IMG/VR virus record: IMGVR_UViG_3300032330_001040
Coordinates: 50,248 to 114,247 of that record
Source of the DNA: a virus
Lineage: Duplodnaviria > Caudoviricetes
Length of the DNA stretch: 64,000 bases
Reading direction: 5' to 3' (one strand)
The translations under genes were made by a program, and so were the position numbers. Below, piece by piece: positions 1 through 64,000 of the stretch (its first letter is position 1; every line of letters starts with the position of its first letter). Below the pieces are notes generated by a model. It had not been told where the DNA came from. It did not search any database and worked only from the letters and a program-made list of their open reading frames with translations.

Positions 1-1
1 A

Positions 2-1033
2 CCTCCTGTAGGTTCACAAAAAGATGGCGTTGGTGCTTCTAAACCAAAAGGTCAACCAGGCGATGAAGGTACGGCAACAACTCCTGTACAACAAGCTGCT
101 ACTGACTATGCCGCTATTCGTGACCGTATTGCTGGTAAACGTGCTGCACAAACTATGACTGCTAATCCAGGCGCTACATTTCAATCTTACGGTGAAGAAG
201 CTGAAGTTGAAGGTGATTTAGTTGAAGAAGAAAAAGAAGAAAAAGGTCATGAAGATGCAGCTCAAGATAAAAAATTAATCAAAAAAATGATTAGTAAGGA
301 AAAAATGAAAGAAGATATGGACGCTTTACTTTCTGGTGAAAATCTTTCAGAAGAATTTGTAACTAAAGCCACTACAATTTTTGAAGCTGCTGTTATTGCT
401 CGTGCTGAAGAAGTTATTGCTGAAGCCGAAGAGCAGTTAATGGAAGAATTTGAAATTGCCGTTGAGTCAATCAAAGAAGATTTGGCAGCTAAAGTAGATG
501 ACTACCTAAATTATATGGTAGAAGAATGGATGAAAGATAACGAACTTGCAATTCAATCTGGTCTCAAATCAGAGATTACAGAAGAATTCTTAACTGGTTT
601 AAGAGATTTATTCATTGAACACAACATTGATATCCCTGAAGATAAGGTAGATATTGTTGAAGAATTGGCAGCTCAATTAGAAGCTACTGAAGCCGTTCTA
701 AATGAAGAAATTGCTCGTGGTGTTGAATTAACAAAAGCACTAAACGAACAGAAAAAAATTGAGGCTATCTACACAGCGTGTGAAGGCCTAACGCAAACTC
801 AAGTAGAAAAAATGAAGTCGCTCGCAGAGGGCGTTGACTTTACTACTGAGGAAGAGTTTACAACCAAACTTGAAACTTTGAAAGAATCATATTTCAAAGC
901 AGATGTGAAAGTTGCAACTACTGATGCTTTAGATGACGAAGTTTTGCTAGAAGAAGAAAAGAGGACAATTAAATCTTCAAATTCTGAAATCGATTATTAT
1001 GCAAAAACTATTTCACAGACTTTGGTAAAATAA
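2..1033 (+). CDS. 22: Prohead core/scaffold protein gp22 (5'-truncated by window edge)
   Basis: Acidic coiled-coil with 'KVDDYLNYMVEEWM', directly upstream of gp23; frame is open from base 2, so the true start is outside the window. Confidence 0.9.
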   Translation, partial: PPVGSQKDGVGASKPKGQPGDEGTATTPVQQAATDYAAIRDRIAGKRAAQTMTANPGATFQSYGEEAEVEGDLVEEEKEEKGHEDAAQDKKLIKKMISKEKMKEDMDALLSGENLSEEFVTKATTIFEAAVIARAEEVIAEAEEQLMEEFEIAVESIKEDLAAKVDDYLNYMVEEWMKDNELAIQSGLKSEITEEFLTGLRDLFIEHNIDIPEDKVDIVEELAAQLEATEAVLNEEIARGVELTKALNEQKKIEAIYTACEGLTQTQVEKMKSLAEGVDFTTEEEFTTKLETLKESYFKADVKVATTDALDDEVLLEEEKRTIKSSNSEIDYYAKTISQTLVK

Positions 1034-1074
1034 TAAATAAAATACCAAAACAAGAAACTCACAAGGAGAATTAA

Positions 1075-2400
1075 ATGTATTTAACAGAAGAATTATCAAA
1101 AGCTTGGTCTCCAGTTCTGGATCATCCAGAATTAGAACCAATTAAAGACCCGTACAAGCGTGCAGTTACAACTGTTATTCTTGAAAATCAACGTCAAGCT
1201 ATGGCTCAAGACCGTCAACAGTTAAATGAAACTTTAACTGATACTGGTCCTACAAACTTAGCTGGTGGTGTTCAAAACTTTGACCCAATCTTGATTTCTT
1301 TAGTACGCCGTGCTTTGCCTAACTTAATCGCTTATGACGTTGCTGGTGTTCAACCAATGACTGGTCCTACAGGTTTAATTTTCGCAATGCGTGCTCGTTA
1401 CGAAAATCAATCTGGTGCTGAAGCTTTCTACAATGAAGCAAACACAGTATTCTCAGGTACTAAATCTATCAACAACCCATACGGTTTTCAAGGTTCATTA
1501 GCAACTGATACTGCAAACACATTCCAAAACGTAACTTCTGGTGCAACTACTTCTGGTATTGCATTCCCAACAGCTAACGCTGAGTTGTTAGGTTCTGAGT
1601 CTGGTGCTGCTTTCCAACAGATGGCATTCACGATTGACAAAGTTACTGTAACTGCTCAATCACGTGCTCTCAAGGCTGAGTACTCATTAGAATTAGCACA
1701 AGACTTAAAAGCAATTCATGGTCTTGACGCTGAAACAGAATTGTCTAACATTCTGTCTACAGAAATTTTAGCTGAAATTAATCGTGAAGTTATCCGTACA
1801 ATCTATACTTGTGCTGTTGCTGGTGCTCAGTATGGTACTACTTCTGCTGGTTACTTTGACTTAGACACAGACTCTAACGGTCGTTGGTCAGTTGAGCGTT
1901 TCAAAGGTTTGATTTTCCAAATCGAACGTGATGCTAACGTAATTGCAAAACAAACTCGTAGAGGTAAAGGTAACGTATTAATCGTTTCTTCTGACGTTGC
2001 TTCTGCTATGGCAATGGCTGGTGTATTGTCTTATACTCCTGCTCTCCAAGCTGACTTGCAAGTAGATGATACTGGTAATACATTTGCTGGTTTGTTACAT
2101 GGCCGTATCAAAGTTTATATCGACCCATATTTTGGTGGTTACATTGCTAACCAAGAACTCGTAACTATCGGTTACAAAGGTTCTTCACCATATGATGCTG
2201 GTATTTTCTATTGTCCATACGTTCCTCTCCAAATGGTTCGTGCTGTTGACCAGTTTACATTCCAACCTAAGATTGGTTTCAAAACTCGTTACGGTATGGT
2301 TGCTAACCCATTTGCAAAAGGTTTAACTGCTGGTACAGGTACATTAGATGCTCGTACTAACGTTTATTACCGTTTGTTTGGCGTTAAGAACTTGATGTAA
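1075..2400 (+). CDS. 23: Major capsid protein gp23
   Basis: T4 gp23 motifs 'GVQPMTGPTGLIFAMR', 'SRALKAEYSLELAQDLKAIHGLDAE', 'FQPKIGFKTRYG'; AGGAG SD. Confidence 0.98.
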   Translation: MYLTEELSKAWSPVLDHPELEPIKDPYKRAVTTVILENQRQAMAQDRQQLNETLTDTGPTNLAGGVQNFDPILISLVRRALPNLIAYDVAGVQPMTGPTGLIFAMRARYENQSGAEAFYNEANTVFSGTKSINNPYGFQGSLATDTANTFQNVTSGATTSGIAFPTANAELLGSESGAAFQQMAFTIDKVTVTAQSRALKAEYSLELAQDLKAIHGLDAETELSNILSTEILAEINREVIRTIYTCAVAGAQYGTTSAGYFDLDTDSNGRWSVERFKGLIFQIERDANVIAKQTRRGKGNVLIVSSDVASAMAMAGVLSYTPALQADLQVDDTGNTFAGLLHGRIKVYIDPYFGGYIANQELVTIGYKGSSPYDAGIFYCPYVPLQMVRAVDQFTFQPKIGFKTRYGMVANPFAKGLTAGTGTLDARTNVYYRLFGVKNLM

Positions 2401-2427
2401 TCAAATCACCACAGAGTGATACTTTAG

Positions 2428-2455
2428 AGAGACCTCTTTGGAGGTCTCTTTTTTT
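2428..2455 (+). terminator. Rho-independent terminator after gp23
   Basis: AGAGACCTC-TTTG-GAGGTCTCT then T-run. Confidence 0.9.
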
Positions 2456-2459
2456 ATAA

Positions 2460-2467
2460 GATAAATA
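2460..2467 (+). promoter_or_regulatory. Putative gp55 late promoter (GATAAATA)
   Basis: NATAAATA variant of T4 TATAAATA, about 30 nt before the ORF at 2500. Confidence 0.5.
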
Positions 2468-2499
2468 GATATATAAACTTTAGCTTACTGGAGAATAAA

Positions 2500-3468
2500 A
2501 TGAAAAAAACTTTAAATTGGGTATTAGCTCACGAGCCATATCACGTTTTCATCAAAGCTGCCAAAAGTTTTGCTGAAGAAGTTTATGCAGAAACCAATGG
2601 AGAATACAAAATTAATGTGGTTAGTTTATCTGAGTGGAACAAACTATCACAAACAAATTTAACCAATCACACAACAGACCGTGAAAAAATTATCAATTTA
2701 ATTGATGATGGTGCGATTGATTTGGCTACTGTTTATGCAAGTACACTTGGTAAATTTGATAACGATATTAATGCTTTAGCTATGCCTTTTTTATTCAATA
2801 ATCATGAAGAAGCAAGCAACATCATTGATGGTCAAATTGGACAACATTTACTTTCTAAAATTGCCAAACGTAAAAATATTCGAGGATTAACATTTACTTA
2901 TAGTGGTGGTTTTAAAATTATTCCAAGTACAAAAGCAATTGAAACATTAGAAGATTTCTATCGTTTAGATTTAAGTTGCACCAATAATGCTGTATCTATT
3001 GGTACCATTGAAGCAGTTGGTGCTAATCCTGTACCAGCAATGATTGAAGATATTGCTAAGAAATTATCAATTGGTGAAATTGATGGTGGTGAAACAACAT
3101 ATACACGTTACTTTATTTTAGAACAAGATAAGTATACAAAATATATTAACGATAACGAACATAGTTTATTTTTAACAAGCTTAGTTATTAATGAACAACT
3201 ATGGCAATCTTTAAGTTCAGAAGTACAACAGGTATTTTCTCGTGCGGCTATGAGAGCGGCAAAGATTGAACGTGAAGATAGTTTGGCGGATAATTTAATT
3301 GTTGAAGCACAAGCTGCTAAAGCAGGTATTGTTACTGTAAAAATGAACAACAAAGAAAAATCTAAATTTGTTAATGCTACTAAAGGTTTGTATAGTGCGT
3401 TAAACGGTTACTTTAGTCCAGGTTTATTAAACGAAATTATTGAAAATAAAAAATATACAAAACATTAA
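2500..3468 (+). CDS. TRAP transporter substrate-binding protein, DctP-like
   Basis: 'FAEEVYAETNG', 'LAMPFLF', 'GANPVP', 'GEIDGGE', 'INEQLWQSLSSEVQQVF' match the DctP pattern; no signal peptide visible. Confidence 0.8.
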   Translation: MKKTLNWVLAHEPYHVFIKAAKSFAEEVYAETNGEYKINVVSLSEWNKLSQTNLTNHTTDREKIINLIDDGAIDLATVYASTLGKFDNDINALAMPFLFNNHEEASNIIDGQIGQHLLSKIAKRKNIRGLTFTYSGGFKIIPSTKAIETLEDFYRLDLSCTNNAVSIGTIEAVGANPVPAMIEDIAKKLSIGEIDGGETTYTRYFILEQDKYTKYINDNEHSLFLTSLVINEQLWQSLSSEVQQVFSRAAMRAAKIEREDSLADNLIVEAQAAKAGIVTVKMNNKEKSKFVNATKGLYSALNGYFSPGLLNEIIENKKYTKH

Positions 3469-3471
3469 ATA

Positions 3472-4215
3472 ATGAAAAAACCAAATTTGAATATACCACT
3501 TAGTGATTATGATAGTTTATGGGATTGGACCAAGTCACGTAGTAATTACCATTTCGACAACAATCGTGTGGATGCTCCAGGTTCTGTTTACAAAGTATTA
3601 GGTAAATTTGAAAATACTTGGTCTCACTTACTTGATGATATCAAACAAAAATCATTTTCAAGTACTTGGAGCAATATTACAACCACAGGCGGTGGCAAAC
3701 AACGACCAGTTAGTTATGAAAAACGTAAAAATGATATTGCTAAAGGTGGTGGTAATATTGATGAAATACAATTAACAAACATAACAGAAAATCCAACACA
3801 ATATCCAGAATTTAAAAAAATTGTAGATTATTTTCATCTAGATGGTCCTGTAGAATCTAGATTTCATGTACAACTTACTGGTCAAATGTTTACATTACAT
3901 ATTGACCCAAATCACCATAGATTTGCCGAACCTGGTTCTAATCCACTTGGACCTTTTAATTATGATCCTAATGATATAGTACGAATTACTATTATGTTAG
4001 AAGATTGGCAACCTGGACAATTTGTAATTTATGGAAATAGTATTTACCAACAATGGCAATCTGGAGATTTTCATATATTCGATTGGCCTAATATACCTCA
4101 TGCCACAGCCAATGCAAGTCAACAATGTCGAATCACATTACAAATAACCGGATTAAGAACCGAAAAAACAAATCAGTTGATTGGACCTAATCCTTTTTTA
4201 TACCCCATTTTTTAA
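3472..4215 (+). CDS. Putative 2OG-Fe(II)/Asp-hydroxylase-like oxygenase
   Basis: HxD ('LHID'), distal H ('PHATAN') and 'RITLQITG' fit a DSBH dioxygenase. Confidence 0.6.
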   Translation: MKKPNLNIPLSDYDSLWDWTKSRSNYHFDNNRVDAPGSVYKVLGKFENTWSHLLDDIKQKSFSSTWSNITTTGGGKQRPVSYEKRKNDIAKGGGNIDEIQLTNITENPTQYPEFKKIVDYFHLDGPVESRFHVQLTGQMFTLHIDPNHHRFAEPGSNPLGPFNYDPNDIVRITIMLEDWQPGQFVIYGNSIYQQWQSGDFHIFDWPNIPHATANASQQCRITLQITGLRTEKTNQLIGPNPFLYPIF

Positions 4216-4237
4216 TTTTTAACTTTGAAAGACTTTT

Positions 4238-5146
4238 ATGAAACGATTGATATTTATTATATTAACACTATTATCATTTAATTTATTTGCAAATCCAATT
4301 AGAGTTCCAATTGTTTGGCCTTTTGCTCCGGCAGCAACTGAAGGAGTTTTTATTAGAGCAATAGTAGAAGAAGCAAATAAATTACAAAACAAATATATTT
4401 TTAATTTTGAAAGTAAACCTGGAGCCGGTGGTACAATTGCAACTCGATATGTACAAGATTATCAAGGCATTGCTATTTTAAGTAGTTCAAGTAGTTTCTT
4501 TGCAAGACCAGTTTTTTATCCAAATGAAAGTTATCAAACATCAAATTTTACACCAGTTATGATTGAGTGTACAGGACAACCTTATGTAATAGTTAGTTCA
4601 AAATATAAAACAATTGAAGAATTAAATAAAGAAAAAGAATTAACTGTTGGTGTAATTTTAGGTGCCATGTCAGAAGTTTTAGCAAGACAACTACAAACAA
4701 AATTACCTAATACAAAATTAATTTTTGTTGGATTTAATGGAACAGTACAAGGTACACAAGAAGTGATAGCTGGCCGATTAGATTTAAATGTTAGTGTTCC
4801 TGAAGATTCAAATAAATGGTTATCTTCTGGAAAAATTAATGTTATTGGAATTAGTGGTACAAAAAACATAATGGAAATGAAAACATTTCATAGTCAAGGA
4901 ATTAGTGGATTTGAAGATTTGGTTGGTAATTATATGATGGTTACTCGTACTAATGTTCCGGATAATATCATAGAAGAAATGAATCTTATTTTAACTGAAG
5001 CATCAAAAAAATCTTCATCATTAAAGTCATTATATGAAAGTGCTGGGTGTACATTTTCAAATAGTACACTAGAACAATCTAATCAAAGTTTTGCAAAATG
5101 GAAAAAATATTGGCCAGAAAAATTACAATCGTTGAAAAATAATTAA
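4238..5146 (+). CDS. Tripartite tricarboxylate transporter substrate-binding protein (TctC/Bug-like)
   Basis: Signal peptide; 'VWPFAPA', 'ESKPGAGGTIA', 'VGFNG...EVIAGRLD'. Confidence 0.75.
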   Translation: MKRLIFIILTLLSFNLFANPIRVPIVWPFAPAATEGVFIRAIVEEANKLQNKYIFNFESKPGAGGTIATRYVQDYQGIAILSSSSSFFARPVFYPNESYQTSNFTPVMIECTGQPYVIVSSKYKTIEELNKEKELTVGVILGAMSEVLARQLQTKLPNTKLIFVGFNGTVQGTQEVIAGRLDLNVSVPEDSNKWLSSGKINVIGISGTKNIMEMKTFHSQGISGFEDLVGNYMMVTRTNVPDNIIEEMNLILTEASKKSSSLKSLYESAGCTFSNSTLEQSNQSFAKWKKYWPEKLQSLKNN

Positions 5147-5172
5147 GTATTTTTTATGGACTAAATACCTGT

Positions 5173-5700
5173 ATGACTGTACTTACAAGAGCCCCTCAAA
5201 ATATTAATTATTTACAACCGTCAAAGTTTCTTTTAAGCTTTGACAGGATGCCTACTGTTCAATATTTTTGCCAAGAAGTAAATTTACCTGGTGTTTCAAT
5301 GGGACAAGCTCCTATTAATACTCCAATGTTGGACATATATGCACCTGGCAATAAATTAACCTACAATAATCTTACTGTATCGTTTACAATAGATGAAGGT
5401 TTAATTGGTTGGCAAGAAATTTATAATTGGTTTAAAGCGATGGGTTCTCCAGCAGGATTTGAAGAAAGAAATCGTTTATCAGAAATACAAAGTAAAAGAA
5501 CAACCAGTTCTAAAAGTTATTCTAATGCCACTTTAACAATTCTTTCAGCATTAAATAATCCATTAAAAAGAATTACCTATTATAATGCTTTCCCTTTAAC
5601 ATTATCTGACATTCAATTTGATACCAAATCTGACGCAAATCAGATTCTTACCGCTAGCGCATCTTTTAATTACGATTACTTTGAATTTGCATCAGCTTAA
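5173..5700 (+). CDS. 3: Tail completion/terminator protein gp3-like
   Basis: 'VQYFCQEVNLPG', 'NAFPLTLSDIQFD'; gp23-gp3-uvsY synteny; ACTAAATA just upstream. Confidence 0.8.
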   Translation: MTVLTRAPQNINYLQPSKFLLSFDRMPTVQYFCQEVNLPGVSMGQAPINTPMLDIYAPGNKLTYNNLTVSFTIDEGLIGWQEIYNWFKAMGSPAGFEERNRLSEIQSKRTTSSKSYSNATLTILSALNNPLKRITYYNAFPLTLSDIQFDTKSDANQILTASASFNYDYFEFASA

Positions 5701-5714
5701 TATAATAATATATT

Positions 5715-6737
5715 ATGTATAAATTGTCAGACATAAAATCATTGCATCTAGAAACTACTTCCAAATGTCAAGCTAAATGTCCACAATGTGCTCGTAACTG
5801 GCATGGAGGTAAACTTAGGCCGCATATTGAATTGGATGAAATCACTTTAGAACAATTTAAAGAATGGTTTTCTTCAGATTTTATTAAACAACTTACCAAT
5901 ATTTCTATGTGTGGTAGGTTAGGGGATCCTATAATTGCTAAAGATACTTTAGAAATATTTAAATATTTAAGAGAAACAAACAACAATTTAATATTAAATA
6001 TGTCTACCAATGGTAGTGCAAGAAACTCACAATGGTGGACAGATTTAGCTAAACTTGGTGTTAATGTTTATTTTGCCCTTGATGGATTAAGTGATACACA
6101 TTCCATTTACAGAATTGGAACCAACTGGGAAAAAGTTATTGAAAACGCCAAAACTTTTATTAAATCTGGTGGTCAAGCACATTGGGAAATGCTTGTTTTT
6201 AAACACAATGAACATCAAGTAGATGATTGTGAAAAATTAAGCCGGCAATTGGGATTTGTTAGATTTGAATCAAAACATACCAATCGATTTGATTCAACTG
6301 GTATGTTAAAGGTTTTAAATGATGAAGGAACTCCAATCAATATTATATACCCAACAAAAAAAAGTGAAGGTATGATTGGTAAAATTATAAAACAAAAAGA
6401 ACAACAAGAACAATTACCAACTATTAATTGTATGGTTAAAAAAACCAATCAAATTTATATAAGTGCCACAGGAACAGTTAACCCTTGTTGTTGGACAAAC
6501 ATAGAACATGATTGCCATACTGATTTATCAAGAGTTGATTATATGGACCTTATAGGTGTTTGGCCAAATTTAAAAAAACAAAAATTATCTGAAATATTTG
6601 ATAGTGGGTATTTTGATAAAATAGAAGAAACATGGACCACTTCACCATTAAAAGTTTGTAAAAAGAATTGTGGAAAATTTAATGTATATTATGAACAATA
6701 CAGAAATGACTATCTTACGCTTGACACGATAACATAG
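5715..6737 (+). CDS. Radical SAM protein with SPASM/twitch-like C-terminus
   Basis: CxxxCxxC 'CQAKCPQC', 'STNG', 'ALDG', C-terminal 'GTVNPCC...CKKNC'. Confidence 0.85.
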   Translation: MYKLSDIKSLHLETTSKCQAKCPQCARNWHGGKLRPHIELDEITLEQFKEWFSSDFIKQLTNISMCGRLGDPIIAKDTLEIFKYLRETNNNLILNMSTNGSARNSQWWTDLAKLGVNVYFALDGLSDTHSIYRIGTNWEKVIENAKTFIKSGGQAHWEMLVFKHNEHQVDDCEKLSRQLGFVRFESKHTNRFDSTGMLKVLNDEGTPINIIYPTKKSEGMIGKIIKQKEQQEQLPTINCMVKKTNQIYISATGTVNPCCWTNIEHDCHTDLSRVDYMDLIGVWPNLKKQKLSEIFDSGYFDKIEETWTTSPLKVCKKNCGKFNVYYEQYRNDYLTLDTIT

Positions 6738-6750
6738 GTCGTGTTATAAT
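6721..6750 (+). promoter_or_regulatory. Sigma70-type early promoter for uvsY-uvsW
   Basis: TTGACA-N18-TATAAT with extended -10 TG. Confidence 0.8.
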
Positions 6751-6781
6751 GTAGATTTAGTGTTATTACTTTGAATATATT

Positions 6782-7216
6782 ATGGAAACTTTAGAACAAA
6801 TACTTGAATTGTGGAAATCGGATGCAGACATGGACCAGACAGAACCTGGTAAAGAACTGTTAAAGATTCCTAAACTTCACAACAAATACCTCACTATATT
6901 AGTTAGACATAAAATGGCCAGTAAAAAGGCACATTTTAATTATCTACGCATGCGTAAAGTTAAGATTGACTATTATGGAGGTCGCCTAAGTAAAGAAGAA
7001 CTATTGATGCACGGATGGGAACCATTTCAATTTGTTCTTAAATCGGATGTAAATGCTTATTTGGAAGCAGATGAAGATTTAATCCATTTGTTAGAAAAAA
7101 AAGTATATCATGAAGAAGTAGTGTCTGTGATTGAATCTATTATGAATGAATTAAAACAAAGAACATGGCAGTTGCGTGATTTTATATCTTGGGAAAAATT
7201 TATAGGTGGACAATAA
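6782..7216 (+). CDS. uvsY: Recombination mediator UvsY
   Basis: 'LKIPKLHNKYL', 'YLEADEDL', 'W.LRDFISWEKF'; synteny. Confidence 0.9.
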   Translation: METLEQILELWKSDADMDQTEPGKELLKIPKLHNKYLTILVRHKMASKKAHFNYLRMRKVKIDYYGGRLSKEELLMHGWEPFQFVLKSDVNAYLEADEDLIHLLEKKVYHEEVVSVIESIMNELKQRTWQLRDFISWEKFIGGQ

Positions 7217-8690
7217 TTTAGTTATTTCTAAAGTCAATGAGGTATACTTAAAAGTTGAATGTGAAAAACATATAGCTAAAGAGTTATCGGAGTTTTTTAC
7301 ATTTTTTGTTCCTGGTTATACTTTTGTTCCTGCTTATAGGAATAAAATTTGGGATGGAAAGATAAGACTTTTTGATTTAAGAAGTAATCAAATATATATT
7401 GGTTTATTACCATACTTAGAAGAATTTTGCCAAGAAAGAGATTATACTTGGCACCACGATTTTGTACAAGACGAATACTCAGTTTACCATGCGAACAAAT
7501 TTATATCACAAATTAATCCACATTCTCGTGGACAACGAATTGAAGTCAGGGAACACCAACTCTCTGCCTATATTCACGCAATGCAAAACCGAAGAGCTTT
7601 ACTCCTGTCTCCAACCGCTTCGGGAAAATCGCTCATCATCTACCTTATTTTCAGACAACTCTTAGAATATCAAAAGTTAAAAGGTCTTATTATTGTTCCA
7701 ACCACTTCTTTGGTGGAACAATTATATACAGACTTTGAAGATTATGCTAACGATTCAATGCAATCTTTAGTACATAGAATATATCAAGGAAAAGAAAAAG
7801 AGTCAAGCCTTCCTTTAACAATTTCTACATGGCAATCATTATATAAGATGCCTAAAGAATATTTTCATCAATTTGATTATATAATAGGTGACGAAGCCCA
7901 TCTATTCAAAGCACAATCATTAACAACAATACTCACTTCTTGTATTAATGCCAAATACCGTATAGGACTTACTGGAACGTTGGATGGAACGAAAACACAC
8001 AAGTTAGTACTAGAAGGTCTATTTGGCAAAGTAAATAAAGTTATTAGTACAAAAGAATTGATTGATAAAAAACAAGTTTCAGATTTTGAAATTAAATGTT
8101 TAGTATTAAAACATGCAGATGAAAAATGTTTAGAGTTAAAAGATAAAACTTACCAAGAAGAAATTCAATATCTAATTTCAAATGAAGCCAGAAATAAATT
8201 CATTAAAAATCTTGCAGTTAGCCTAGGTAAAAATACTTTGGTGTTATATCAAATGGTTGACAAACATGGTCAAATCCTGTATGATATCATAAGAAACACA
8301 GAAAAGATAGGCAGCAGAAAGGTATTTTTTGTTCATGGTGGAACTGATACTACAGACCGTGAAGAAATTAGAAAAATTATGGAAATAGAAAATGATGCAA
8401 TCGTGGTGGCTTCTTATGGTACTTTTAGTACTGGAATCAATATTCGTAATTTGCATAATATCATATTTGCAATGCCAACTAAATCTACAATTAGAACATT
8501 ACAGAGTATTGGTAGAGGCCTTAGGCAAAATGAAGGCAAAGAAATAGCAACTCTATATGATATTTCTGACGACCTTAGATATAAAAAACATATGAATTAT
8601 ACTTTAAAACATTTCGTGGAAAGAACTAAGATATATAATGATGAACAGTTCCCATATAAAATCTACAAAATAGGACTAAAAAATGTTTAG
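7206..8690 (+). CDS. uvsW: RNA-DNA/DNA helicase UvsW
   Basis: 'SPTASGKS', 'DEAH', 'LQSIGRGLR', 'WDGKIRLF'. Confidence 0.95.
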   Translation: MDNNLVISKVNEVYLKVECEKHIAKELSEFFTFFVPGYTFVPAYRNKIWDGKIRLFDLRSNQIYIGLLPYLEEFCQERDYTWHHDFVQDEYSVYHANKFISQINPHSRGQRIEVREHQLSAYIHAMQNRRALLLSPTASGKSLIIYLIFRQLLEYQKLKGLIIVPTTSLVEQLYTDFEDYANDSMQSLVHRIYQGKEKESSLPLTISTWQSLYKMPKEYFHQFDYIIGDEAHLFKAQSLTTILTSCINAKYRIGLTGTLDGTKTHKLVLEGLFGKVNKVISTKELIDKKQVSDFEIKCLVLKHADEKCLELKDKTYQEEIQYLISNEARNKFIKNLAVSLGKNTLVLYQMVDKHGQILYDIIRNTEKIGSRKVFFVHGGTDTTDREEIRKIMEIENDAIVVASYGTFSTGINIRNLHNIIFAMPTKSTIRTLQSIGRGLRQNEGKEIATLYDISDDLRYKKHMNYTLKHFVERTKIYNDEQFPYKIYKIGLKNV

Positions 8691-9063
8691 CACACAAATA
8701 ATAAAATTACAAAATGGGGAAGAATTGATAGCTAATGTGGATTTGAGTATTACTGGCACATCTTATGTTTTAGAAGAACCAATGAAATTTTGGATTGATT
8801 ATCGTAATAACAACTCTTTAGTTATTCAACATTATTTACCGGTACAATTAATTAAAGAAAATAAAATTTCTATTAACGTTAAAAATATATTAACAATAAT
8901 GAGTCCTACGGAAGACTTTGTTGAATATTACTATCATACTATTGAAAAAATTAAAAGACTGATGAAAGCTAAAGCAGATATTGCCGAGATGACAGATGAA
9001 GAAATAAATTATATAATAAATGAATTTGAAATGGAAAACAATGAAACAGGAACATTACATTAA
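8683..9063 (+). CDS. Conserved T4-like hypothetical protein (Sm-like fold)
   Basis: 'IIKLQNGEELIA'; usual position between uvsW and gp55. Confidence 0.6.
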   Translation: MFSTQIIKLQNGEELIANVDLSITGTSYVLEEPMKFWIDYRNNNSLVIQHYLPVQLIKENKISINVKNILTIMSPTEDFVEYYYHTIEKIKRLMKAKADIAEMTDEEINYIINEFEMENNETGTLH

Positions 9064-9137
9064 TATTAATCTCAAAACAGGACATACTCGACTTTACTCT
9101 CTTGTCAAGCGTTTGTCAATAACTTTAGGTGGTAAAC

Positions 9138-9674
9138 ATGGCTTCTAAACCAAAACAATATGTAAACAATGCAGATTTCTTAGCTGCTCTTATTGATTAT
9201 AAAGAAAAATGTAAGATAGCTAAAGCAGATAAGAAACCACCACCAGCAATACCTAATTACATAGGTGAATGTTTTATGAAAATAGCAGAAGGTCTATCAC
9301 ATAAACCTAATTTCATTAACTATACCTATCGTGATGAAATGATATCGGATGGTATTGAAAATTGTTTAATGTATTTTGATAATTTTAATCCAGACAAATC
9401 TAAAAATCCATTTGCCTATTTTACACAGATAATTTACTTTGCCTTTCTTAGAAGAATTAGTAAAGAAAAGAAACAACAATATGTTAAGTATAAAGCCACA
9501 GAACAAATGGGTATACTTGATGAATTTGAAATGTTAGAATTTGAAGATGGTACCACAAAACAGTTTGAACTATATGATAATATTTCAGAGTTTATTGAAA
9601 ATTATGAAATAGCAAATAAAAAGAAAAAAGAAACAAAAAAACCAAAAGGGCTTGAAAATTTCTTAGGAGAGTGA
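9138..9674 (+). CDS. 55: Late-transcription sigma factor gp55
   Basis: 'YVNNADFL', 'NYTYRDEMISDGIENC', 'NPFAYFTQIIYFAFLRRI'; ATG 9138 follows an AGGTGG SD. Confidence 0.95.
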   Translation: MASKPKQYVNNADFLAALIDYKEKCKIAKADKKPPPAIPNYIGECFMKIAEGLSHKPNFINYTYRDEMISDGIENCLMYFDNFNPDKSKNPFAYFTQIIYFAFLRRISKEKKQQYVKYKATEQMGILDEFEMLEFEDGTTKQFELYDNISEFIENYEIANKKKKETKKPKGLENFLGE

Positions 9675-9680
9675 TATACT
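9652..9680 (+). promoter_or_regulatory. Sigma70-type promoter for gp47-gp46
   Basis: TTGAAA-N17-TATACT with TG extension. Confidence 0.6.
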
Positions 9681-9689
9681 TATTTAATT

Positions 9690-10760
9690 ATGAAAATAGC
9701 AATTATAACAGACCAACATTTTGGTGCTCGGAATGATTCAATCCATTTTTTGGACTTCTATGAAAAGTTTTATAAAGAAACTTTTTTTCCTAAACTATTA
9801 GAAGAAAAAATTGATACCGTTCTTATTCTTGGTGATACCTTTGACCGTAGAAAATACATAAACTTTTATTCATACAAACGTGCCAGAGAGATGTTCTTTG
9901 ACAAATTGTTTTATTATAAAATGAATGTGTTTATGTTAGCCGGTAACCATGATACCTATTTTAAAAATACCAATGATGTAAACTCTGTTGACTTATTATT
10001 ACGTGAATATAATAACATTATTGTAATTGATAAACCAGATATCATTTATGTTGGTGATACAAAGATTTGTATGTTGCCTTGGATTTGTCCTGAAAATTAT
10101 GATGAATCGATGGCAACAATAAAAGAAACTGATGCTAAACTTTGTATGGGGCATTTAGAAGTTGATGGATTTACTATGCACCGTGGAATGGTGGCAGAAG
10201 GAGGATTGAATCGTGAAATCTTTGGCAAATTTGATATGGTCTTTTCTGGCCATTACCACCATAGGTCTAGCGCAGATAACATTAATTATCTTGGGAACCC
10301 TTACGAGCTTACCTGGCAAGATTACGGTGATACTAGGGGCTTTCATCTTTTTGATACTGACACTTATGATTTGGAGTTTGTACCTAATCCGAACATAATG
10401 TTTCACCGTATCGTATATGATGATAAGAAAGAATCTATTACAGAAATTACCAACAAAAACTTAACAAAATATACCAACACTTATATTAAAGTAGTGGTCA
10501 TCAATAAGACTAATCCTTTCCTATTTGATAAATTTATGGAAAATATCTATAATATTAATCCAATTGATGTTACCATTGTTGAGGACCATACAGACTTGAC
10601 AGAAGGCGTAGAAGATGATACAATAGACCAAGCACAAGATACAATGACGATTATTGAACATTTTGTGGATGGTATCAAAGAAGAACATATTAATAATGAT
10701 AAGCTGAAAACTGTAATGAAAGAACTTTACGTTGAGGCGTTGAACTTAGAGCAGGCATGA
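9690..10760 (+). CDS. 47: Recombination endonuclease subunit gp47 (Mre11/SbcD-like)
   Basis: 'TDQHFG', 'GDTFD', 'GNHD', 'SGHYH'. Confidence 0.95.
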   Translation: MKIAIITDQHFGARNDSIHFLDFYEKFYKETFFPKLLEEKIDTVLILGDTFDRRKYINFYSYKRAREMFFDKLFYYKMNVFMLAGNHDTYFKNTNDVNSVDLLLREYNNIIVIDKPDIIYVGDTKICMLPWICPENYDESMATIKETDAKLCMGHLEVDGFTMHRGMVAEGGLNREIFGKFDMVFSGHYHHRSSADNINYLGNPYELTWQDYGDTRGFHLFDTDTYDLEFVPNPNIMFHRIVYDDKKESITEITNKNLTKYTNTYIKVVVINKTNPFLFDKFMENIYNINPIDVTIVEDHTDLTEGVEDDTIDQAQDTMTIIEHFVDGIKEEHINNDKLKTVMKELYVEALNLEQA

Positions 10761-11026
10761 TTTGTCCATATCTAGATGAAAATAAACTTTGCTCAATATA
10801 TGAGTTTAGATTTAATTGTTGTCGAAGCTTTCCTAATAGAGAAACTGGAATGTTTTGTAGTGAAACTACCAGATGCGTTTATGATGCAAATGGAAACGTA
10901 GACTGCTTTAATTGCAAAGATAAATGTTGTGAACATTTAGAAATACCAGATAATACTCCCATTTGGGAAGTTGTTAAAATATTGGATATTTCTTGTGTTA
11001 AATGTAAAGAAACTTATTGTAAATGA
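10757..11026 (+). CDS. Small Cys-rich YkgJ-like metal/Fe-S cluster protein
   Basis: 'CPYLDENKLCSIYEFR..CCRSFP' and 'CFNCKDKCC'. Confidence 0.6.
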   Translation: MICPYLDENKLCSIYEFRFNCCRSFPNRETGMFCSETTRCVYDANGNVDCFNCKDKCCEHLEIPDNTPIWEVVKILDISCVKCKETYCK

Positions 11027-12735
11027 TTATATTTCAAAAACTCCGTTGGAAGAACATTCTTTCTACGGGTAATAGTTTTACTGAACTTGATTTAACCAAA
11101 TCACCAAACACACTTGTTATTGGTAATAACGGTGCGGGTAAATCGACCATGTTGGATGCCTTATGTTTTGGTTTGTTTGGTAAACCATTTCGTAAAATCA
11201 ACAAACCCAATCTATTAAACTCTATCAATCAACAACAAGGTGTGGTTGAGATTGAGTTTTCTATTGGCAAAAAACAATACAAAGTAATTCGTGGTATTAA
11301 GCCAAATGTATTTGAAGTATTTTGTAATGGTGTTTTAGTGGACCAAGATGCGAAAGCTAAAGACTACCAAGACCACTTAGAGAAATTCATTCTCAAAATA
11401 AATTTCAAGTCTTTTACGCAAGTAGTCATCTTGGGTTCCGCATCATTTGTTCCGTTCATGCAGTTATCGCCTGGTGACCGAAGAGCAATCATTGAGGACT
11501 TATTAGATATTGGTATTTTCTCATCAATGAATGGTATTGTTAAAGAAAAGATTTCTGCCAATAAATCAGAATCATTAAAAACAAAATATGATTTAGATTT
11601 GACAGCAGAAAAAATTAAACTTCAAAAAGAAGCCATTGAAGAATCTAAAAAACATAATGAAGCCGAAATTGAAAAGAAGAAAAAAGAAGTGAATGATTCT
11701 ATTCATCAAAATTTTACATTACAAAAAGACATTGAATTAATCCAAAAACATATTGATGTATTAAATAAGAGAATTAGTGATAAGTTATCTATAGAAAAAA
11801 AAGTGAACCAACTGGTTCAATTGGAGTCCAAACTAGAATCTCGATTAAAAAAATTAGATAAGGAGCATAAATTCTATGAAGAAAACCACGACTGCCCAAC
11901 CTGTAAACAAAGCATCGCTGACACCTTCAGACATAGCCAGCTTAGTGGAATCGATAAAACAAAAGGAGAAATCGGAGTTGGACTTAAAGATATCGAGGCT
12001 AAAATCCAAGCGACAAACAGCCGCATCGAAGAAATCCAAAAGATAGTTTTACATATTCAATCACACAATAATGAAATCGTCAAACACAATTCAACCATAT
12101 CAGCAATCAATACTTACGTTACTAAACTACAACGAGAAATTGAAACTTTGTCTGAACAGAAAAACTCGCTTGTTGATGATAATGCCAAACTTAAAGAACT
12201 CAAATCAGAACTTGGAGTTTTAGTTGCCAAACAACAAGAATTGTCGGATGAAAAACAATATTTGGAATATGCCGGTAATTTATTAAAAGATACTGGTATC
12301 AAAACAAGAATCATCAAACAGTATTTGCCAATCATGAACAAGTTGATTAACAAGTACCTGACAGCAATGGACTTCTTCGTAAACTTTAATATTAACGAAT
12401 CATTTGAAGAAACAATTAAGAGTAGGCATCGTGATGATTTTAGTTATGCCAATTTTTCTGAAGGTGAGAAGATGCGTATTGACTTGGCGTTGTTATTTAC
12501 TTGGCGGCAAATTGCCAAGATGAAGAATTCAACCAATACCAATTTATTGATATTAGATGAAGTGTTTGATAGTAGTTTAGATACAGTTGGTACAGATGAA
12601 TTTTTAAAATTACTTTATGATATGGACAAAGATACAAATGTATTTGTTATTTCACATAAAGGAGACCAATTGTTTGATAAGTTCCGAAGTGTAATTAAAT
12701 TTGAGAAACATAATAACTTTAGTAGGATAGCATAA
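11023..12735 (+). CDS. 46: Recombination ATPase gp46 (Rad50/SbcC-like)
   Basis: Walker A 'GNNGAGKST', Zn hook 'CPTC', signature 'FSEGE', 'LDEVFD'. Confidence 0.95.
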   Translation: MIIFQKLRWKNILSTGNSFTELDLTKSPNTLVIGNNGAGKSTMLDALCFGLFGKPFRKINKPNLLNSINQQQGVVEIEFSIGKKQYKVIRGIKPNVFEVFCNGVLVDQDAKAKDYQDHLEKFILKINFKSFTQVVILGSASFVPFMQLSPGDRRAIIEDLLDIGIFSSMNGIVKEKISANKSESLKTKYDLDLTAEKIKLQKEAIEESKKHNEAEIEKKKKEVNDSIHQNFTLQKDIELIQKHIDVLNKRISDKLSIEKKVNQLVQLESKLESRLKKLDKEHKFYEENHDCPTCKQSIADTFRHSQLSGIDKTKGEIGVGLKDIEAKIQATNSRIEEIQKIVLHIQSHNNEIVKHNSTISAINTYVTKLQREIETLSEQKNSLVDDNAKLKELKSELGVLVAKQQELSDEKQYLEYAGNLLKDTGIKTRIIKQYLPIMNKLINKYLTAMDFFVNFNINESFEETIKSRHRDDFSYANFSEGEKMRIDLALLFTWRQIAKMKNSTNTNLLILDEVFDSSLDTVGTDEFLKLLYDMDKDTNVFVISHKGDQLFDKFRSVIKFEKHNNFSRIA

Positions 12736-13307
12736 TGAGTGATATAATTAAATTCAATACGGAAGATGCTGTCAAAGATGGCATAGTATTACCACAACAA
12801 GCCAAAACATTTAATTTGGTTGCTGAAGATAACCCAATCTTAAGAGAAGTTATGCCTGAATTTAACTTTGATAATCCTCCAGTTAATCCCAATGAGTTTG
12901 CTTCTACTTTGGTAGAAACTTGTAAAATAAATCGAGGTTATGGTTTATCCGCCAATCAATGTGGATTTAAACATAGAGTATTTGTAATGGGTACTGGTGA
13001 TGATTATGTTGCCTTTTATAATCCAAAAATAATTTCTCAAAAAGGAGAAAGTCATTTAGCCGAAGGATGTTTATCTTTTCCTCTTTTGGGATTACATATT
13101 ACCAGAGCCTCAATCATTGATGTTGAATACCAAGATTTTAATGGTGTAATTAGGCAATCTACTTTTTCTGGCATATCTGCTCGGTGTTTTCAACATGAGC
13201 TTGACCATATGAATGGAATAGTGTATACTCGAAGAGTGAAGCCAATGGCGTTACAGTCAGGCTTGAAAAAACGTAACAAACTTATTAAGAAAATAAAACT
13301 CATATAA
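12735..13307 (+). CDS. def: Peptide deformylase
   Basis: 'GLSANQCG', 'EGCLS', 'QHELDH'. Confidence 0.93.
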   Translation: MSDIIKFNTEDAVKDGIVLPQQAKTFNLVAEDNPILREVMPEFNFDNPPVNPNEFASTLVETCKINRGYGLSANQCGFKHRVFVMGTGDDYVAFYNPKIISQKGESHLAEGCLSFPLLGLHITRASIIDVEYQDFNGVIRQSTFSGISARCFQHELDHMNGIVYTRRVKPMALQSGLKKRNKLIKKIKLI

Positions 13308-14641
13308 TGGCAAGAGAAACTCAAACTAGAAGTACCCTGTGGGGCGATGAAGAATACTTAGCAACTACAAATGAAATTCTTTCTGTTGATGAACAATGGG
13401 ATGTTTGGCAAAAACAAAACCCTATAAAATCTTTTGAACATATTGATACTGAAAAATTGGTTAAAATTTTAACTAGTGATTTAACTTATGCTTCTAATAT
13501 GGATGTGAAAGAATATACACTATATCAAAAATGGTGTGAAATTAAAGAAAGATATCCAACCGAAACAAAATCAATTATTCATGATGGCACATCAAAAATA
13601 TCTAATGTATTGATTGATCCAGAACAAGAAAGACTTATTAATAAATTAAAAAATAAATTTTGGATGCCAAAAGAACCTGATGATTATGCCAAATTACAAC
13701 CTGTTATGAAATTACATAATGGTGAGTTGGCTGAGACATGGAATGCCATAAGAACATTCTCATCAACTATGAAGAATAATTCGAATATTGGTCGTAACTT
13801 ATTCTATACAATTGAAGATGAAGTTACTCAAAAATATCTTGGTGTAATTTGTATATCTTCAGATTTCTTAGATTTAACTCCAAGAGATAAAGCAATTGGA
13901 TGGTCAAGAGATGTTAAGACTTCTCAAGGCATGATTAATCATACTGCAATTGGTTCCACTATTGTACCTTTACAACCTCTTGGTTATAATTACATGGGTG
14001 GAAAATTGTTGGCATTGTTGTGTCTTGCTGATACAGTTCAAAAAGATTGGAAGGAAAGATATGGAGATGTCTTGGTCGGAGTTACAACTACTTCTCTTTA
14101 TGGCAACACTAAGTCTAATGGTCTTTCTCAATATGATGGATTAGAACATTGGAATAAAATGGGTTTCTCCTCTGGTTCAGTTGCTTTTGAACCAACAAGA
14201 GCAACCAAAAAAATGATATTTGATTGGTTAAAAGAAAATCATACTAAAAAATATTTTGAGTGGTGGGAAGCCAAAAACAAACAAGGATTGCCACTAAAAC
14301 GTGACCACAAAAATAGGTCATTACATTTTGCTTATCCTAAACTTGGAATACCAAAAGAATTAACAAGAACTGAACATCAAAGAGGAATCTATTTTTCTCC
14401 TCTTTATAATAATACAAATGAATTTCTTCGTAAAGAGATTGGTGAAAATCAATTAATTAAATCTTTCGATACTAGTTTAGAGGCCTTAACCAATATTTGG
14501 AAAACCAAATACGCTAAAGGCCGTATATCAATGTTAAAAAAGAAGAATACAGTTTCATATGAAACATTGTTCTATGATGACTTGATATACTTGTCTTGGG
14601 AAGAAACCAAGGCAAAATATCTGACACAAGTTGGCAGATAA
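13307..14641 (+). CDS. DUF4338/DruA-like protein (paralog 1)
   Basis: 'PLGYNYMGGKLLALLC', 'TTTSLYG', 'SQYDG' shared with the ORF at 37188. Confidence 0.55.
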   Translation: MARETQTRSTLWGDEEYLATTNEILSVDEQWDVWQKQNPIKSFEHIDTEKLVKILTSDLTYASNMDVKEYTLYQKWCEIKERYPTETKSIIHDGTSKISNVLIDPEQERLINKLKNKFWMPKEPDDYAKLQPVMKLHNGELAETWNAIRTFSSTMKNNSNIGRNLFYTIEDEVTQKYLGVICISSDFLDLTPRDKAIGWSRDVKTSQGMINHTAIGSTIVPLQPLGYNYMGGKLLALLCLADTVQKDWKERYGDVLVGVTTTSLYGNTKSNGLSQYDGLEHWNKMGFSSGSVAFEPTRATKKMIFDWLKENHTKKYFEWWEAKNKQGLPLKRDHKNRSLHFAYPKLGIPKELTRTEHQRGIYFSPLYNNTNEFLRKEIGENQLIKSFDTSLEALTNIWKTKYAKGRISMLKKKNTVSYETLFYDDLIYLSWEETKAKYLTQVGR

Positions 14642-14662
14642 TCAAGTGTACCATCAATATAC

Positions 14663-14692
14663 TTGACAAACACACATATATAATGATATGAT
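14663..14692 (+). promoter_or_regulatory. Sigma70-type promoter
   Basis: TTGACA-N18-TATGAT with TG extension. Confidence 0.65.
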
Positions 14693-14727
14693 GTGATTAC
14701 TCGCAATATGCGAGAATTTTTTAAATT

Positions 14728-15024
14728 ATGAATAAGGAGTTTTATATGAAGTTATCAGCAAAACAAAAAATTGCCAAGTATCTGGAAACTAATCAGACTC
14801 GTGGTTTAACAGTTAATCAAGCCCGTGCTCGCTTTGGCATCAAAAACGTTTCTGCTCGTATTGATGAATTACGTAAAGAAGGTCACGTAATTTACACAAA
14901 CACAAAAACCCGTGCCGATGGAACACGTTTCCATTTGTATCGTATGGGTAAGCCAACTAAAGCTTTAGTTCGTGCTGCTGTAGCTGCTGGTTTTGATTTT
15001 AATCAGCCACACAATGAAGTTTAA
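14728..15024 (+). CDS. Small winged-HTH DNA-binding protein
   Basis: 'LTVNQARARFGIKNVSARIDELRKEGHVI'. Confidence 0.65.
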   Translation: MNKEFYMKLSAKQKIAKYLETNQTRGLTVNQARARFGIKNVSARIDELRKEGHVIYTNTKTRADGTRFHLYRMGKPTKALVRAAVAAGFDFNQPHNEV

Positions 15025-15036
15025 TATGTAAGTTAT

Positions 15037-15071
15037 AGGGGAGGTTGCTGAAAGGTGACACTCCCTTTTTT
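15037..15071 (+). terminator. Rho-independent terminator
   Basis: GGGAG...CTCCC hairpin then T-run. Confidence 0.75.
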
Positions 15072-15093
15072 ATTTTTTTTATAATGGACTAAA

Positions 15094-15912
15094 ATGGAAA
15101 TCTCAATCTCAAAAGAAGAATTACAAAAGAAAAGCCTATTTGTAGCCACTCCAATGTATGGTGGTATGAATCATGGTTTATACATGAAAGCCTGTTTAGA
15201 TTTACAAGGCCTCTGTATGCAATATAATATTCCAGTTAAATTCTCATTTTTATTTAATGAGTCCCTAATTACACGAGCAAGAAATTATCTTGTTGATGAG
15301 TTTATTCACCGTTCAGATTGTACGCATTTATTGTTTATTGATTCTGATATCAATTTTGGTCCACAAGATGTTCTTGCTTTATTAGCTTTAGACAAAGATG
15401 TTATTGGTGGTCCTTATCCAAAGAAAGCAATCAAATGGAAATCAGTTGCAACTGCACTAAGAAAAAATCCACAGATTGAATCCGGTTTATTAGAGAGAGT
15501 TACTGGTGATTATGTGTTTAATCCTGTTAAAGGTACAGCACAGTTTTCGGTTACAGAACCTTTAGAAGTTATGGAAATTGGAACAGGTTTTATGTTAGTC
15601 AAACGTGAAGTGTTTGCTCAAATGGAACAAGAATATCCAATGATTCGTTATAAACCTGACCATGTAGGTCAAGCACACTTTGATGGTAGTCGTTATATTC
15701 ATGCTTTCTTTGATACAGTTATTGACACTAAAGATTCTATTACAGGTGGTGGTTCAGACCGTTACCTATCAGAAGATTATATGTTCTGTCAAATGTGGCG
15801 TAAAATGGGTGGTAAAATCTGGTTATGTCCTTGGATGAAAACAGAACACATTGGTACATATCACTTCAAAGGAGATATGGCTGCTGTAGCTAATTTTGTT
15901 GGAGAAATGTAA
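15094..15912 (+). CDS. GT-A fold glycosyltransferase-like protein
   Basis: 'ATPMYGG', 'SLITRARN', DxD 'FIDSD', 'GTGFML', 'LSEDYMFC'. Confidence 0.65.
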   Translation: MEISISKEELQKKSLFVATPMYGGMNHGLYMKACLDLQGLCMQYNIPVKFSFLFNESLITRARNYLVDEFIHRSDCTHLLFIDSDINFGPQDVLALLALDKDVIGGPYPKKAIKWKSVATALRKNPQIESGLLERVTGDYVFNPVKGTAQFSVTEPLEVMEIGTGFMLVKREVFAQMEQEYPMIRYKPDHVGQAHFDGSRYIHAFFDTVIDTKDSITGGGSDRYLSEDYMFCQMWRKMGGKIWLCPWMKTEHIGTYHFKGDMAAVANFVGEM

Positions 15913-16292
15913 TGTTAGGCTCTATCGATAAACAAAGTTTCTCAGATATTATTAAATCATCACAAACAGCTAAAGAAGGAGGCCGTAAATTTGATGGAGG
16001 TAAATTGCAATATGGTTTGGTACCACCAAATGCACTAAAGGCAACAGTAGAAATACTTACCTTTGGTGCAGAGAAGTATGAACCTGATAATTGGAAAAAA
16101 GTACCAGATTCTAAGCGTAGATATTTTGATGCTGCACAACGGCATTTATGGGCTTGGAAGTCTGGTGAACAAAATGACCAAGAAACAGGTAAGAATCACT
16201 TAGCACATGCTCTGTGCTGCTTGATGTTTTTGTATGAACATGATACAATAGATTTTTTAAATAATGGAGAAGTGAATGAAACTATCAAATGA
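15912..16292 (+). CDS. dATP/dGTP diphosphohydrolase-domain protein (DUF5664-like)
   Basis: 'KFDGGK', 'FGAEKY..DNW', 'ETG..HLAHA.CCLMFL'. Confidence 0.75.
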   Translation: MLGSIDKQSFSDIIKSSQTAKEGGRKFDGGKLQYGLVPPNALKATVEILTFGAEKYEPDNWKKVPDSKRRYFDAAQRHLWAWKSGEQNDQETGKNHLAHALCCLMFLYEHDTIDFLNNGEVNETIK

Positions 16293-16962
16293 AACAATCA
16301 ATGTGTTGAAGAATTTTTCAACAATCAATCCAGGTCTAGAGTTTAGACAAGGTAAAATAATTAAAACGGTATCTTCTAGTAAGGCACTAATGGCAGAAGC
16401 CACCTTACCTGATGATTTTCCAGAAACATTCTGTGTTTATGATTTGAATCAATTTTTATCTGTGAATTCTTTATTCAAAGATAATGTGAAACTCATTTTT
16501 GATGGTCCAAATATTATATTTTCAAATGAAGCTGGCGATAAAACAGTAGATTATCGTAAAACAGCAAAGAGTATGATTGTTGCAGCACCAGATAAAAGCA
16601 TTACATTATCATCAATTGATGTTAATTTTACTTTAAGTGCTGACGATTATCATTGGATTATGGACACTGCTAAAGTATTATCTTCACCACATATTGCAGT
16701 TCAATCTGATGGTAATTCTGTTGAAGTAGTTACATTTGATGCGACTAATGATTCAGCACACGTTAATTCTTTTAAGATTTCAGGACTTAATCCTGAAGGT
16801 AAGAAATATAAGATTGTTTTCAATATTGAAAATTTTAAGATGATACCAGGAAGTTATGAAGTAAATATTTCTTTCCAAGGAGTGAGTCATTTCAAGAACA
16901 CGAAAGATAACATTCAATATTGGATGGCTTCAGAATCTAAGTATACAAAAATAGGAGGTTAA
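16276..16962 (+). CDS. 45: Sliding clamp gp45
   Basis: 'MKLSNETINVLKNFSTIN', 'YDLNQFL'. Confidence 0.92.
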   Translation: MKLSNETINVLKNFSTINPGLEFRQGKIIKTVSSSKALMAEATLPDDFPETFCVYDLNQFLSVNSLFKDNVKLIFDGPNIIFSNEAGDKTVDYRKTAKSMIVAAPDKSITLSSIDVNFTLSADDYHWIMDTAKVLSSPHIAVQSDGNSVEVVTFDATNDSAHVNSFKISGLNPEGKKYKIVFNIENFKMIPGSYEVNISFQGVSHFKNTKDNIQYWMASESKYTKIGG

Positions 16963-16963
16963 T

Positions 16964-17155
16964 ATGACAATGTTACATTTTACTGATTCTGTTACCGGTA
17001 TGTCTGTCGCAATCAATCCATCTAAAGTTGTTTGTGTATTTACAAATAAAGATGCTGAGACTGGTGTAGAGACTACAGTAATCAATTTAGTTAATGGTAA
17101 TGTAGGTGTTACCGAAAGTTATTTGGAAACTGTTGGACGTTTACAAAGTAATTAA
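16964..17155 (+). CDS. Small hypothetical protein
   Basis: GGAGG SD; tightly packed between gp45 and gp44. Confidence 0.65.
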   Translation: MTMLHFTDSVTGMSVAINPSKVVCVFTNKDAETGVETTVINLVNGNVGVTESYLETVGRLQSN

Positions 17156-17196
17156 TTGTAGTATTTTTGAGTTGTAATATATTATGGGAGTTTTGA

Positions 17197-18129
17197 ATGG
17201 AACATTTACTATGGGTCGAGAAATATCGACCAGCCAAAGTGGAGGATTGTATTCTTCCGGATGCAATCAAATCCACTTTTCAAGAGTATGTCAATAAAAA
17301 AGAAATACCTAACTTGTTATTATCAGGTTCGGCCGGTGTTGGTAAGACTACAATAGCAAAAGCATTATGTGAAGAAGTAGGATGTGATTATATTGTAATT
17401 AATGGTTCTGATGAGTCAGGTATTGATGTACTTCGTAACAAGATTAAAAATTATGCTTCTTCAATGTCATTATCTGGTGGCAGAAAAGTTGTCATCATAG
17501 ATGAAGCAGACTATCTAAATCCTAATTCAACGCAACCTGCAATGCGTGGTGCAATCGAGGAGTTCTCCTCAAACTGTTCTTTCATCTTCACTTGTAATTT
17601 TAAGAATCGTATTATAGACCCAATCCATTCTCGGTGTTCTGTAATTGACTTTAAAATTAATGGTAACAAGGCAAAGATGGCTTCTCAATTCTTCAAACGA
17701 GTTGAGTGGATTCTTGAACAAGAAAAAATTCAATATGATAAACAAGTGGTGGCTGCTGTCATCACTAAACATTTTCCTGATAATAGAAGGATTCTAAATG
17801 AACTTCAGCGTTACTCCGTTTCTGGTGTTATTGACAAAGGTATTCTCTCTAATGTTACTGATGTACAACTTGATGCTTTGGTACAAGGGTTAAAAGAAAA
17901 AGACTTTGCTTCTGTTCGTAAATGGGTTACAAACAACTTAGACAATGACCCTACAAAAATATATCGTAAACTATATGATACATTATATGAACAGTTAAAA
18001 CCAAACGCAGTTCCGCAGTTGGTTTTGCATCTTGCTAAGTACCAATATCAGGCCGCTTTTGTTGCTGACCATGAAATTAATATGGTTGCTTGTTTAACTG
18101 AAATTATGGTAGATTGTGAGTTCAAATGA
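17197..18129 (+). CDS. 44: Clamp loader large subunit gp44
   Basis: 'LWVEKYRP', 'GSAGVGKTT', 'DEAD', 'SRC'. Confidence 0.96.
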   Translation: MEHLLWVEKYRPAKVEDCILPDAIKSTFQEYVNKKEIPNLLLSGSAGVGKTTIAKALCEEVGCDYIVINGSDESGIDVLRNKIKNYASSMSLSGGRKVVIIDEADYLNPNSTQPAMRGAIEEFSSNCSFIFTCNFKNRIIDPIHSRCSVIDFKINGNKAKMASQFFKRVEWILEQEKIQYDKQVVAAVITKHFPDNRRILNELQRYSVSGVIDKGILSNVTDVQLDALVQGLKEKDFASVRKWVTNNLDNDPTKIYRKLYDTLYEQLKPNAVPQLVLHLAKYQYQAAFVADHEINMVACLTEIMVDCEFK

Positions 18130-18581
18130 CTAAAGATGAATTAATGAATGAATTGGGTTTGAGTGGTGAAAAAATTATTATCAATATGTTAAGTGAAGAA
18201 GGATGTAAAGTTAAAAGTTCAATTAACAAATACGATTCAGAAAAAGACTTACTTGTTGATGATAGTTATACTGTTGAGGTTAAAACACAAGCTCCTTTTG
18301 TAAAAGAAAATGCTTTTACTTTTAATCCTTCACAACTTCGTAAATGTAAATCAGTTGATGTATTATATTTTGTTTCTGTACCACATCCTAGATATAGACA
18401 TTTTTCTGATGGTTGGATTTATAGAGCAATTCCTAGTCAATTTAAATCTTATTCATGGAAAGATAGATATGGTAATCCTAGAATTTGTATACCAATTAAA
18501 CAAGAAGCCTTAATACCAGTTAAAAAAATGTCTGATGAAGAATGTAAGGAACTACAAAAATATCTAACGACTGGATATTAA
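18126..18581 (+). CDS. Putative PD-(D/E)XK nuclease
   Basis: 'GE...DLLVD...VEVKTQ' pattern. Confidence 0.5.
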   Translation: MTKDELMNELGLSGEKIIINMLSEEGCKVKSSINKYDSEKDLLVDDSYTVEVKTQAPFVKENAFTFNPSQLRKCKSVDVLYFVSVPHPRYRHFSDGWIYRAIPSQFKSYSWKDRYGNPRICIPIKQEALIPVKKMSDEECKELQKYLTTGY

Positions 18582-18582
18582 T

Positions 18583-18975
18583 ATGCCAGATTTATTTAAA
18601 GATATTATACCTTCAATACTTCAAACGAAAAAGAATGTTTTACAAGATGAATTGGATATCAAAGATTATACTCCTTTTGTTGTTAATAGGGCTTTGTCAT
18701 ATCATATTGATTGTGTTCTCTATGCTAATGAGATGAATTTATATCCAGAAATGGATAAAGACCTTCAATATCAATACCTTCTAAATACCATTAGGTCGAT
18801 GAAACGGAAATTTCAGCCGTGGCAGAAATCATCGTCCGATAAGGATTTAGAATGCATTAAGGAGTATTTTGGTTATTCAAATCAAAAAGCCAAAGAGGCT
18901 CTTGATATTCTAAATGATGAACAAATCGCTGAAATAAAAGCAAAAACAAATAAAGGCGGAGTGAACAAATCATGA
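18583..18975 (+). CDS. 62: Clamp loader small subunit gp62
   Basis: 'YTPFVVNRALS', 'ANEMN', 'KEYFGYS..KA'. Confidence 0.92.
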   Translation: MPDLFKDIIPSILQTKKNVLQDELDIKDYTPFVVNRALSYHIDCVLYANEMNLYPEMDKDLQYQYLLNTIRSMKRKFQPWQKSSSDKDLECIKEYFGYSNQKAKEALDILNDEQIAEIKAKTNKGGVNKS

Positions 18976-19379
18976 TTTCAATTACGGATTTAGTTGAGGT
19001 TACGCTTGGAGAAAAGGATGACTTTCTTAAAGTGCGAGAAACCCTCACCAGAATTGGCGTAGCATCAAAAAAAGATAGAATATTATACCAGTCTTGTCAT
19101 ATATTACATAAGCAAGGTCGTTATTATATTGTACATTTTAAAGAGTTATTTGCATTAGATGGTAAACCTACAGACATTTCTGAAAATGATTTATCTCGTA
19201 GAAATGCCATTGCTAAACTCTTACAAGATTGGGAATTAGTTAAAGTGGTAAACAATAAACAAATTGAAGAACCCGTACCTATCTTCCTATCGCAAATTAA
19301 GATACTGTCCCATAAAGAAAAAGATGAATGGGAATTAGTTCCAAAATACAATATTGGGTCTAAGAAAACAGTCTATTGA
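18972..19379 (+). CDS. regA: Translational repressor RegA
   Basis: 'DDFLKVRETLTRIG', 'LYQSCHILHKQGRYYIVHFKELF'. Confidence 0.97.
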   Translation: MISITDLVEVTLGEKDDFLKVRETLTRIGVASKKDRILYQSCHILHKQGRYYIVHFKELFALDGKPTDISENDLSRRNAIAKLLQDWELVKVVNNKQIEEPVPIFLSQIKILSHKEKDEWELVPKYNIGSKKTVY

Positions 19380-19406
19380 CATTTCAGTAAAAATATGATA
19401 TAAATA
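19376..19406 (+). promoter_or_regulatory. Overlapping sigma70 and gp55 late promoter for hsp20
   Basis: TTGACA-N17-TATAAA, where the -10 box is part of a perfect TATAAATA (19399-19406). Confidence 0.75.
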
Positions 19407-19407
19407 T

Positions 19408-19473
19408 AAGTGTAGATGCCTTCGGGGTCTACACTTTTTTATTAACTCGCTTATCAATAAGGAGAAACTCATG
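19408..19473 (+). promoter_or_regulatory. ROSE-like RNA thermometer in the hsp20 5' UTR
   Basis: 5' UUCG-capped hairpin plus 3' hairpin CUC-G-CUUA/UAAG-GAG, with a UCGCU motif and bulged G opposite the AGGAG SD. Confidence 0.65.
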
Positions 19474-19932
19474 ACAAGCACACTATCTCTATTCCCACAA
19501 TGGGATAAAATCCACAAATCTTTTGACCCTTTCACCATCGGCTTTGATGAAGTGATTGATAAAATTCAATCTATGCACACCGAAATGGCCAAGGCTACAC
19601 CTGGTTATCCTCCATATAACATCAAACAAGTAAAAGACAACAAGTATGTCATTGAAATGGCAGTTGCTGGTTTTGCTAAATCTGATATTGAAGTTACTTT
19701 GGAAGGTGACAAGTTAGTTATCAAAGGTACTTCAAAAGATAATGAAACAGATGGTTCATATATTTTCAAAGGCATTGCTGGCCGTAATTTTGAACGTACA
19801 TTTACATTGGCTGATAAGATTGAAATTAAAGATGCCGAATTAACAAATGGTATGTTAAAAGTTTGGTTGGAAAACATGGTCAAAGCACAGGATATGGTAA
19901 AGAAAATTGCCGTAAAAACCAAAGATGAATAA
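19471..19932 (+). CDS. hsp20: Small heat-shock protein (Hsp20/IbpA-like)
   Basis: 'YPPYNI', 'IEMAVAGF', 'GIAGRNFERTFTL', 'NGML'. Confidence 0.95.
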   Translation: MTSTLSLFPQWDKIHKSFDPFTIGFDEVIDKIQSMHTEMAKATPGYPPYNIKQVKDNKYVIEMAVAGFAKSDIEVTLEGDKLVIKGTSKDNETDGSYIFKGIAGRNFERTFTLADKIEIKDAELTNGMLKVWLENMVKAQDMVKKIAVKTKDE

Positions 19933-19994
19933 CTGGCAACCAATGACTGAAGATGATGTGGAATGGGTAAATAACCCTTCTCGTAAGTAACCAC

Positions 19995-20030
19995 AAGGGG
20001 CTTGACAAAGCCTTTTTTTTATGTTATAAT
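19995..20030 (+). promoter_or_regulatory. Terminator hairpin interlocked with a sigma70 promoter
   Basis: GGGCTT-GACA-AAGCCT then T-run; TTGACA (20002)-N17-TATAAT (20025). Confidence 0.75.
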
Positions 20031-20058
20031 GGTATTTTATGATGATAAAGGTGAAATT

Positions 20059-20262
20059 ATGAATTTGATGATGGAACGTATTACAGCCAGACGCCGTTTT
20101 AATCCTGAAAATAAAGTTGATATGGATACCGTTAAATCTTTTTTTGAAACATATAAATGGGGTTCAATGGGTTGTCCATTTGTTTTGGAAGTTCCATGGG
20201 AAAATATTCCAGATATGCTTAAAGATAAGATTACAAGAAAACATTTAGGTATAAAAAACTAA
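20059..20262 (+). CDS. Small hypothetical early protein
   Basis: ATG after an AAGGTG SD, downstream of a consensus promoter; the track's TTG start lies in the -35 box. Confidence 0.65.
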   Translation: MNLMMERITARRRFNPENKVDMDTVKSFFETYKWGSMGCPFVLEVPWENIPDMLKDKITRKHLGIKN

Positions 20263-20329
20263 ATAGCTGTGAGTGAGTATTAGTAGGAATATGCCAATTA
20301 TTGGGTCAATTTACTAAAGGAGAGACCTA

Positions 20330-20845
20330 ATGAGATTAAGTATAGTTGGTTGTCCCGATAAAGAGCGTTTTCGACCTTACGTCAAACGAGCTATAGAGTT
20401 TTATGCGCACGAACTATTAAGTTCTAAAATGATGGAAAATATCAACCTTAAAGTTAAGTTTGATAAAAATATTACAGATTGTTATGGATATGCTTCAGTT
20501 GAAGAAAGAACAGATTCGGGTAAAGCAAGAGATTTTCTAATAGAAATCAATCCTGTAATCGGTGGCCGTGCAATATTAAAAGCATTAGCACATGAGATGG
20601 TTCACATTAAGCAATACGCCTATGATGAAACCAATGACAACCTGACCAGATGGAAAGGTATGCCAATGAAATCTAATTTTGATGATTACTGGCGTCAACC
20701 ATGGGAAATAGAAGCCTACGGTATCGAAGCTGGTTTGTTTAGAAAATTTGTTGTTAATGAAAAATTATGGGAAGTATTTGAAGGTATAGACAATCCAGAT
20801 TCACCAATAGAAGAAGTTCCTATTGGTTGGAAACATTACGGGTAA
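20330..20845 (+). CDS. Putative zinc metallopeptidase (HExxH)
   Basis: 'LAHEMVHIKQY' and 'PWEIEAY'. Confidence 0.75.
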   Translation: MRLSIVGCPDKERFRPYVKRAIEFYAHELLSSKMMENINLKVKFDKNITDCYGYASVEERTDSGKARDFLIEINPVIGGRAILKALAHEMVHIKQYAYDETNDNLTRWKGMPMKSNFDDYWRQPWEIEAYGIEAGLFRKFVVNEKLWEVFEGIDNPDSPIEEVPIGWKHYG

Positions 20846-20891
20846 ACACTCCCACAACTGTAGTAAAAAAACAACAGTCTTAAAATAACAC

Positions 20892-20919
20892 TTGACTTAT
20901 CCTATGGTTCATGTATAAT
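20892..20919 (+). promoter_or_regulatory. Sigma70-type promoter for the tRNA cluster
   Basis: TTGACT-N16-TATAAT about 20 nt before tRNA-Glu. Confidence 0.65.
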
Positions 20920-20940
20920 GGTTGTATATTAAGTAGTAAT

Positions 20941-21015
20941 GCTCGGTTCATCTAGCGGTTAGGATATCGCCCTTTCACGGCGGTCACACCAGTTCGAATC
21001 TGGTACCGAGCGCCA
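20941..21015 (+). tRNA. tRNA-Glu(TTC)
   Basis: Cloverleaf GCTCGGT/ACCGAGC, anticodon loop CTTTCAC, TTCGAAT, CCA. Confidence 0.95.
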
Positions 21016-21111
21016 TATTGAAGCACATTATTCAAAACCTGCGAGAAGCGGCGCTTGGTCATCCGGACCCTGACTTGAAAAGTGGAATCTCAATAGTGTG
21101 CTTCAATATGG
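21013..21111 (+). ncRNA. Candidate structured RNA between tRNA-Glu and tRNA-Asp
   Basis: 20-bp terminal helix CCATATTGAAGCACATTATT/AATAGTGTGCTTCAATATGG (one G-U) enclosing small hairpins. Confidence 0.6.
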
Positions 21112-21186
21112 TTTGTTAGATTAGTTGGTTAAATCGCCTCCCTGTCACGGAGGAGACCATGGGTTCGAGTCCCATACAGACCGCCA
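21110..21186 (+). tRNA. tRNA-Asp(GTC)
   Basis: GGTTTGT/ACAGACC, CCTCC-CTGTCAC-GGAGG, TTCGAGT, GCCA. Confidence 0.95.
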
Positions 21187-21254
21187 GGTGTCAAACTCGG
21201 CCTCGGAGTAAATGAGGGGTAGATAACTTTCCAGAAAAGTTATAGTTTAAGCCA
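21187..21254 (+). ncRNA. Candidate small CCA-terminated RNA
   Basis: Starts immediately after tRNA-Asp; AAACT/AGTTT closing helix, two internal hairpins, ends GCCA. Confidence 0.4.
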
Positions 21255-21274
21255 TAGATTAACTAAAAAATCAA

Positions 21275-21354
21275 TTGGCGGCGGTTATGTCCAGACGTAA
21301 CTAACGATGAATTCCAATCGGGGGCTTGATGACACAAGTAGCCCGTCCTAACCA
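21275..21354 (+). ncRNA. Candidate tRNA-like (non-canonical cloverleaf) RNA
   Basis: Terminal stem TTGG-C-GGCGG/CCGTC-CTAA then CCA; three internal hairpins; no TTC T-loop. Confidence 0.45.
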
Positions 21355-21361
21355 GAGCAAT

Positions 21362-21437
21362 GGTGCCGTTAGTGTAACGGTTAGCACCCGAGATTGTGGA
21401 TCTCGTAGTATGGGTTCGAATCCCATACAGCACCCCA
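21362..21437 (+). tRNA. tRNA-His(GTG)
   Basis: G-1:C73, CGAGA-TTGTGGA-TCTCG, TTCGAAT, CCA. Confidence 0.93.
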
Positions 21438-21438
21438 T

Positions 21439-21516
21439 AGTACGGTGGCAGAGTGGTCCAATGCAGCGGCCTGCAAAGCCGTAAAACCGTGAGTTCAAAT
21501 CTCACCCGTACTTCCA
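21439..21516 (+). tRNA. tRNA-Cys(GCA)
   Basis: AGTACGG/CCGTACT, GCGGC-CTGCAAA-GCCGT, U73, CCA. Confidence 0.93.
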
Positions 21517-21544
21517 GTTTGATATATAGAAGAAAGGAGGGCAT

Positions 21545-22108
21545 ATGCCTAGTGTATTTTTAGTAAGCGACACACATTTTGGCCATAATGGTGTATGTCA
21601 CTTCATGCAGAGTGATGGCGTAACAAAGCTTAGACCTTGGGATAATCCTGAAGATATGGATGAAGAAATGGTCAAGCGTTGGAACGATAGAGTAAGACCT
21701 AATGATAAAGTATATCATCTTGGTGATGTTGTAATGAAGCGTAAGAACCTTGAAATTATGTCGAGGCTCAACGGTGATAAAGTATTGATTCGTGGTAACC
21801 ATGATATCTTTAAGGATGAAGATTACAGAAAATATTTCCGTGAGCTTCGTGCTTATCATGTAATGAATGGTATGATTCTTTCTCATATACCATTACATCC
21901 AGAAAGTCTTGGCCGTTTTGGTACAAATATTCACGGTCATACCCATTCTAACCGAGTTATGCTTGACAATCAGATAGATATCCGTTATCATTGTGTATGT
22001 GTAGAACAAACAGATTTTACACCGATTCTTTTTGAGGATGTTATTAAAAAGATTGAAGCAGAAGGTGGTATGATTGGTTTCAAAAATGGTAATGGTTCAG
22101 TAACGTGA
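21545..22108 (+). CDS. Calcineurin-like metallophosphoesterase
   Basis: 'SDTHFGH', 'HLGD', 'RGNHD', 'HGHTH'. Confidence 0.9.
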   Translation: MPSVFLVSDTHFGHNGVCHFMQSDGVTKLRPWDNPEDMDEEMVKRWNDRVRPNDKVYHLGDVVMKRKNLEIMSRLNGDKVLIRGNHDIFKDEDYRKYFRELRAYHVMNGMILSHIPLHPESLGRFGTNIHGHTHSNRVMLDNQIDIRYHCVCVEQTDFTPILFEDVIKKIEAEGGMIGFKNGNGSVT

Positions 22109-22137
22109 TTGACAAGTCAACTATATAATGATATACT
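22109..22137 (+). promoter_or_regulatory. Sigma70-type promoter for the second RNA cluster
   Basis: TTGACA-N17-TATACT with TG extension. Confidence 0.8.
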
Positions 22138-22212
22138 GGACTTACTGTTGGGAAACAGCAAAAACTTCCGACTCTCTTGGAGTCCCTGTAACCGGTAAGC
22201 AGGATTTTTAAT

Positions 22213-22393
22213 TGTGTTGTTTTGGAAAAAACCTGTGACCAGGTTAATGCACTCTCACTTACAGCTCTGTCGGCCGGCATCTGTAACGAGTTGTCAAAGC
22301 GAAAACGGAGAAACATCGGCGGATGTCCGTATAAGTGGTTAACGATAAAAGCAAACGATATCGGGTGAACGATATCCATAACAAAACAATACA
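22213..22393 (+). ncRNA. Candidate ~180-nt multi-stem ncRNA
   Basis: 12-bp closing helix TGTGTTGTTTTG/CAAAACAATACA with internal hairpins; GC-richer than flanks; no plausible ORF. Confidence 0.6.
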
Positions 22394-22404
22394 CTTAAGA
22401 ATAT

Positions 22405-22473
22405 GCGGTGGGTTGGAGAACAGATTGAGATTCCCTCTTAATTATCTTTGTGCAACTCAAAGACACCGCTCCA
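22405..22473 (+). tRNA. Non-canonical tRNA-Gly(TCC)-like RNA
   Basis: GCGGTG/CACCGC acceptor, U73 then CCA, minimal D-arm, extended anticodon stem around TCC, T-loop TGCAACT. Confidence 0.55.
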
Positions 22474-22478
22474 GATTT

Positions 22479-22552
22479 GCGGGAATAGTTTAGTGGTAAA
22501 ACGAAACCTTGCCAAGGTTTAGTTGACAGTTCGATTCTGTCTTTCCGCTCCA
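22479..22552 (+). tRNA. tRNA-Gly(GCC)
   Basis: GCGGGAA/TTTCCGC, AAACC-TTGCCAA-GGTTT, TTCGATT, TCCA. Confidence 0.95.
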
Positions 22553-22575
22553 GATATTTTAACTATGGAGTAATT

Positions 22576-23025
22576 ATGTCTAATACATTAAAAAACCTTG
22601 AGAGTGCATTGGCTGGCGAATCAATGGCTCATATCAAGTATCGTTATTTCGCCAAGATTGCTCGTGAAGAAGGATTTGAAGATGTTGCAAAACATTTTGA
22701 ACACACAGCAGACCAAGAGATTCTACACGCTTGGGGACATCTAGAATTACTTATTGGCAAACCATCTACAAAAGAATGCTTAGAAAAAGCCATTGAAGGT
22801 GAAACATATGAATTCACTACAATGTATCCAAAGTTTGAAACTGAAGCATCTTTAGAACAAAATCCTTTAGCAAAGAATGAATTTTCTGAACAGATTGCTG
22901 AATCTAAAGAACATGCTGAGAAATTCAAACAAGTATTAGTTAAAGCAGAAAAACGTTTCAATGCTTTGAAAAAAGTTGAAAAACGTCATGCTGAAGCCTA
23001 TCAAAAAGTTTTAGGAGGTCTATAA
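22576..23025 (+). CDS. Rubrerythrin (di-iron domain only)
   Basis: 'NLESALAGESMA', 'AREEG', 'QEILHA', 'GETYEFTTMYP', 'ESKEHA'. Confidence 0.9.
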   Translation: MSNTLKNLESALAGESMAHIKYRYFAKIAREEGFEDVAKHFEHTADQEILHAWGHLELLIGKPSTKECLEKAIEGETYEFTTMYPKFETEASLEQNPLAKNEFSEQIAESKEHAEKFKQVLVKAEKRFNALKKVEKRHAEAYQKVLGGL

Positions 23026-23159
23026 TGGAACACGTTTGTATAGTATGTGGCCATGTCCACGATGAAGCAGTAGAAGGTAAATGGGAAGATTTGCCAGCAG
23101 ATTTTGAGTGTCCAGAATGTGGTGTTGGTAAAGAAGATTATGATACTCTATCATTTTAA
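23025..23159 (+). CDS. Rubredoxin (44 aa; not in the ORF track)
   Basis: MEHVCIVCGHVHDEAVEGKWEDLPADFECPECGVGKEDYDTLSF; two CxxC motifs; GGAGG SD. Confidence 0.9.
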   Translation: MEHVCIVCGHVHDEAVEGKWEDLPADFECPECGVGKEDYDTLSF

Positions 23160-23169
23160 TAAATATCTA

Positions 23170-23245
23170 TGCGGTGTAGCTCAGGAGTAGAGCGCTGGAC
23201 TCATAATCCAGAGGTCGTTGGTGCGATTCCAATCATCCGCAACCA
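23170..23245 (+). tRNA. tRNA-Met(CAT)
   Basis: CTGGA-CTCATAA-TCCAG anticodon arm, GCTC/GAGC D-stem, ACCA end; bulged acceptor stem and TGCGATT T-loop. Confidence 0.8.
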
Positions 23246-23260
23246 ATTTCAGGAGATATT

Positions 23261-23398
23261 ATGATACAAGAAGAAAAAGATCCTGTTAAAGAACAGGATC
23301 AAAAACATGAAGATGAAGAATTTGAGTATATCGAAAAGTATAAAAAATATAGAGAGGATCAATTAAAGAATAATCCCTTAATTGACCCCGGTTATTAA
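23261..23398 (+). CDS. Small acidic hypothetical protein (45 aa; not in the ORF track)
   Basis: AGGAG SD; MIQEEKDPVKEQDQKHEDEEFEYIEK... Confidence 0.55.
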   Translation: MIQEEKDPVKEQDQKHEDEEFEYIEKYKKYREDQLKNNPLIDPGY

Positions 23399-25407
23399 AA
23401 CAATACTTTACCTGATACTTGTACCATATTACTTTTAATATCGTCCCATTGTTGCTGACCAGCTCTGATTGAAACATCAGCTTTGTCTTTAACTTTATAA
23501 CTCAAACCACCCAATATCGTTTTATAACTTAAAGTTGTACGACTTGCTTCAGCAATTACACTTAATTTATCTGTAATAGGTTTATCAACATTCACACCAA
23601 TTTCTTCACTAAATTTTGTAGTAGAAGTTGGGTCATAAGTAACTGAAGTCAAAGCTGAACCACCACTAGTTGTACCAGATACTCTATTTTTCTCCCAACG
23701 TACACCAGCAAAAGGCCTTACACCATATACTGATGGTGTATACAATCTGCCTGTAACCCAATTATCTACACCATTTGTTACTGCTGAATTGGACAATCCT
23801 AATTCAGGAATACTATAGTTTGTATCATAACGGTTATGAGCATAACCAACATCATTTTTAATTAACCAATCTTTTACAGTATATAAACTATACACACCAA
23901 CATGGTCTTTAGTTGCACTACCGCCAGCATTAGTACCTGTTAATGTTGAATTAGTCCTATTATATTGTGCACCAACAATCCAGTTGTACTGAATACGTTT
24001 ATCAGCACCAACACCAAATCGATTACCAGTTAAACTGTAACTATCGGCAACACCACCACGATTACCTTCTATTGTTACATAACTTGTAACTTCTTCATCA
24101 CCAGCAAAACGACCATCTTTTACTTTTTGACGGTCTGTTACACGGCTATCTAACCATAAATTATTAGCAAGATTAGAACGCCCAAATTTATTCAATTGGT
24201 CAATACGAGCCAAGTAATCTTTATTAGTTTGTGTTTGGTCAATTTCTAATCCACTAACACTACTTGTTGCAACAGAATTGGTGGTACTTACAGAAACTAC
24301 AGGAGTGCCATTTGTTGTAGTAGATGTATTATCACTATATGTTGTAACAGTTACAGGAGTAGTTGTTGTAGTAGTTGTTATTGGAGTAGTTTTGGTTGTT
24401 GTGATTGTTACAGGAGTCGTATTTGTTACAGTTGTTGTTTGTGTAACACCTAATGTCTTATCTGTTTTAGCGCCACGACTATTTGCTCTATCAACAGTTG
24501 TAGTTGTTATACCGTAAGCAGCTGAAGATGTAACTACTGGAGTTCCATTGACAGAACTTGTGGTTACTGAATCAGTTGTTGTGGTGCTTACTACTGTTGG
24601 AGAACTTGGTGTTGGTGTACTTGGGCCACTTGGCATAGTTGGGTCATTAGAAGCGACAGAATTAAATAATGTTCCATTTTTATTTACTGTACCTAGATTA
24701 TCATTTACAAATAATACAGGACTTAATGATGTATCACCTTGATTGAATATACCAAAACCTACTTTATAATCACCATCTGTGGAAATATTATAGATAATCT
24801 GTTGCCAACCTGTTGAACCATAACTACCTGTAGAATAGTTACCTGTTCCTGGATTTGTTGCACCTAATAAAATATATTGAGCACTTACACCATTGATTGT
24901 ACCAAATGTTGTGGCTGAATTTTTATTAACTAATGTAGCAAGCGAACCGTCATTGAATGGAACATAGTCTGTGCTTGTATATACCCAAGCCATCTTAAAT
25001 GTTGTACCAGCAGTAAATGTAAAATCTTTACTAATCCAAGCCGTACTAGTAATAGACCCACCAATTGAAGCTACTTGACTATTTAATGATGAAATACTTG
25101 AACTACTTAAACCTAGTGCTGTAGTCATACCACTATAATTTATTGAACTAGCTGGTTGCAAACCAACCATATAACTTCCTGTATACGGACTAATAGTCCA
25201 TGTATTAGGACCACAACAAGATATAGTTTGTGTACCATTAACTGTTGCAACTCCGGTACCGGTCGAACCATAATCTCCATTTTTTGTAACTACACTAGGA
25301 CCTCCAACCCAACCATTTAGGTCCCCCGTTCCAAAACTTACATCTGGCGTCTGAGCTAATGCGGACAAGCTTAGAGCCACTAATACTAGTGCTAAAATGC
25401 GTTTCAT
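23395..25407 (-). CDS. Autotransporter-like outer-membrane protein (passenger, Thr-rich stalk, beta-barrel)
   Basis: Signal peptide, P/T/S-rich linker, C-terminal amphipathic beta-strands ending in Phe ('VQVSGKVLF'). Confidence 0.7.
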   Translation of the reverse strand: MKRILALVLVALSLSALAQTPDVSFGTGDLNGWVGGPSVVTKNGDYGSTGTGVATVNGTQTISCCGPNTWTISPYTGSYMVGLQPASSINYSGMTTALGLSSSSISSLNSQVASIGGSITSTAWISKDFTFTAGTTFKMAWVYTSTDYVPFNDGSLATLVNKNSATTFGTINGVSAQYILLGATNPGTGNYSTGSYGSTGWQQIIYNISTDGDYKVGFGIFNQGDTSLSPVLFVNDNLGTVNKNGTLFNSVASNDPTMPSGPSTPTPSSPTVVSTTTTDSVTTSSVNGTPVVTSSAAYGITTTTVDRANSRGAKTDKTLGVTQTTTVTNTTPVTITTTKTTPITTTTTTTPVTVTTYSDNTSTTTNGTPVVSVSTTNSVATSSVSGLEIDQTQTNKDYLARIDQLNKFGRSNLANNLWLDSRVTDRQKVKDGRFAGDEEVTSYVTIEGNRGGVADSYSLTGNRFGVGADKRIQYNWIVGAQYNRTNSTLTGTNAGGSATKDHVGVYSLYTVKDWLIKNDVGYAHNRYDTNYSIPELGLSNSAVTNGVDNWVTGRLYTPSVYGVRPFAGVRWEKNRVSGTTSGGSALTSVTYDPTSTTKFSEEIGVNVDKPITDKLSVIAEASRTTLSYKTILGGLSYKVKDKADVSIRAGQQQWDDIKSNMVQVSGKVLF

Positions 25408-25548
25408 TTTTTATTCCTTTATTTTTAGTAAAGGCGGTTTATTCGACCGCCACCCATAAATCCTTGTATCATTATGTGTGGATAATAATGCTTCATCATT
25501 TCAGACATCAACCATACCTGGTACTCACAATATGGTTCAAAATAATAC

Positions 25549-27549
25549 CTATTTAGAAGTGGCCACATAAGTTCCATTCCAATTTTCTGGCTTGCCTTCT
25601 TCTAACCTCTCCAACATATTTTTATAATATTGCTCGAGTGGATTTTTTTTCTTAATTAATTCTTTAAGTGTTTCTATTGCAGTAAACCAATCACCACTAT
25701 AATAATCTTCTAAGAATTCTTTGTGTTCTTGGGTTTCTTCACCTAAGGTGTAAATTCTAACACCAATCTTTTTACCTTTAACAGCAATACAATCTAATTC
25801 AACAACAGAATATTCATCTTTAACTCTTTCTGCTGTTAATGGTCCTAAAACAATTCTTACACCATATGGTTTACTTTGGCCTTCTAAACGTGATGCAAGA
25901 TTGACTGTATCACCTAAACAAGTATAATCAAATCTTTGGTCAGAACCCATATTACCCACAACAACAGTACCAGTATTGATACCAAGTCCCATACCAAAAG
26001 CAGGTACACCTTCTTTAGTAATAATTTCATTGAACGCATCCAAACTGTCCATCATTTCAAGAGCAGTTTTTACGGCTAGTTTTGCGTGATTGATTTCTTC
26101 TACTGGTGCATTCCAAAATGCCATTTGAGCATCACCAATATATTTGTCTAATGTACCGCTGTTGGTTAAAATCTTTTCGGTCATTGCTGTCATGTACCGA
26201 TTCATAATTTTAGTTAAGCCTTGTACATCATCTCCGTAGTGTTCAGAGATTACTGTGAATCCTCTTACATCAGTAAACATGATGGACAATTCTTTTGATT
26301 CTCCACCCAATACTAATAGTTCAGGATTCTTTTGTAATTTTTCTACTAATGCTTTTGATAGATATGTTCCAAATTGTTTCTTTATCTGAAGTTTGGCCAA
26401 GTACTCAGCCACGAACTTAACTCCATAAGCATGTAACATGATAACGATAAGAGACAAACAGATATAAGTACAATCTCCGAGCCAAAGGTTTTGCTCAAAA
26501 AGAATACGACTAAAGGCATAACTACCAATAACACTAATAACACCAAAGACAATCCCAACATAAGTCCACCTCGTTAAAAATAATAGTAAAATACTTAATA
26601 CGATTAAAGTTAATATTTCTGCACCATCCATCCAATCAGGTCGTTGTATAACAACACCGTTGGCCATCGTGGCAATTACTGCAGCTTGTAAATCTTGAGG
26701 CCATACAGCGCCTTTTGCCGTAGGTACAGGATTACTTATGCCTGCAGCCGATGTGCCTACAATAACAACTGCACCACCAAAATCTTTAGGTAAATCTACC
26801 ATTGATACTGATTTGTTTTGTTGTGACCAATCAATCCAAATTCGTCCTAGATTATCGGTCACAATTGGACCAAATTTAGGAATACGCATCTTCTCTACAC
26901 CATTCTCATTTACTTTGATTTGTGTAGTTGTATCACCAGCCATCACACGGAGAGTTTCCATAGAAAGACTAGGATAAAAACGGTCATTTGATTTAATAAC
27001 TAATGGTATTCTACGATTTACTCCATCAATTTCTGGTAATGTATTTGTTGTACCTACACCAACGGCATTTTTTTCTAATTTTGTAATGTTTGCAATAATG
27101 CCAGGATATTCAATGAGTGGTGCATTACTTGGACCTATAATAGCAATACCAGGACTCTTAGGTTCATTTTTTGATTTGTTTGAAGGAGTATTACTGAGTA
27201 TTACCGGATATTTGAGTAATGTACTAGCCAGCCTATCGTCTTGGCCACTTCGGTCAACATCAGGCATAAGAACATTAAAAACAACAAGACCAGCATTCCT
27301 TCCATAAAGACTTTCGATAATCTTAGCATATTCACTCCTTGGAAATGGCCATTGGCCAAATTTTGTTAAAGTTTCTTCATCTATATTAACTGTATAGATG
27401 TTATTTTCAGTTATTGGTTTTGATGTAATAACAGTATCAAAATATCTTAATCTCACCGATTCTACGAAACTTGGATCCATAACACGAATCGATACCAATA
27501 AACAAAGTGTCAATAAAGCAGTCCAAGGAGATAGTAATATTTTTTTCAT
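25549..27549 (-). CDS. CHASE2-domain class III adenylate cyclase
   Basis: CHASE2 motifs 'VNIDEETL..FGQWPFPR', 'DGVNRRIPL'; TM helices; cyclase motifs 'FTDVRGFT', 'DKYIGDA.MAFW', 'YTCLGDTVNLASRLEG'. Confidence 0.93.
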   Translation of the reverse strand: MKKILLSPWTALLTLCLLVSIRVMDPSFVESVRLRYFDTVITSKPITENNIYTVNIDEETLTKFGQWPFPRSEYAKIIESLYGRNAGLVVFNVLMPDVDRSGQDDRLASTLLKYPVILSNTPSNKSKNEPKSPGIAIIGPSNAPLIEYPGIIANITKLEKNAVGVGTTNTLPEIDGVNRRIPLVIKSNDRFYPSLSMETLRVMAGDTTTQIKVNENGVEKMRIPKFGPIVTDNLGRIWIDWSQQNKSVSMVDLPKDFGGAVVIVGTSAAGISNPVPTAKGAVWPQDLQAAVIATMANGVVIQRPDWMDGAEILTLIVLSILLLFLTRWTYVGIVFGVISVIGSYAFSRILFEQNLWLGDCTYICLSLIVIMLHAYGVKFVAEYLAKLQIKKQFGTYLSKALVEKLQKNPELLVLGGESKELSIMFTDVRGFTVISEHYGDDVQGLTKIMNRYMTAMTEKILTNSGTLDKYIGDAQMAFWNAPVEEINHAKLAVKTALEMMDSLDAFNEIITKEGVPAFGMGLGINTGTVVVGNMGSDQRFDYTCLGDTVNLASRLEGQSKPYGVRIVLGPLTAERVKDEYSVVELDCIAVKGKKIGVRIYTLGEETQEHKEFLEDYYSGDWFTAIETLKELIKKKNPLEQYYKNMLERLEEGKPENWNGTYVATSK

Positions 27550-28619
27550 TTGTTAATTTGTTTAACGGTTAAATTATTTGTTGTTGAATCTTGATTCTGT
27601 AATTGTATTGTGTAAGCATCTTGTGTTAAGTTAATCATATAACCTCTATCTTTATTAATCAAAGCTGTAAAATTTTGTTTTACATTTCTCGTTACTTGCC
27701 AATATGAACCTTTATCAAAAATATAAATCTGTGTTATTGCATTATAACCAACAGTAAAAGCTGCCAACATATAATTATCTAAAGCATTAGTCAATAAATT
27801 AACATCTAATTCATTAATTGCCAATTCGTTATAATCAGCAAATACATCTTTAAATACTTTAACCTCTAAAGCATTTTGGTCCAAACCATTAAATTCTAAA
27901 GCTGAACCAGATTTATTAGTATTCTCAATTGTTTTTTGTGTAATCTCTTTTGGAGGTTTTACAATTAACATATTATTAATTGCCGACTCATTCAACATTA
28001 ACAAAACCGGTCTCATTGGTCTTGTTTCATTAGATGTAGTCATTGTGGCTTGAAATGCTTGATTAAGCACCACAGAACCCATAGCAGTTTGTACTTCAAT
28101 TTCACCAACAGAACCATCTTTATTCGGTAATAGTATAATCATTGATTGACCTATTTCATCAACCGTCATACTAAATGCCGTGCCACGAACAGCAATTGTG
28201 GCAGTCGGAGTATTGATTGCAACTTTACTAGGGTTATTGTGTGCGATACTACCAGAAGCATATCGCACAGTTCCCATTGCTACTTTTAATCCTAACTTAC
28301 CCGCAGATTTATTCTTTGGGTCATATACAAAATCATCAATAACAAGTTTTGAGTTTTCTGTTACTCTAACTTGTGTATCATCTTCAAAAGAAATACCTAC
28401 AACACCGTTACCGGTTTGTACCAAATCATTACTATCAACACCAACATTCTTTTTAACTTCTATACTAGATTTGTTTCTAGTAATTGAAGCAACACCTTTT
28501 TGTTCTGTTACAGAACCAATTGCAGCATTAGTGTTGAACGATAGAAGTAATATTGTTAGTACCACTAATACCACTACCTGTGATATTAACAATCGCTGTG
28601 TTTGCATTTGTTGCTCCAT
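27546..28619 (-). CDS. FecR-domain periplasmic protein
   Basis: 'DLVQTG', 'FEDDTQVRVTENSKLVID', 'TPTATIAVRGTAF'; hydrophobic N-terminus. Confidence 0.85.
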   Translation of the reverse strand: MEQQMQTQRLLISQVVVLVVLTILLLSFNTNAAIGSVTEQKGVASITRNKSSIEVKKNVGVDSNDLVQTGNGVVGISFEDDTQVRVTENSKLVIDDFVYDPKNKSAGKLGLKVAMGTVRYASGSIAHNNPSKVAINTPTATIAVRGTAFSMTVDEIGQSMIILLPNKDGSVGEIEVQTAMGSVVLNQAFQATMTTSNETRPMRPVLLMLNESAINNMLIVKPPKEITQKTIENTNKSGSALEFNGLDQNALEVKVFKDVFADYNELAINELDVNLLTNALDNYMLAAFTVGYNAITQIYIFDKGSYWQVTRNVKQNFTALINKDRGYMINLTQDAYTIQLQNQDSTTNNLTVKQINK

Positions 28620-29289
28620 CTTGTGTAATACTTACTGAGTTGTATCCACCAATTACATTAAGGTCAATTTTATGTCCACTAGCGCCTGATTGTGTTGTTG
28701 TGATATTATTTCTATTACCTGCAATTGCAATTTTAGTTTCGACATTTTTACTATTAATATTACTAACTACTGTATTATAATTACTTGTACTCTGATTATC
28801 AGTAGAAACTCCACCATTACCAAGTGTACTACCAATATTTAATTGATATCTGTAATTATCGGCTTGTCCAGTTGTTCCAATATTTAAAGTAGTGGAGTTG
28901 TTATCACCATTAATATCAATACCAAGTAAACCATTATTGGTACCAAGATTTCCCATATTAAGTACTGTCGCATTAGTATTACCATTTTGTCTAATGTAAG
29001 CTGTTGAGTCTCCACCAATAAAATTACCCGTAATATTATTATTCATACCATCTTGAATGACGGTTAAATTCATATTATTTCCATCAACAACAAATGCTGG
29101 AGAAATTAAATTATTGGGGTCACCAAAATTATTTCCAGAACCTGTTTGTGTAATAGATACGGATGACATATCAGCGTTTGTCTGGTCAATATAAACAGAG
29201 TTGCCTCCACTATCTACTGCACCAGATGAGCCCATAATAAAAGTTAAGGCGATAGCAATAACTATTTGGCCAAACTTTAAGGTTTTCAT
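28528..29289 (-). CDS. Curlin-repeat protein (CsgA/CsgB-like)
   Basis: Signal peptide and repeated N/G-rich 'xIxQxGxxN' units (YIDQ, ITQTGSGN, VIQDGMNN, IRQNGNTN, ITQDG). Confidence 0.7.
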   Translation of the reverse strand: MKTLKFGQIVIAIALTFIMGSSGAVDSGGNSVYIDQTNADMSSVSITQTGSGNNFGDPNNLISPAFVVDGNNMNLTVIQDGMNNNITGNFIGGDSTAYIRQNGNTNATVLNMGNLGTNNGLLGIDINGDNNSTTLNIGTTGQADNYRYQLNIGSTLGNGGVSTDNQSTSNYNTVVSNINSKNVETKIAIAGNRNNITTTQSGASGHKIDLNVIGGYNSVSITQDGATNANTAIVNITGSGISGTNNITSIVQH

Positions 29290-30359
29290 TTTGTTTCCTT
29301 TAAATTGTCTTTTTTAACATACATCTTTGAACCATCCTTTAATGTTACTTCAGCAACATCATTATATTCTGTTGATACAACTTTTACTTCTGTATCTTTA
29401 ACGTAATATTTGAAAGGTCCGTATAGTGGTCCATTCAAGTTTGATTTGTTATAATATAGTTTTACAAAATCTTTTAAATAATAAATTGTTGGTTTTTCTT
29501 CTATAATTGGTTTAACAACTTCTTTAACTACGACTGGCTCCGGTTTTACAACTTCTTCTTGTTTACCTGATTTAAATTTCCATAAACCTTTTTTTTCACC
29601 ATCGAAAATTAATTCTTCTACTGCTTTTTCTGTTGCAGCTTTAAGAACAAAAATACCAACTTCTGTTGAGGACATACCAATTTCATTCTCAAAGGCTTTT
29701 GTTCCTTCATCAAAAAATTTAAATGTTGCTATACCAACTTGATAACTCAATAATGTCTTTCTTACATTAGTTGTCAATAACACCTCACCCGTTTGGGTGC
29801 TGACCACTCTTAATGATATCGTTACAACATCTTCATTATATGATGTTGATGGACCAATTCCTAACCATCTCCAACCAAATCCACCTGTTCTTATGTTCGT
29901 ATCATATGAAACAATGACTGCTTCAAGTATCATACCAGCATAAAGTATTGGTCTTAAATTGGATGGATCTTTTGCCTCATCTCTTGCCGACCTAATCAGT
30001 TGCCGTTCTTTTAATAAATTATCAAGTCCAACTCTTTCTACCACTCTAAACCATTGTCCATCACCAATGTCTTGTAATGCTTTAATTAATATGCCTTCAC
30101 CACCTTGTGTTACTGCTGTAGAAAAACTTGCAACACCAGGTTGTTGTTTTCTTTGACCAGTCGCATCTTTAAATGAATATACTGCAACAACAATTTTACC
30201 ATCATGTGGTGGAGGTACTTCTCTAACAACCTTTTTAGTTTCTTGTGGTTGTTGTAATACTTCAGCATCATTCGTTTCAAATTTCATTGGAGAAAGTGGG
30301 CCTGTAGCGGCACAACCAAATAATCCAAAACACATTAAAATAATCAATATTTTTTTCAT
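29286..30359 (-). CDS. csgG: Curli secretion channel CsgG-like lipoprotein with C-terminal extension
   Basis: Lipobox 'LFGC'; 'VAVYSFKDATGQRK', 'FSTAVTQG', 'WFRVVERVGLDNLLKERQLIR'. Confidence 0.92.
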   Translation of the reverse strand: MKKILIILMCFGLFGCAATGPLSPMKFETNDAEVLQQPQETKKVVREVPPPHDGKIVVAVYSFKDATGQRKQQPGVASFSTAVTQGGEGILIKALQDIGDGQWFRVVERVGLDNLLKERQLIRSARDEAKDPSNLRPILYAGMILEAVIVSYDTNIRTGGFGWRWLGIGPSTSYNEDVVTISLRVVSTQTGEVLLTTNVRKTLLSYQVGIATFKFFDEGTKAFENEIGMSSTEVGIFVLKAATEKAVEELIFDGEKKGLWKFKSGKQEEVVKPEPVVVKEVVKPIIEEKPTIYYLKDFVKLYYNKSNLNGPLYGPFKYYVKDTEVKVVSTEYNDVAEVTLKDGSKMYVKKDNLKETK

Positions 30360-30796
30360 TAGAATTTTAAAGTCCCAATTGGTATTTGAACTTGTGTGAT
30401 ATTACCATCAGCACCGGTAACAGTTAATGAAATTTGGTCGGCTGTTTTGGTATAAACAATTGTGTTACCTTCAATCGTAACAGTTCCACTATTTTGTGGA
30501 TTTTCTCCAAAAAGATTGTTAACTAATTGTGTAGACAACTGAGCATATACACGGCTTTCGAAATTATTTAAAAACTTTTGAAGATTTGTATTATTGGCGG
30601 CTGTTGCCGCATCTTTGATAGCTTGTAGTCTAGCGGCTTCTAAAGATTGTCTACGAGTAGTTTCAGTATTTTCTATTGTTTGAACGTGTGAAGAATACCC
30701 AACACCACTAAATGAAGGAGATTTAAATTGAAACGTTTGTTCTGCACATACTAAACTACTTTTTAGTATTAGTAGAATCATTATTAGTTTTTTCAT
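30359..30796 (-). CDS. csgF: Curli assembly protein CsgF-like
   Basis: Signal peptide then 'TFQFKSPSFSG' (cf. CsgF 'TFQFRNPNFGG'); adjacent to csgG. Confidence 0.8.
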   Translation of the reverse strand: MKKLIMILLILKSSLVCAEQTFQFKSPSFSGVGYSSHVQTIENTETTRRQSLEAARLQAIKDAATAANNTNLQKFLNNFESRVYAQLSTQLVNNLFGENPQNSGTVTIEGNTIVYTKTADQISLTVTGADGNITQVQIPIGTLKF

Positions 30797-31031
30797 CTTT
30801 AATGTCTCGCATCATCAACACAATGTTGATTTTTTGGTTTAACCTAATTAAATCATTATCCAACATTCGTACACGGTCAATTAAAGCAATTAAAACATTA
30901 CTGGCTTCTGAAAGAACAGGTTTAATCTCCTGTGTAGCCCATTTCCATACATAAAATATAAGATAACCCATGCCTCCAGCGGCAACAATAGGAAAACCAT
31001 ATTTGTTAATTAACTCTGCTATATCCATCAT
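30756..31031 (-). CDS. Small single-TM protein (YvrJ-like 'GFPI'), paralog A
   Basis: 'KYGFPIVAAGGMGYLIF' followed by coiled coil. Confidence 0.65.
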   Translation of the reverse strand: MMDIAELINKYGFPIVAAGGMGYLIFYVWKWATQEIKPVLSEASNVLIALIDRVRMLDNDLIRLNQKINIVLMMRDIKDEKTNNDSTNTKK

Positions 31032-31219
31032 ACAGGTATGTATTTTTCTGTTTGATATTTTTGTCTAGCTAATTTTGTTAATTTTGCTTGACAAGTTCTA
31101 ATTTCTTTTATTAAATCAGTTTCTTTTGCATCAATTAGGTAAGAAATGGCAAAATTGGCTGCATCTTCAAAATTGATAGCTGCATCTTCTAAATCATCCA
31201 TACTTTTATATAACGGCAT
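31028..31219 (-). CDS. Small hypothetical protein
   Basis: Fills the operon between the two GFPI paralogs; SD present. Confidence 0.55.
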   Translation of the reverse strand: MPLYKSMDDLEDAAINFEDAANFAISYLIDAKETDLIKEIRTCQAKLTKLARQKYQTEKYIPV

Positions 31220-31221
31220 TT

Positions 31222-31500
31222 TTAATCCTTTCTCGCATCATTTTTTCCATCGGCTCGTGCAATACGGTCGATATCTGGTTTTACACCCATAGCGCTTGAC
31301 ATCAGAGTATCAATTCTGATAACATCATGGTTCATTGTTTTAACACGATTGTCTAATGCGGTAATAATACCACTCAACGATTTGACAGAGGATGTAACCC
31401 CAGCAAGAATGAATTTTAAAGTCAAAAACACAAAATAACCAGCAGAAATTGCTGCGGCTATTGGAAATCCTACTTCAGCAACTAATTTAAAAAAGTCCAT
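31222..31500 (-). CDS. Small single-TM protein (YvrJ-like 'GFPI'), paralog B
   Basis: 'EVGFPIAAAISAGYFVF' followed by coiled coil. Confidence 0.65.
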   Translation of the reverse strand: MDFFKLVAEVGFPIAAAISAGYFVFLTLKFILAGVTSSVKSLSGIITALDNRVKTMNHDVIRIDTLMSSAMGVKPDIDRIARADGKNDARKD

Positions 31501-31507
31501 TTTTATA

Positions 31508-31536
31508 TTGACAATTGAGTTAAATTATAGTATAAT
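31508..31536 (+). promoter_or_regulatory. Sigma70 promoter for the DNA polymerase operon
   Basis: Perfect TTGACA-N17-TATAAT. Confidence 0.85.
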
Positions 31537-31570
31537 CAATGATACATCAATATATGTTTCAATACATACT

Positions 31571-31578
31571 TATTTATG
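31571..31578 (-). promoter_or_regulatory. Putative gp55 late promoter for the curli/cyclase operon
   Basis: CATAAATA on the minus strand, about 70 nt before the first minus-strand ATG. Confidence 0.55.
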
Positions 31579-31614
31579 CCAGTTAAAGCCAGTTAAATTT
31601 ATAAAGGAAATCAA

Positions 31615-31923
31615 ATGGATATTAAAATTTTGAAGTTAATTACAGGTGAAGAAGTTCTCGGAGAAGTTGAAATTGAATCTGAAACAGAATTTGTATTAGT
31701 AAATGTCGTTGGAGTTGCAATAGTTCGTGGTAAAGATGGTCAGCCAAATGTTGGATTTGCACCATTTCCTATGCACGCTGAGCCAAAAACAGGTCAATCT
31801 ATTGCCTTTGCTAAGAAAAATGTAGTATACTCCTATGTTCCAGCACAAGAATTTATAGATAATTATAATCAAATTTTTGGTGCCGGTATCGTTCTTCCTA
31901 ATAAACAACTTATCGTAGGTTAA
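31615..31923 (+). CDS. Conserved T4-like hypothetical protein (Sm-like fold)
   Basis: 'IKILKLITGEEVLG', 'Y.QIFGAGIVLP'; typically precedes gp43. Confidence 0.7.
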   Translation: MDIKILKLITGEEVLGEVEIESETEFVLVNVVGVAIVRGKDGQPNVGFAPFPMHAEPKTGQSIAFAKKNVVYSYVPAQEFIDNYNQIFGAGIVLPNKQLIVG

Positions 31924-31924
31924 T

Positions 31925-34462
31925 TTGAATTTTTATACAAGCGTACAAAGTTTTAGTAATTATATCCTTTATCGGGGTATAAAAAATGGTAAAAGAGTGA
32001 AAGAGAGGATTGATTATTCTCCTTCACTTTTTCTACCTTCTAAACGAATAACTAATTATACCAATCTTGAAGGTGAATATCTCGACCAGAAAATCTTTAC
32101 TGATATTCGGACGGCTAGAGAATTTATTAAACAATTTGATGGTATTCCAACATCACCAGTTATCCATGGCCAAACTAGGTATGAGTATGCCTTTATTGCT
32201 GATGAACACAGAGGTATGGTTGATTATGATTTTGAGAAGGTTTTAATTGGTGTAATCGATATTGAAGTTGGTTCTGAAAATGGTTTTCCTGACCCGTATG
32301 AAGCCAATGAACCAATTACTGCTATTGCTATCACCTATCTCAATGATAAAACATATGTGTTTGGTTGTGGTGTTTATGAAACACCAGGTGACGAAATCTA
32401 TGTAAAATGCAAAGATGAATATACTTTATGTAGGAAATTCATGGAACTTTGGACTAAAAAATGTCCAGATATCGTTACTGGTTGGAATACAAAGTTCTTT
32501 GATATACCATATTTGATTAATCGTTTTCGTAAAATTCTTGGAGAACCCGATTCTAAAAAATTATCTCCATGGAATTTTATTGGTGAACGTAAAACAACAA
32601 TAAATGGCCGACAATTAATTGCGTATGAGTTGTTAGGAGTCGCATCTCTTGACTATATAGAGTTATACAAATGGTATGCTCCTGGTGGTAAATCACAAGA
32701 GTCATATCGTTTGGATGCTATTGCTCAAGTTGAGCTTGGTGAAGGTAAAATTTCATATGATGAATATGATAATTTACACGCATTATATCGATTAAACTTT
32801 CAAAAGTTTATTGAGTATAACATTAAAGACGTACAACTTATTTTACGTTTAGAAGATAAGTTAAAGTTGTTAGAATTGGCAGTAACTTTGGCATACGACA
32901 CAAAATCAAACTTTGAAGATGTATTTGCACAGACCCGTATGTGGGACGCAATGACGTATTCTTATTTGTTGGAAAAGAATATCATTGTGCCACCTAGGAT
33001 TGTAAAAGAAAAAGATGGAATGTTTGAAGGTGCTTATGTTAAAGAAGTTCAAGTTGGATTACATGATTGGGTTGCCTCATTTGACTTAAACAGTTTGTAT
33101 CCTCACTTAATGATGCAATACAATATTAGTCCAGAAACACTTATTGAACCACAAGACTATTCGGATGAAATGCGTAAAATTTTATCAGAAGGTGTAACTG
33201 TAGATAGGTTGTTAAAGAAAGAAATTAACACAGATGGTTTAGTAACTGCAACGTTAACACCAAACGGACAATTCTTTCGTACAGACACTAAAGGTTTCTT
33301 ACCTACAATGATGGAAGAAATGTATACCGATAGAAGTAAGTTTAAGAAGATGATGTTGAAGGCGAAGCAAGAGTATGAAAATGAAACTGATGAGAGTAAG
33401 AAATATGAAATTGAAAAACGAATTGCTAAGTATAATAATATTCAGTTGGCAAAAAAAGTCTCCCTTAACTCAGCTTACGGTGCTCTTGGTTCTCAGTATT
33501 TTCGTTTTTATGATTTACGCATGGCACTTGGTGTCACAACAGCTGGTCAATTAAGTATTCGTTGGATAGAAGCAAAGTTAAACAATTACATGAATAAGGT
33601 ACTAGAAACAAAAGATGTGGATTACGTTATTGCGAGCGATACTGATTCAATTTATCTTCGTCTTGGAGAATTGGTTAATCGTGTCTACAACTCACGAATA
33701 CCTGATACAGAGGATGTTATCAAGTTCATGGATAAAGTCTGTAATGATAAACTGCAACCATATATTGATAATTGCTATAAGGAACTTGCTGAGTATCTTA
33801 AAGCACCTACACAGAAGATGCAGATGAAACGTGAAGGTTTGTCTAACAAAGGAATCTGGACTGCCAAGAAACGATATATTCTGAACGTATATAATAATGA
33901 AGGTGTACAATATAAAGAACCTGATATGAAAGTCATGGGTCTTGAGATGGTAAAATCATCTACTCCATTTGTAATTCGAGAAAAGATGAAACAAGCAATT
34001 AAGATTATGATTAACGGTACAGAAAATGATATGCACAACTTTATTTCTGAATTCAAAGAAGAATTTAAGAATCTTCCACCAGAAGAAATATCGTCACCAA
34101 GAGGCTGTAATGGCTTAGCTAAATATCAGGATGCTCTATCGTTATACAAATTAGGTACACCAATTCATGTTAAGGGTGCTATATTGTATAATCATTATCT
34201 TAATAAAATGGAGTTAACCAAAAAGTATCCTTTGGTTCAAGAAGGTGAGAAGTTGAAGTATAGTTATTTAAAGATGCCAAATCCTTTTAAAGATACAGTC
34301 ATATCTTTTCCAGGAAGATTACCTAAAGAATTTGGATTACATGAGTTTATTGATTATGATACACAGTTCGACAAATGTTTTTTAGAGCCCATCAAAGTTA
34401 TTCTTGATTGTATTAAATGGAAGACCGAGAAGATGAGCACACTTGACGATTTTTTTAGTTAA
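31925..34462 (+). CDS. 43: Family B DNA polymerase gp43
   Basis: 'DIEV', 'SFDLNSLYP', 'KKVSLNSAYG', 'SDTDS'. Confidence 0.98.
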   Translation: MNFYTSVQSFSNYILYRGIKNGKRVKERIDYSPSLFLPSKRITNYTNLEGEYLDQKIFTDIRTAREFIKQFDGIPTSPVIHGQTRYEYAFIADEHRGMVDYDFEKVLIGVIDIEVGSENGFPDPYEANEPITAIAITYLNDKTYVFGCGVYETPGDEIYVKCKDEYTLCRKFMELWTKKCPDIVTGWNTKFFDIPYLINRFRKILGEPDSKKLSPWNFIGERKTTINGRQLIAYELLGVASLDYIELYKWYAPGGKSQESYRLDAIAQVELGEGKISYDEYDNLHALYRLNFQKFIEYNIKDVQLILRLEDKLKLLELAVTLAYDTKSNFEDVFAQTRMWDAMTYSYLLEKNIIVPPRIVKEKDGMFEGAYVKEVQVGLHDWVASFDLNSLYPHLMMQYNISPETLIEPQDYSDEMRKILSEGVTVDRLLKKEINTDGLVTATLTPNGQFFRTDTKGFLPTMMEEMYTDRSKFKKMMLKAKQEYENETDESKKYEIEKRIAKYNNIQLAKKVSLNSAYGALGSQYFRFYDLRMALGVTTAGQLSIRWIEAKLNNYMNKVLETKDVDYVIASDTDSIYLRLGELVNRVYNSRIPDTEDVIKFMDKVCNDKLQPYIDNCYKELAEYLKAPTQKMQMKREGLSNKGIWTAKKRYILNVYNNEGVQYKEPDMKVMGLEMVKSSTPFVIREKMKQAIKIMINGTENDMHNFISEFKEEFKNLPPEEISSPRGCNGLAKYQDALSLYKLGTPIHVKGAILYNHYLNKMELTKKYPLVQEGEKLKYSYLKMPNPFKDTVISFPGRLPKEFGLHEFIDYDTQFDKCFLEPIKVILDCIKWKTEKMSTLDDFFS

Positions 34463-34471
34463 AGGAATATT

Positions 34472-35533
34472 ATGAGTTTATTAGATAAAATCAAAAAAAA
34501 TAGTACGATTCAAGAATCATCTATTTTATCAAAATCAAAATTGTTTACAGAAAAAGATATGATTCCCACTTCTGTACCAATGATTAATGTAGCACTTAGC
34601 GGTAAATTGGATGGAGGTTTAACTCCAGGTCTTACTATGTGGGCAGGTCCATCAAAACATTTTAAGACCGCTTTTTCACTTTTGATGGCAAAATCTTACT
34701 TGGACAAATATGAAGATGCAGCGTTACTTTTCTATGATTCAGAATTTGGTACTCCACAATCTTATTTTACTTCCTTTGGAATTAATCCTGATAGGGTTCT
34801 TCATTCTCCTCTTACCGATATTGAAGAATTAAAGTTTGATATAATGAAACAATTGAGTGAAATCAAACGTGGAGATAAACTCATTATTGTGATTGATTCA
34901 ATTGGTAATTTGGCATCAAAGAAAGAAGTTGATGATGCGATGGATGGAAAATCTGTTGCTGATATGTCAAGAGCAAAACAAAATAAATCGTTGTTTAGAA
35001 TGATTACGCCACATTTAAATCTCAAAGATATTCCAATGATTGTAGTTAATCATACATACAAAACTATGGAATTATACTCTAAAGATGTTGTAGGTGGTGG
35101 TACTGGTTCGTATTATTCTGCTGATAATATTTTTATTATCGGTCGTCAACAAGAAAAAGAAGCTGGCGAAGTCAGCGGTTACAATTTTATAATTAACGTG
35201 GAAAAATCAAGATATGTTAAAGAAAAATCTAAAATCCCTATTACTGTTAGTTTTACTGGTGGCATTAGCCGATGGAGTGGTCTACTTGACGTTGCTCTCG
35301 ATTCAGGACACGTTACCAAGCCGTCAACCGGGTGGTATAGTAAGGTCGATGAAGATGGTGTAATTGAAGATAAGAAATATCGTATTGCTGATACCAACAA
35401 TAAAGAATTTTGGTTATCAATTCTTAAAATGAAATCATTCCAAGATTATATTGAAAAAACTTATCGTGTCGCTTCTGGTGATATTTTAAGTGATGGTGAA
35501 GGTGGTTTAATGGAGGAAATGGCAAATGCTTGA
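34472..35533 (+). CDS. uvsX: RecA-like recombinase UvsX
   Basis: 'AGPSKHFKT', 'YDSEFG', 'DSIGNLASKKE'. Confidence 0.96.
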   Translation: MSLLDKIKKNSTIQESSILSKSKLFTEKDMIPTSVPMINVALSGKLDGGLTPGLTMWAGPSKHFKTAFSLLMAKSYLDKYEDAALLFYDSEFGTPQSYFTSFGINPDRVLHSPLTDIEELKFDIMKQLSEIKRGDKLIIVIDSIGNLASKKEVDDAMDGKSVADMSRAKQNKSLFRMITPHLNLKDIPMIVVNHTYKTMELYSKDVVGGGTGSYYSADNIFIIGRQQEKEAGEVSGYNFIINVEKSRYVKEKSKIPITVSFTGGISRWSGLLDVALDSGHVTKPSTGWYSKVDEDGVIEDKKYRIADTNNKEFWLSILKMKSFQDYIEKTYRVASGDILSDGEGGLMEEMANA

Positions 35534-35849
35534 AGGCTTTGATTATTGTTTCATATACCCTAAAAATGATGCTCAAGCTGTACATATTCGTTTAATGACT
35601 GGACCTTATACTGATACCATATTTAAATATGGTAAAGTTAAATTTGAGGAAAAGAATGGCGAAATGCATTTACTTTTCGCCTATGATGTGTTAGAATCTA
35701 CTATTAACAAGCCAAAAAAATTGGAAAAAGATTTGGCATTTAAGAACTACATTGGTGATTTACTAGTGGAGATTATGAGTAGTAATATAGATGAGGAAAT
35801 TATTGATGAAACTGGAACAAGCGATATTAACCAGTCTGATTTACAATGA
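35526..35849 (+). CDS. Hypothetical protein, positional gp40 equivalent
   Basis: 107 aa between uvsX and gp41, as T4 gene 40. Confidence 0.45.
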   Translation: MLEGFDYCFIYPKNDAQAVHIRLMTGPYTDTIFKYGKVKFEEKNGEMHLLFAYDVLESTINKPKKLEKDLAFKNYIGDLLVEIMSSNIDEEIIDETGTSDINQSDLQ

Positions 35850-37191
35850 AGATTATTTAAGAAAAGTTTTACCATTTTTAAACGAAGATTATTTCTCTGA
35901 TAGAACAGAGAGGACAATATTCAATGAAATTACACAATTCACGCAAACTTATAATAACTCGCCGGAGATTGCAGCACTTAGTATTGCCGTCAAGGAAAAG
36001 AACAATCTTACAGATGAAGAAGTTCAGAAGTGTGAAGATTATCTCAAAGAAATGTCAAAGGATAGCGACCCAAAAACCGAGATTCAATGGCTTGTTGACA
36101 AAACCGAAAAGTGGTGTCAAGAGAAGGCCATATACAATGCAGTATTGGGGTCTATTTCTATTCTCGATGGGAAAGATAAAAACCGGGACAAAGGTTCAAT
36201 TCCCAAAATATTATCGGATGCTTTAGCAATAAGTTTCGATACAACCGTAGGACATGATTACTTAGAGGACTCAGATGAAAGATACGATTTTTACCACCGT
36301 AAAGAAGAAAGAATTCCCTTTGATTTGGACTGTTTTAACAAAATCACAAAAGGTGGACTCCCAGCGAAAACGCTTAATATTGCTCTTGCTGGCACGGGAG
36401 TTGGTAAATCTCTCTTTATGTGTCATGTGGCTTCAGGATGTATGGTACAAGGCAAAAACGTATTGTATATCACTATGGAAATGGCAGAAGAAAAAATAGC
36501 AGAACGTATTGATGCTAATCTTCTTAATGTTACTCTTGATGATTTGATGGGTTTACCTAAAGATATCTATGACAAAAAAGTTGCTCGTGTTCGTGATAAA
36601 TGTACCGGTAAATTAATCATTAAAGAATATCCAACGGCTTCGGCTTCAACTATACACTTTAAAACATTGCTCAATGAACTCAATCTTAAAAAGTCTTTTG
36701 TACCTGACATTATCTTTGTGGATTATCTTAATATCTGTTGTTCTTCTCGTATTAAAGCAGGCGCAAATATTAACTCCTATACCTACGTCAAATCGATTGC
36801 AGAAGAACTTAGAGGTCTTGCAGTTGAGTATAATGTACCTGTTGTTAGTGCCACACAGACTACTCGCTCAGGATTTACATCAAGCGATCCTGGTCTTGAA
36901 GATACCTCCGAATCATTTGGACTCCCAGCCACCGCAGACTTAATGTTTGCTTTGATTACAAGTGAAGATTTAGAAGCACTTGGTCAAATTATGGTCAAAC
37001 AATTAAAGAATAGATATAATGACCCATCTTATTATAAAAGATTTACAATTGGTGTTGATAGAGCTAAAATGAAATTATATGACATTGAACAATCAGCACA
37101 AATTGGTATTGCTGACGCAGGACACAATGACAAACCATTAAACACTTTTGGCAATCGTGATAGCAATAAATTTGAAGGATTTAAAGTATGA
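35806..37191 (+). CDS. 41: Replicative helicase gp41
   Basis: 'LAGTGVGKSLFMCH', 'VDYLNIC', 'SESFGLPATAD', 'KQLKNRY'. Confidence 0.96.
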   Translation: MKLEQAILTSLIYNEDYLRKVLPFLNEDYFSDRTERTIFNEITQFTQTYNNSPEIAALSIAVKEKNNLTDEEVQKCEDYLKEMSKDSDPKTEIQWLVDKTEKWCQEKAIYNAVLGSISILDGKDKNRDKGSIPKILSDALAISFDTTVGHDYLEDSDERYDFYHRKEERIPFDLDCFNKITKGGLPAKTLNIALAGTGVGKSLFMCHVASGCMVQGKNVLYITMEMAEEKIAERIDANLLNVTLDDLMGLPKDIYDKKVARVRDKCTGKLIIKEYPTASASTIHFKTLLNELNLKKSFVPDIIFVDYLNICCSSRIKAGANINSYTYVKSIAEELRGLAVEYNVPVVSATQTTRSGFTSSDPGLEDTSESFGLPATADLMFALITSEDLEALGQIMVKQLKNRYNDPSYYKRFTIGVDRAKMKLYDIEQSAQIGIADAGHNDKPLNTFGNRDSNKFEGFKV

Positions 37192-38297
37192 TATTAGAAA
37201 GAGAAGATGCTTTAGTTTGCGCTAAAGCATTTCACGATTATTTTAGTGACTTTGGTAGCATAGAACAATACATGAGAGATGAGAAGTTAAAGTCTGTTAA
37301 TGAAATACCACAGTCTTTATTTCCTCCAGAAGATGATTTATTTTCTGATTTCTCGATGCATCCAAAAGATATGGATATTGAAGTTATTGAAATTCCCAAT
37401 AATACATGGGAAACATTACTTGCCATTACATCTTCTCATGTTAATAAGGCACCAGTTGGAAGAAACATCCAATTGGCAGTCAGAGAAAAAAACACACAAA
37501 AGATTCTAGGATTCATTCGTTTAGGTTCACCAGTTATCTATATGAAACCTCGTAATGAAATGATTGGACAGGTTTGGATTCAAAATCCAGACTGTGCCAA
37601 AAGGTTTAATGCTGCGAGTATCATGGGCTTTGTAATTGTACCAAGTCAACCTTTTGGTTTTAACTATCTTGGTGGTAAACTATTAGCAGCTATCTGCACT
37701 TCACATACTGTGAGAGAAATCTGTAATAAAAAATATGATATGAACCTTTGTTTATTTGAAACTACCAGTTTATATGGTTCTACTAAACAAGTATCACAAT
37801 ATGATGGTATGAAACCTTATATCAAATTCAAAGGATTAACCGATTCTGATATGGTTCCAATGATGCACGGTGAACGATATGAATCATTAAAGAACTTTGT
37901 GGAAAGTAAAGTTGGAGATTTATTAGGTGGAGATGAATCAACTACAAGTAGAAAACTTAGGAGCTTTACCAAGATAATAGCTTTAACTAAAGCAGCACTT
38001 AAAGGTACTGATGAAGGATTGGCATTCAGCTTAACGATTGATAACGCTAAAAAGTTGACAGAGAAAAAAAGATATTATGTGTCAGACTATGGTTTTAGTA
38101 ACATGGTTGACTATATGAATTGTCGTACAGACCAATTGGTAAAAGGCGAGAACTATAATAAACACGAATTGGTAAACATTGTTGAATGGTGGAGAAATAA
38201 AGCTATAAATAGATATGAAACTCTCAAATCAGAGGGTAGACTAAGAACAGAGCTTGAAGTATGGACTTCAGGTAAAGACATTCAAATCATTAGGTAA
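37188..38297 (+). CDS. DUF4338/DruA-like protein (paralog 2)
   Basis: 'QPFGFNYLGGKLLAAIC', 'FETTSLYG', 'SQYDG'. Confidence 0.55.
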   Translation: MILEREDALVCAKAFHDYFSDFGSIEQYMRDEKLKSVNEIPQSLFPPEDDLFSDFSMHPKDMDIEVIEIPNNTWETLLAITSSHVNKAPVGRNIQLAVREKNTQKILGFIRLGSPVIYMKPRNEMIGQVWIQNPDCAKRFNAASIMGFVIVPSQPFGFNYLGGKLLAAICTSHTVREICNKKYDMNLCLFETTSLYGSTKQVSQYDGMKPYIKFKGLTDSDMVPMMHGERYESLKNFVESKVGDLLGGDESTTSRKLRSFTKIIALTKAALKGTDEGLAFSLTIDNAKKLTEKKRYYVSDYGFSNMVDYMNCRTDQLVKGENYNKHELVNIVEWWRNKAINRYETLKSEGRLRTELEVWTSGKDIQIIR

Positions 38298-38300
38298 AAA

Positions 38301-40061
38301 ATGGCTGACGCAACTTCTACTCTAAAACAATGGAATCCAAAAATTCTTTTAGAATTGTTAGGAGAAAAAAAGTATAATTTTACTGCTGAAACAACTAGTG
38401 ATAAAGGTGCAATAAGATTAATTGTTTATACTCCAGACAGACTTAAAGACCAACCAAAATTTGAGCAAGAATTAACCAAATTAGCAAAAGTTAAAAGTAA
38501 TAATTTATCTTGGCAACCATCAAGTTCAAAGAGTGGTTCAAAAACTATTACACCTACTGAAGTTACCATCAAAGATAAAAAATATATTCTTTTATATAAG
38601 CCTTTGTCTAGTGATCCTGGAAATACCAGTTCAGCTGATAAGTTTGGTAAATTAACAATAAAATTAAAACCTTCTGAGATTAGTTCTTTAACATCAATAT
38701 CACTCAAAACTGCTGTACCTGACGTATCAAAAAGAAAGTCTGAATATTTCAAAAAGAATGAAAAAGAAAAGGGCGATGAATTATATCCAATAGAAATAAC
38801 AAATAAATGGTTAACACCAGAACAAATGGTTAAAAGAACCAAATATTATTTACATTCAAAATCAACTCAAGTAACAAAAGATGGAAGTGGAAAAGCAAGA
38901 AAAGGACTCGATTTACCAAAAGATGTAGTAAATGAATTCGATAACTTGTTTGCTAGGGTATTAGACAATACTTCAACTTCTATTAAAGTCAATCTCAGTT
39001 TATCACCAGCATCTGCTGAATTTTTTGAAGTTTTAAGTGCTGTAAAAATGGCTGTTTTGTTGAGAGCTAAAAATAAATATCTTATACAAGATGTTTTGTT
39101 CTTACCAAAAGAAGATATAAGAGGTTCTATACAACCAAAAATCCTTATTCCTAAAGCTGCAAACTTTCCATTACTTGATTACTATGTGAGTATTAAAAAA
39201 TTAACAGGTAATCATGAAATTGATACAAAAAATGCAATAAAGATTAGTGTTAAATCTCACATATCTTCACCTACAGTAGAAACAAATACAATTAAACTAG
39301 ACCAAGTATTTCATTCTGAACAAGAATTGATGCAATGGTATTCTGGAATTAAAGATTCAACAACAAAAGCTAAAGAAAAATATCCAATGCAAGTTGCTGA
39401 ATCTGCTTTAGAATTGAAAAAATCTAGTGGAGCTGGAGCTATGTTTCCAATTGAAACACTTTCGAAATTTTTAGTTGAAGGGATTGCAGAACAAACTAAA
39501 AAAGAGTTAATTACTAGCCTTGAAAAATTTGGACAAAAAAATATAAATGCGTTTGAATCAAAAACATATTCGAAAACACAAATATTAAATGTTATAATTA
39601 AAACAATAAAAACTATAGGTCCAAAACTTAAAAGTTACAAAAAAGAAACTCTTTTGTCTGATGCTGGTATTAAAAACCAAGATTTGGTTATTATGACAGA
39701 ACTTTTTAAAAAAATATTAGCAACCGATAAAATAAAACCAGAACAAGTTGGAATAACTGTACAAAATTTGGCATTTATATGTGAAAGAATATTAGCTACA
39801 GGTTCAAAACCCGTTTCACATTTAAAATTAAATTTTTATAAAATGTTTTATGACCAAGTTTTAGATAAATATGAAATAGCTTATGCTATGCCGACAATTA
39901 ATAAAAAAGGCGGAGATACAGTAAAATTTAAATATCTTGCTGTTAAAAATTGGAATAAAGAATATGAAGAAATTAAAAAACAAGCCGACCAATATTGGTT
40001 ACAATTAAGAGGTAAGAGCGGTACCAACAAAGTTAATGATGCTATAGGAATATCCGTATAA
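38301..40061 (+). CDS. Large basic hypothetical protein, possible PD-(D/E)XK nuclease domain
   Basis: 'EFFEVL...NFPLLDYY...KISVKS'; TATAAATA at 38204-38211. Confidence 0.4.
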   Translation: MADATSTLKQWNPKILLELLGEKKYNFTAETTSDKGAIRLIVYTPDRLKDQPKFEQELTKLAKVKSNNLSWQPSSSKSGSKTITPTEVTIKDKKYILLYKPLSSDPGNTSSADKFGKLTIKLKPSEISSLTSISLKTAVPDVSKRKSEYFKKNEKEKGDELYPIEITNKWLTPEQMVKRTKYYLHSKSTQVTKDGSGKARKGLDLPKDVVNEFDNLFARVLDNTSTSIKVNLSLSPASAEFFEVLSAVKMAVLLRAKNKYLIQDVLFLPKEDIRGSIQPKILIPKAANFPLLDYYVSIKKLTGNHEIDTKNAIKISVKSHISSPTVETNTIKLDQVFHSEQELMQWYSGIKDSTTKAKEKYPMQVAESALELKKSSGAGAMFPIETLSKFLVEGIAEQTKKELITSLEKFGQKNINAFESKTYSKTQILNVIIKTIKTIGPKLKSYKKETLLSDAGIKNQDLVIMTELFKKILATDKIKPEQVGITVQNLAFICERILATGSKPVSHLKLNFYKMFYDQVLDKYEIAYAMPTINKKGGDTVKFKYLAVKNWNKEYEEIKKQADQYWLQLRGKSGTNKVNDAIGISV

Positions 40062-40339
40062 TGCCACTAATAGATTTTGATAAACTAGCTAAACAATATG
40101 AATCTGAAGATGATTTTGGATTCTCTGCGGTATCTGAAGAAGAATATAATTCAGTTATTAATAAAACAGCTGAAACAGCAGACGATTATAAAACAAGATT
40201 ACAAGAAGTAGAAAAGATTATTATTCCTTTCCTTACAAAATTACATACGACTGGGGATAAAGAATATATATATTGGCCTAATAGAAAACCTATTATAGAA
40301 AAACAAATTGAAAGAATATTGAAACTGACGAAAGCTTAA
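40061..40339 (+). CDS. Hypothetical protein
   Basis: Coupled ORF; 'DDFGFSAV', 'EYIYWPNR'. Confidence 0.65.
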   Translation: MPLIDFDKLAKQYESEDDFGFSAVSEEEYNSVINKTAETADDYKTRLQEVEKIIIPFLTKLHTTGDKEYIYWPNRKPIIEKQIERILKLTKA

Positions 40340-40340
40340 T

Positions 40341-41069
40341 ATGAGTGCTACTGTGATTATACCCACAACGGGTTCTGCTGAATTTCATCATGCTTTGAAA
40401 TCTGTATTAGACCAAACATATGATACGAAATGTTATGTTGTCTGTGACGGTCCTGATTTTACATATGCTGTAAGAAATCATGTACAGTCTTTTAAAGACC
40501 ATCCAAAATTTAAAAATATAAATGTTTGTAATTTACCAATCAATGTTGGTGCAAAAGGATTCTATGGACATAGAGTCTATGCTTCTTTTACACATTTAGT
40601 AGACACAGATTATGTAATGTACTTAGACCAAGATAATTGGTTATATCAAAGCCATGTTGCCAAATGTATTGAAACAATTGAAACACGAAATCTTGATTGG
40701 TGTTATTCTTTAAGAAAAATTCATAAAAAGAATGGTGACTTTGCTTGTTTTGATGATTGTGAATCCTTAGGTAAATGGCAAACTTATCACGGCATTTATC
40801 ATATAGATACAAACTCATATTGCCTTAAGACAGATATTGCTGTAAAATTGGCTAGTGCATGGCATGGAGGTTGGGGCCAAGATAGAGTATTTTTACAAGC
40901 AGTAACTCAACATTTTCCTAAATGGGATTGTACAAATGAATACACGGTAAGTTATCGTGTTGATGGAGGTAAAGGTTCTGTAAGTGAAGAATTTTTTATC
41001 AATGGTAATGAAATAATGAATGAACGATATAATGGAATATTCCCATGGCGAACAAAGACTCTGACCTAG
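40341..41069 (+). CDS. Glycosyltransferase family 2
   Basis: 'TVIIPT', 'SVLDQTY', 'VVCDG', DxD 'LDQD'. Confidence 0.85.
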   Translation: MSATVIIPTTGSAEFHHALKSVLDQTYDTKCYVVCDGPDFTYAVRNHVQSFKDHPKFKNINVCNLPINVGAKGFYGHRVYASFTHLVDTDYVMYLDQDNWLYQSHVAKCIETIETRNLDWCYSLRKIHKKNGDFACFDDCESLGKWQTYHGIYHIDTNSYCLKTDIAVKLASAWHGGWGQDRVFLQAVTQHFPKWDCTNEYTVSYRVDGGKGSVSEEFFINGNEIMNERYNGIFPWRTKTLT

Positions 41070-41938
41070 TAATAGGTTTTATTACAGGATACAAATACGA
41101 CCATAAAGTTGCTCCTTGGGCTGAATCATTGATTGAGTCTGGTTTTACTGGAACAAAAATGATGGTCACATATAACATTGATAAAAGTGTTATAGAAAAA
41201 TTACAAAGTTTAGGCTTTGTCGTTTTACCTTTTGAAAATAATGGTAAATTTAATATTGTCAATATAAGATTTTTACATATGTGGCAATATCTCAAACATA
41301 TCAAGATTAAACCTCGTTATATTATTTCTACTGACGTTGCAGATGTTGTATTTCAATCTAATCCATCAGATTGGTTGGAACAAAATATTGGCGATAAAAA
41401 ACTTTGTGCTTCAGCTGAAAGTTTAAAATATAAAGATGAAACATGGGGTATTCATAATATGTACCAATCTTTTGGTGATACAGCCGCACAATACATGGCG
41501 AATACACCAATTTATAATGCTGGGGTAACAGCAGGTACCTATGAAGAATATATAGATTTATGTTATAATGTTTATTTACTTTGTAATGGCGCCCCTCAAT
41601 TCGTTGAAGGTGGTGGTGGACCTGACCAAGCAGCTTTGAATCTACTCCTCTCACTCAAACCATATAAAGATATTACATTGTATGCTAACCATGATGATGG
41701 TTGGGCTTGTCAATGTGGTACAACAGTAGACCCAAATAAAATTGATAAGTTCAGACCAAATCTATTGAGTCCAGAACCAGTTTGGAAAGACGGAGTGATG
41801 TATAATAGTAAAGGTGATAAGTATGCTATACTACATCAATACAATAGAGTACCAATGATTAATGATTATATAAGGAAGAAATATGAGCGAAGTTTTGACA
41901 TTCAACACAACGACAGGTTTGTATACACCACCAATTAG
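41045..41938 (+). CDS. Nucleotide-diphospho-sugar transferase-like protein
   Basis: 'STDVADVVFQSNP', 'YNAGV', 'DQAALN', 'LHQYNR'. Confidence 0.7.
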   Translation: MANKDSDLVIGFITGYKYDHKVAPWAESLIESGFTGTKMMVTYNIDKSVIEKLQSLGFVVLPFENNGKFNIVNIRFLHMWQYLKHIKIKPRYIISTDVADVVFQSNPSDWLEQNIGDKKLCASAESLKYKDETWGIHNMYQSFGDTAAQYMANTPIYNAGVTAGTYEEYIDLCYNVYLLCNGAPQFVEGGGGPDQAALNLLLSLKPYKDITLYANHDDGWACQCGTTVDPNKIDKFRPNLLSPEPVWKDGVMYNSKGDKYAILHQYNRVPMINDYIRKKYERSFDIQHNDRFVYTTN

Positions 41939-42539
41939 TGTTCAAACTAGCCAAGATCCTTGGCATAATTTGCCAGCCAAACAATGGGTACAAAAACAAA
42001 TAGATTGGGCTAATCAATCCGAACCATCTGGTTTAGGACTTGTCGAACCTATTTCACAATTAAAAGGCGAACTAATTGGTGTTGAAATAGGTGTTTGTTT
42101 AGGTTCAACAACTGAGGCTTTTTTAAAAAAAATACGTAATATTAAAAAGCTTTATGGTGTAGACAATTACCCTACTTTTATTGATTGGAATGGTGCTGAT
42201 TATAGTGAAGAACGACAACAACTAATGAAAGAATATGCATCACATAAATTGTCGCAGTTTGGTGATAGAGTTGAATTGCGTTATGAATCTAGTACTGAGT
42301 TTGCAAAAACACTCAAAAAAGAATCTTTAGATTTTGTTTTCATTGATGGCGACCATTCTGAGGAAGCTTCATATGCAGATTTTTGGAATTTTTATCCATT
42401 AGTTAAAACTGGTGGTATTTTTGCTGGGCATGATATTGTCTTACCAGATGTTGAAAAATCACTTAAAAACTTTTTAGCTGATAAATTTGATAAAGTAATC
42501 AGAGTTAGTAATAATGCTTGGTACTTGATTAAGGAATAA
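41883..42539 (+). CDS. Class I SAM methyltransferase (Methyltransf_24-like)
   Basis: 'VEIGVCLG', 'DFVFIDGDH', 'GGIFAGHD'. Confidence 0.85.
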   Translation: MSEVLTFNTTTGLYTPPISVQTSQDPWHNLPAKQWVQKQIDWANQSEPSGLGLVEPISQLKGELIGVEIGVCLGSTTEAFLKKIRNIKKLYGVDNYPTFIDWNGADYSEERQQLMKEYASHKLSQFGDRVELRYESSTEFAKTLKKESLDFVFIDGDHSEEASYADFWNFYPLVKTGGIFAGHDIVLPDVEKSLKNFLADKFDKVIRVSNNAWYLIKE

Positions 42540-42540
42540 T

Positions 42541-43104
42541 ATGCCACAATTAACGATAGAACATTTACAACGATATTCAAAGACATATGCCTTTATTGAA
42601 AGTGGAACATATGAAGGTGATACTGTAAAAGCAGCATTAGAATATAATTTTGAACATATTCATAGTATTGAAATTGAACCAAACTTATTTAAAGCAGCTG
42701 TTGAAAAATTTAAAGATGAACCTACTGTAAAAATATGGCAAGGAGATTCACCTGATGTCATTAGAGAAAATATTATAATGACATTAGAAAAACCTTCAAC
42801 ATTTTGGTTAGACGCACATAGAAGTTGGGCTTTGCAAACACCAGGTAGTGATAAGTATGGAGCCTGTCCTTTGTTACATGAACTTGATGCTATTGCTGAA
42901 TCACCAATTAAGAATCATGTAATTATTGCTGATGATGTTAGATTGTTTGATACAATCGGATGGGACTTTTTAAAGAAAGAACATTATATTGAAAAACTAA
43001 TGAAAATTAATCCAAATTATGTGATTGAATATTTGGATGGTGGTTTTAGTTTTGGTAGACAATTTCCTCCTAATGATATTATGGTGGCCTATGTACCAGA
43101 TTGA
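42541..43104 (+). CDS. Methyltransferase-like protein
   Basis: 'FIESGTYEG', 'SIEI', 'QGDS', 'FWLDAH'. Confidence 0.7.
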   Translation: MPQLTIEHLQRYSKTYAFIESGTYEGDTVKAALEYNFEHIHSIEIEPNLFKAAVEKFKDEPTVKIWQGDSPDVIRENIIMTLEKPSTFWLDAHRSWALQTPGSDKYGACPLLHELDAIAESPIKNHVIIADDVRLFDTIGWDFLKKEHYIEKLMKINPNYVIEYLDGGFSFGRQFPPNDIMVAYVPD

Positions 43105-43105
43105 A

Positions 43106-44131
43106 ATGAAAAAACATAAAAAAATTATTATTTGGGGTGCCAAACCTTATACAGGACACACACATCAATTTGTTCATGGAGCATTTTATAATGCCGCCAA
43201 ATTTTTAGGATTGAAAGTATTTTGGTTGGACAACAACGATAATATGCCTGATGATTTTTTTGATAATGCTATTATTATTACAGAACAATGGTTGGTATTT
43301 CCTAATGGTTTGAGTATCAATAGTAATAAGTTGCCATTAAGAAAATCATCTACTTATTTTGTACACTATGTTGGTAACAAAGGTGTTGTTGATGGTAATC
43401 CTAGTGTTGATATGTATCTTGGTAAAGTAGGTAGATTGGTTGATTATAGATTATCTTGTAGTTGGGGAATCAATGGCGTAGAAGATAAGAACTATGCATA
43501 TGAATTTAAAAAAGAAGAATGTGAAGAACTTGGTGGAGGTTCAGGTTATTATCAAAAAGGTGATAACTATGATTTCTTCTATTCATTTTGGGGAACAGAT
43601 TTATTACCAACTGAAATAAATTTTGAAGATAGATTTACTCCATTCAAAGAACCAAAATATGCTTTCTTTGGTGGAACAATCACAAGTGGTTGGGGCAATC
43701 CAGAAGATGGTAATATTAATTATATTACTCCATTTGCCGAAGAATGTCAAAAAAACGGTGTTCTTTTTATTTGGAATGATTCACAGAGAAACCCACTTAC
43801 ACCACTAGAATTAAAACGAGCCTCAATCGAATCTTTTTTACCTATTGATGTTCGACCTAAGAATCATTTAGTAAACAAGTATGTACCTTGTAGAACAATT
43901 AAGAATTGTAGTTATGGTCAATTAGTTATAACAAATTCAAAAGCAGTACACGATTTCTTTGGTGGTGATGTTGCTTACTCAGATAATACTGCTGAGTTAT
44001 TTCATATTGCTAAAGAAATGCAAAGTGATCCTAAAACTAAAGATAAGATTTGGTGTCAAATGCACATGGTTAAAGACAAGCATACATATGTAAGTAGAAT
44101 TATTGATATTGTTAATGTTGCGGAGAGATAA
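43106..44131 (+). CDS. Glycosyltransferase-like protein
   Basis: 'IIIWG..HTH', 'YVPCR..KN.SYG', 'HTYVSRI'; start reassigned to ATG 43106. Confidence 0.6.
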   Translation: MKKHKKIIIWGAKPYTGHTHQFVHGAFYNAAKFLGLKVFWLDNNDNMPDDFFDNAIIITEQWLVFPNGLSINSNKLPLRKSSTYFVHYVGNKGVVDGNPSVDMYLGKVGRLVDYRLSCSWGINGVEDKNYAYEFKKEECEELGGGSGYYQKGDNYDFFYSFWGTDLLPTEINFEDRFTPFKEPKYAFFGGTITSGWGNPEDGNINYITPFAEECQKNGVLFIWNDSQRNPLTPLELKRASIESFLPIDVRPKNHLVNKYVPCRTIKNCSYGQLVITNSKAVHDFFGGDVAYSDNTAELFHIAKEMQSDPKTKDKIWCQMHMVKDKHTYVSRIIDIVNVAER

Positions 44132-44132
44132 G

Positions 44133-45017
44133 ATGAAAATTTTAATTACAGGTCATATGGGTTTTGTTGGTAAATATTTTATGAGAAAATATGCCGACCA
44201 TGATATTACAGGTATTGATATTAAAGAAGGTAATGATTGTAGAGACTTCTTTAAAACAAATACAGATAAGTTTGATTTAATTATTCACTTGGCTGCTATC
44301 GTTGGTGGTCGTCAAACGATTGAGGGTAATCCACTTTCAGTTGCAACAGACTTAGCGATTGATTCAGATATGATTCAATGGGCTCTTAGAACAAAACCAG
44401 GTCGTGTTGTTTACTTCTCATCATCTGCTGCTTATCCAATTTCATATCAAACAGGATTAAATGGGTTTAATCCAAATCCTAAAAATAATCTTAATGAATC
44501 AAACATTAATTTGAATGACTTAAAAATGCCAGACTTAACTTATGGTTGGGCTAAACTAACAGGCGAATATTGTTTACAATTTTTAGAAACAGAAGGCATT
44601 AAAGTAAACGTATTCAGACCATTTAGTGGTTATGGTACAGACCAAGATTTAGATTATCCTTTCCCGTCATATATTCATCGTGCTAAATCTAGAAAAGACC
44701 CATTTGATATTTGGGGTGACGGCACGCAAGTTCGTGATTTTATTCATATGCAAGATATTGTTGATGCCGTTGATGAAGCAATTAAACAAGATATCAAAGG
44801 TCCAGTAAATCTTTGTTCTGGTGTGGCAACAACTTTTAATGAATTACAAGAAATTGTTTGTGGTATTGCCGGTTATAGTCCTGAAGTAAATCATATTGTA
44901 GATGCACCTAAGGGCGTTTTATATCGTGTTGGTGATCCTACAAAAATGTTATCATTCTATAAACCAAAAATCAATATCTATGATGGTATTGCTAGAGCAT
45001 TGAGGGGTGAAATTTGA
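44133..45017 (+). CDS. NAD-dependent epimerase/dehydratase
   Basis: 'ILITGHMGFVG', 'HLAA', YxxxK 'YGWAK', 'GDGTQVRDFIH'. Confidence 0.92.
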   Translation: MKILITGHMGFVGKYFMRKYADHDITGIDIKEGNDCRDFFKTNTDKFDLIIHLAAIVGGRQTIEGNPLSVATDLAIDSDMIQWALRTKPGRVVYFSSSAAYPISYQTGLNGFNPNPKNNLNESNINLNDLKMPDLTYGWAKLTGEYCLQFLETEGIKVNVFRPFSGYGTDQDLDYPFPSYIHRAKSRKDPFDIWGDGTQVRDFIHMQDIVDAVDEAIKQDIKGPVNLCSGVATTFNELQEIVCGIAGYSPEVNHIVDAPKGVLYRVGDPTKMLSFYKPKINIYDGIARALRGEI

Positions 45018-45343
45018 GAACCGATAGAGAATGGGGCTACTATACAGTATTATTTGATGTACCCGGAAATAAAGTTAAAGAATTAGTTGTTAAACCAGGT
45101 AAATCTTTAAGTATGCAAAAACATGAAAAACGAAATGAATATTGGCATGTCGTTGAAGGAACAGGGAATGTTTTGATTGAAACTCGTTCTTCTAGTAATA
45201 ATGTATTTTTAACTAAACAACATCATGTCAGCATTCCAAAACATTCGTGGCACAAACTAACAAATACGGGCGATATTGATTTGAGAATTATTGAAATACA
45301 ATATGGCGAAGAATGCATTGAAGAAGATATAGAAAGAAAATAA
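45014..45343 (+). CDS. Cupin, mannose-6-phosphate isomerase type II C-terminal-like
   Basis: 'REWG', 'SLSMQKH..R.EYW', 'IIEIQYG...EEDIER'. Confidence 0.85.
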   Translation: MRTDREWGYYTVLFDVPGNKVKELVVKPGKSLSMQKHEKRNEYWHVVEGTGNVLIETRSSSNNVFLTKQHHVSIPKHSWHKLTNTGDIDLRIIEIQYGEECIEEDIERK

Positions 45344-45344
45344 T

Positions 45345-46325
45345 ATGAAAAAAATATGTTTTATTGTACACCGTTATGCTCCATTTCCTGGTGGTTCTGA
45401 ATATTATGTCCAACAAATGGCCGAAGAATGTCTTGCTAGAGGACATGATGTTACTGTAATTACAGCAGAACATAAAGGAGATTTAAATGGTGTTAAAGTA
45501 ACCAATAAAGGTCATATGGTTTTTGAGCCATACGATTTAATGGTAGTTCATGGTGGTGACGTTTCTGTTCAAAATCAAATTTTATTAAACGCTAATAATA
45601 TTAAAACACCAATTCTTTATATGTTAATTAAACCATCAGAAAGTCCTGTTTGTTTACAGGCAATTAAAGATGTTTCATATATTGGTTGTTCAACACAAGA
45701 AGATTGGGAACACGTTAAAAAATGGGGTGTTGATTCTAAATCACACAAAGTTACTCATGGAATTAATCCTATAGAATGTACAGGTACCAAAGGTATTTTT
45801 AAAGAAAAATATAATATACCAAAAAATAAAAGAATGTTTTTGTCTTGTGGTGGATATTGGCCTAACAAAAAGATGATTGAATTGGCTGATGCCTTTCGTG
45901 CAGCCAATTTAGAAGATTCTGTTTTGGTTACAACAGGTTACGACAATCGTTTCAATATTATGCCTCATGCTTCTGAGAATGTTATTCCATTAATGGTTGA
46001 AGATCCTAAAGATATTAAAAACGCTATTGCTGATGCCGACTGTTATATTATGAATTCCGATGCTGAAGGTTTTGGTTTGGTATTATTAGAGTCTATGTTG
46101 AATAAAACTCCATGGATTTCTCGTAATATTGCTGGTGCTAAATTATTAAATCGTTTTGGACCAAAACGGCGTTTTGGTACAGTTTATGACACCGAAAAAG
46201 AATTAGTAGAAATACTTAAAAATTGGCAGAAACCTGATGTTACCGCCGCATATGATTATGTTACCGCCCATCATTTAATTAAAAATACAGTAGATGACAT
46301 TGAAAATGTGTTAAAAACCGAATAA
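45345..46325 (+). CDS. Glycosyltransferase family 4
   Basis: 'GGSE', 'RGHDVTV', 'EGFGLVLLESM'. Confidence 0.88.
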   Translation: MKKICFIVHRYAPFPGGSEYYVQQMAEECLARGHDVTVITAEHKGDLNGVKVTNKGHMVFEPYDLMVVHGGDVSVQNQILLNANNIKTPILYMLIKPSESPVCLQAIKDVSYIGCSTQEDWEHVKKWGVDSKSHKVTHGINPIECTGTKGIFKEKYNIPKNKRMFLSCGGYWPNKKMIELADAFRAANLEDSVLVTTGYDNRFNIMPHASENVIPLMVEDPKDIKNAIADADCYIMNSDAEGFGLVLLESMLNKTPWISRNIAGAKLLNRFGPKRRFGTVYDTEKELVEILKNWQKPDVTAAYDYVTAHHLIKNTVDDIENVLKTE

Positions 46326-46386
46326 TTTTGACACTATGTATCGGAGCCAATATTTTGACATTTTGGCTTAACAAATGTAAATGTTG

Positions 46387-46394
46387 TATAAATA
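46387..46394 (+). promoter_or_regulatory. gp55 late promoter
   Basis: Perfect TATAAATA 46 nt before ATG 46440. Confidence 0.75.
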
Positions 46395-46439
46395 AGTAAA
46401 CTAGCAACCAAAGTGTGTTGCAAATCTGAAGGGAAAACA

Positions 46440-47645
46440 ATGTTATCATTTAAGTCATTTTTAATCGAAGAAACTGAAGAAAAAAGTCAGTTAAAACATA
46501 TTCACCATGCGGAAGATAGACCTTTATTCCATGGACATGAAGGATTTGAACACGCTTACGGAGCTTTACAAAAAGCCCATGCTCATATAAAAGCAGGACA
46601 TCAAAGTTCAAATTTAACCATGAAATATGATGGTTCACCATCGATTGTATTTGGTCATCATCCTAAAACCGGCAAATTCTTTGTTGCGACTAAAGCTGCT
46701 TTCAATAAAAATCCTAAGATTAATCATACAGAAGCAGATATCGAGAAGAATCACGGTCATGCACCTGGTTTAGTAAAAACTCTAAAACATGCGTTAAAAC
46801 ATTTACCAAAAGTAACACCAAAAACTGGTATTTACCAAGGTGATATGATGCATCATGCAGAAACAAAAACTATAAATGAAAGTTATGTTGCTGAAGCAGT
46901 ATCGTTTACTCCAAACACAATCACTTATACACCTAAAGATAAAAAAGAAGAAGAAAAAGTTAAAAAATCGAAAGTTGGTGTAGTTGTACATCAACAGTAT
47001 CATGGTTCTGATATACATAATATGTCAGTTTCTCCTCATCCAGATTTAAGTAAATTCAAAGAACATCCAGATGTCCACTTGCATGGTGCTGAGCATGACA
47101 CAAGTAAAGTAAAGCATTCAGAAGAAAACGAAAAAACATTTCAAAAACATATGGCCGCCGCAAAAGATATACATGATACACATGGACATAAAATGTATGA
47201 TGCAATTCATGCAAACCATAAAGGTGAACATGGTCATCTAGCAACATATATTAATCACACAGTAAAAACAGACGAAGTTCCTAGTGTTAAAGGATTTAAA
47301 GAACACATACATTCACAACATGAAAAAATGGCTGCCAAGGTAACGACTGATAAATCTAAAGCAGCAAAACGTAAACAAGGTGCAGATGAAATTGCTCATG
47401 TTGAGAAAAATAAAACACATTATCAAAATTTATTGACAATGCATCACCATTTACATCAGGCTAAAAATGCTTTAGTTAGTTCATTAGAAACTCATGAAGG
47501 TCGGTACCATCACCATATCAATGGCAAACCATCAAAACCTGAAGGCTTTGTTGTTAATCATACACACAAAGGTAAAGAAGAACCTACTAAATTAGTAAAT
47601 CGTGCTGAGTTTGCTAAACAAAATCTATTGAAAGTAAGAAAATAA
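46440..47645 (+). CDS. His-rich protein with ligase-type nucleotidyltransferase motifs (DUF6267-like) and capsid-targeting-like N-terminus
   Basis: 'MLSFKSFLIEE'; 'MKYDG', 'YQGD', 'PEGFVV', 'KLV'. Confidence 0.55.
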   Translation: MLSFKSFLIEETEEKSQLKHIHHAEDRPLFHGHEGFEHAYGALQKAHAHIKAGHQSSNLTMKYDGSPSIVFGHHPKTGKFFVATKAAFNKNPKINHTEADIEKNHGHAPGLVKTLKHALKHLPKVTPKTGIYQGDMMHHAETKTINESYVAEAVSFTPNTITYTPKDKKEEEKVKKSKVGVVVHQQYHGSDIHNMSVSPHPDLSKFKEHPDVHLHGAEHDTSKVKHSEENEKTFQKHMAAAKDIHDTHGHKMYDAIHANHKGEHGHLATYINHTVKTDEVPSVKGFKEHIHSQHEKMAAKVTTDKSKAAKRKQGADEIAHVEKNKTHYQNLLTMHHHLHQAKNALVSSLETHEGRYHHHINGKPSKPEGFVVNHTHKGKEEPTKLVNRAEFAKQNLLKVRK

Positions 47646-47648
47646 AAC

Positions 47649-49712
47649 ATGAAATCTTTTTTAGAGATTATTGAAGAAGCAAAACAAGGTGAAAAACACG
47701 CAGTGATGACCTTTGGTCGGATGAATCCTCCAACCACAGGTCACTTAAAGGTCATTGATAAAGTAAAAGAAATTGCACATAAGGTTGGTGGTTCACATCA
47801 TGTTATCGTATCTCATTCACAAGATTCTAAAAAAAATCCATTGAGTGGTGAACAAAAGGTCAAACACCTCAAAAGATATTCACCTGGTACTAATGTCGAA
47901 GCATCTTCAAAAGAACATCCTTCCATTTTTCATCAAGCTTCCAAATTATACAAAAAAGGTGTAACCCATCTTCATGTTGTGGTTGGTTCCGACCGTGTAA
48001 AAGAATTTCGAGATTCATTACACAAATATAATGGTATATCAGGTAAACATGGACATTATAAGTTCCACAAGATAACTGTTCATTCAGCAGGACAGAGGGA
48101 TCCTGATGCTGAAGGTACAGAAGGTATGTCTGGCACTAAAATGAGAGAACACGCAAAGAACAAGAATTTCCATGAATTCCGTAAGGGTGTTCCTGCTCAT
48201 GTATCAGATACTCATGCAAAAGAATTAATGCACGATACTCGTAAAGGTATGGGATTACATGAATCAGCTGACCACGGTAGATTTAAAGCAATCTTTGTAA
48301 CTGGTGGACCTGGTTCTGGTAAAGATGTTATCATTCGTGAAGGCATACCATCATCTAAGATTGTCGAATTAAATCTTATTCAAGCCAGAGATTATTTGGC
48401 GGATAAACAAAAATTATCAGAGAAAACTACCGATTATCGTAGAGAAGCAATTCGTAACCGTGGTCCATTGATTATTAATGGACCTGCAGATGATAACGAA
48501 AAAATTACTTATATTAAAGAAGAACTAGAAGAACTTGGTTACGAAACCATGATGATATTTGTTAATACTACCGATGAAGCTTCTAAGGAAAGAAATTCAT
48601 TATTATCTAGGATGATGGCTGAATCTGTCCGTCATGATAAATGGTTGAAATCACAACTAGTTACTAAACAATACCAAGAAATGTACAGTAACTTTATTAA
48701 TTTTGATAATACTGGTGATTTAAATGATAAAGAATTTGATATTCATGAGGTTTATGAATTATCGAGAGATTTTTTATCTAAAACGGTTATCAATGAATCT
48801 GCTGATGAGTGGTTGATTAAAAACAATAAGTTAGACATTAATTATACAATAAATAGGTTATTTGAGGACAAACAAAATGATAAAACGACTAATAGATTTC
48901 TTAAAGTTAAAACCACGCCAAGCCTCACAGCAAGCATGGCCGTTCCCGCAGACAATCGCCCAACCGACCCTAACGGAGATAACATTAAGTGGGACGGAAA
49001 CAAAAAACGTGGAGGTTACACCTTCAGAACCTACGAAAGCACCGGAAATAGTAGTGTCTCCAGTAGTAACCCAAAAGTTGAAATCAGCGCCAGCTCCAAA
49101 GAAAAGAACTTCAACCAAGACAAAGAAACCAAAAAAATAAAGAAGTTTGGTGATAGGTCAGGTAGAGAAGCAAAACTTGGTAATCCTAGTGGTTTAGGTT
49201 CAGAATGGAATACAAGAACAAATGGTTCAGGTTTAACTGGTGGTGCTGGATTAGGTAATCAAACATATAGTGAATCACAAGATTATAGTAATGCCAATCC
49301 AGCAAGTACAGCATTCCCATCTGGTGGTTCGGTAAATCCTTTAAGTAGTGATTATGAACCAAAGAAAAAAGGATTTAAGAAGTTTAGAAAAGAAGCAATT
49401 GATAGTCCAGGTGAAGTAGCAATGGGTGTTGGTGGTACATTAGGTGGTGCTACAAATAAAGAACCTATGGAAACATATGCTGATAGAAAAAACAATGTAA
49501 TTATTAGAGATAAAAAAAAAATAAAAGAAAGTCACGTTGAAGAATTAGAAAAAGGTTTAGTTAAATTAAATAATCATAGTTACGATTCAATAGATAAATT
49601 AATGCAAACCATTTCAAAAAAACATGGAATTACTGGTAAAAAATTACATGATGAATTTAAACAGAAACATGGTAAAATACCTGATACTTGGATTAAAGAG
49701 AAAAAATGCTAA
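47649..49712 (+). CDS. HIGH-family nucleotidyltransferase ('cytidyltransferase') fused to a P-loop kinase-like domain and tail modules
   Basis: 'TFGRMNPPTTGH', 'VVGSDR', 'MSGTKMR'; then 'VTGGPGSGKD'. Confidence 0.75.
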   Translation: MKSFLEIIEEAKQGEKHAVMTFGRMNPPTTGHLKVIDKVKEIAHKVGGSHHVIVSHSQDSKKNPLSGEQKVKHLKRYSPGTNVEASSKEHPSIFHQASKLYKKGVTHLHVVVGSDRVKEFRDSLHKYNGISGKHGHYKFHKITVHSAGQRDPDAEGTEGMSGTKMREHAKNKNFHEFRKGVPAHVSDTHAKELMHDTRKGMGLHESADHGRFKAIFVTGGPGSGKDVIIREGIPSSKIVELNLIQARDYLADKQKLSEKTTDYRREAIRNRGPLIINGPADDNEKITYIKEELEELGYETMMIFVNTTDEASKERNSLLSRMMAESVRHDKWLKSQLVTKQYQEMYSNFINFDNTGDLNDKEFDIHEVYELSRDFLSKTVINESADEWLIKNNKLDINYTINRLFEDKQNDKTTNRFLKVKTTPSLTASMAVPADNRPTDPNGDNIKWDGNKKRGGYTFRTYESTGNSSVSSSNPKVEISASSKEKNFNQDKETKKIKKFGDRSGREAKLGNPSGLGSEWNTRTNGSGLTGGAGLGNQTYSESQDYSNANPASTAFPSGGSVNPLSSDYEPKKKGFKKFRKEAIDSPGEVAMGVGGTLGGATNKEPMETYADRKNNVIIRDKKKIKESHVEELEKGLVKLNNHSYDSIDKLMQTISKKHGITGKKLHDEFKQKHGKIPDTWIKEKKC

Positions 49713-50011
49713 CATTTAAACAATTTTTAGAAGAATCTGCAGCATGGCAAAGGTCAGCTGGAAAAGATCCAGAAGGTGGATTAAATCGTAAAGGTATTGC
49801 TTCATATAGAGCAGAACATCCGGGTTCTAAATTAAGTATGGCAGTTACAACAAAACCATCTAAGTTAAAACCAGGAAGTAAAGCTGCCAATAGAAGAAAG
49901 AGTTTTTGTGCTAGGATGTCTGGTATGAAAAAAAGATTAACCTCAGCTAAAACAGCCAGAGACCCAAATTCAAGAATTAATAAATCGCTACGCAAGTGGA
50001 ATTGCAATTAA
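49706..50011 (+). CDS. Small basic protein with capsid-targeting-like N-terminus
   Basis: 'MLTFKQFLEE-SAAWQR', 'RRKSFCARM', 'SLRKWNC'. Confidence 0.7.
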   Translation: MLTFKQFLEESAAWQRSAGKDPEGGLNRKGIASYRAEHPGSKLSMAVTTKPSKLKPGSKAANRRKSFCARMSGMKKRLTSAKTARDPNSRINKSLRKWNCN

Positions 50012-50030
50012 ACATAACGGAGAATAAAAA

Positions 50031-51941
50031 ATGTTTGCAAAAAATAAAGTAACTCAATCAATGCTTGATGCTGTTAATCAAGTTTTAACTGAAAAATTGG
50101 ATGAAGCTTCTTATGGCGATTTACATAAAAAATGGAGTAAAACTCATAATATAGAATATCATTCACATACTATTTGGCCAAAACATACCGTAACCAAATT
50201 TGACAACGAAAAAGATGCTGAAGCACATGCTAAGAAAACGAATGGTACTGTTCGTATGTACGTTGGTGATAAATTAACTAAAGAAGCCATGGAAATGGAT
50301 GAAGCTTCCTTGAAGATTCCTACTGCAACTGGTACTAAAGTTCTCGGTGGTCGTTACGGTAACTCCGCAAAAGCTCACACAGACCAACATAAGAATCCTT
50401 TTGAAAAAGGACCAAGCAAGTCTCAATTAAAAGGCATCAAAGCGCCAACTAAGAAAGAATTGAAATCTATTGGTGAAGAAGAAGTGCAAGAAGAACTAAA
50501 AGGTAATCAATCTAAAATTGATGCTAACCATAATGGTAAAATTGACGGACAAGACTTTGCTATTCTCCGTGGCAAGAAAAAAGTTAAAACTGAAGGAATG
50601 GAATTTGCAAACAAATTAATTTCTACTATTGCTGAACGTGACGAAGGTAAACCAGGTTTAATGTTCAAGAAAATTGCTTCTAAAGCTGCAAAAAAATATG
50701 GTTCACAAGAAGCAGGTAATCGTGTTGCTGGTTTCATTCGTAAGAAAGTATTGGCTAAAGAAGATATTAGTGAAGAACAATTAGATGAAATGATTAATGA
50801 AGTTCTTTCTAAAGACGCTTCTGCTGGTGATTACATTCACGACTTTGTTCATTCAAAAAATCCTAAGTTTGCTGGCAAATCTACAGCAGAACGTAAAAAA
50901 ATGGCTCTTGGTGCTTATTATGGTGCACAAAAAGAAGAAGTTGAATTGAACGAAGATGAAAGTCTTGATTCTATTGCCAAAAAACATGGTATGGAATATA
51001 AGAAAACTACTTATGGTGCAGGAATGAAACACAAAACCAAAGGTGAAATTTCTATTAATCGTTATGGAGAATGGCATCATTATCCTGCTGGTTCAAAATC
51101 ATCTAAAGCTCATGGAAGTAGTGATAATAACTTTGCTAGTTTGGATAAACATCTTTCTTCAATGAAAGAAGAAGTTGATGATTATGAAATGAACAAAAAT
51201 AAATCTGAACCAGAAGAAACTGCTGCTAGAAAATCAATCAAAGCTAAAGATACAGAAAAGAATCAGAAAATTGATAATCTTGATGTAAAATATGGTACAC
51301 CAAATTCATTTAAATGTGAAGAAGTTGAATTAGATGAAGCTGCACCAAAAAAGATGGATGATGTAATGCGTGGTAAACAAAATTTAGAGCCTGTAAAAAA
51401 AGGTGTTGTTGGAACAGTAAAGAGTGATTTAAAAAACTTTAAAAACTTTTTAACTGGCAAAAAAGAAACTAATGAAGCAATTAACCCAAGTAATCAAACT
51501 ATTGATACATTAGCTGGTCGTAGCAAAAAAGTTTCAAAAGCCGCTAAGATGGATAATGACAATACATCAGCTAAAGTAGAATTAAAAGCTGAAGAGGTTG
51601 AATCTTTAGAAGAAGATAGATATTTGGAAAAGTTTCTTTCATCAAGAGGTATTAATCCTAAATTTGTAGACAGAAATACAAAAGTTGCTCATGCAAAATC
51701 AAATGAATATAAATCTTGGTTAAAAAATCATAAAGATATTATAAGAAATGAATCTAATGATGTTCCATTTGATAAGCCTTACAAAACAGTTAAAGAACCT
51801 ACTGTTAAAGATAAATCTGGTGCTGTACATACTCCAATGTCCCGTGCAAGAGATTTGGCAAAACAAGCTCTTAAAAAAGTAAAAAATGAAACTATGATGG
51901 GCAAAGCAGGCGCTACGTCTGAGAGCAAAAATAAATGGTAA
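50031..51941 (+). CDS. Modular putative internal head polyprotein
   Basis: Basic modules separated by 'EEVELxE'-type linkers; EF-hand-like 'DANHNGKIDGQD'. Confidence 0.55.
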   Translation: MFAKNKVTQSMLDAVNQVLTEKLDEASYGDLHKKWSKTHNIEYHSHTIWPKHTVTKFDNEKDAEAHAKKTNGTVRMYVGDKLTKEAMEMDEASLKIPTATGTKVLGGRYGNSAKAHTDQHKNPFEKGPSKSQLKGIKAPTKKELKSIGEEEVQEELKGNQSKIDANHNGKIDGQDFAILRGKKKVKTEGMEFANKLISTIAERDEGKPGLMFKKIASKAAKKYGSQEAGNRVAGFIRKKVLAKEDISEEQLDEMINEVLSKDASAGDYIHDFVHSKNPKFAGKSTAERKKMALGAYYGAQKEEVELNEDESLDSIAKKHGMEYKKTTYGAGMKHKTKGEISINRYGEWHHYPAGSKSSKAHGSSDNNFASLDKHLSSMKEEVDDYEMNKNKSEPEETAARKSIKAKDTEKNQKIDNLDVKYGTPNSFKCEEVELDEAAPKKMDDVMRGKQNLEPVKKGVVGTVKSDLKNFKNFLTGKKETNEAINPSNQTIDTLAGRSKKVSKAAKMDNDNTSAKVELKAEEVESLEEDRYLEKFLSSRGINPKFVDRNTKVAHAKSNEYKSWLKNHKDIIRNESNDVPFDKPYKTVKEPTVKDKSGAVHTPMSRARDLAKQALKKVKNETMMGKAGATSESKNKW

Positions 51942-54013
51942 AAAAATTCAAAGATATCGTCAGAAAAAATCCTGAGCCTGCCAAAGGCAAGTTTGGGATT
52001 GATCCTACCGACCCATGGTCAGTAAAATACGGTATCGCTGAAGATGATTTGAATGAAGATTTACGTAAATGGTTTAAACAAAAATGGGTTCGCATGGACA
52101 CCAAAGGTAACATCAAAGGTGATTGTGCTAGAGAACCTGGTGAAGGTAAACCAAAATGTTTACCACAAGCCAAAGCGCAAGCGATAGGTAAAGAAGCTCG
52201 AGCCTCTGCCGCACAACGTAAACGTAGGGAGGATCCGGATCCAGAAAGACACGGAAAACCAATCAATGTTAGAACAGAAGAAATTGATATAGATGAATCT
52301 GCCGCAGCCACTATAGCTGCAGCAACGGCTATATCAAAGAAAAAATCTGGTAATTATGATTCTAAAGGATTTAGAAAAACTCCTTATAAAAATCCAAACC
52401 ATCCGTTAAGAAAAAGTAATGCTGAAAGAGAAAAAGAAATGAATGAAGATGAAACAAACGAAGCCTGTTGGGATAGATATAAACAAGTTGGTATGAAGAA
52501 AAAAGGTAATCGAATGGTACCGGATTGTGTTCCCGAAGAAGTTGAACAAATAGAAGAAAAAAATGTACCAACTAGTCCTGAAAAATGGGCTCGTGCTAAA
52601 GCAGCTGCAAAATCTAAATTTGCTGTGTATCCTTCAGCTTACGCCAACGGTTGGGCATCCAAAAAATATAAAGCAATGGGTGGCGGTTGGAAATCTGTTA
52701 GTGAAGCTACTGACAAAAAAGACCGTGTGATTCTTGATATTCCATTACTAATTCGTGTTTTAGAATTAGCAAGAGAAGATATCAAAACCGATATGGACTT
52801 ACACCGTGTGGTTGAAAAGCTAATACAAATTCGTAACAAAGGTGTATTAACTATGAAAGACTACAATACGATTGCTCATATCAGAGAAAACCATATTGCT
52901 ATTGCTATGGGTAAAATGCTTGATGATGAAGGTAGTATGGTATTGGGTCAATTAGAACAACTTGAACGAGCTATTACAATGATTCGTACTTATGTTGGTA
53001 AAGATTATGAGAAACAATTGCCTGCTTGGGTTCAATCAAAAATTACATTGGCGACAGATTATGCAGATACTGTTGGTAACTATCTTATTAGCAAAGATGA
53101 AAAAGTAACAAAAGAATCATTGGATGAAGCACAATCTAAGAGAATGTCTGGTGCCGATAAATTCCGTAAATATTTAGCCAATAGAGATAAAAAACATGCC
53201 GAGTTTATGAAAAGTATTGAAAATAAACCTCATGGTGAACAAATGCAGGCGATGATGGATAAAATTAGAGCGAATTTGAATAAAGAAGAAGTTGAACTGG
53301 ATGAAGCAAAACGATATCCGTATAAATTTCGTGCAACTTACCATGATCCTGATACCAATGAAGTAACTCATTATATGGATTTCACTCATAGAAATTTAGA
53401 TGCTGCAAAGAAACACGCTCAAGGAAGTAGATTGCAACGTAGAGATGGCAAACAAGATAAATTACATTCTGTTGTACAAATGAAAGAAGAAGTTGAAGAA
53501 TTAGATGAGTTAAATTATGACACAGTAAAATCTCTTTATCAAAAACGTAGAGCTGACTTCCATGGCGCTCAAGTTGGCAAAAAGAAAAAAGGTAAAGAAG
53601 TTTCAGCAAAGAATGTATCAACTTCAATTTCTCGTTTGATGGGTCATAAGCCAACACAAAATCAACCTGTAAAAGAAGAAAATTGTGGTTGTTCAATGTG
53701 TAGAAAAACTGAAATGTCCAAATCTGCTCGTATGATTAAATCTTTGTATAAGAAACACAATATGAAAGAGGACATGACAGATTTTGAGAAAGAAGATAAA
53801 TCTGTTCAAACTTATGGTAAAAAACTTAAGATTCAAACAACACCTAAGAAAGACAGTTTTGGTGAAGATAAACCAAAAGCCGCAATCATTATGTCAGGTG
53901 GTAAAACAATGACTGGTCAGAATAGAGATACAGTCGAAATTGATCCAATGTTGAAAAAACGTCCAGGTCCTGATGATTTTGATAGGAACTATGGTAAGAA
54001 GCAACCACAATAA
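51935..54013 (+). CDS. Modular putative internal head polyprotein
   Basis: Series of small modules separated by 'EE(V/I)ExxE' linkers. Confidence 0.55.
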   Translation: MVKKFKDIVRKNPEPAKGKFGIDPTDPWSVKYGIAEDDLNEDLRKWFKQKWVRMDTKGNIKGDCAREPGEGKPKCLPQAKAQAIGKEARASAAQRKRREDPDPERHGKPINVRTEEIDIDESAAATIAAATAISKKKSGNYDSKGFRKTPYKNPNHPLRKSNAEREKEMNEDETNEACWDRYKQVGMKKKGNRMVPDCVPEEVEQIEEKNVPTSPEKWARAKAAAKSKFAVYPSAYANGWASKKYKAMGGGWKSVSEATDKKDRVILDIPLLIRVLELAREDIKTDMDLHRVVEKLIQIRNKGVLTMKDYNTIAHIRENHIAIAMGKMLDDEGSMVLGQLEQLERAITMIRTYVGKDYEKQLPAWVQSKITLATDYADTVGNYLISKDEKVTKESLDEAQSKRMSGADKFRKYLANRDKKHAEFMKSIENKPHGEQMQAMMDKIRANLNKEEVELDEAKRYPYKFRATYHDPDTNEVTHYMDFTHRNLDAAKKHAQGSRLQRRDGKQDKLHSVVQMKEEVEELDELNYDTVKSLYQKRRADFHGAQVGKKKKGKEVSAKNVSTSISRLMGHKPTQNQPVKEENCGCSMCRKTEMSKSARMIKSLYKKHNMKEDMTDFEKEDKSVQTYGKKLKIQTTPKKDSFGEDKPKAAIIMSGGKTMTGQNRDTVEIDPMLKKRPGPDDFDRNYGKKQPQ

Positions 54014-54061
54014 TTTTAAAGATAAATAATACTATAAACCGAGGCTACTAAGGAGAAAAAA

Positions 54062-54697
54062 ATGCCATCATGGGGAAATAACGATGCTGCCAACAGCAAA
54101 CCTCTACTTCCAGAACAAAGACAAGTAAGGAAAGTAACAGTTTTAACAACCGCCAACTCAACTACCGCAGGTAACACTATTGTAGTAACAGCAGCTGCTA
54201 ACACCATCAACACTTTAGGTATTGTTGGTTCTTTTGTATATTCAGTTGATGTTAATACTGCGGCTACTGGTTCTGTATCTAAACTTTATGATGCTGGTAT
54301 TGTTGACCAAAATGATATCGCTTTCCTAAAGTCAAACAATACAGTAGTATCTGTTGATACAGCAAATAGTATTGTTAGATTAGCCAATAACGTAATGGTT
54401 ACTCTCAATTCTGGTTCTACACTTTATTTTGCTAACGCTATCAGCTTTAATTCAAACGTAGCAGCTAACACATTTGCTGATACTATTTTAATTACTGCTA
54501 GTCGTACCGCTAACGCAAATACTACACAAGCAAATACTGGTAGTTTAAATACTGGTTGGAATCGCATTATCAAGAAAACTAATTCTGATGGTACAGTTCG
54601 TTTCTTAAAAGAGACTTTAGTTGCTCTTGCCAACAGTTCTGCTGCTAACACATCTTCAGGTAATACAAGTTTCGGACAAGTCGTTTCTGGCGTTTAA
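54062..54697 (+). CDS. Putative virion structural protein (N/T/A-rich)
   Basis: GATAAATA late motif at 54021; 'MPSWG', 'GW...RFLKETLVAL'. Confidence 0.55.
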   Translation: MPSWGNNDAANSKPLLPEQRQVRKVTVLTTANSTTAGNTIVVTAAANTINTLGIVGSFVYSVDVNTAATGSVSKLYDAGIVDQNDIAFLKSNNTVVSVDTANSIVRLANNVMVTLNSGSTLYFANAISFNSNVAANTFADTILITASRTANANTTQANTGSLNTGWNRIIKKTNSDGTVRFLKETLVALANSSAANTSSGNTSFGQVVSGV

Positions 54698-54745
54698 TAA
54701 TTAAATCTGGTGGGAAACCACCAGGTTCAACATGATTGATTATAA

Positions 54746-55132
54746 ATGTTTGATGATTTGAATGATGATAATTTTACAATCTATGCGATGAAATGTTATT
54801 CATCTCCTAATTGCATTATGTCGGAATTTGAAAGTGATATTAAAAGAACCAAGTATTTAAAAAGATTGTTTCGTAGATACAAAGTTACAAAATTATTAAA
54901 AGAACGATTAATACTCAATCATCTAATCCTATTAAATAATGTTTTTGGACCAGAACCTACAGCCAGAATATTGTTTTACAGAATTGATGAAAGAGACTAC
55001 GATATATTAAAAACATTTTTAGTATATTTGAATATTATGCCTGACATAATAACAGGTATTAGAGGTAAAACAATTCACTCAAAAGATATATTGGTAGAAC
55101 CGGATATTTTAGAAATATTACTAAGAATATGA
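54746..55132 (+). CDS. Conserved T4-like hypothetical protein
   Basis: 'KYLKRLFRRY', 'ERLILNHLILLNNVFG'. Confidence 0.75.
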   Translation: MFDDLNDDNFTIYAMKCYSSPNCIMSEFESDIKRTKYLKRLFRRYKVTKLLKERLILNHLILLNNVFGPEPTARILFYRIDERDYDILKTFLVYLNIMPDIITGIRGKTIHSKDILVEPDILEILLRI

Positions 55133-55482
55133 AAACATTTAAACAATTTAGAGAAGAAGTAGAGAGTTTAGATACTTCAAATCATTCAATGCATTTTAGT
55201 CGTAACGCTGCATTGAATCATGCAAAAAAACTTCATGTTGCTGGGTTTAAAGGTATTGAATATCACATTAAATCATCACCTTCTGTTGGTGATTTACATA
55301 TCATTACACATAAAGGTAAAGGCCAAATAAAAGAAGATGGAATGGCTGTTGCAGGTCCTACTAATGTTGTAGGTAAAATTGCAGGTACAGGTGGTTTAGG
55401 TGGAGAACCTGGTGTTAAATTACCTAGAAAAAAACCAAATCCTATAATTATTCCAATGGGGCGCCGTAAGCCTCCACAATAA
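55129..55482 (+). CDS. Small protein with capsid-targeting-like N-terminus
   Basis: 'MKTFKQFREE'. Confidence 0.65.
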   Translation: MKTFKQFREEVESLDTSNHSMHFSRNAALNHAKKLHVAGFKGIEYHIKSSPSVGDLHIITHKGKGQIKEDGMAVAGPTNVVGKIAGTGGLGGEPGVKLPRKKPNPIIIPMGRRKPPQ

Positions 55483-55483
55483 A

Positions 55484-56047
55484 ATGTTATCTTTCTATTG
55501 GTTATTAGGTTTTGTTCCAAAGTGGTTACCATGGGCAATCATCGGATTCGGTGTTTCTCTTTTTTTATTGGAATTTTTTACTAGATATTTTATACCTATT
55601 ATCTATAGAATTCCAATTAAAGTTATAGCAACTATTCTTGTGTGTGGTGGTTTCTATATTGCTGGTGGATATAATGCACTCAATGAAGCTGAAGAAGAAA
55701 TAAAAAAATTAAAAAGTAAACAAGAAGAAATATCAACAAAGATTGTAGAAGTTTATATTACAAAAATTGAAAAGGTGAAAGAAACTACAAATGAAACACT
55801 CAAACAAGTCAATACTAAAGATGATTCTATGTGTGATGTTCCTGAGTCTTTTGTCAGGTTGCATGACGCCTCAGCAAAGGGTATCGTTCCCGAAACCTCC
55901 ACCGGAATTGATGGTGTCTCCTCCGGAATTGCTCTCTCTGAAGCCGAAAAAGTAATCATACAAAACTATGGTGAATATCACAAAGTTTCTGAACAGTTAA
56001 AAGCTTTACAAGATTGGGTACAACAACAAAGAGAATTGAATCCATGA
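55484..56047 (+). CDS. Rz-like spanin candidate
   Basis: N-terminal TMs, coiled coil, 'CDVPESFVRLHD'; in the lysis cassette. Confidence 0.55.
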   Translation: MLSFYWLLGFVPKWLPWAIIGFGVSLFLLEFFTRYFIPIIYRIPIKVIATILVCGGFYIAGGYNALNEAEEEIKKLKSKQEEISTKIVEVYITKIEKVKETTNETLKQVNTKDDSMCDVPESFVRLHDASAKGIVPETSTGIDGVSSGIALSEAEKVIIQNYGEYHKVSEQLKALQDWVQQQRELNP

Positions 56048-56424
56048 AAAAGTTATTAATACTTTTATTCACATTACAATTAACAGGATGTGCTGTATGG
56101 GACATTTATACTTTATCACATTTTGATAGTAATGAATATGCTTTAATTACTAAAGTTAGAACTATTGCTCAAACAGAAAAAAGTTGTAATTCTCAAACAG
56201 TTAAATCATTATATCTTACCACATCAGAATTAAAGAATTTTAGTCAATATTTAAGTGGTAATAATAAAGGTAATATTAAATTGAATGAAGATTTATTTAA
56301 AATAGTATCAGAATTATATGAAAAACCACAACCAATATCAGATGTATACTGCAAGGCAAAACTAAATATAATAGAGCATTCCGCAGAGAGAATACAACAA
56401 GTTACTGGAAATAAACCAAAATGA
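56044..56424 (+). CDS. Lipoprotein (possible o-spanin or lysis accessory)
   Basis: Lipobox 'LTGC' after 'MKKLLILLF'. Confidence 0.55.
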   Translation: MKKLLILLFTLQLTGCAVWDIYTLSHFDSNEYALITKVRTIAQTEKSCNSQTVKSLYLTTSELKNFSQYLSGNNKGNIKLNEDLFKIVSELYEKPQPISDVYCKAKLNIIEHSAERIQQVTGNKPK

Positions 56425-56627
56425 GTCAATTACAAGATGTTGCATTTTATGCACAACAATATAAACAACAATATGAAACTGGTCAATTATCAGGTAATGA
56501 GTATAAAGAATTAATTAATGACTTGAACATTATGGGTCATATTAATGCTGCAGCTGACGATTTAACACAAAATCAAGAAGCTTATCAAATTTTAATGAGT
56601 GCAATTTCAATAGCTCAAATGATATGA
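56421..56627 (+). CDS. Small hypothetical protein
   Basis: Coupled ORF in the lysis cassette. Confidence 0.6.
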   Translation: MSQLQDVAFYAQQYKQQYETGQLSGNEYKELINDLNIMGHINAAADDLTQNQEAYQILMSAISIAQMI

Positions 56628-56640
56628 AAGGTGTAATAAA

Positions 56641-57252
56641 ATGGAAATTACAAAAGAACAATTAGCACAATTAATTCCTGGTAATCCTTATATTGACCAT
56701 TGGTATGATGCTTTATCAAAATTGTTGCCAGATTATGAAATTAATACTCCAAACCGCATCGCTGCTTTTATTGCTCAATGTGCACATGAGTCTGCTAATT
56801 TTACAGCTCTACATGAGAATTTAAATTACACGGCAGCTTCATTAACAAGAGTTTGGCCTTCAAGATTTCCTGCTAATATTGCTGAACAATATGCACATAA
56901 ACCAGAAGCCATTGCTAATCGTGCTTATTCTAGTCGTATGGGTAATGGTGATGAATCTTCTGGTGACGGATGGAGATATTGTGGTCGTGGTTTAATTCAA
57001 CTTACCGGTAAAGATAATTATACAGCATTTGCCGATTCAATTGGTATTACACCAGAAGAAGTTTCTGATTATGTACAAACATTTGAAGGTGCCGCACAAT
57101 CAGCTTGCTGGTTTTGGGAATCAAATAATTTAAATCAATATGCCGATTCTGGTGATATCGAAACAATGACTAAGCGTATCAATGGCGGTACTCTTGGTTT
57201 GGCAGACCGTAAAAAACATTATGAACACGCTAAACACGTTTTAGGAGCATAA
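56641..57252 (+). CDS. Glycoside hydrolase family 19 endolysin
   Basis: 'AAFIAQCAHES', 'ENLNY', 'GDGWRYCGRGLIQLTGKDNY', 'TKRINGG..GLADR'. Confidence 0.92.
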   Translation: MEITKEQLAQLIPGNPYIDHWYDALSKLLPDYEINTPNRIAAFIAQCAHESANFTALHENLNYTAASLTRVWPSRFPANIAEQYAHKPEAIANRAYSSRMGNGDESSGDGWRYCGRGLIQLTGKDNYTAFADSIGITPEEVSDYVQTFEGAAQSACWFWESNNLNQYADSGDIETMTKRINGGTLGLADRKKHYEHAKHVLGA

Positions 57253-57253
57253 T

Positions 57254-57655
57254 ATGACAGAAGAAGTTAAAAAAGACGAAGATTGGATGCAAAAGAAATG
57301 GCGTCCAGCCATGGGTTGGATGTATATGATTGTTTGTATGATGGATATGGTTATATTTCCTGTTCTTTGGAGTATTCTACAAGCATTTAATCATGGTCAA
57401 GTTACAAACCAATGGCAACCTTTAACATTGCAAGGTGCTGGTTTATTTCATTTAGCTATGGGTGCCGTATTAGGTATTGCCGCTTTTGGTCGTACACAAG
57501 AGAAAATGGCAGGCGCAGCAGCTAACATAACTCCACCTACGCCACCAATTGCAACACCAGTAGTATCAACACCAGCACCTAGTTTCGGTTCACCTGCACC
57601 CGTATCATCACCAAAACCATTGGGTCCTGTTCCAACAAATTTCCCTGCACTTTAA
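57254..57655 (+). CDS. Putative holin (3TM-holin-like)
   Basis: 'WRPAMGW', TM helices, 'LG...GRTQEK'; adjacent to the endolysin. Confidence 0.65.
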   Translation: MTEEVKKDEDWMQKKWRPAMGWMYMIVCMMDMVIFPVLWSILQAFNHGQVTNQWQPLTLQGAGLFHLAMGAVLGIAAFGRTQEKMAGAAANITPPTPPIATPVVSTPAPSFGSPAPVSSPKPLGPVPTNFPAL

Positions 57656-57665
57656 AGGACAAATC

Positions 57666-57845
57666 ATGAAAACATTAATTACTGTTGTTGCTCTAACTTT
57701 CTCTTTAAATACATTTGCTGAAGCTGAATTGAAAAAAGTTTGCCATGATAAAACAGTAAAAGGTAAAGTTACACAAGTATGTAAAACTGTTAAGGTGCAT
57801 AAAAAATTAGAAGGTACAAAAGTACCGGAAAAGAAAAAGAAATAA
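57666..57845 (+). CDS. Small secreted basic protein (59 aa; not in the ORF track)
   Basis: AAGGA SD; MKTLITVVALTFSLNTFA-EAELKKVCHDK...VCKTVK...KKKK. Confidence 0.65.
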   Translation: MKTLITVVALTFSLNTFAEAELKKVCHDKTVKGKVTQVCKTVKVHKKLEGTKVPEKKKK

Positions 57846-57846
57846 A

Positions 57847-58266
57847 ATGTCCGATGAAATATCAGAAATCAAAGTTGATGTTGGTGTTTTAAAAACGCAA
57901 GTATTGACTTTATCAGCAATCTGTAATAAACTCGATTCATTAATAGAAAAACTGGTGGACCAGCATGACCGCCATATATCAAAAGTGTATGACGATATGA
58001 ACAATAACAGAAAAGAAAAAGACGCAGACATATCCGAAATACACGAAAGAATTGATACGGTATTGGATAAAGTTGACCAATCCGAAAAGTGTATCATGGA
58101 AGAAATTAGAGGATTGAAAAAAACAATGAATGAGCATGTAGAATCTTCTAGGAATCAATACGATAGATTGAACCAATGGAAGTGGACAATTGCCGGTGGT
58201 ATCATTGTTATCACATGGTTGATTTCTCACTCAAATTTTGATATACTGTTAAAAGCAATTAAATAA
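57847..58266 (+). CDS. Coiled-coil protein with C-terminal TM helix
   Basis: Heptad-rich body then 'WKWTIAGGIIVITWLI'. Confidence 0.65.
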   Translation: MSDEISEIKVDVGVLKTQVLTLSAICNKLDSLIEKLVDQHDRHISKVYDDMNNNRKEKDADISEIHERIDTVLDKVDQSEKCIMEEIRGLKKTMNEHVESSRNQYDRLNQWKWTIAGGIIVITWLISHSNFDILLKAIK

Positions 58267-58296
58267 TTTTTTGAATTTTTTAAGAATTGGTATATT

Positions 58297-59304
58297 ATGA
58301 GTGTTTATATTGACAGGACTTTCCTGCTCCGAGTTTCACCAAAATTACAAAGGTTTACTCAAAAAAAGACAGACCTTTATAATTTCAGATGTCCGCTCTG
58401 TGGCGACTCACAGAAAAATAAATCTAAATGTAGGGGATTCGTATACCGCAAAAAAGATGACTACTTTTATATGTGTCATAATTGTGGTGTGTCAACCACA
58501 TTTTACAATTTCTTAAAACAAGTAGATGAATCATTAGTAAAAGATTATCAATTAGAAAGGTATAAGAATGGTACACAGTACGCTAACACTCCTACGCCGG
58601 ATTTCGCAGAAGCAAAAGAGAAACCGGTTTTTCAAGAAAAAATTCAACTTGAATCAATACAATCGTTACCAGAGTCGCATTTTGCTAAAAGCTATGTTCA
58701 ACAAAGACGGATACCAGAGACCTTTTTGGGAAAACTATACTATGCGTCTGACTTTGCAGCCTTCATACAAACTCTTGGCGTTGAAAAGAGCGGCTTGCAA
58801 AAGAATGACCAGCGACTCGTCATTCCGTTCTTTGACGAAAAGAAGAATTTGGTCGCAGTCCAAGGCCGTGCATTAGGTGAAAGTAAATTAAGATATATCA
58901 CAATCAAGTTACATGATGATAACCAAAAAGTCTACGGACTTGATAGGATCAACCAGGATGAAATGATATATGTAGTGGAAGGTCCTATTGACTCAATGTT
59001 CTTAAATAATGCTGTTGCGACTGCTGATGCTAACTTAGAATCAATTACTAAAGTATTTGATAAATCTAAAGTAACTTTGATATTTGATAATGAGCCAAGA
59101 AATAAACAGATAGTTGAAAAAATAAATTTAGCTATCGATAATCACTTCAATGTGGTCATTTGGCCAGAGTTCATTGATTCTAAAGACATTAATGAAATGG
59201 TGTTGGATGGTTTCTCTCCTGATGAAATCCAAGACATTATAAGTAAGAATACCTTCGTGAATTTGAGAGCGAAAATGGAGTTTGTGAACTGGAAAAAGAT
59301 TTGA
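58297..59304 (+). CDS. 61: DNA primase gp61
   Basis: Zn finger 'CPLCGDS...CHNC'; TOPRIM 'VEGPIDS', 'DNEPRN'. Confidence 0.96.
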   Translation: MSVYIDRTFLLRVSPKLQRFTQKKTDLYNFRCPLCGDSQKNKSKCRGFVYRKKDDYFYMCHNCGVSTTFYNFLKQVDESLVKDYQLERYKNGTQYANTPTPDFAEAKEKPVFQEKIQLESIQSLPESHFAKSYVQQRRIPETFLGKLYYASDFAAFIQTLGVEKSGLQKNDQRLVIPFFDEKKNLVAVQGRALGESKLRYITIKLHDDNQKVYGLDRINQDEMIYVVEGPIDSMFLNNAVATADANLESITKVFDKSKVTLIFDNEPRNKQIVEKINLAIDNHFNVVIWPEFIDSKDINEMVLDGFSPDEIQDIISKNTFVNLRAKMEFVNWKKI

Positions 59305-59335
59305 AAGTTAATAACGATAACAATAAGGCGAATAC

Positions 59336-61126
59336 ATGGAATACCTAGGCATTAACATAGATTTACAAAGAGATAGTTTGTTTGACGAATTAGGAATTAA
59401 AAGACTTAAAGAAAGTTACATGAAAGAAGATGAAGAAAGTCCACAACACAGATTTGCTTTCGTATCAAAATCATTCAGTTCCAATCAAGAGCACGCACAA
59501 AGGTTATACGAGTATTCTAGTAAACATTGGCTCTCTTATAGCACTCCCATTCTTTCTTTTGGTCGCAGTAAGCGTGGTTTGCCTATATCATGTTTCCTTA
59601 ACTATATTGAAGATACTGCAGAGGGATTAGTTGAAAATCTGTCAGAAACAAATTGGCTCTCCATGTTGGGTGGTGGTGTCGGTATTGGCTTTGGTATTCG
59701 CTCTGCTGATGACAAGTCTACAGGGGTTATGCCACACCTTAAAATTTATGATGCGAGTTCTTTGGCTTATCGTCAAGGTCGCACTAGGCGTGGTTCTTAT
59801 GCTGCCTATCTCGATATTTCTCATCCTGATATTATTGGGTTCCTTGAAATGCGTAAGCCGACTGGTGACCAAAATCAAAGGTGTTTAAATTTACATCATG
59901 GTATTAATATCACAAATGACTTCATGCAGATTATTGAAAACTGTATGTTGGATCCTGAAGCTAACGATTCATGGAATTTGGTCGACCCAAAATCAAAAGA
60001 AATAAGAGAGACTGTATCTGCTAAGATGTTGTGGCAAATGATTCTGGAGTTGCGGATGCACACAGGAGAACCATATCTACATTTCATTGATACAAGTAAT
60101 GAACATTTACCACAATGGTTAAAAGATAAAGGATTAAAAGTACATCAATCGAATCTTTGTTCTGAAATTATTTTACCAACAAATGAAGAGCGCACAGCCG
60201 TATGTTGTTTATCATCATTAAATTTGGAGACATATGATGAATGGAAATCTGAAACACTATTTCTTAAAGACGTTGCCGAAATGCTTGATAATGTCCTTCA
60301 GTATTTCATTGATAATGCTCCTTCTAGTATCGCTCGTGCAAAGTATAGTGCCGAAAGAGAACGTTCTATTGGTATTGGTGCTCTTGGGTTCCATGCTTAT
60401 CTACAGCGCAATGGTATTGCTTTTGAAGGTGTCATGGCTAAAGTAGCTAATAATAGAATTTTCAGTTCTATTAGGAAAGGATTAGATGAAGCAAATCTTC
60501 AACTTGGATTGGAGCGTGGTGAAGCTCCTGATGCAATTGGTACTGGTCGTAGGTTTAGTCATCTTATGGCTATTGCTCCCAATGCTTCTTCTTCCATTAT
60601 CATGGGCAATACTTCTCCTAGTATTGAACCTTATCGTGCCAACGCTTATAGGCAAGATACTCTTTCGGGTTCTTTCTTAAATAAGAATCGTTGGTTAGAC
60701 GAGTTGATTATTGAAGCGTCAAATGAAAAACCAGCAGATTGGTATAATGAAGTTTGGTCATCTATTATTGCTAATGATGGTTCAGTACAGCATTTAGATT
60801 GGATGTCAGAGAATGATAAAGAAGTGTTTAAAACTTCAATGGAGATTGACCAACGTTGGGTTATTGAGTTGGCTGCAGATAGACAACAATATATTGACCA
60901 AGCACAATCTTTGAATTTATTTTTTAGACCAGATGCACATATTAAATATGTTCATGCTATTCATTTTATGGCATGGAAAAAAGGACTTAAAACTTTATAT
61001 TATTGCCGTTCTGAAAAGATTGGTAAGGCCGATAAAGTTTCTAAGAAAATAGAACGACAAGTTATTAAAGAGCTAGATATGACACAAGTAGCTCAAGGTA
61101 ACGACTGTATTGCTTGTGAAGGATAA
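59336..61126 (+). CDS. nrdA: Class I ribonucleotide reductase alpha subunit (short, no ATP cone visible)
   Basis: 'ISCF', 'SNLCSEI', 'APNASSS', 'KTLYYCR', C-terminal 'CIACEG'. Confidence 0.95.
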   Translation: MEYLGINIDLQRDSLFDELGIKRLKESYMKEDEESPQHRFAFVSKSFSSNQEHAQRLYEYSSKHWLSYSTPILSFGRSKRGLPISCFLNYIEDTAEGLVENLSETNWLSMLGGGVGIGFGIRSADDKSTGVMPHLKIYDASSLAYRQGRTRRGSYAAYLDISHPDIIGFLEMRKPTGDQNQRCLNLHHGINITNDFMQIIENCMLDPEANDSWNLVDPKSKEIRETVSAKMLWQMILELRMHTGEPYLHFIDTSNEHLPQWLKDKGLKVHQSNLCSEIILPTNEERTAVCCLSSLNLETYDEWKSETLFLKDVAEMLDNVLQYFIDNAPSSIARAKYSAERERSIGIGALGFHAYLQRNGIAFEGVMAKVANNRIFSSIRKGLDEANLQLGLERGEAPDAIGTGRRFSHLMAIAPNASSSIIMGNTSPSIEPYRANAYRQDTLSGSFLNKNRWLDELIIEASNEKPADWYNEVWSSIIANDGSVQHLDWMSENDKEVFKTSMEIDQRWVIELAADRQQYIDQAQSLNLFFRPDAHIKYVHAIHFMAWKKGLKTLYYCRSEKIGKADKVSKKIERQVIKELDMTQVAQGNDCIACEG

Positions 61127-61128
61127 GA

Positions 61129-62115
61129 ATGATTAAGAAAACAGATTTAGATATTACCTCAGAAAGAACTTATTTTAAGCCTTTTAATTATCCTTGGGCT
61201 TATGATGCATGGTTAAAACATGAACAGTCACATTGGTTACATACTGAAGTTCCTATGGCTGAAGATGTAAAAGATTGGAAGAAAAAATTAACTGATAGTG
61301 AAAAACAATTCCTAACACATATTTTTCGTTTCTTTACACAAGGTGATATTGATGTAGCAGGTGGTTACGTTAAAAATTATTTGCCTTACTTTAGTCAACC
61401 AGAAATTCGTATGATGTTAATGGGATTTGCTGCTCGTGAAGCATTACACGTTGCTGCTTATTCACACCTGATTGAAACTTTAGGTTTACCAGAGACAACA
61501 TATTCTGAATTTATGGAATATGCCGAGATGAAAGAAAAACATGATTACATTTTAGATATCTCAGCGAAAAATACTACAAAAGAAAATACAGCTACACATA
61601 TTGCTGTGTTCTCCGCATTTACAGAAGGCATGCAGTTGTTTTCGTCATTCATCATGTTGTTGAATTTCCCACGCCATGGTAAGATGAAAGGTATGGGACA
61701 AATTGTAACATGGTCGATTGTAGATGAAACACAACACGCTGAAAATATGATTAAATTATTCCGAACATATATAGAAGAAAATCGTGAAATCTGGAGTGAT
61801 GATTTAAAATCCAGAATTTATACTATTGCTGAAAAGATGGTTGAATTGGAAGATAAATTTATTGACTTGGCTTTTGAGATGGGTGCCATGGAAGATTTAA
61901 CTTCAGAAGATGTTAAGAAGTATATTCGTTATATAGCAGACAGACGTTTGATTTCTTTAGGACTCAAAGGTGTGTTTAAAGTGAAGAAGAATCCTTTGCC
62001 ATGGGTTGAGGAAATGATTAACGCACCAACACACACGAATTTCTTTGAGAACAGAGCAACCGATTATGCTAAAGGTTCGTTATCAGGAGATTGGGGTGAT
62101 GTTTGGGCTCATTAA
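61129..62115 (+). CDS. nrdB: Ribonucleotide reductase beta subunit
   Basis: 'REALH..AY', 'EGMQLFSSF', 'DETQH', 'NFFENRATDY'. Confidence 0.95.
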   Translation: MIKKTDLDITSERTYFKPFNYPWAYDAWLKHEQSHWLHTEVPMAEDVKDWKKKLTDSEKQFLTHIFRFFTQGDIDVAGGYVKNYLPYFSQPEIRMMLMGFAAREALHVAAYSHLIETLGLPETTYSEFMEYAEMKEKHDYILDISAKNTTKENTATHIAVFSAFTEGMQLFSSFIMLLNFPRHGKMKGMGQIVTWSIVDETQHAENMIKLFRTYIEENREIWSDDLKSRIYTIAEKMVELEDKFIDLAFEMGAMEDLTSEDVKKYIRYIADRRLISLGLKGVFKVKKNPLPWVEEMINAPTHTNFFENRATDYAKGSLSGDWGDVWAH

Positions 62116-62121
62116 AGGAAA

Positions 62122-62310
62122 ATGATGACCGAAAAAACATTATCAGGAGATTGTTTAAGTTGTGAATCAACTTACAGTATACATTTTATGGAAGAAATGG
62201 TGTCCCAAGAATTACCAGAACATTGTCCATTTTGTGGAGAAATCATCCAAGAGTTGGAAGAAGAATATATAGAGGATGACGATGAACCGGAAGATGAGGA
62301 ATGGGACTAA
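62122..62310 (+). CDS. Small zinc-ribbon protein
   Basis: 'CLSC...CPFCG' and acidic tail. Confidence 0.7.
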   Translation: MMTEKTLSGDCLSCESTYSIHFMEEMVSQELPEHCPFCGEIIQELEEEYIEDDDEPEDEEWD

Positions 62311-62732
62311 ATTGGCAATATAATGATAAAGATTTTACGGAAGACTTGATTGGTGATAATTACGGGTTCGTGTATCAGATAACTAATCTGACGAATGGTA
62401 GACAATACATAGGCAAGAAATTTTTTTATTCTGCCAAAACCAAACAAGTCAAAGGTAAGAAAAAAAGGTATAAAGTTTTAAGTAATTGGCAAACTTACTA
62501 TGGAAGTAGTGACAGTTTAACTAAAGATGTGTTACAATTAGGACACGACAATTTTAAACGTGAAATACTTCATCTTTGCCGTTCCAAAGGAGAATGTGGT
62601 TATCTTGAAGCTAAAGAGCAATTCATTAAAGGTGCTTTAGAATCAGATGATTACTACAATACTTGGATAATGGTACGAGTGAGAAAATCACACATACAAG
62701 GACTATTATGCTTGGATTCCTCGAAGGATTAA
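62301..62732 (+). CDS. GIY-YIG family endonuclease
   Basis: 'GFVYQITNLTNGRQYIGKK', 'YYGSS', 'FKREIL'. Confidence 0.8.
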   Translation: MGLNWQYNDKDFTEDLIGDNYGFVYQITNLTNGRQYIGKKFFYSAKTKQVKGKKKRYKVLSNWQTYYGSSDSLTKDVLQLGHDNFKREILHLCRSKGECGYLEAKEQFIKGALESDDYYNTWIMVRVRKSHIQGLLCLDSSKD

Positions 62733-63049
62733 AAAATGAAAAATTTGATATGATTCAATTTATGTCTGGTGATAATCAAGATATGATTGAAATTGTAACA
62801 AATGTTTATAATGATACACATGCGCCTACTGAAGAAACTACATTAGGAAAAAAATACCATATTATACTTTTTAAAGAAGATGAAGATGGTAAATTTATTA
62901 ATCAAGATAAATTTGAAGCAATACTACTTGACCCATTGGAATATATTTCGGAATTAATACCACAAAACTGGTATGGTATTATTGCCAAAAAAACAAATAA
63001 ATCTGAAAAATTTATCAATAATATATTTGACAAAATGATGGAAGTGTGA
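62708..63049 (+). CDS. Hypothetical protein
   Basis: ATG after an AAGGA SD. Confidence 0.55.
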   Translation: MLGFLEGLKNEKFDMIQFMSGDNQDMIEIVTNVYNDTHAPTEETTLGKKYHIILFKEDEDGKFINQDKFEAILLDPLEYISELIPQNWYGIIAKKTNKSEKFINNIFDKMMEV

Positions 63050-63055
63050 TATAAT
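63027..63055 (+). promoter_or_regulatory. Sigma70 promoter for rnh
   Basis: TTGACA-N17-TATAAT with TG extension. Confidence 0.85.
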
Positions 63056-63083
63056 AGAATTTTGAAACTATTGAAAGTTTGTT

Positions 63084-63932
63084 ATGTTACTCGTAGACTT
63101 AAACCAGGTATTACTTGCCGGACTTATGGCACAAATTTCAGCACAGAAAAATGCCAAATTGGAAGAATCACTCATTCGGCATATGGTATTGAATATCATT
63201 CGTACCCATGTTAAAAATTTCAAAGCTGAATATGGAGAAGTGGTACTTTGTTGTGATAATAGAAAATATTGGCGTAAAGAATTTTTTCCATTTTATAAAG
63301 CAGGCCGTAAGAAGTCAAGAGAAAAGTCCGATTTAGATTGGCACTTAATCTTTGATATACTTGCTAAACTCAAACAAGAACTCAGAGAAACATTCCCATA
63401 TAAAGTAATTGATGTTGAAGGTGCTGAAGCAGATGATATCATTGGTACTTTAGTTCCAATTTATGCTAGAGACCAAAAGATTTTAATTCTATCAAGCGAT
63501 GGAGATTTTTTACAACTGCAACAATATGGTTCTAATGTTAAGCAATACAATCCGTCTTTAAAGAAATACATAAAGTCTGTGGATCCAATATTAGAACTTA
63601 AAGAGAAAATTATCCGTGGTGATAAAGGTGATGGTATACCAAATATGTTTTCGCCTTCAGATTGTTTTGTTCGTGACCTTCGCCAAAAGCCTGTAACTAA
63701 AGGAATGTTGGATAAGTATCTTACAGAGAGTGTTGAAAATTACAATGAAACAGATAAAATAAATTTTGCAAGAAATTCTACGTTAATTGATTTAACAAAG
63801 ATACCTGTTGAGATTAAAGAGAAAATTATAAATACTTATAATGATACAAAACCGGCATCTCGCCAAAAGTTGTTGAACTATTTTATAGAACATAAACTAA
63901 AGAATTTAATGGATGTCATTGAGGAATTTTAA
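63084..63932 (+). CDS. rnh: T4-type RNase H (5'-3' exonuclease)
   Basis: 'YWRK..FP.YKA.R', 'EADDIIG', 'SSDGDF.QL', 'GDKGDGIPN'. Confidence 0.95.
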   Translation: MLLVDLNQVLLAGLMAQISAQKNAKLEESLIRHMVLNIIRTHVKNFKAEYGEVVLCCDNRKYWRKEFFPFYKAGRKKSREKSDLDWHLIFDILAKLKQELRETFPYKVIDVEGAEADDIIGTLVPIYARDQKILILSSDGDFLQLQQYGSNVKQYNPSLKKYIKSVDPILELKEKIIRGDKGDGIPNMFSPSDCFVRDLRQKPVTKGMLDKYLTESVENYNETDKINFARNSTLIDLTKIPVEIKEKIINTYNDTKPASRQKLLNYFIEHKLKNLMDVIEEF

Positions 63933-64000
63933 TGAAAAATATATATGAAGTTTTTGATGAGTTTGAGTTAGCTGAATCAAAAAAAGAAAGAATGGCTGTT
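63932..64000 (+). CDS. Hypothetical protein (3'-truncated)
   Basis: ATG overlapping the rnh stop after a GAGGA SD; open to the window end. Confidence 0.55.
   Translation, partial: MKNIYEVFDEFELAESKKERMAV

Follow-up and report, generated by a model that had tools for sequence, protein, structure and literature searches.

An intact viral T8SS/curli cassette with FecR-domain and CHASE2 adenylate cyclase genes in an uncultured aquatic T4-like phage

The window analysed here, the whole stretch of 64,000 nt taken from one phage record, contains a block of minus-strand genes in which curli secretion genes stand beside a FecR-domain protein, a CHASE2 cyclase and an autotransporter. Do these genes form one system, and what would such a system do in an infected cell? 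The record belonged to an uncultured aquatic T4-like phage with Melnitz, Mosig and HTVC008M as distant relatives, and the block proved to be the published "viral T8SS/curli" accessory cassette in intact form. Phage curli genes were described earlier (Zaragoza-Solas et al., 2020, PMC7029224; Buchholz et al., 2022, PMC9004378), the viral cluster including FecR and cyclase was reported by Wittmers et al. (2022, PMC9599517), and the annotations of Pelagibacter phage HTVC008M and Methylophilales phage Melnitz show a matching gene set and order. The novelty that a preliminary description had given to the full set was therefore lost to the 2022 report; its remark that csgF and csgG occur in some marine T4-like phages was correct, as the HTVC008M annotation and the 2020 account of the curli part show.

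Layout and integrity of the minus-strand block

The block is a tight operon at 23395-31500 of the window, in the order sm1, sm2, sm3, CsgF, CsgG, curlin-repeat protein, FecR-domain protein, CHASE2 cyclase, 50-aa ORF and autotransporter. Its features are as follows:

31571..31578, minus strand: CATAAATA, T4-late-promoter-like motif, 71 nt 5' of the first ATG
31222..31500, minus strand: sm1, single-pass membrane protein of 92 aa, 'GFPI' motif and C-terminal helix present (phrog_18771, 5e-35)
31028..31219, minus strand: sm2, 63-aa soluble acidic ORF between the paralogs sm1 and sm3 (ORF and translation)
30756..31031, minus strand: sm3, 91-aa paralog of sm1 (phrog_18771, 4e-34)
30359..30796, minus strand: CsgF homologue, signal peptide present (full-length Pfam CsgF match, 1e-16)
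29286..30359, minus strand: CsgG lipoprotein pore, extended at its C-terminus by 92 lineage-specific aa (Pfam CsgG 5e-50)
28528..29289, minus strand: curlin-repeat (CsgA/B-like) secreted protein, 253 aa, with a signal peptide, N/G/S/T/Q-rich (family-level evidence)
27546..28619, minus strand: FecR-domain protein (Pfam FecR 8e-9)
25549..27549, minus strand: membrane protein joining a CHASE2 sensor to a class III adenylate cyclase domain (Pfam CHASE2 1e-35, Guanylate_cyc 4e-21)
25425..25577, minus strand: 50-aa candidate ORF between the cyclase and autotransporter genes (62-66% identity in L007, L092 and L093)
23395..25407, minus strand: autotransporter-type surface protein (Pfam Autotransporter 3e-12)
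23279..23389, minus strand: two terminator-like hairpins directly 3' of the autotransporter stop codon

The genes were intact and co-oriented, and they overlapped by 1-92 nt or were separated by gaps of 2 and 17 nt, in agreement with the preliminary description. Its view that this is the only well-supported minus-strand block also stood: all other minus-strand ORFs of at least 120 aa were nested within plus-strand genes, and the sign of the GC skew was reversed over 24-32 kb only. The domains named there were recovered by profile searches, with CsgF, CsgG, FecR, CHASE2, Guanylate_cyc and Autotransporter above threshold and the curlin at family level; all domains were complete, and catalytic residues were retained. 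The 50-aa ORF is rich in aromatic residues and matched no family.

The block is flanked by a tRNA cluster and by the DNA polymerase gene (gene 43), on the strand opposite to all neighbouring genes and in a variable region where it is replaced in two relatives (L004 and L005). These features would suit either an assembly chimera or a host operon that was captured recently and is decaying, a reading that is already contradicted and retains practically no probability. Every ORF was intact and under purifying selection, with dN/dS of 0.03-0.22 across all eight genes (reference L007), and the G+C content of the block agreed with that of the phage. Identical junctions recurred in independent contigs (L007/L096, L092 and L093), showing that the block is not a chimera. 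Moreover, the cassette was present in hundreds of phage contigs, and the combined set was found in no cellular genome among 70 cellular FecR loci.

As noted in the preliminary description, a late-promoter motif precedes the operon (CATAAATA, at 31578-31571). NATAAATA was rarer than expected in the window (11 plus-strand and 2 minus-strand sites, against ~36 and ~23 from base composition), so that the CATAAATA site is one of only two minus-strand sites in 64 kb; on the plus strand, several sites directly precede gene starts, including that of the major capsid gene. At the other end, one hairpin has 16 pairs (23389-23355) and the second has nine pairs followed by a T-run (23300-23279), and a hairpin scan found no terminator-like site between the cyclase and autotransporter genes. 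The promoter motif and the terminators suggest that the operon is expressed late.

Secretion pore, small membrane proteins and displayed proteins

Residues 6-265 of the phage CsgG aligned to E. coli CsgG (3x2r, 2e-45), and the lipobox LFGC was present. In the channel loop, the equivalent of Phe56 was retained, and the equivalents of Asn55 and Tyr51 were replaced by Ser and Gln, respectively. The 92-aa extension had counterparts in the closest relatives only; the CsgG homologue of L006 carries an SH3 domain at this position. The mature N-terminus of CsgF is TFQFKSPSFSG, which resembles the segment of E. coli CsgF that inserts into the CsgG barrel. The 253-aa protein alone remained under the Pfam threshold (E 0.022), but Curlin_rpt was matched by 26 of its 30 homologues, and the family profile matched solved curlins (8c50, 5e-16; E. 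coli CsgA 8enq, 2e-5). Judged from these profiles, the family is curlin. CsgE was not found in the 114-kb record and neither CsgC nor CsgD was seen, in line with the earlier remark that csgE and csgD are missing.

The 'GFPI' proteins sm1 and sm3 are paralogs within a single phage family, phrog_18771. They are the best-conserved parts of the cassette: sm1 shared 60-96% identity in most loci, the highest conservation in the cassette (dN/dS 0.03), and sm3 invariably adjoined sm1 in the surveyed loci. Among 50,697 phage records, sm1 was found in HTVC008M and Melnitz only, and was thus restricted to csg-bearing records. sm2 had no match in Pfam or phrog and was kept in only a few relatives (L094, 86%; L098, 48%; L117-L119, 38%), so it may lie outside the core. 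Profile searches found no kinase domain in sm1 or sm3; the genes labelled 'histidine kinase' in PMC9599517 are, judged by position, probably these small upstream genes.

Buchholz et al. (2022, PMC9004378) proposed that the cassette times lysis, with the CsgG/CsgF pore acting as a gated pinholin or secretin, perhaps together with YvrJ/holin-like sm1 and sm3, and depolarising or opening the envelope as infection ends. The late-promoter motif, the CsgE gate that was not found and the single-pass small proteins fit this proposal, as do the weak N-terminal likenesses of sm1 to YvrJ (Pfam E 0.15; nearest named Atlas cluster YvrJ, at 0.89) and of sm3 to the holin phrog_4898 (residues 1-21 only). However, an outer-membrane pore such as CsgG could not depolarise the inner membrane, and the curlins, displayed heads and cyclase would be left unexplained. 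The cassette, with sm1 and sm3, is replaced at this locus in close relatives and CsgG was not found in Pelagibacter phage Mosig, which indicates that it is not an essential lysis function. A role in lysis timing is thus improbable.

Across ~115 cassette loci, a conserved frame was recovered, consisting of sm1, sm3, CsgF, CsgG, the curlin protein, the FecR-domain protein and usually the CHASE2 adenylate cyclase. This frame is accompanied by a variable slot for exported proteins, which holds extra curlins, a CBM-like head fused to curlin repeats, or autotransporters whose heads can be exchanged. The cassette is a replaceable unit among close relatives: instead of window positions 25427-31596, L004 and L005 carry an 880-bp stretch with ORFs for three small membrane proteins, between flanks of 83-96% nucleotide identity to the window.

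The autotransporter consists of a signal peptide, a beta-sandwich head of ~240 aa, a Thr/Pro-rich stalk and a C-terminal barrel ending in Phe; its dN/dS was 0.22. The beta-domain scored 47-50 bits against a Pfam cut-off of 26, and 15 of 20 family members matched. In the predicted structure of the head (pLDDT 89.7), the best fold matches were carbohydrate-binding modules and MAM domains, with middling Z scores of 8-9.3, and a PEP-CTERM exoprotein family matched weakly. A CBM-like, surface-binding head is suggested, although such fold matches do not establish function. The autotransporter is linked to the cassette by position and by fusions. Its gene follows FecR in L099, L102, L104 and L006, and in L058 it separates FecR from the cyclase; an equivalent head is joined to curlin repeats in L008, L057, L086 and L087, and likewise in 5'-truncated ORFs of L045 and L064. 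The obligate role that the preliminary description had implied for it is not supported, because L004 and L005 retain it where the rest of the block is replaced at this locus.

FecR and CHASE2 cyclase as an envelope relay

The FecR-domain protein comprises an N-terminal TM helix, a FecR/PupR-like beta domain, a disordered linker and a small C-terminal beta domain (AF2 model, pLDDT 82.6). Residues 62-218 resembled the PupR sensor domain (6ovk, Z 15.3) and residues 31-126 resembled RIN, a periplasmic plug domain in an RTX adhesin (5ix9, Z 7.2, 26% identity). All csg loci that had enough flank contained the gene. The model and fold search gave a FecR/PupR sensor fold lacking an anti-sigma domain, and no partner of the TonB-dependent transducer type was seen. 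Both absences tell against uptake ideas raised by Zaragoza-Solas et al. (2020, PMC7029224) and Wittmers et al. (2022, PMC9599517), in which an ungated CsgG pore opens the periplasm of a streamlined host to larger nutrients or cofactors, with FecR sensing, for example, an iron complex. The missing CsgE, the replaced Tyr51 and Asn55 equivalents and the origin of the name FecR in iron-citrate signalling speak for an uptake channel. However, CsgF and the curlin-repeat proteins are conserved under purifying selection and a bare import pore would need neither; furthermore, the variable slot holds surface-display proteins rather than transporters. We give uptake only a slim chance.

The cyclase belongs to phrog_35576 (1e-252) and has more than 560 relatives in metagenomes. 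Alignment to 3r5g (P. aeruginosa CyaB), 1wc0 and 6fht confirmed the catalytic residues picked out earlier, namely both Asp (D427, D473), the Lys (K469) and the N..R pair (N550, R554). Thr543 occupies the second position that specifies the substrate, giving a Lys/Thr (class IIIb-like) pair.

In cells, FecR and CHASE2 form a common, recurrent cassette. A CHASE2 protein with a cyclase or PP2C output lay within 8 kb in 28 of 70 cellular FecR loci, and in at least 21 loci the sensor was a full-length CHASE2 cyclase with 29-37% identity to the phage cyclase; such pairs were also present in SAR11. The pairing has been reported in the BiofilmReg operon of Burkholderia (PMC5192318) and in a Campylobacterota CHASE2-cyclase cluster (PMC9239204). 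According to a passage in PMC13001267, the S. meliloti CHASE2 cyclases CyaD1/CyaD2/CyaK require the outer-membrane barrel NsrA for activation. This recurrent pairing is consistent with an envelope-to-cytoplasm relay, as the preliminary description had proposed. As the purpose of the whole system, a simple relay from FecR to the cyclase is not supported, since no cyclase was detected beside csg, FecR and autotransporter in the sequenced part of contigs L102, L099, L104 and L006.

Alternatively, two unrelated cassettes may adjoin in a hypervariable island, a csg and FecR surface module and an independent CHASE2 cyclase acting, for example, against host defence or on host nucleotide pools. FecR remains with csg in L102 and the other loci where no cyclase was seen, the cyclase is inverted in L010/L129, and ligase, glycosyltransferase and nuclease genes separate it from FecR in other phages. 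CsgG/CsgF occurred beside none of the cellular FecR-CHASE2 pairs (0/70). No cNMP-binding domain was found in the phage record, complete HTVC008M, complete Melnitz or four SAR11 genomes, and the same four genomes contained no class III cyclases; hence at least the SAR11 phages lack a cAMP receptor, and the suggested reprogramming of host CRP lost its footing. Against this separation, the cyclase lay within a few kb in 15 of 16 CsgG-seeded loci with enough flank, so that csg, FecR and cyclase do co-occur in related phages. The FecR ORF shares 4 nt with the cyclase ORF in the window and in many relatives. Because partnering with CHASE2 is the rule in cells, a FecR gene between csg and CHASE2 is unlikely to be unconnected to CHASE2. 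Two independent cassettes are accordingly doubtful.

The best explanation, to which we assign a probability of roughly 0.6, is the published viral T8SS/curli cassette as a replaceable late unit that would give the cell a sticky surface and let envelope state tune a cyclase. The operon would be transcribed late in infection. After Sec export, CsgG and CsgF would form an outer-membrane pore through which curlin is secreted to polymerise at the surface, and the autotransporter would present its glycan-binding-like head on the Thr-rich stalk. With fibres and head together, the infected cell would gain a new sticky surface, leading to aggregation, attachment or exclusion of other phages. The membrane-anchored FecR-domain protein may touch both the periplasmic side of the machinery and the CHASE2 domain, whereby envelope or secretion state would tune the cytoplasmic cyclase. 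Counting against this mechanism, Buchholz et al. (PMC9004378) observed no clumping of Melnitz-infected cells; the missing CsgE and cNMP-binding domain, the undetected, inverted or split-off cyclases, the autotransporter that stays where the cassette is replaced and the middling head matches weigh on the same side.

Comparison with known systems

Several observations add to the published accounts: the replacement of the cassette at this locus in close relatives, where the autotransporter stays, the CBM-like head joined to curlin repeats in other phages, the conservation of sm1/sm3 and their tie to the cassette in phage records, the commonness of FecR and CHASE2 in cells, including SAR11, never beside csg in 70 loci, and the missing cAMP-binding domain in the genomes named above. 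Text searches found no mention of an autotransporter or CHASE2 in PMC9599517, PMC7029224 and PMC9004378; cyclase and FecR are discussed in PMC9599517, with no mention in the other two.

The cassette shares with E. coli csgBAC-csgDEFG (6l7a, 6si7; fibril 8enq) the CsgG lipoprotein pore, the conserved N-terminal insertion motif of CsgF and a secreted curlin-repeat subunit. It differs in showing no CsgE, CsgC or CsgD and in its partly altered constriction loop, and its curlin is a putative amyloid; bacterial csg operons lack sm1, sm3, FecR, cyclase and autotransporter. Like cellular FecR-CHASE2 pairs, it encodes an exported FecR-domain protein beside a CHASE2 membrane sensor. However, the cellular partners are of other lengths and have other additional domains (LysM in Burkholderia; in SAR11 the partner has 874 aa), and the phage version is coupled to a secretion pore. 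The autotransporter resembles type Va proteins (EstA, 3kvn) in its signal peptide, passenger, linker, C-terminal beta-domain above the Pfam threshold and terminal aromatic residue. In contrast, its stalk is rich in Thr and Pro and bears a small CBM-like beta-sandwich as passenger instead of a beta-helix, and the gene is phage-encoded, with heads swapped between relatives and the same head found elsewhere on curlin repeats.

Pelagiphage T8SS regions were compared in HTVC008M (KC465899, 6900-13807), Melnitz (gp97-104) and HTVC023P-type podoviruses. Two small upstream genes, CsgF, CsgG, curlin-repeat protein, FecR-domain protein and adenylate cyclase follow in the same order in an aquatic T4-like phage, with protein identities to HTVC008M and Melnitz of 33-66% (28% for the curlin-repeat protein). 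The window differs in having no second curlin gene between FecR and cyclase, and in the 50-aa ORF and autotransporter gene downstream of the cyclase. Its CsgG carries the C-terminal extension, and its block adjoins gene 43 on the opposite strand instead of lying between ssb and baseplate genes.

Setting, integrity and predicted transcription of the block

The window made up the right-hand end (64 kb) of an IMG/VR virus record of 114 kb whose completeness was rated at 69%. It encoded a T4-type major capsid protein, a gp43 polymerase, helicases and an SbcC-like nuclease, and its capsid protein shared 61–65% identity with those of the Methylophilales phage Melnitz and the Pelagibacter phages Mosig and HTVC008M. 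These T4-type genes and capsid identities indicated that the phage was an uncultured aquatic T4-like myovirus. The block was located between a tRNA cluster and gene 43. Its ORFs were as listed in the preliminary description, and it was indeed the only genuine minus-strand block of the window: the remaining minus-strand ORFs of ≥120 aa were each embedded in a plus-strand gene, and the GC skew was negative over 24–32 kb only. Pfam matches above threshold for CsgF, CsgG, FecR, CHASE2 plus Guanylate_cyc, and the autotransporter beta-domain established the identity of the cassette. The features concerned were:

23395–31500, minus strand: the block, in the order sm1, sm2, sm3 (sm1 and sm3 being paralogous small membrane proteins), CsgF, CsgG, curlin-repeat protein, FecR-domain protein, CHASE2 cyclase, a 50-aa ORF and the autotransporter
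Last gene of the block, minus strand: autotransporter beta-domain (PF03797), 47–50 bits against a cut-off of 26, matched by 15 of 20 family members

A decaying capture of a host operon or an assembly chimera had been considered beforehand as an explanation of the block. Both were excluded, since all eight genes compared between the window and the related locus L007 were under purifying selection (dN/dS 0.03–0.22) and the block junctions recurred in independent contigs. Two contigs, L004 and L005, provided a comparison with and without the cassette. They shared 83–96% nucleotide identity with the window on both flanks and contained gene 43 and the autotransporter gene, and ~880 bp with three small membrane ORFs replaced window positions 25427–31596 (sm1 through cyclase). 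As these contigs are short, the cassette could sit elsewhere in their genomes. The replacement segment (L004:1433–2238, L005:5138–6015) encoded small membrane proteins of 156, 62, and 47 aa, which showed no similarity to sm1, sm2 or sm3, and it perhaps represents another accessory unit that can occupy this site. When 50,697 phage records were searched with the block by megablast, tRNA matches were the only ones returned.

The late-promoter motif reported earlier upstream of the block was found again: CATAAATA lay 71 nt upstream of the first ATG. The motif NATAAATA was strongly depleted in the window, with 11 plus-strand and 2 minus-strand sites against ~36 and ~23 expected from the base composition (~3-fold and ~10-fold depletion, respectively, over 64 kb). 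Several of the 11 plus-strand sites were just upstream of gene starts, including that of the capsid gene. This pattern bears the clean mark of selection acting against late promoters at stray positions. The site ahead of the operon was considered meaningful because it was one of only two minus-strand copies and fell in the 114-bp gap before the sole minus-strand operon. Two terminator-like hairpins were found directly 3′ of the autotransporter stop codon and none was seen between the cyclase and autotransporter genes; the block reads as one predicted late operon of ~8.1 kb. A plus-strand NATAAATA at window position 23158, downstream of the autotransporter gene, faced the 3′ end of the operon, and may have arisen by chance or serve as a late promoter of antisense or convergent type. 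Transcription of the block from a sigma-70-type promoter was rejected as a reading, as promoter-like sites numbered 45 versus 41 in shuffled sequence. A perfect TTGACA-17-TATAAT in the gap was also rejected, as it faced the other way, towards gene 43.

Curli components, small membrane proteins and the autotransporter

The small proteins sm1 and sm3 (91–92 aa; phrog_18771) were single-pass membrane proteins, encoded before CsgF or on the opposite strand beyond the cyclase. They were the best-conserved parts of the cassette, with 60–96% identity across most loci versus ~45% for CsgG. Among the 50,697 phage records they were confined to six, all of which contained CsgG, and they were homologous to the genes preceding CsgF in HTVC008M and Melnitz. 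At the N-terminus they faintly resembled YvrJ, the nearest named cluster, and a holin family. Judged by position only, they are probably the “HK” genes of a previous study (Wittmers et al., 2022; PMC9599517). No kinase family (HisKA/DHp, HATPase_c) matched sm1 or sm3 even at E up to 10, and the label “histidine kinase” looks wrong for these small upstream genes.

The CsgF and CsgG genes were adjacent in a tailed-phage genome, with capsid, gp43 polymerase and helicase genes alongside, and both products were also matched by NCBIfam. CsgG had a lipobox, and its residues 6–265 aligned with E. coli CsgG (3x2r); the channel Phe was kept, and in the constriction loop both Tyr and Asn were replaced. 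It carried an extra C-terminal tail of 92 residues. The CsgG homologue at L006:2877–4109 ended in a bacterial SH3 domain (SH3_4, 1e-6) in a tail unrelated to that of the window, and lineage-specific periplasmic or surface add-ons to the CsgG pore seem common. CsgF retained the N-terminal TFQF..P.F.G motif; alone, it had no phmmer match among PDB sequences. The absence of a visible csgE, remarked on previously, was borne out by PF10627, which matched nothing in the 114-kb record (69% complete), the block ORFs included.

The protein encoded directly after CsgG (253 aa) was sub-threshold for curlin on its own. In an alignment of its family, comprising 30 homologues from related loci, Curlin_rpt was matched by 26, and the family profile matched the curlins 8c50 (5e-16) and E. 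coli CsgA 8enq (2e-5). The phage protein is a predicted curlin by family membership.

The profile of the autotransporter matched EstA (3kvn) weakly (E 0.002), and its barrel alone had no match among PDB sequences. Three positions were seen for its gene: downstream of the cyclase gene (the window, L007, L092, and L093), between the FecR and cyclase genes (L058), and directly after FecR (L099, L102, L104, and L006). No cyclase was seen in the last four contigs, of which L102 lacked one over a further 4.5 kb. A simple relay from FecR to the cyclase was thus not supported as the purpose of the system.

The head of the autotransporter (~240 residues) was also found as the N-terminal part of proteins that continue into curlin repeats, encoded between FecR and the cyclase in L008, L057, L086, and L087; the same fusion was present in 5′-truncated ORFs of L045 and L064. 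One head thus occurs on a type V barrel or on a type VIII substrate. In L093 and L021, the stalk and barrel were conserved and carried swapped heads. L092 and L093 were very close relatives of the window, with cassette proteins 82–96% identical. Their autotransporter genes (L092:9931–11738, L093:6308–8362) encoded a stalk and barrel with 68–69% identity to the window and a completely different head, which points to recent head swapping. Among 1.8 billion cluster representatives, 313 contained either the head or the barrel, in numerous different architectures. The head was modeled as a beta-sandwich (pLDDT 89.7), and its best fold matches were carbohydrate-binding modules and MAM domains (Z 8–9.3, rmsd ~3 Å); it also matched a PEP-CTERM exoprotein family weakly. 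These middling matches suggest that the modeled head may bind glycans. The autotransporter had been described as part of the set: it was tied to the cassette by position and shared heads, but it was separable at this locus, being kept in L004 and L005.

The FecR-domain protein, the CHASE2 cyclase and cAMP

The model of the FecR-domain protein (pLDDT 82.6) comprised a TM helix (residues 2–26), a FecR/PupR sensor domain, a disordered linker and a small C-terminal beta domain. The sensor fold matched PupR (6ovk; Z 15.3, rmsd 2.7, 134 residues), and Pfam FecR was also matched. No anti-sigma domain was found in the model, the TM helix alone preceding the sensor domain, and the block ORFs included no ECF sigma factor or TonB-dependent transducer partner. 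Residues 31–126 matched the RIN domain (5ix9; Z 7.2, 26% identity in VIA-align), a periplasmic domain that plugs an RTX adhesin into a TolC-type pore; assignment of this match to the C-terminal domain was rejected, as VIA-align placed it at these residues. The C-terminus, a compact eight-strand beta domain in the model, had no PDB sequence match. The last ~45 residues of the protein resemble one curlin repeat weakly, and the resemblance is only suggestive: hhalign gave P 0.003 and a probability of 11% (control P 0.62), and for 40% of 65 related proteins the curlin-HMM score of the real C-terminus was above the 95th percentile of shuffled sequences. Both likenesses are leads rather than results.

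A profile built from the phage FecR proteins was used to scan species-representative genomes. The first ten matches were phage contigs binned into MAGs, and the other 70 were cellular loci. In 28 of these 70 loci, the FecR gene had a neighbor at ≤8 kb that encoded a CHASE2 protein; at least 21 of these 28 proteins were full-length CHASE2 cyclases, with 29–37% identity to the phage enzyme, in Myxococcota, Alphaproteobacteria, Omnitrophota, Planctomycetia, and Spirochaetales. CsgG or CsgF was near none of the 70. The cassette thus appears to unite a curli unit with a cellular FecR-CHASE2 sensor unit, and the proposed relay from FecR to CHASE2 has good support from gene neighborhood. The same pairing is known with a histidine-kinase output in Burkholderia (PMC5192318) and with a cyclase in Campylobacterota (PMC9239204), and S. 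meliloti CHASE2 cyclases require the outer-membrane barrel protein NsrA (cited in PMC13001267).

In several Pelagibacter genomes, the gene for an 874-aa FecR-domain protein was preceded, two genes upstream, by one for a CHASE2 protein whose output was a PP2C phosphatase (SpoIIE). In Candidatus Pelagibacter ubique HIMB4 (L145:3836–11100), the row was IalB-like, CHASE2-SpoIIE, a 465-aa unknown, the 874-aa FecR-domain protein and a 233-aa unknown; similar operon-like rows occurred in L146, L148, L150, L156, and L200. This row is a predicted host FecR/CHASE2 pair with a phosphatase output. SAR11 is a clade said to have very few sensors.

A search for a bacterial donor of the combined cassette found none, as the full-set “MAG” contigs (L008, L010, L129–L138) had phage-like genes or G+C. 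Full-cassette contigs (L008/L138, L010/L129, L130, L131, L133–L137) were deposited inside MAGs named Bacteroidetes, Luteolibacter, Flavobacteriaceae, Rhodobacteraceae, Legionellales, Pirellulales, and Polynucleobacter. Contamination by phage contigs during binning is the apparent cause, and it could mislead inference of host or donor.

The cyclase had an N-terminal TM helix, CHASE2 (residues 15–323, Pfam 123.9 bits), a TM cluster and then a cytoplasmic output domain; hydrophobic stretches lay at residues ~8–24 and ~310–378 of the translation. The catalytic domain aligned with P. aeruginosa CyaB (3r5g) and Spirulina CyaC, and also with 2w01 and 6fht. The alignment with CyaB confirmed the catalytic residues read earlier from the sequence: the metal Asp pair (D427, D473), the substrate Lys (K469) and the transition-state pair (N550, R554) were kept. 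The second specificity position was T543. A Lys/Thr specificity pair characterizes class IIIb cyclases, and Lys469/Thr543 marks the window enzyme, a predicted class III adenylate cyclase, as putatively of class IIIb.

The suggestion that the phage reprograms host CRP found no support: no cNMP-binding domain was detected in the phage record, in complete HTVC008M or Melnitz, or in four Pelagibacter genomes, and the same four genomes contained no class III cyclases. In L010/L129 (a contig under a Luteolibacter MAG, G+C 0.32), the cyclase gene was inverted relative to the rest of the cassette and was therefore convergent with FecR; its identity to the window was only 50%, versus 79% for CsgF and 65% for FecR. 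A calcineurin-like metallophosphoesterase gene directly followed FecR in L065 (7360–8112), L121 (5036–5785) and L120–L127. As the cAMP phosphodiesterase CpdA is a member of this superfamily, the enzyme could be the degrading partner of the cyclase.

Distribution, reading and known systems

With either CsgG or the cyclase, tblastn recovered the same cultured phages, HTVC008M and four Melnitz isolates; the cyclase also gave partial matches, limited to its catalytic domain, to one unclassified record and to two from Acinetobacter phages. The annotated row of HTVC008M and Melnitz was two small proteins, CsgF, CsgG, curlin, FecR, a second curlin and adenylate cyclase, and the window had the same order (curlin, FecR, cyclase). 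The survey covered three sets of loci: those found in viral contigs with the autotransporter as seed; those found in metagenomes with a 70%-identical cyclase as seed (at least 563 relatives, 80 retained); and 37 found in viral contigs with CsgG as seed. Cyclases with 70% identity were located on contigs of 340–365 kb, and related long contigs from the metagenome scan had T4-like phage genes in their flanks. By tblastn with the window proteins, the conserved frame was sm1, sm3, CsgF, CsgG, FecR and usually the cyclase. The latter was present in 15 of the 16 CsgG-seeded loci with ≥6 kb beyond FecR, so that csg and cyclase-FecR genes do co-occur in related phages. The slot between FecR and the cyclase varied from 0 to 6 kb and usually opened with an N/G/S/T/Q-rich curlin-type protein; in some phages it also contained unrelated genes (DNA ligase, GT4 glycosyltransferases, RimK-like ligase, nuclease and, directly after FecR, a metallophosphoesterase). 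In the window this slot was empty.

Here, we infer that the block is best read as a late-expressed, replaceable accessory cassette. It would rebuild the surface of the infected cell with curlin fibers and a displayed CBM-like head, and would couple the envelope state via the FecR-domain protein and CHASE2 to the cyclase. In a more specific proposal, the phage builds a surface organelle equipped with a sensor. The FecR-domain protein, with its plug-like N-terminal sub-domain (as in the RTX adhesin pore) and its curlin-repeat-like last ~45 residues, would be the missing periplasmic adaptor in the place of CsgE; docked on curlin subunits in transit or on the CsgG pore itself, it would inform CHASE2 of their state. 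The cargo would be modular, one glycan-binding-like head being delivered as a curlin fusion or on the autotransporter, and in hosts such as SAR11, where neither a class III cyclase nor a cNMP-binding protein was found, cAMP would act on a receptor of a new kind. That adaptor, modular cargo and novel cAMP receptor all hold jointly is, in our estimation, unlikely.

The cassette was very widespread, with >560 cyclase relatives in one metagenome scan, from marine and fresh water and on contigs of up to 341 kb, and it supplies cells such as SAR11 and OM43 with an envelope machine that they do not encode. If infected cells become sticky or phage-shielded, ocean particle formation and phage competition would be affected; if the cyclase signals in hosts without a known cAMP receptor, there would be an unknown receptor to find. 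The window itself is of modest value, as one more copy of a known cassette, and adds the natural with/without comparison, the head shared by autotransporter and curlin fusions, and the correction of the “histidine kinase” label.

CsgF and CsgG were reported in pelagimyophages, for which “sibling capture” was proposed (Zaragoza-Solas et al., 2020; PMC7029224). A lysis-timing pore was proposed for Melnitz, in which no clumping was seen (Buchholz et al., 2022; PMC9004378). The full region, with FecR, adenylate cyclase and an upstream “histidine kinase,” was described in podo- and myo-pelagiphages; its worldwide occurrence and its expression were shown, and the roles discussed were regulation, aggregation, superinfection and import (Wittmers et al., 2022; PMC9599517). 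A search of the texts of these three papers found no mention of CHASE2 or an autotransporter; the autotransporter gene is the part of the set that lies outside their coverage. The preliminary description was correct in what it observed. As to its interpretation, a trans-envelope cAMP signaling system, the relay was a reasonable idea, but the system had already been described, the autotransporter was separable and the cyclase was not seen in every related contig.

Compared with the bacterial curli (type VIII) system, the window shares the CsgG pore and the CsgF cap, whereas the periplasmic gate/adaptor CsgE was not found in the phage record (69% complete). The FecR-domain protein shares the sensor fold of the FecR/PupR anti-sigma regulators without their N-terminal cytoplasmic anti-sigma domain. 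With type Va autotransporters, the window protein shares the C-terminal beta-domain (PF03797). The closest known system is the viral T8SS/curli cassette (Wittmers et al., 2022; PMC9599517), with which the window agrees in csgFG, curlin, FecR, the cyclase and the small upstream genes.
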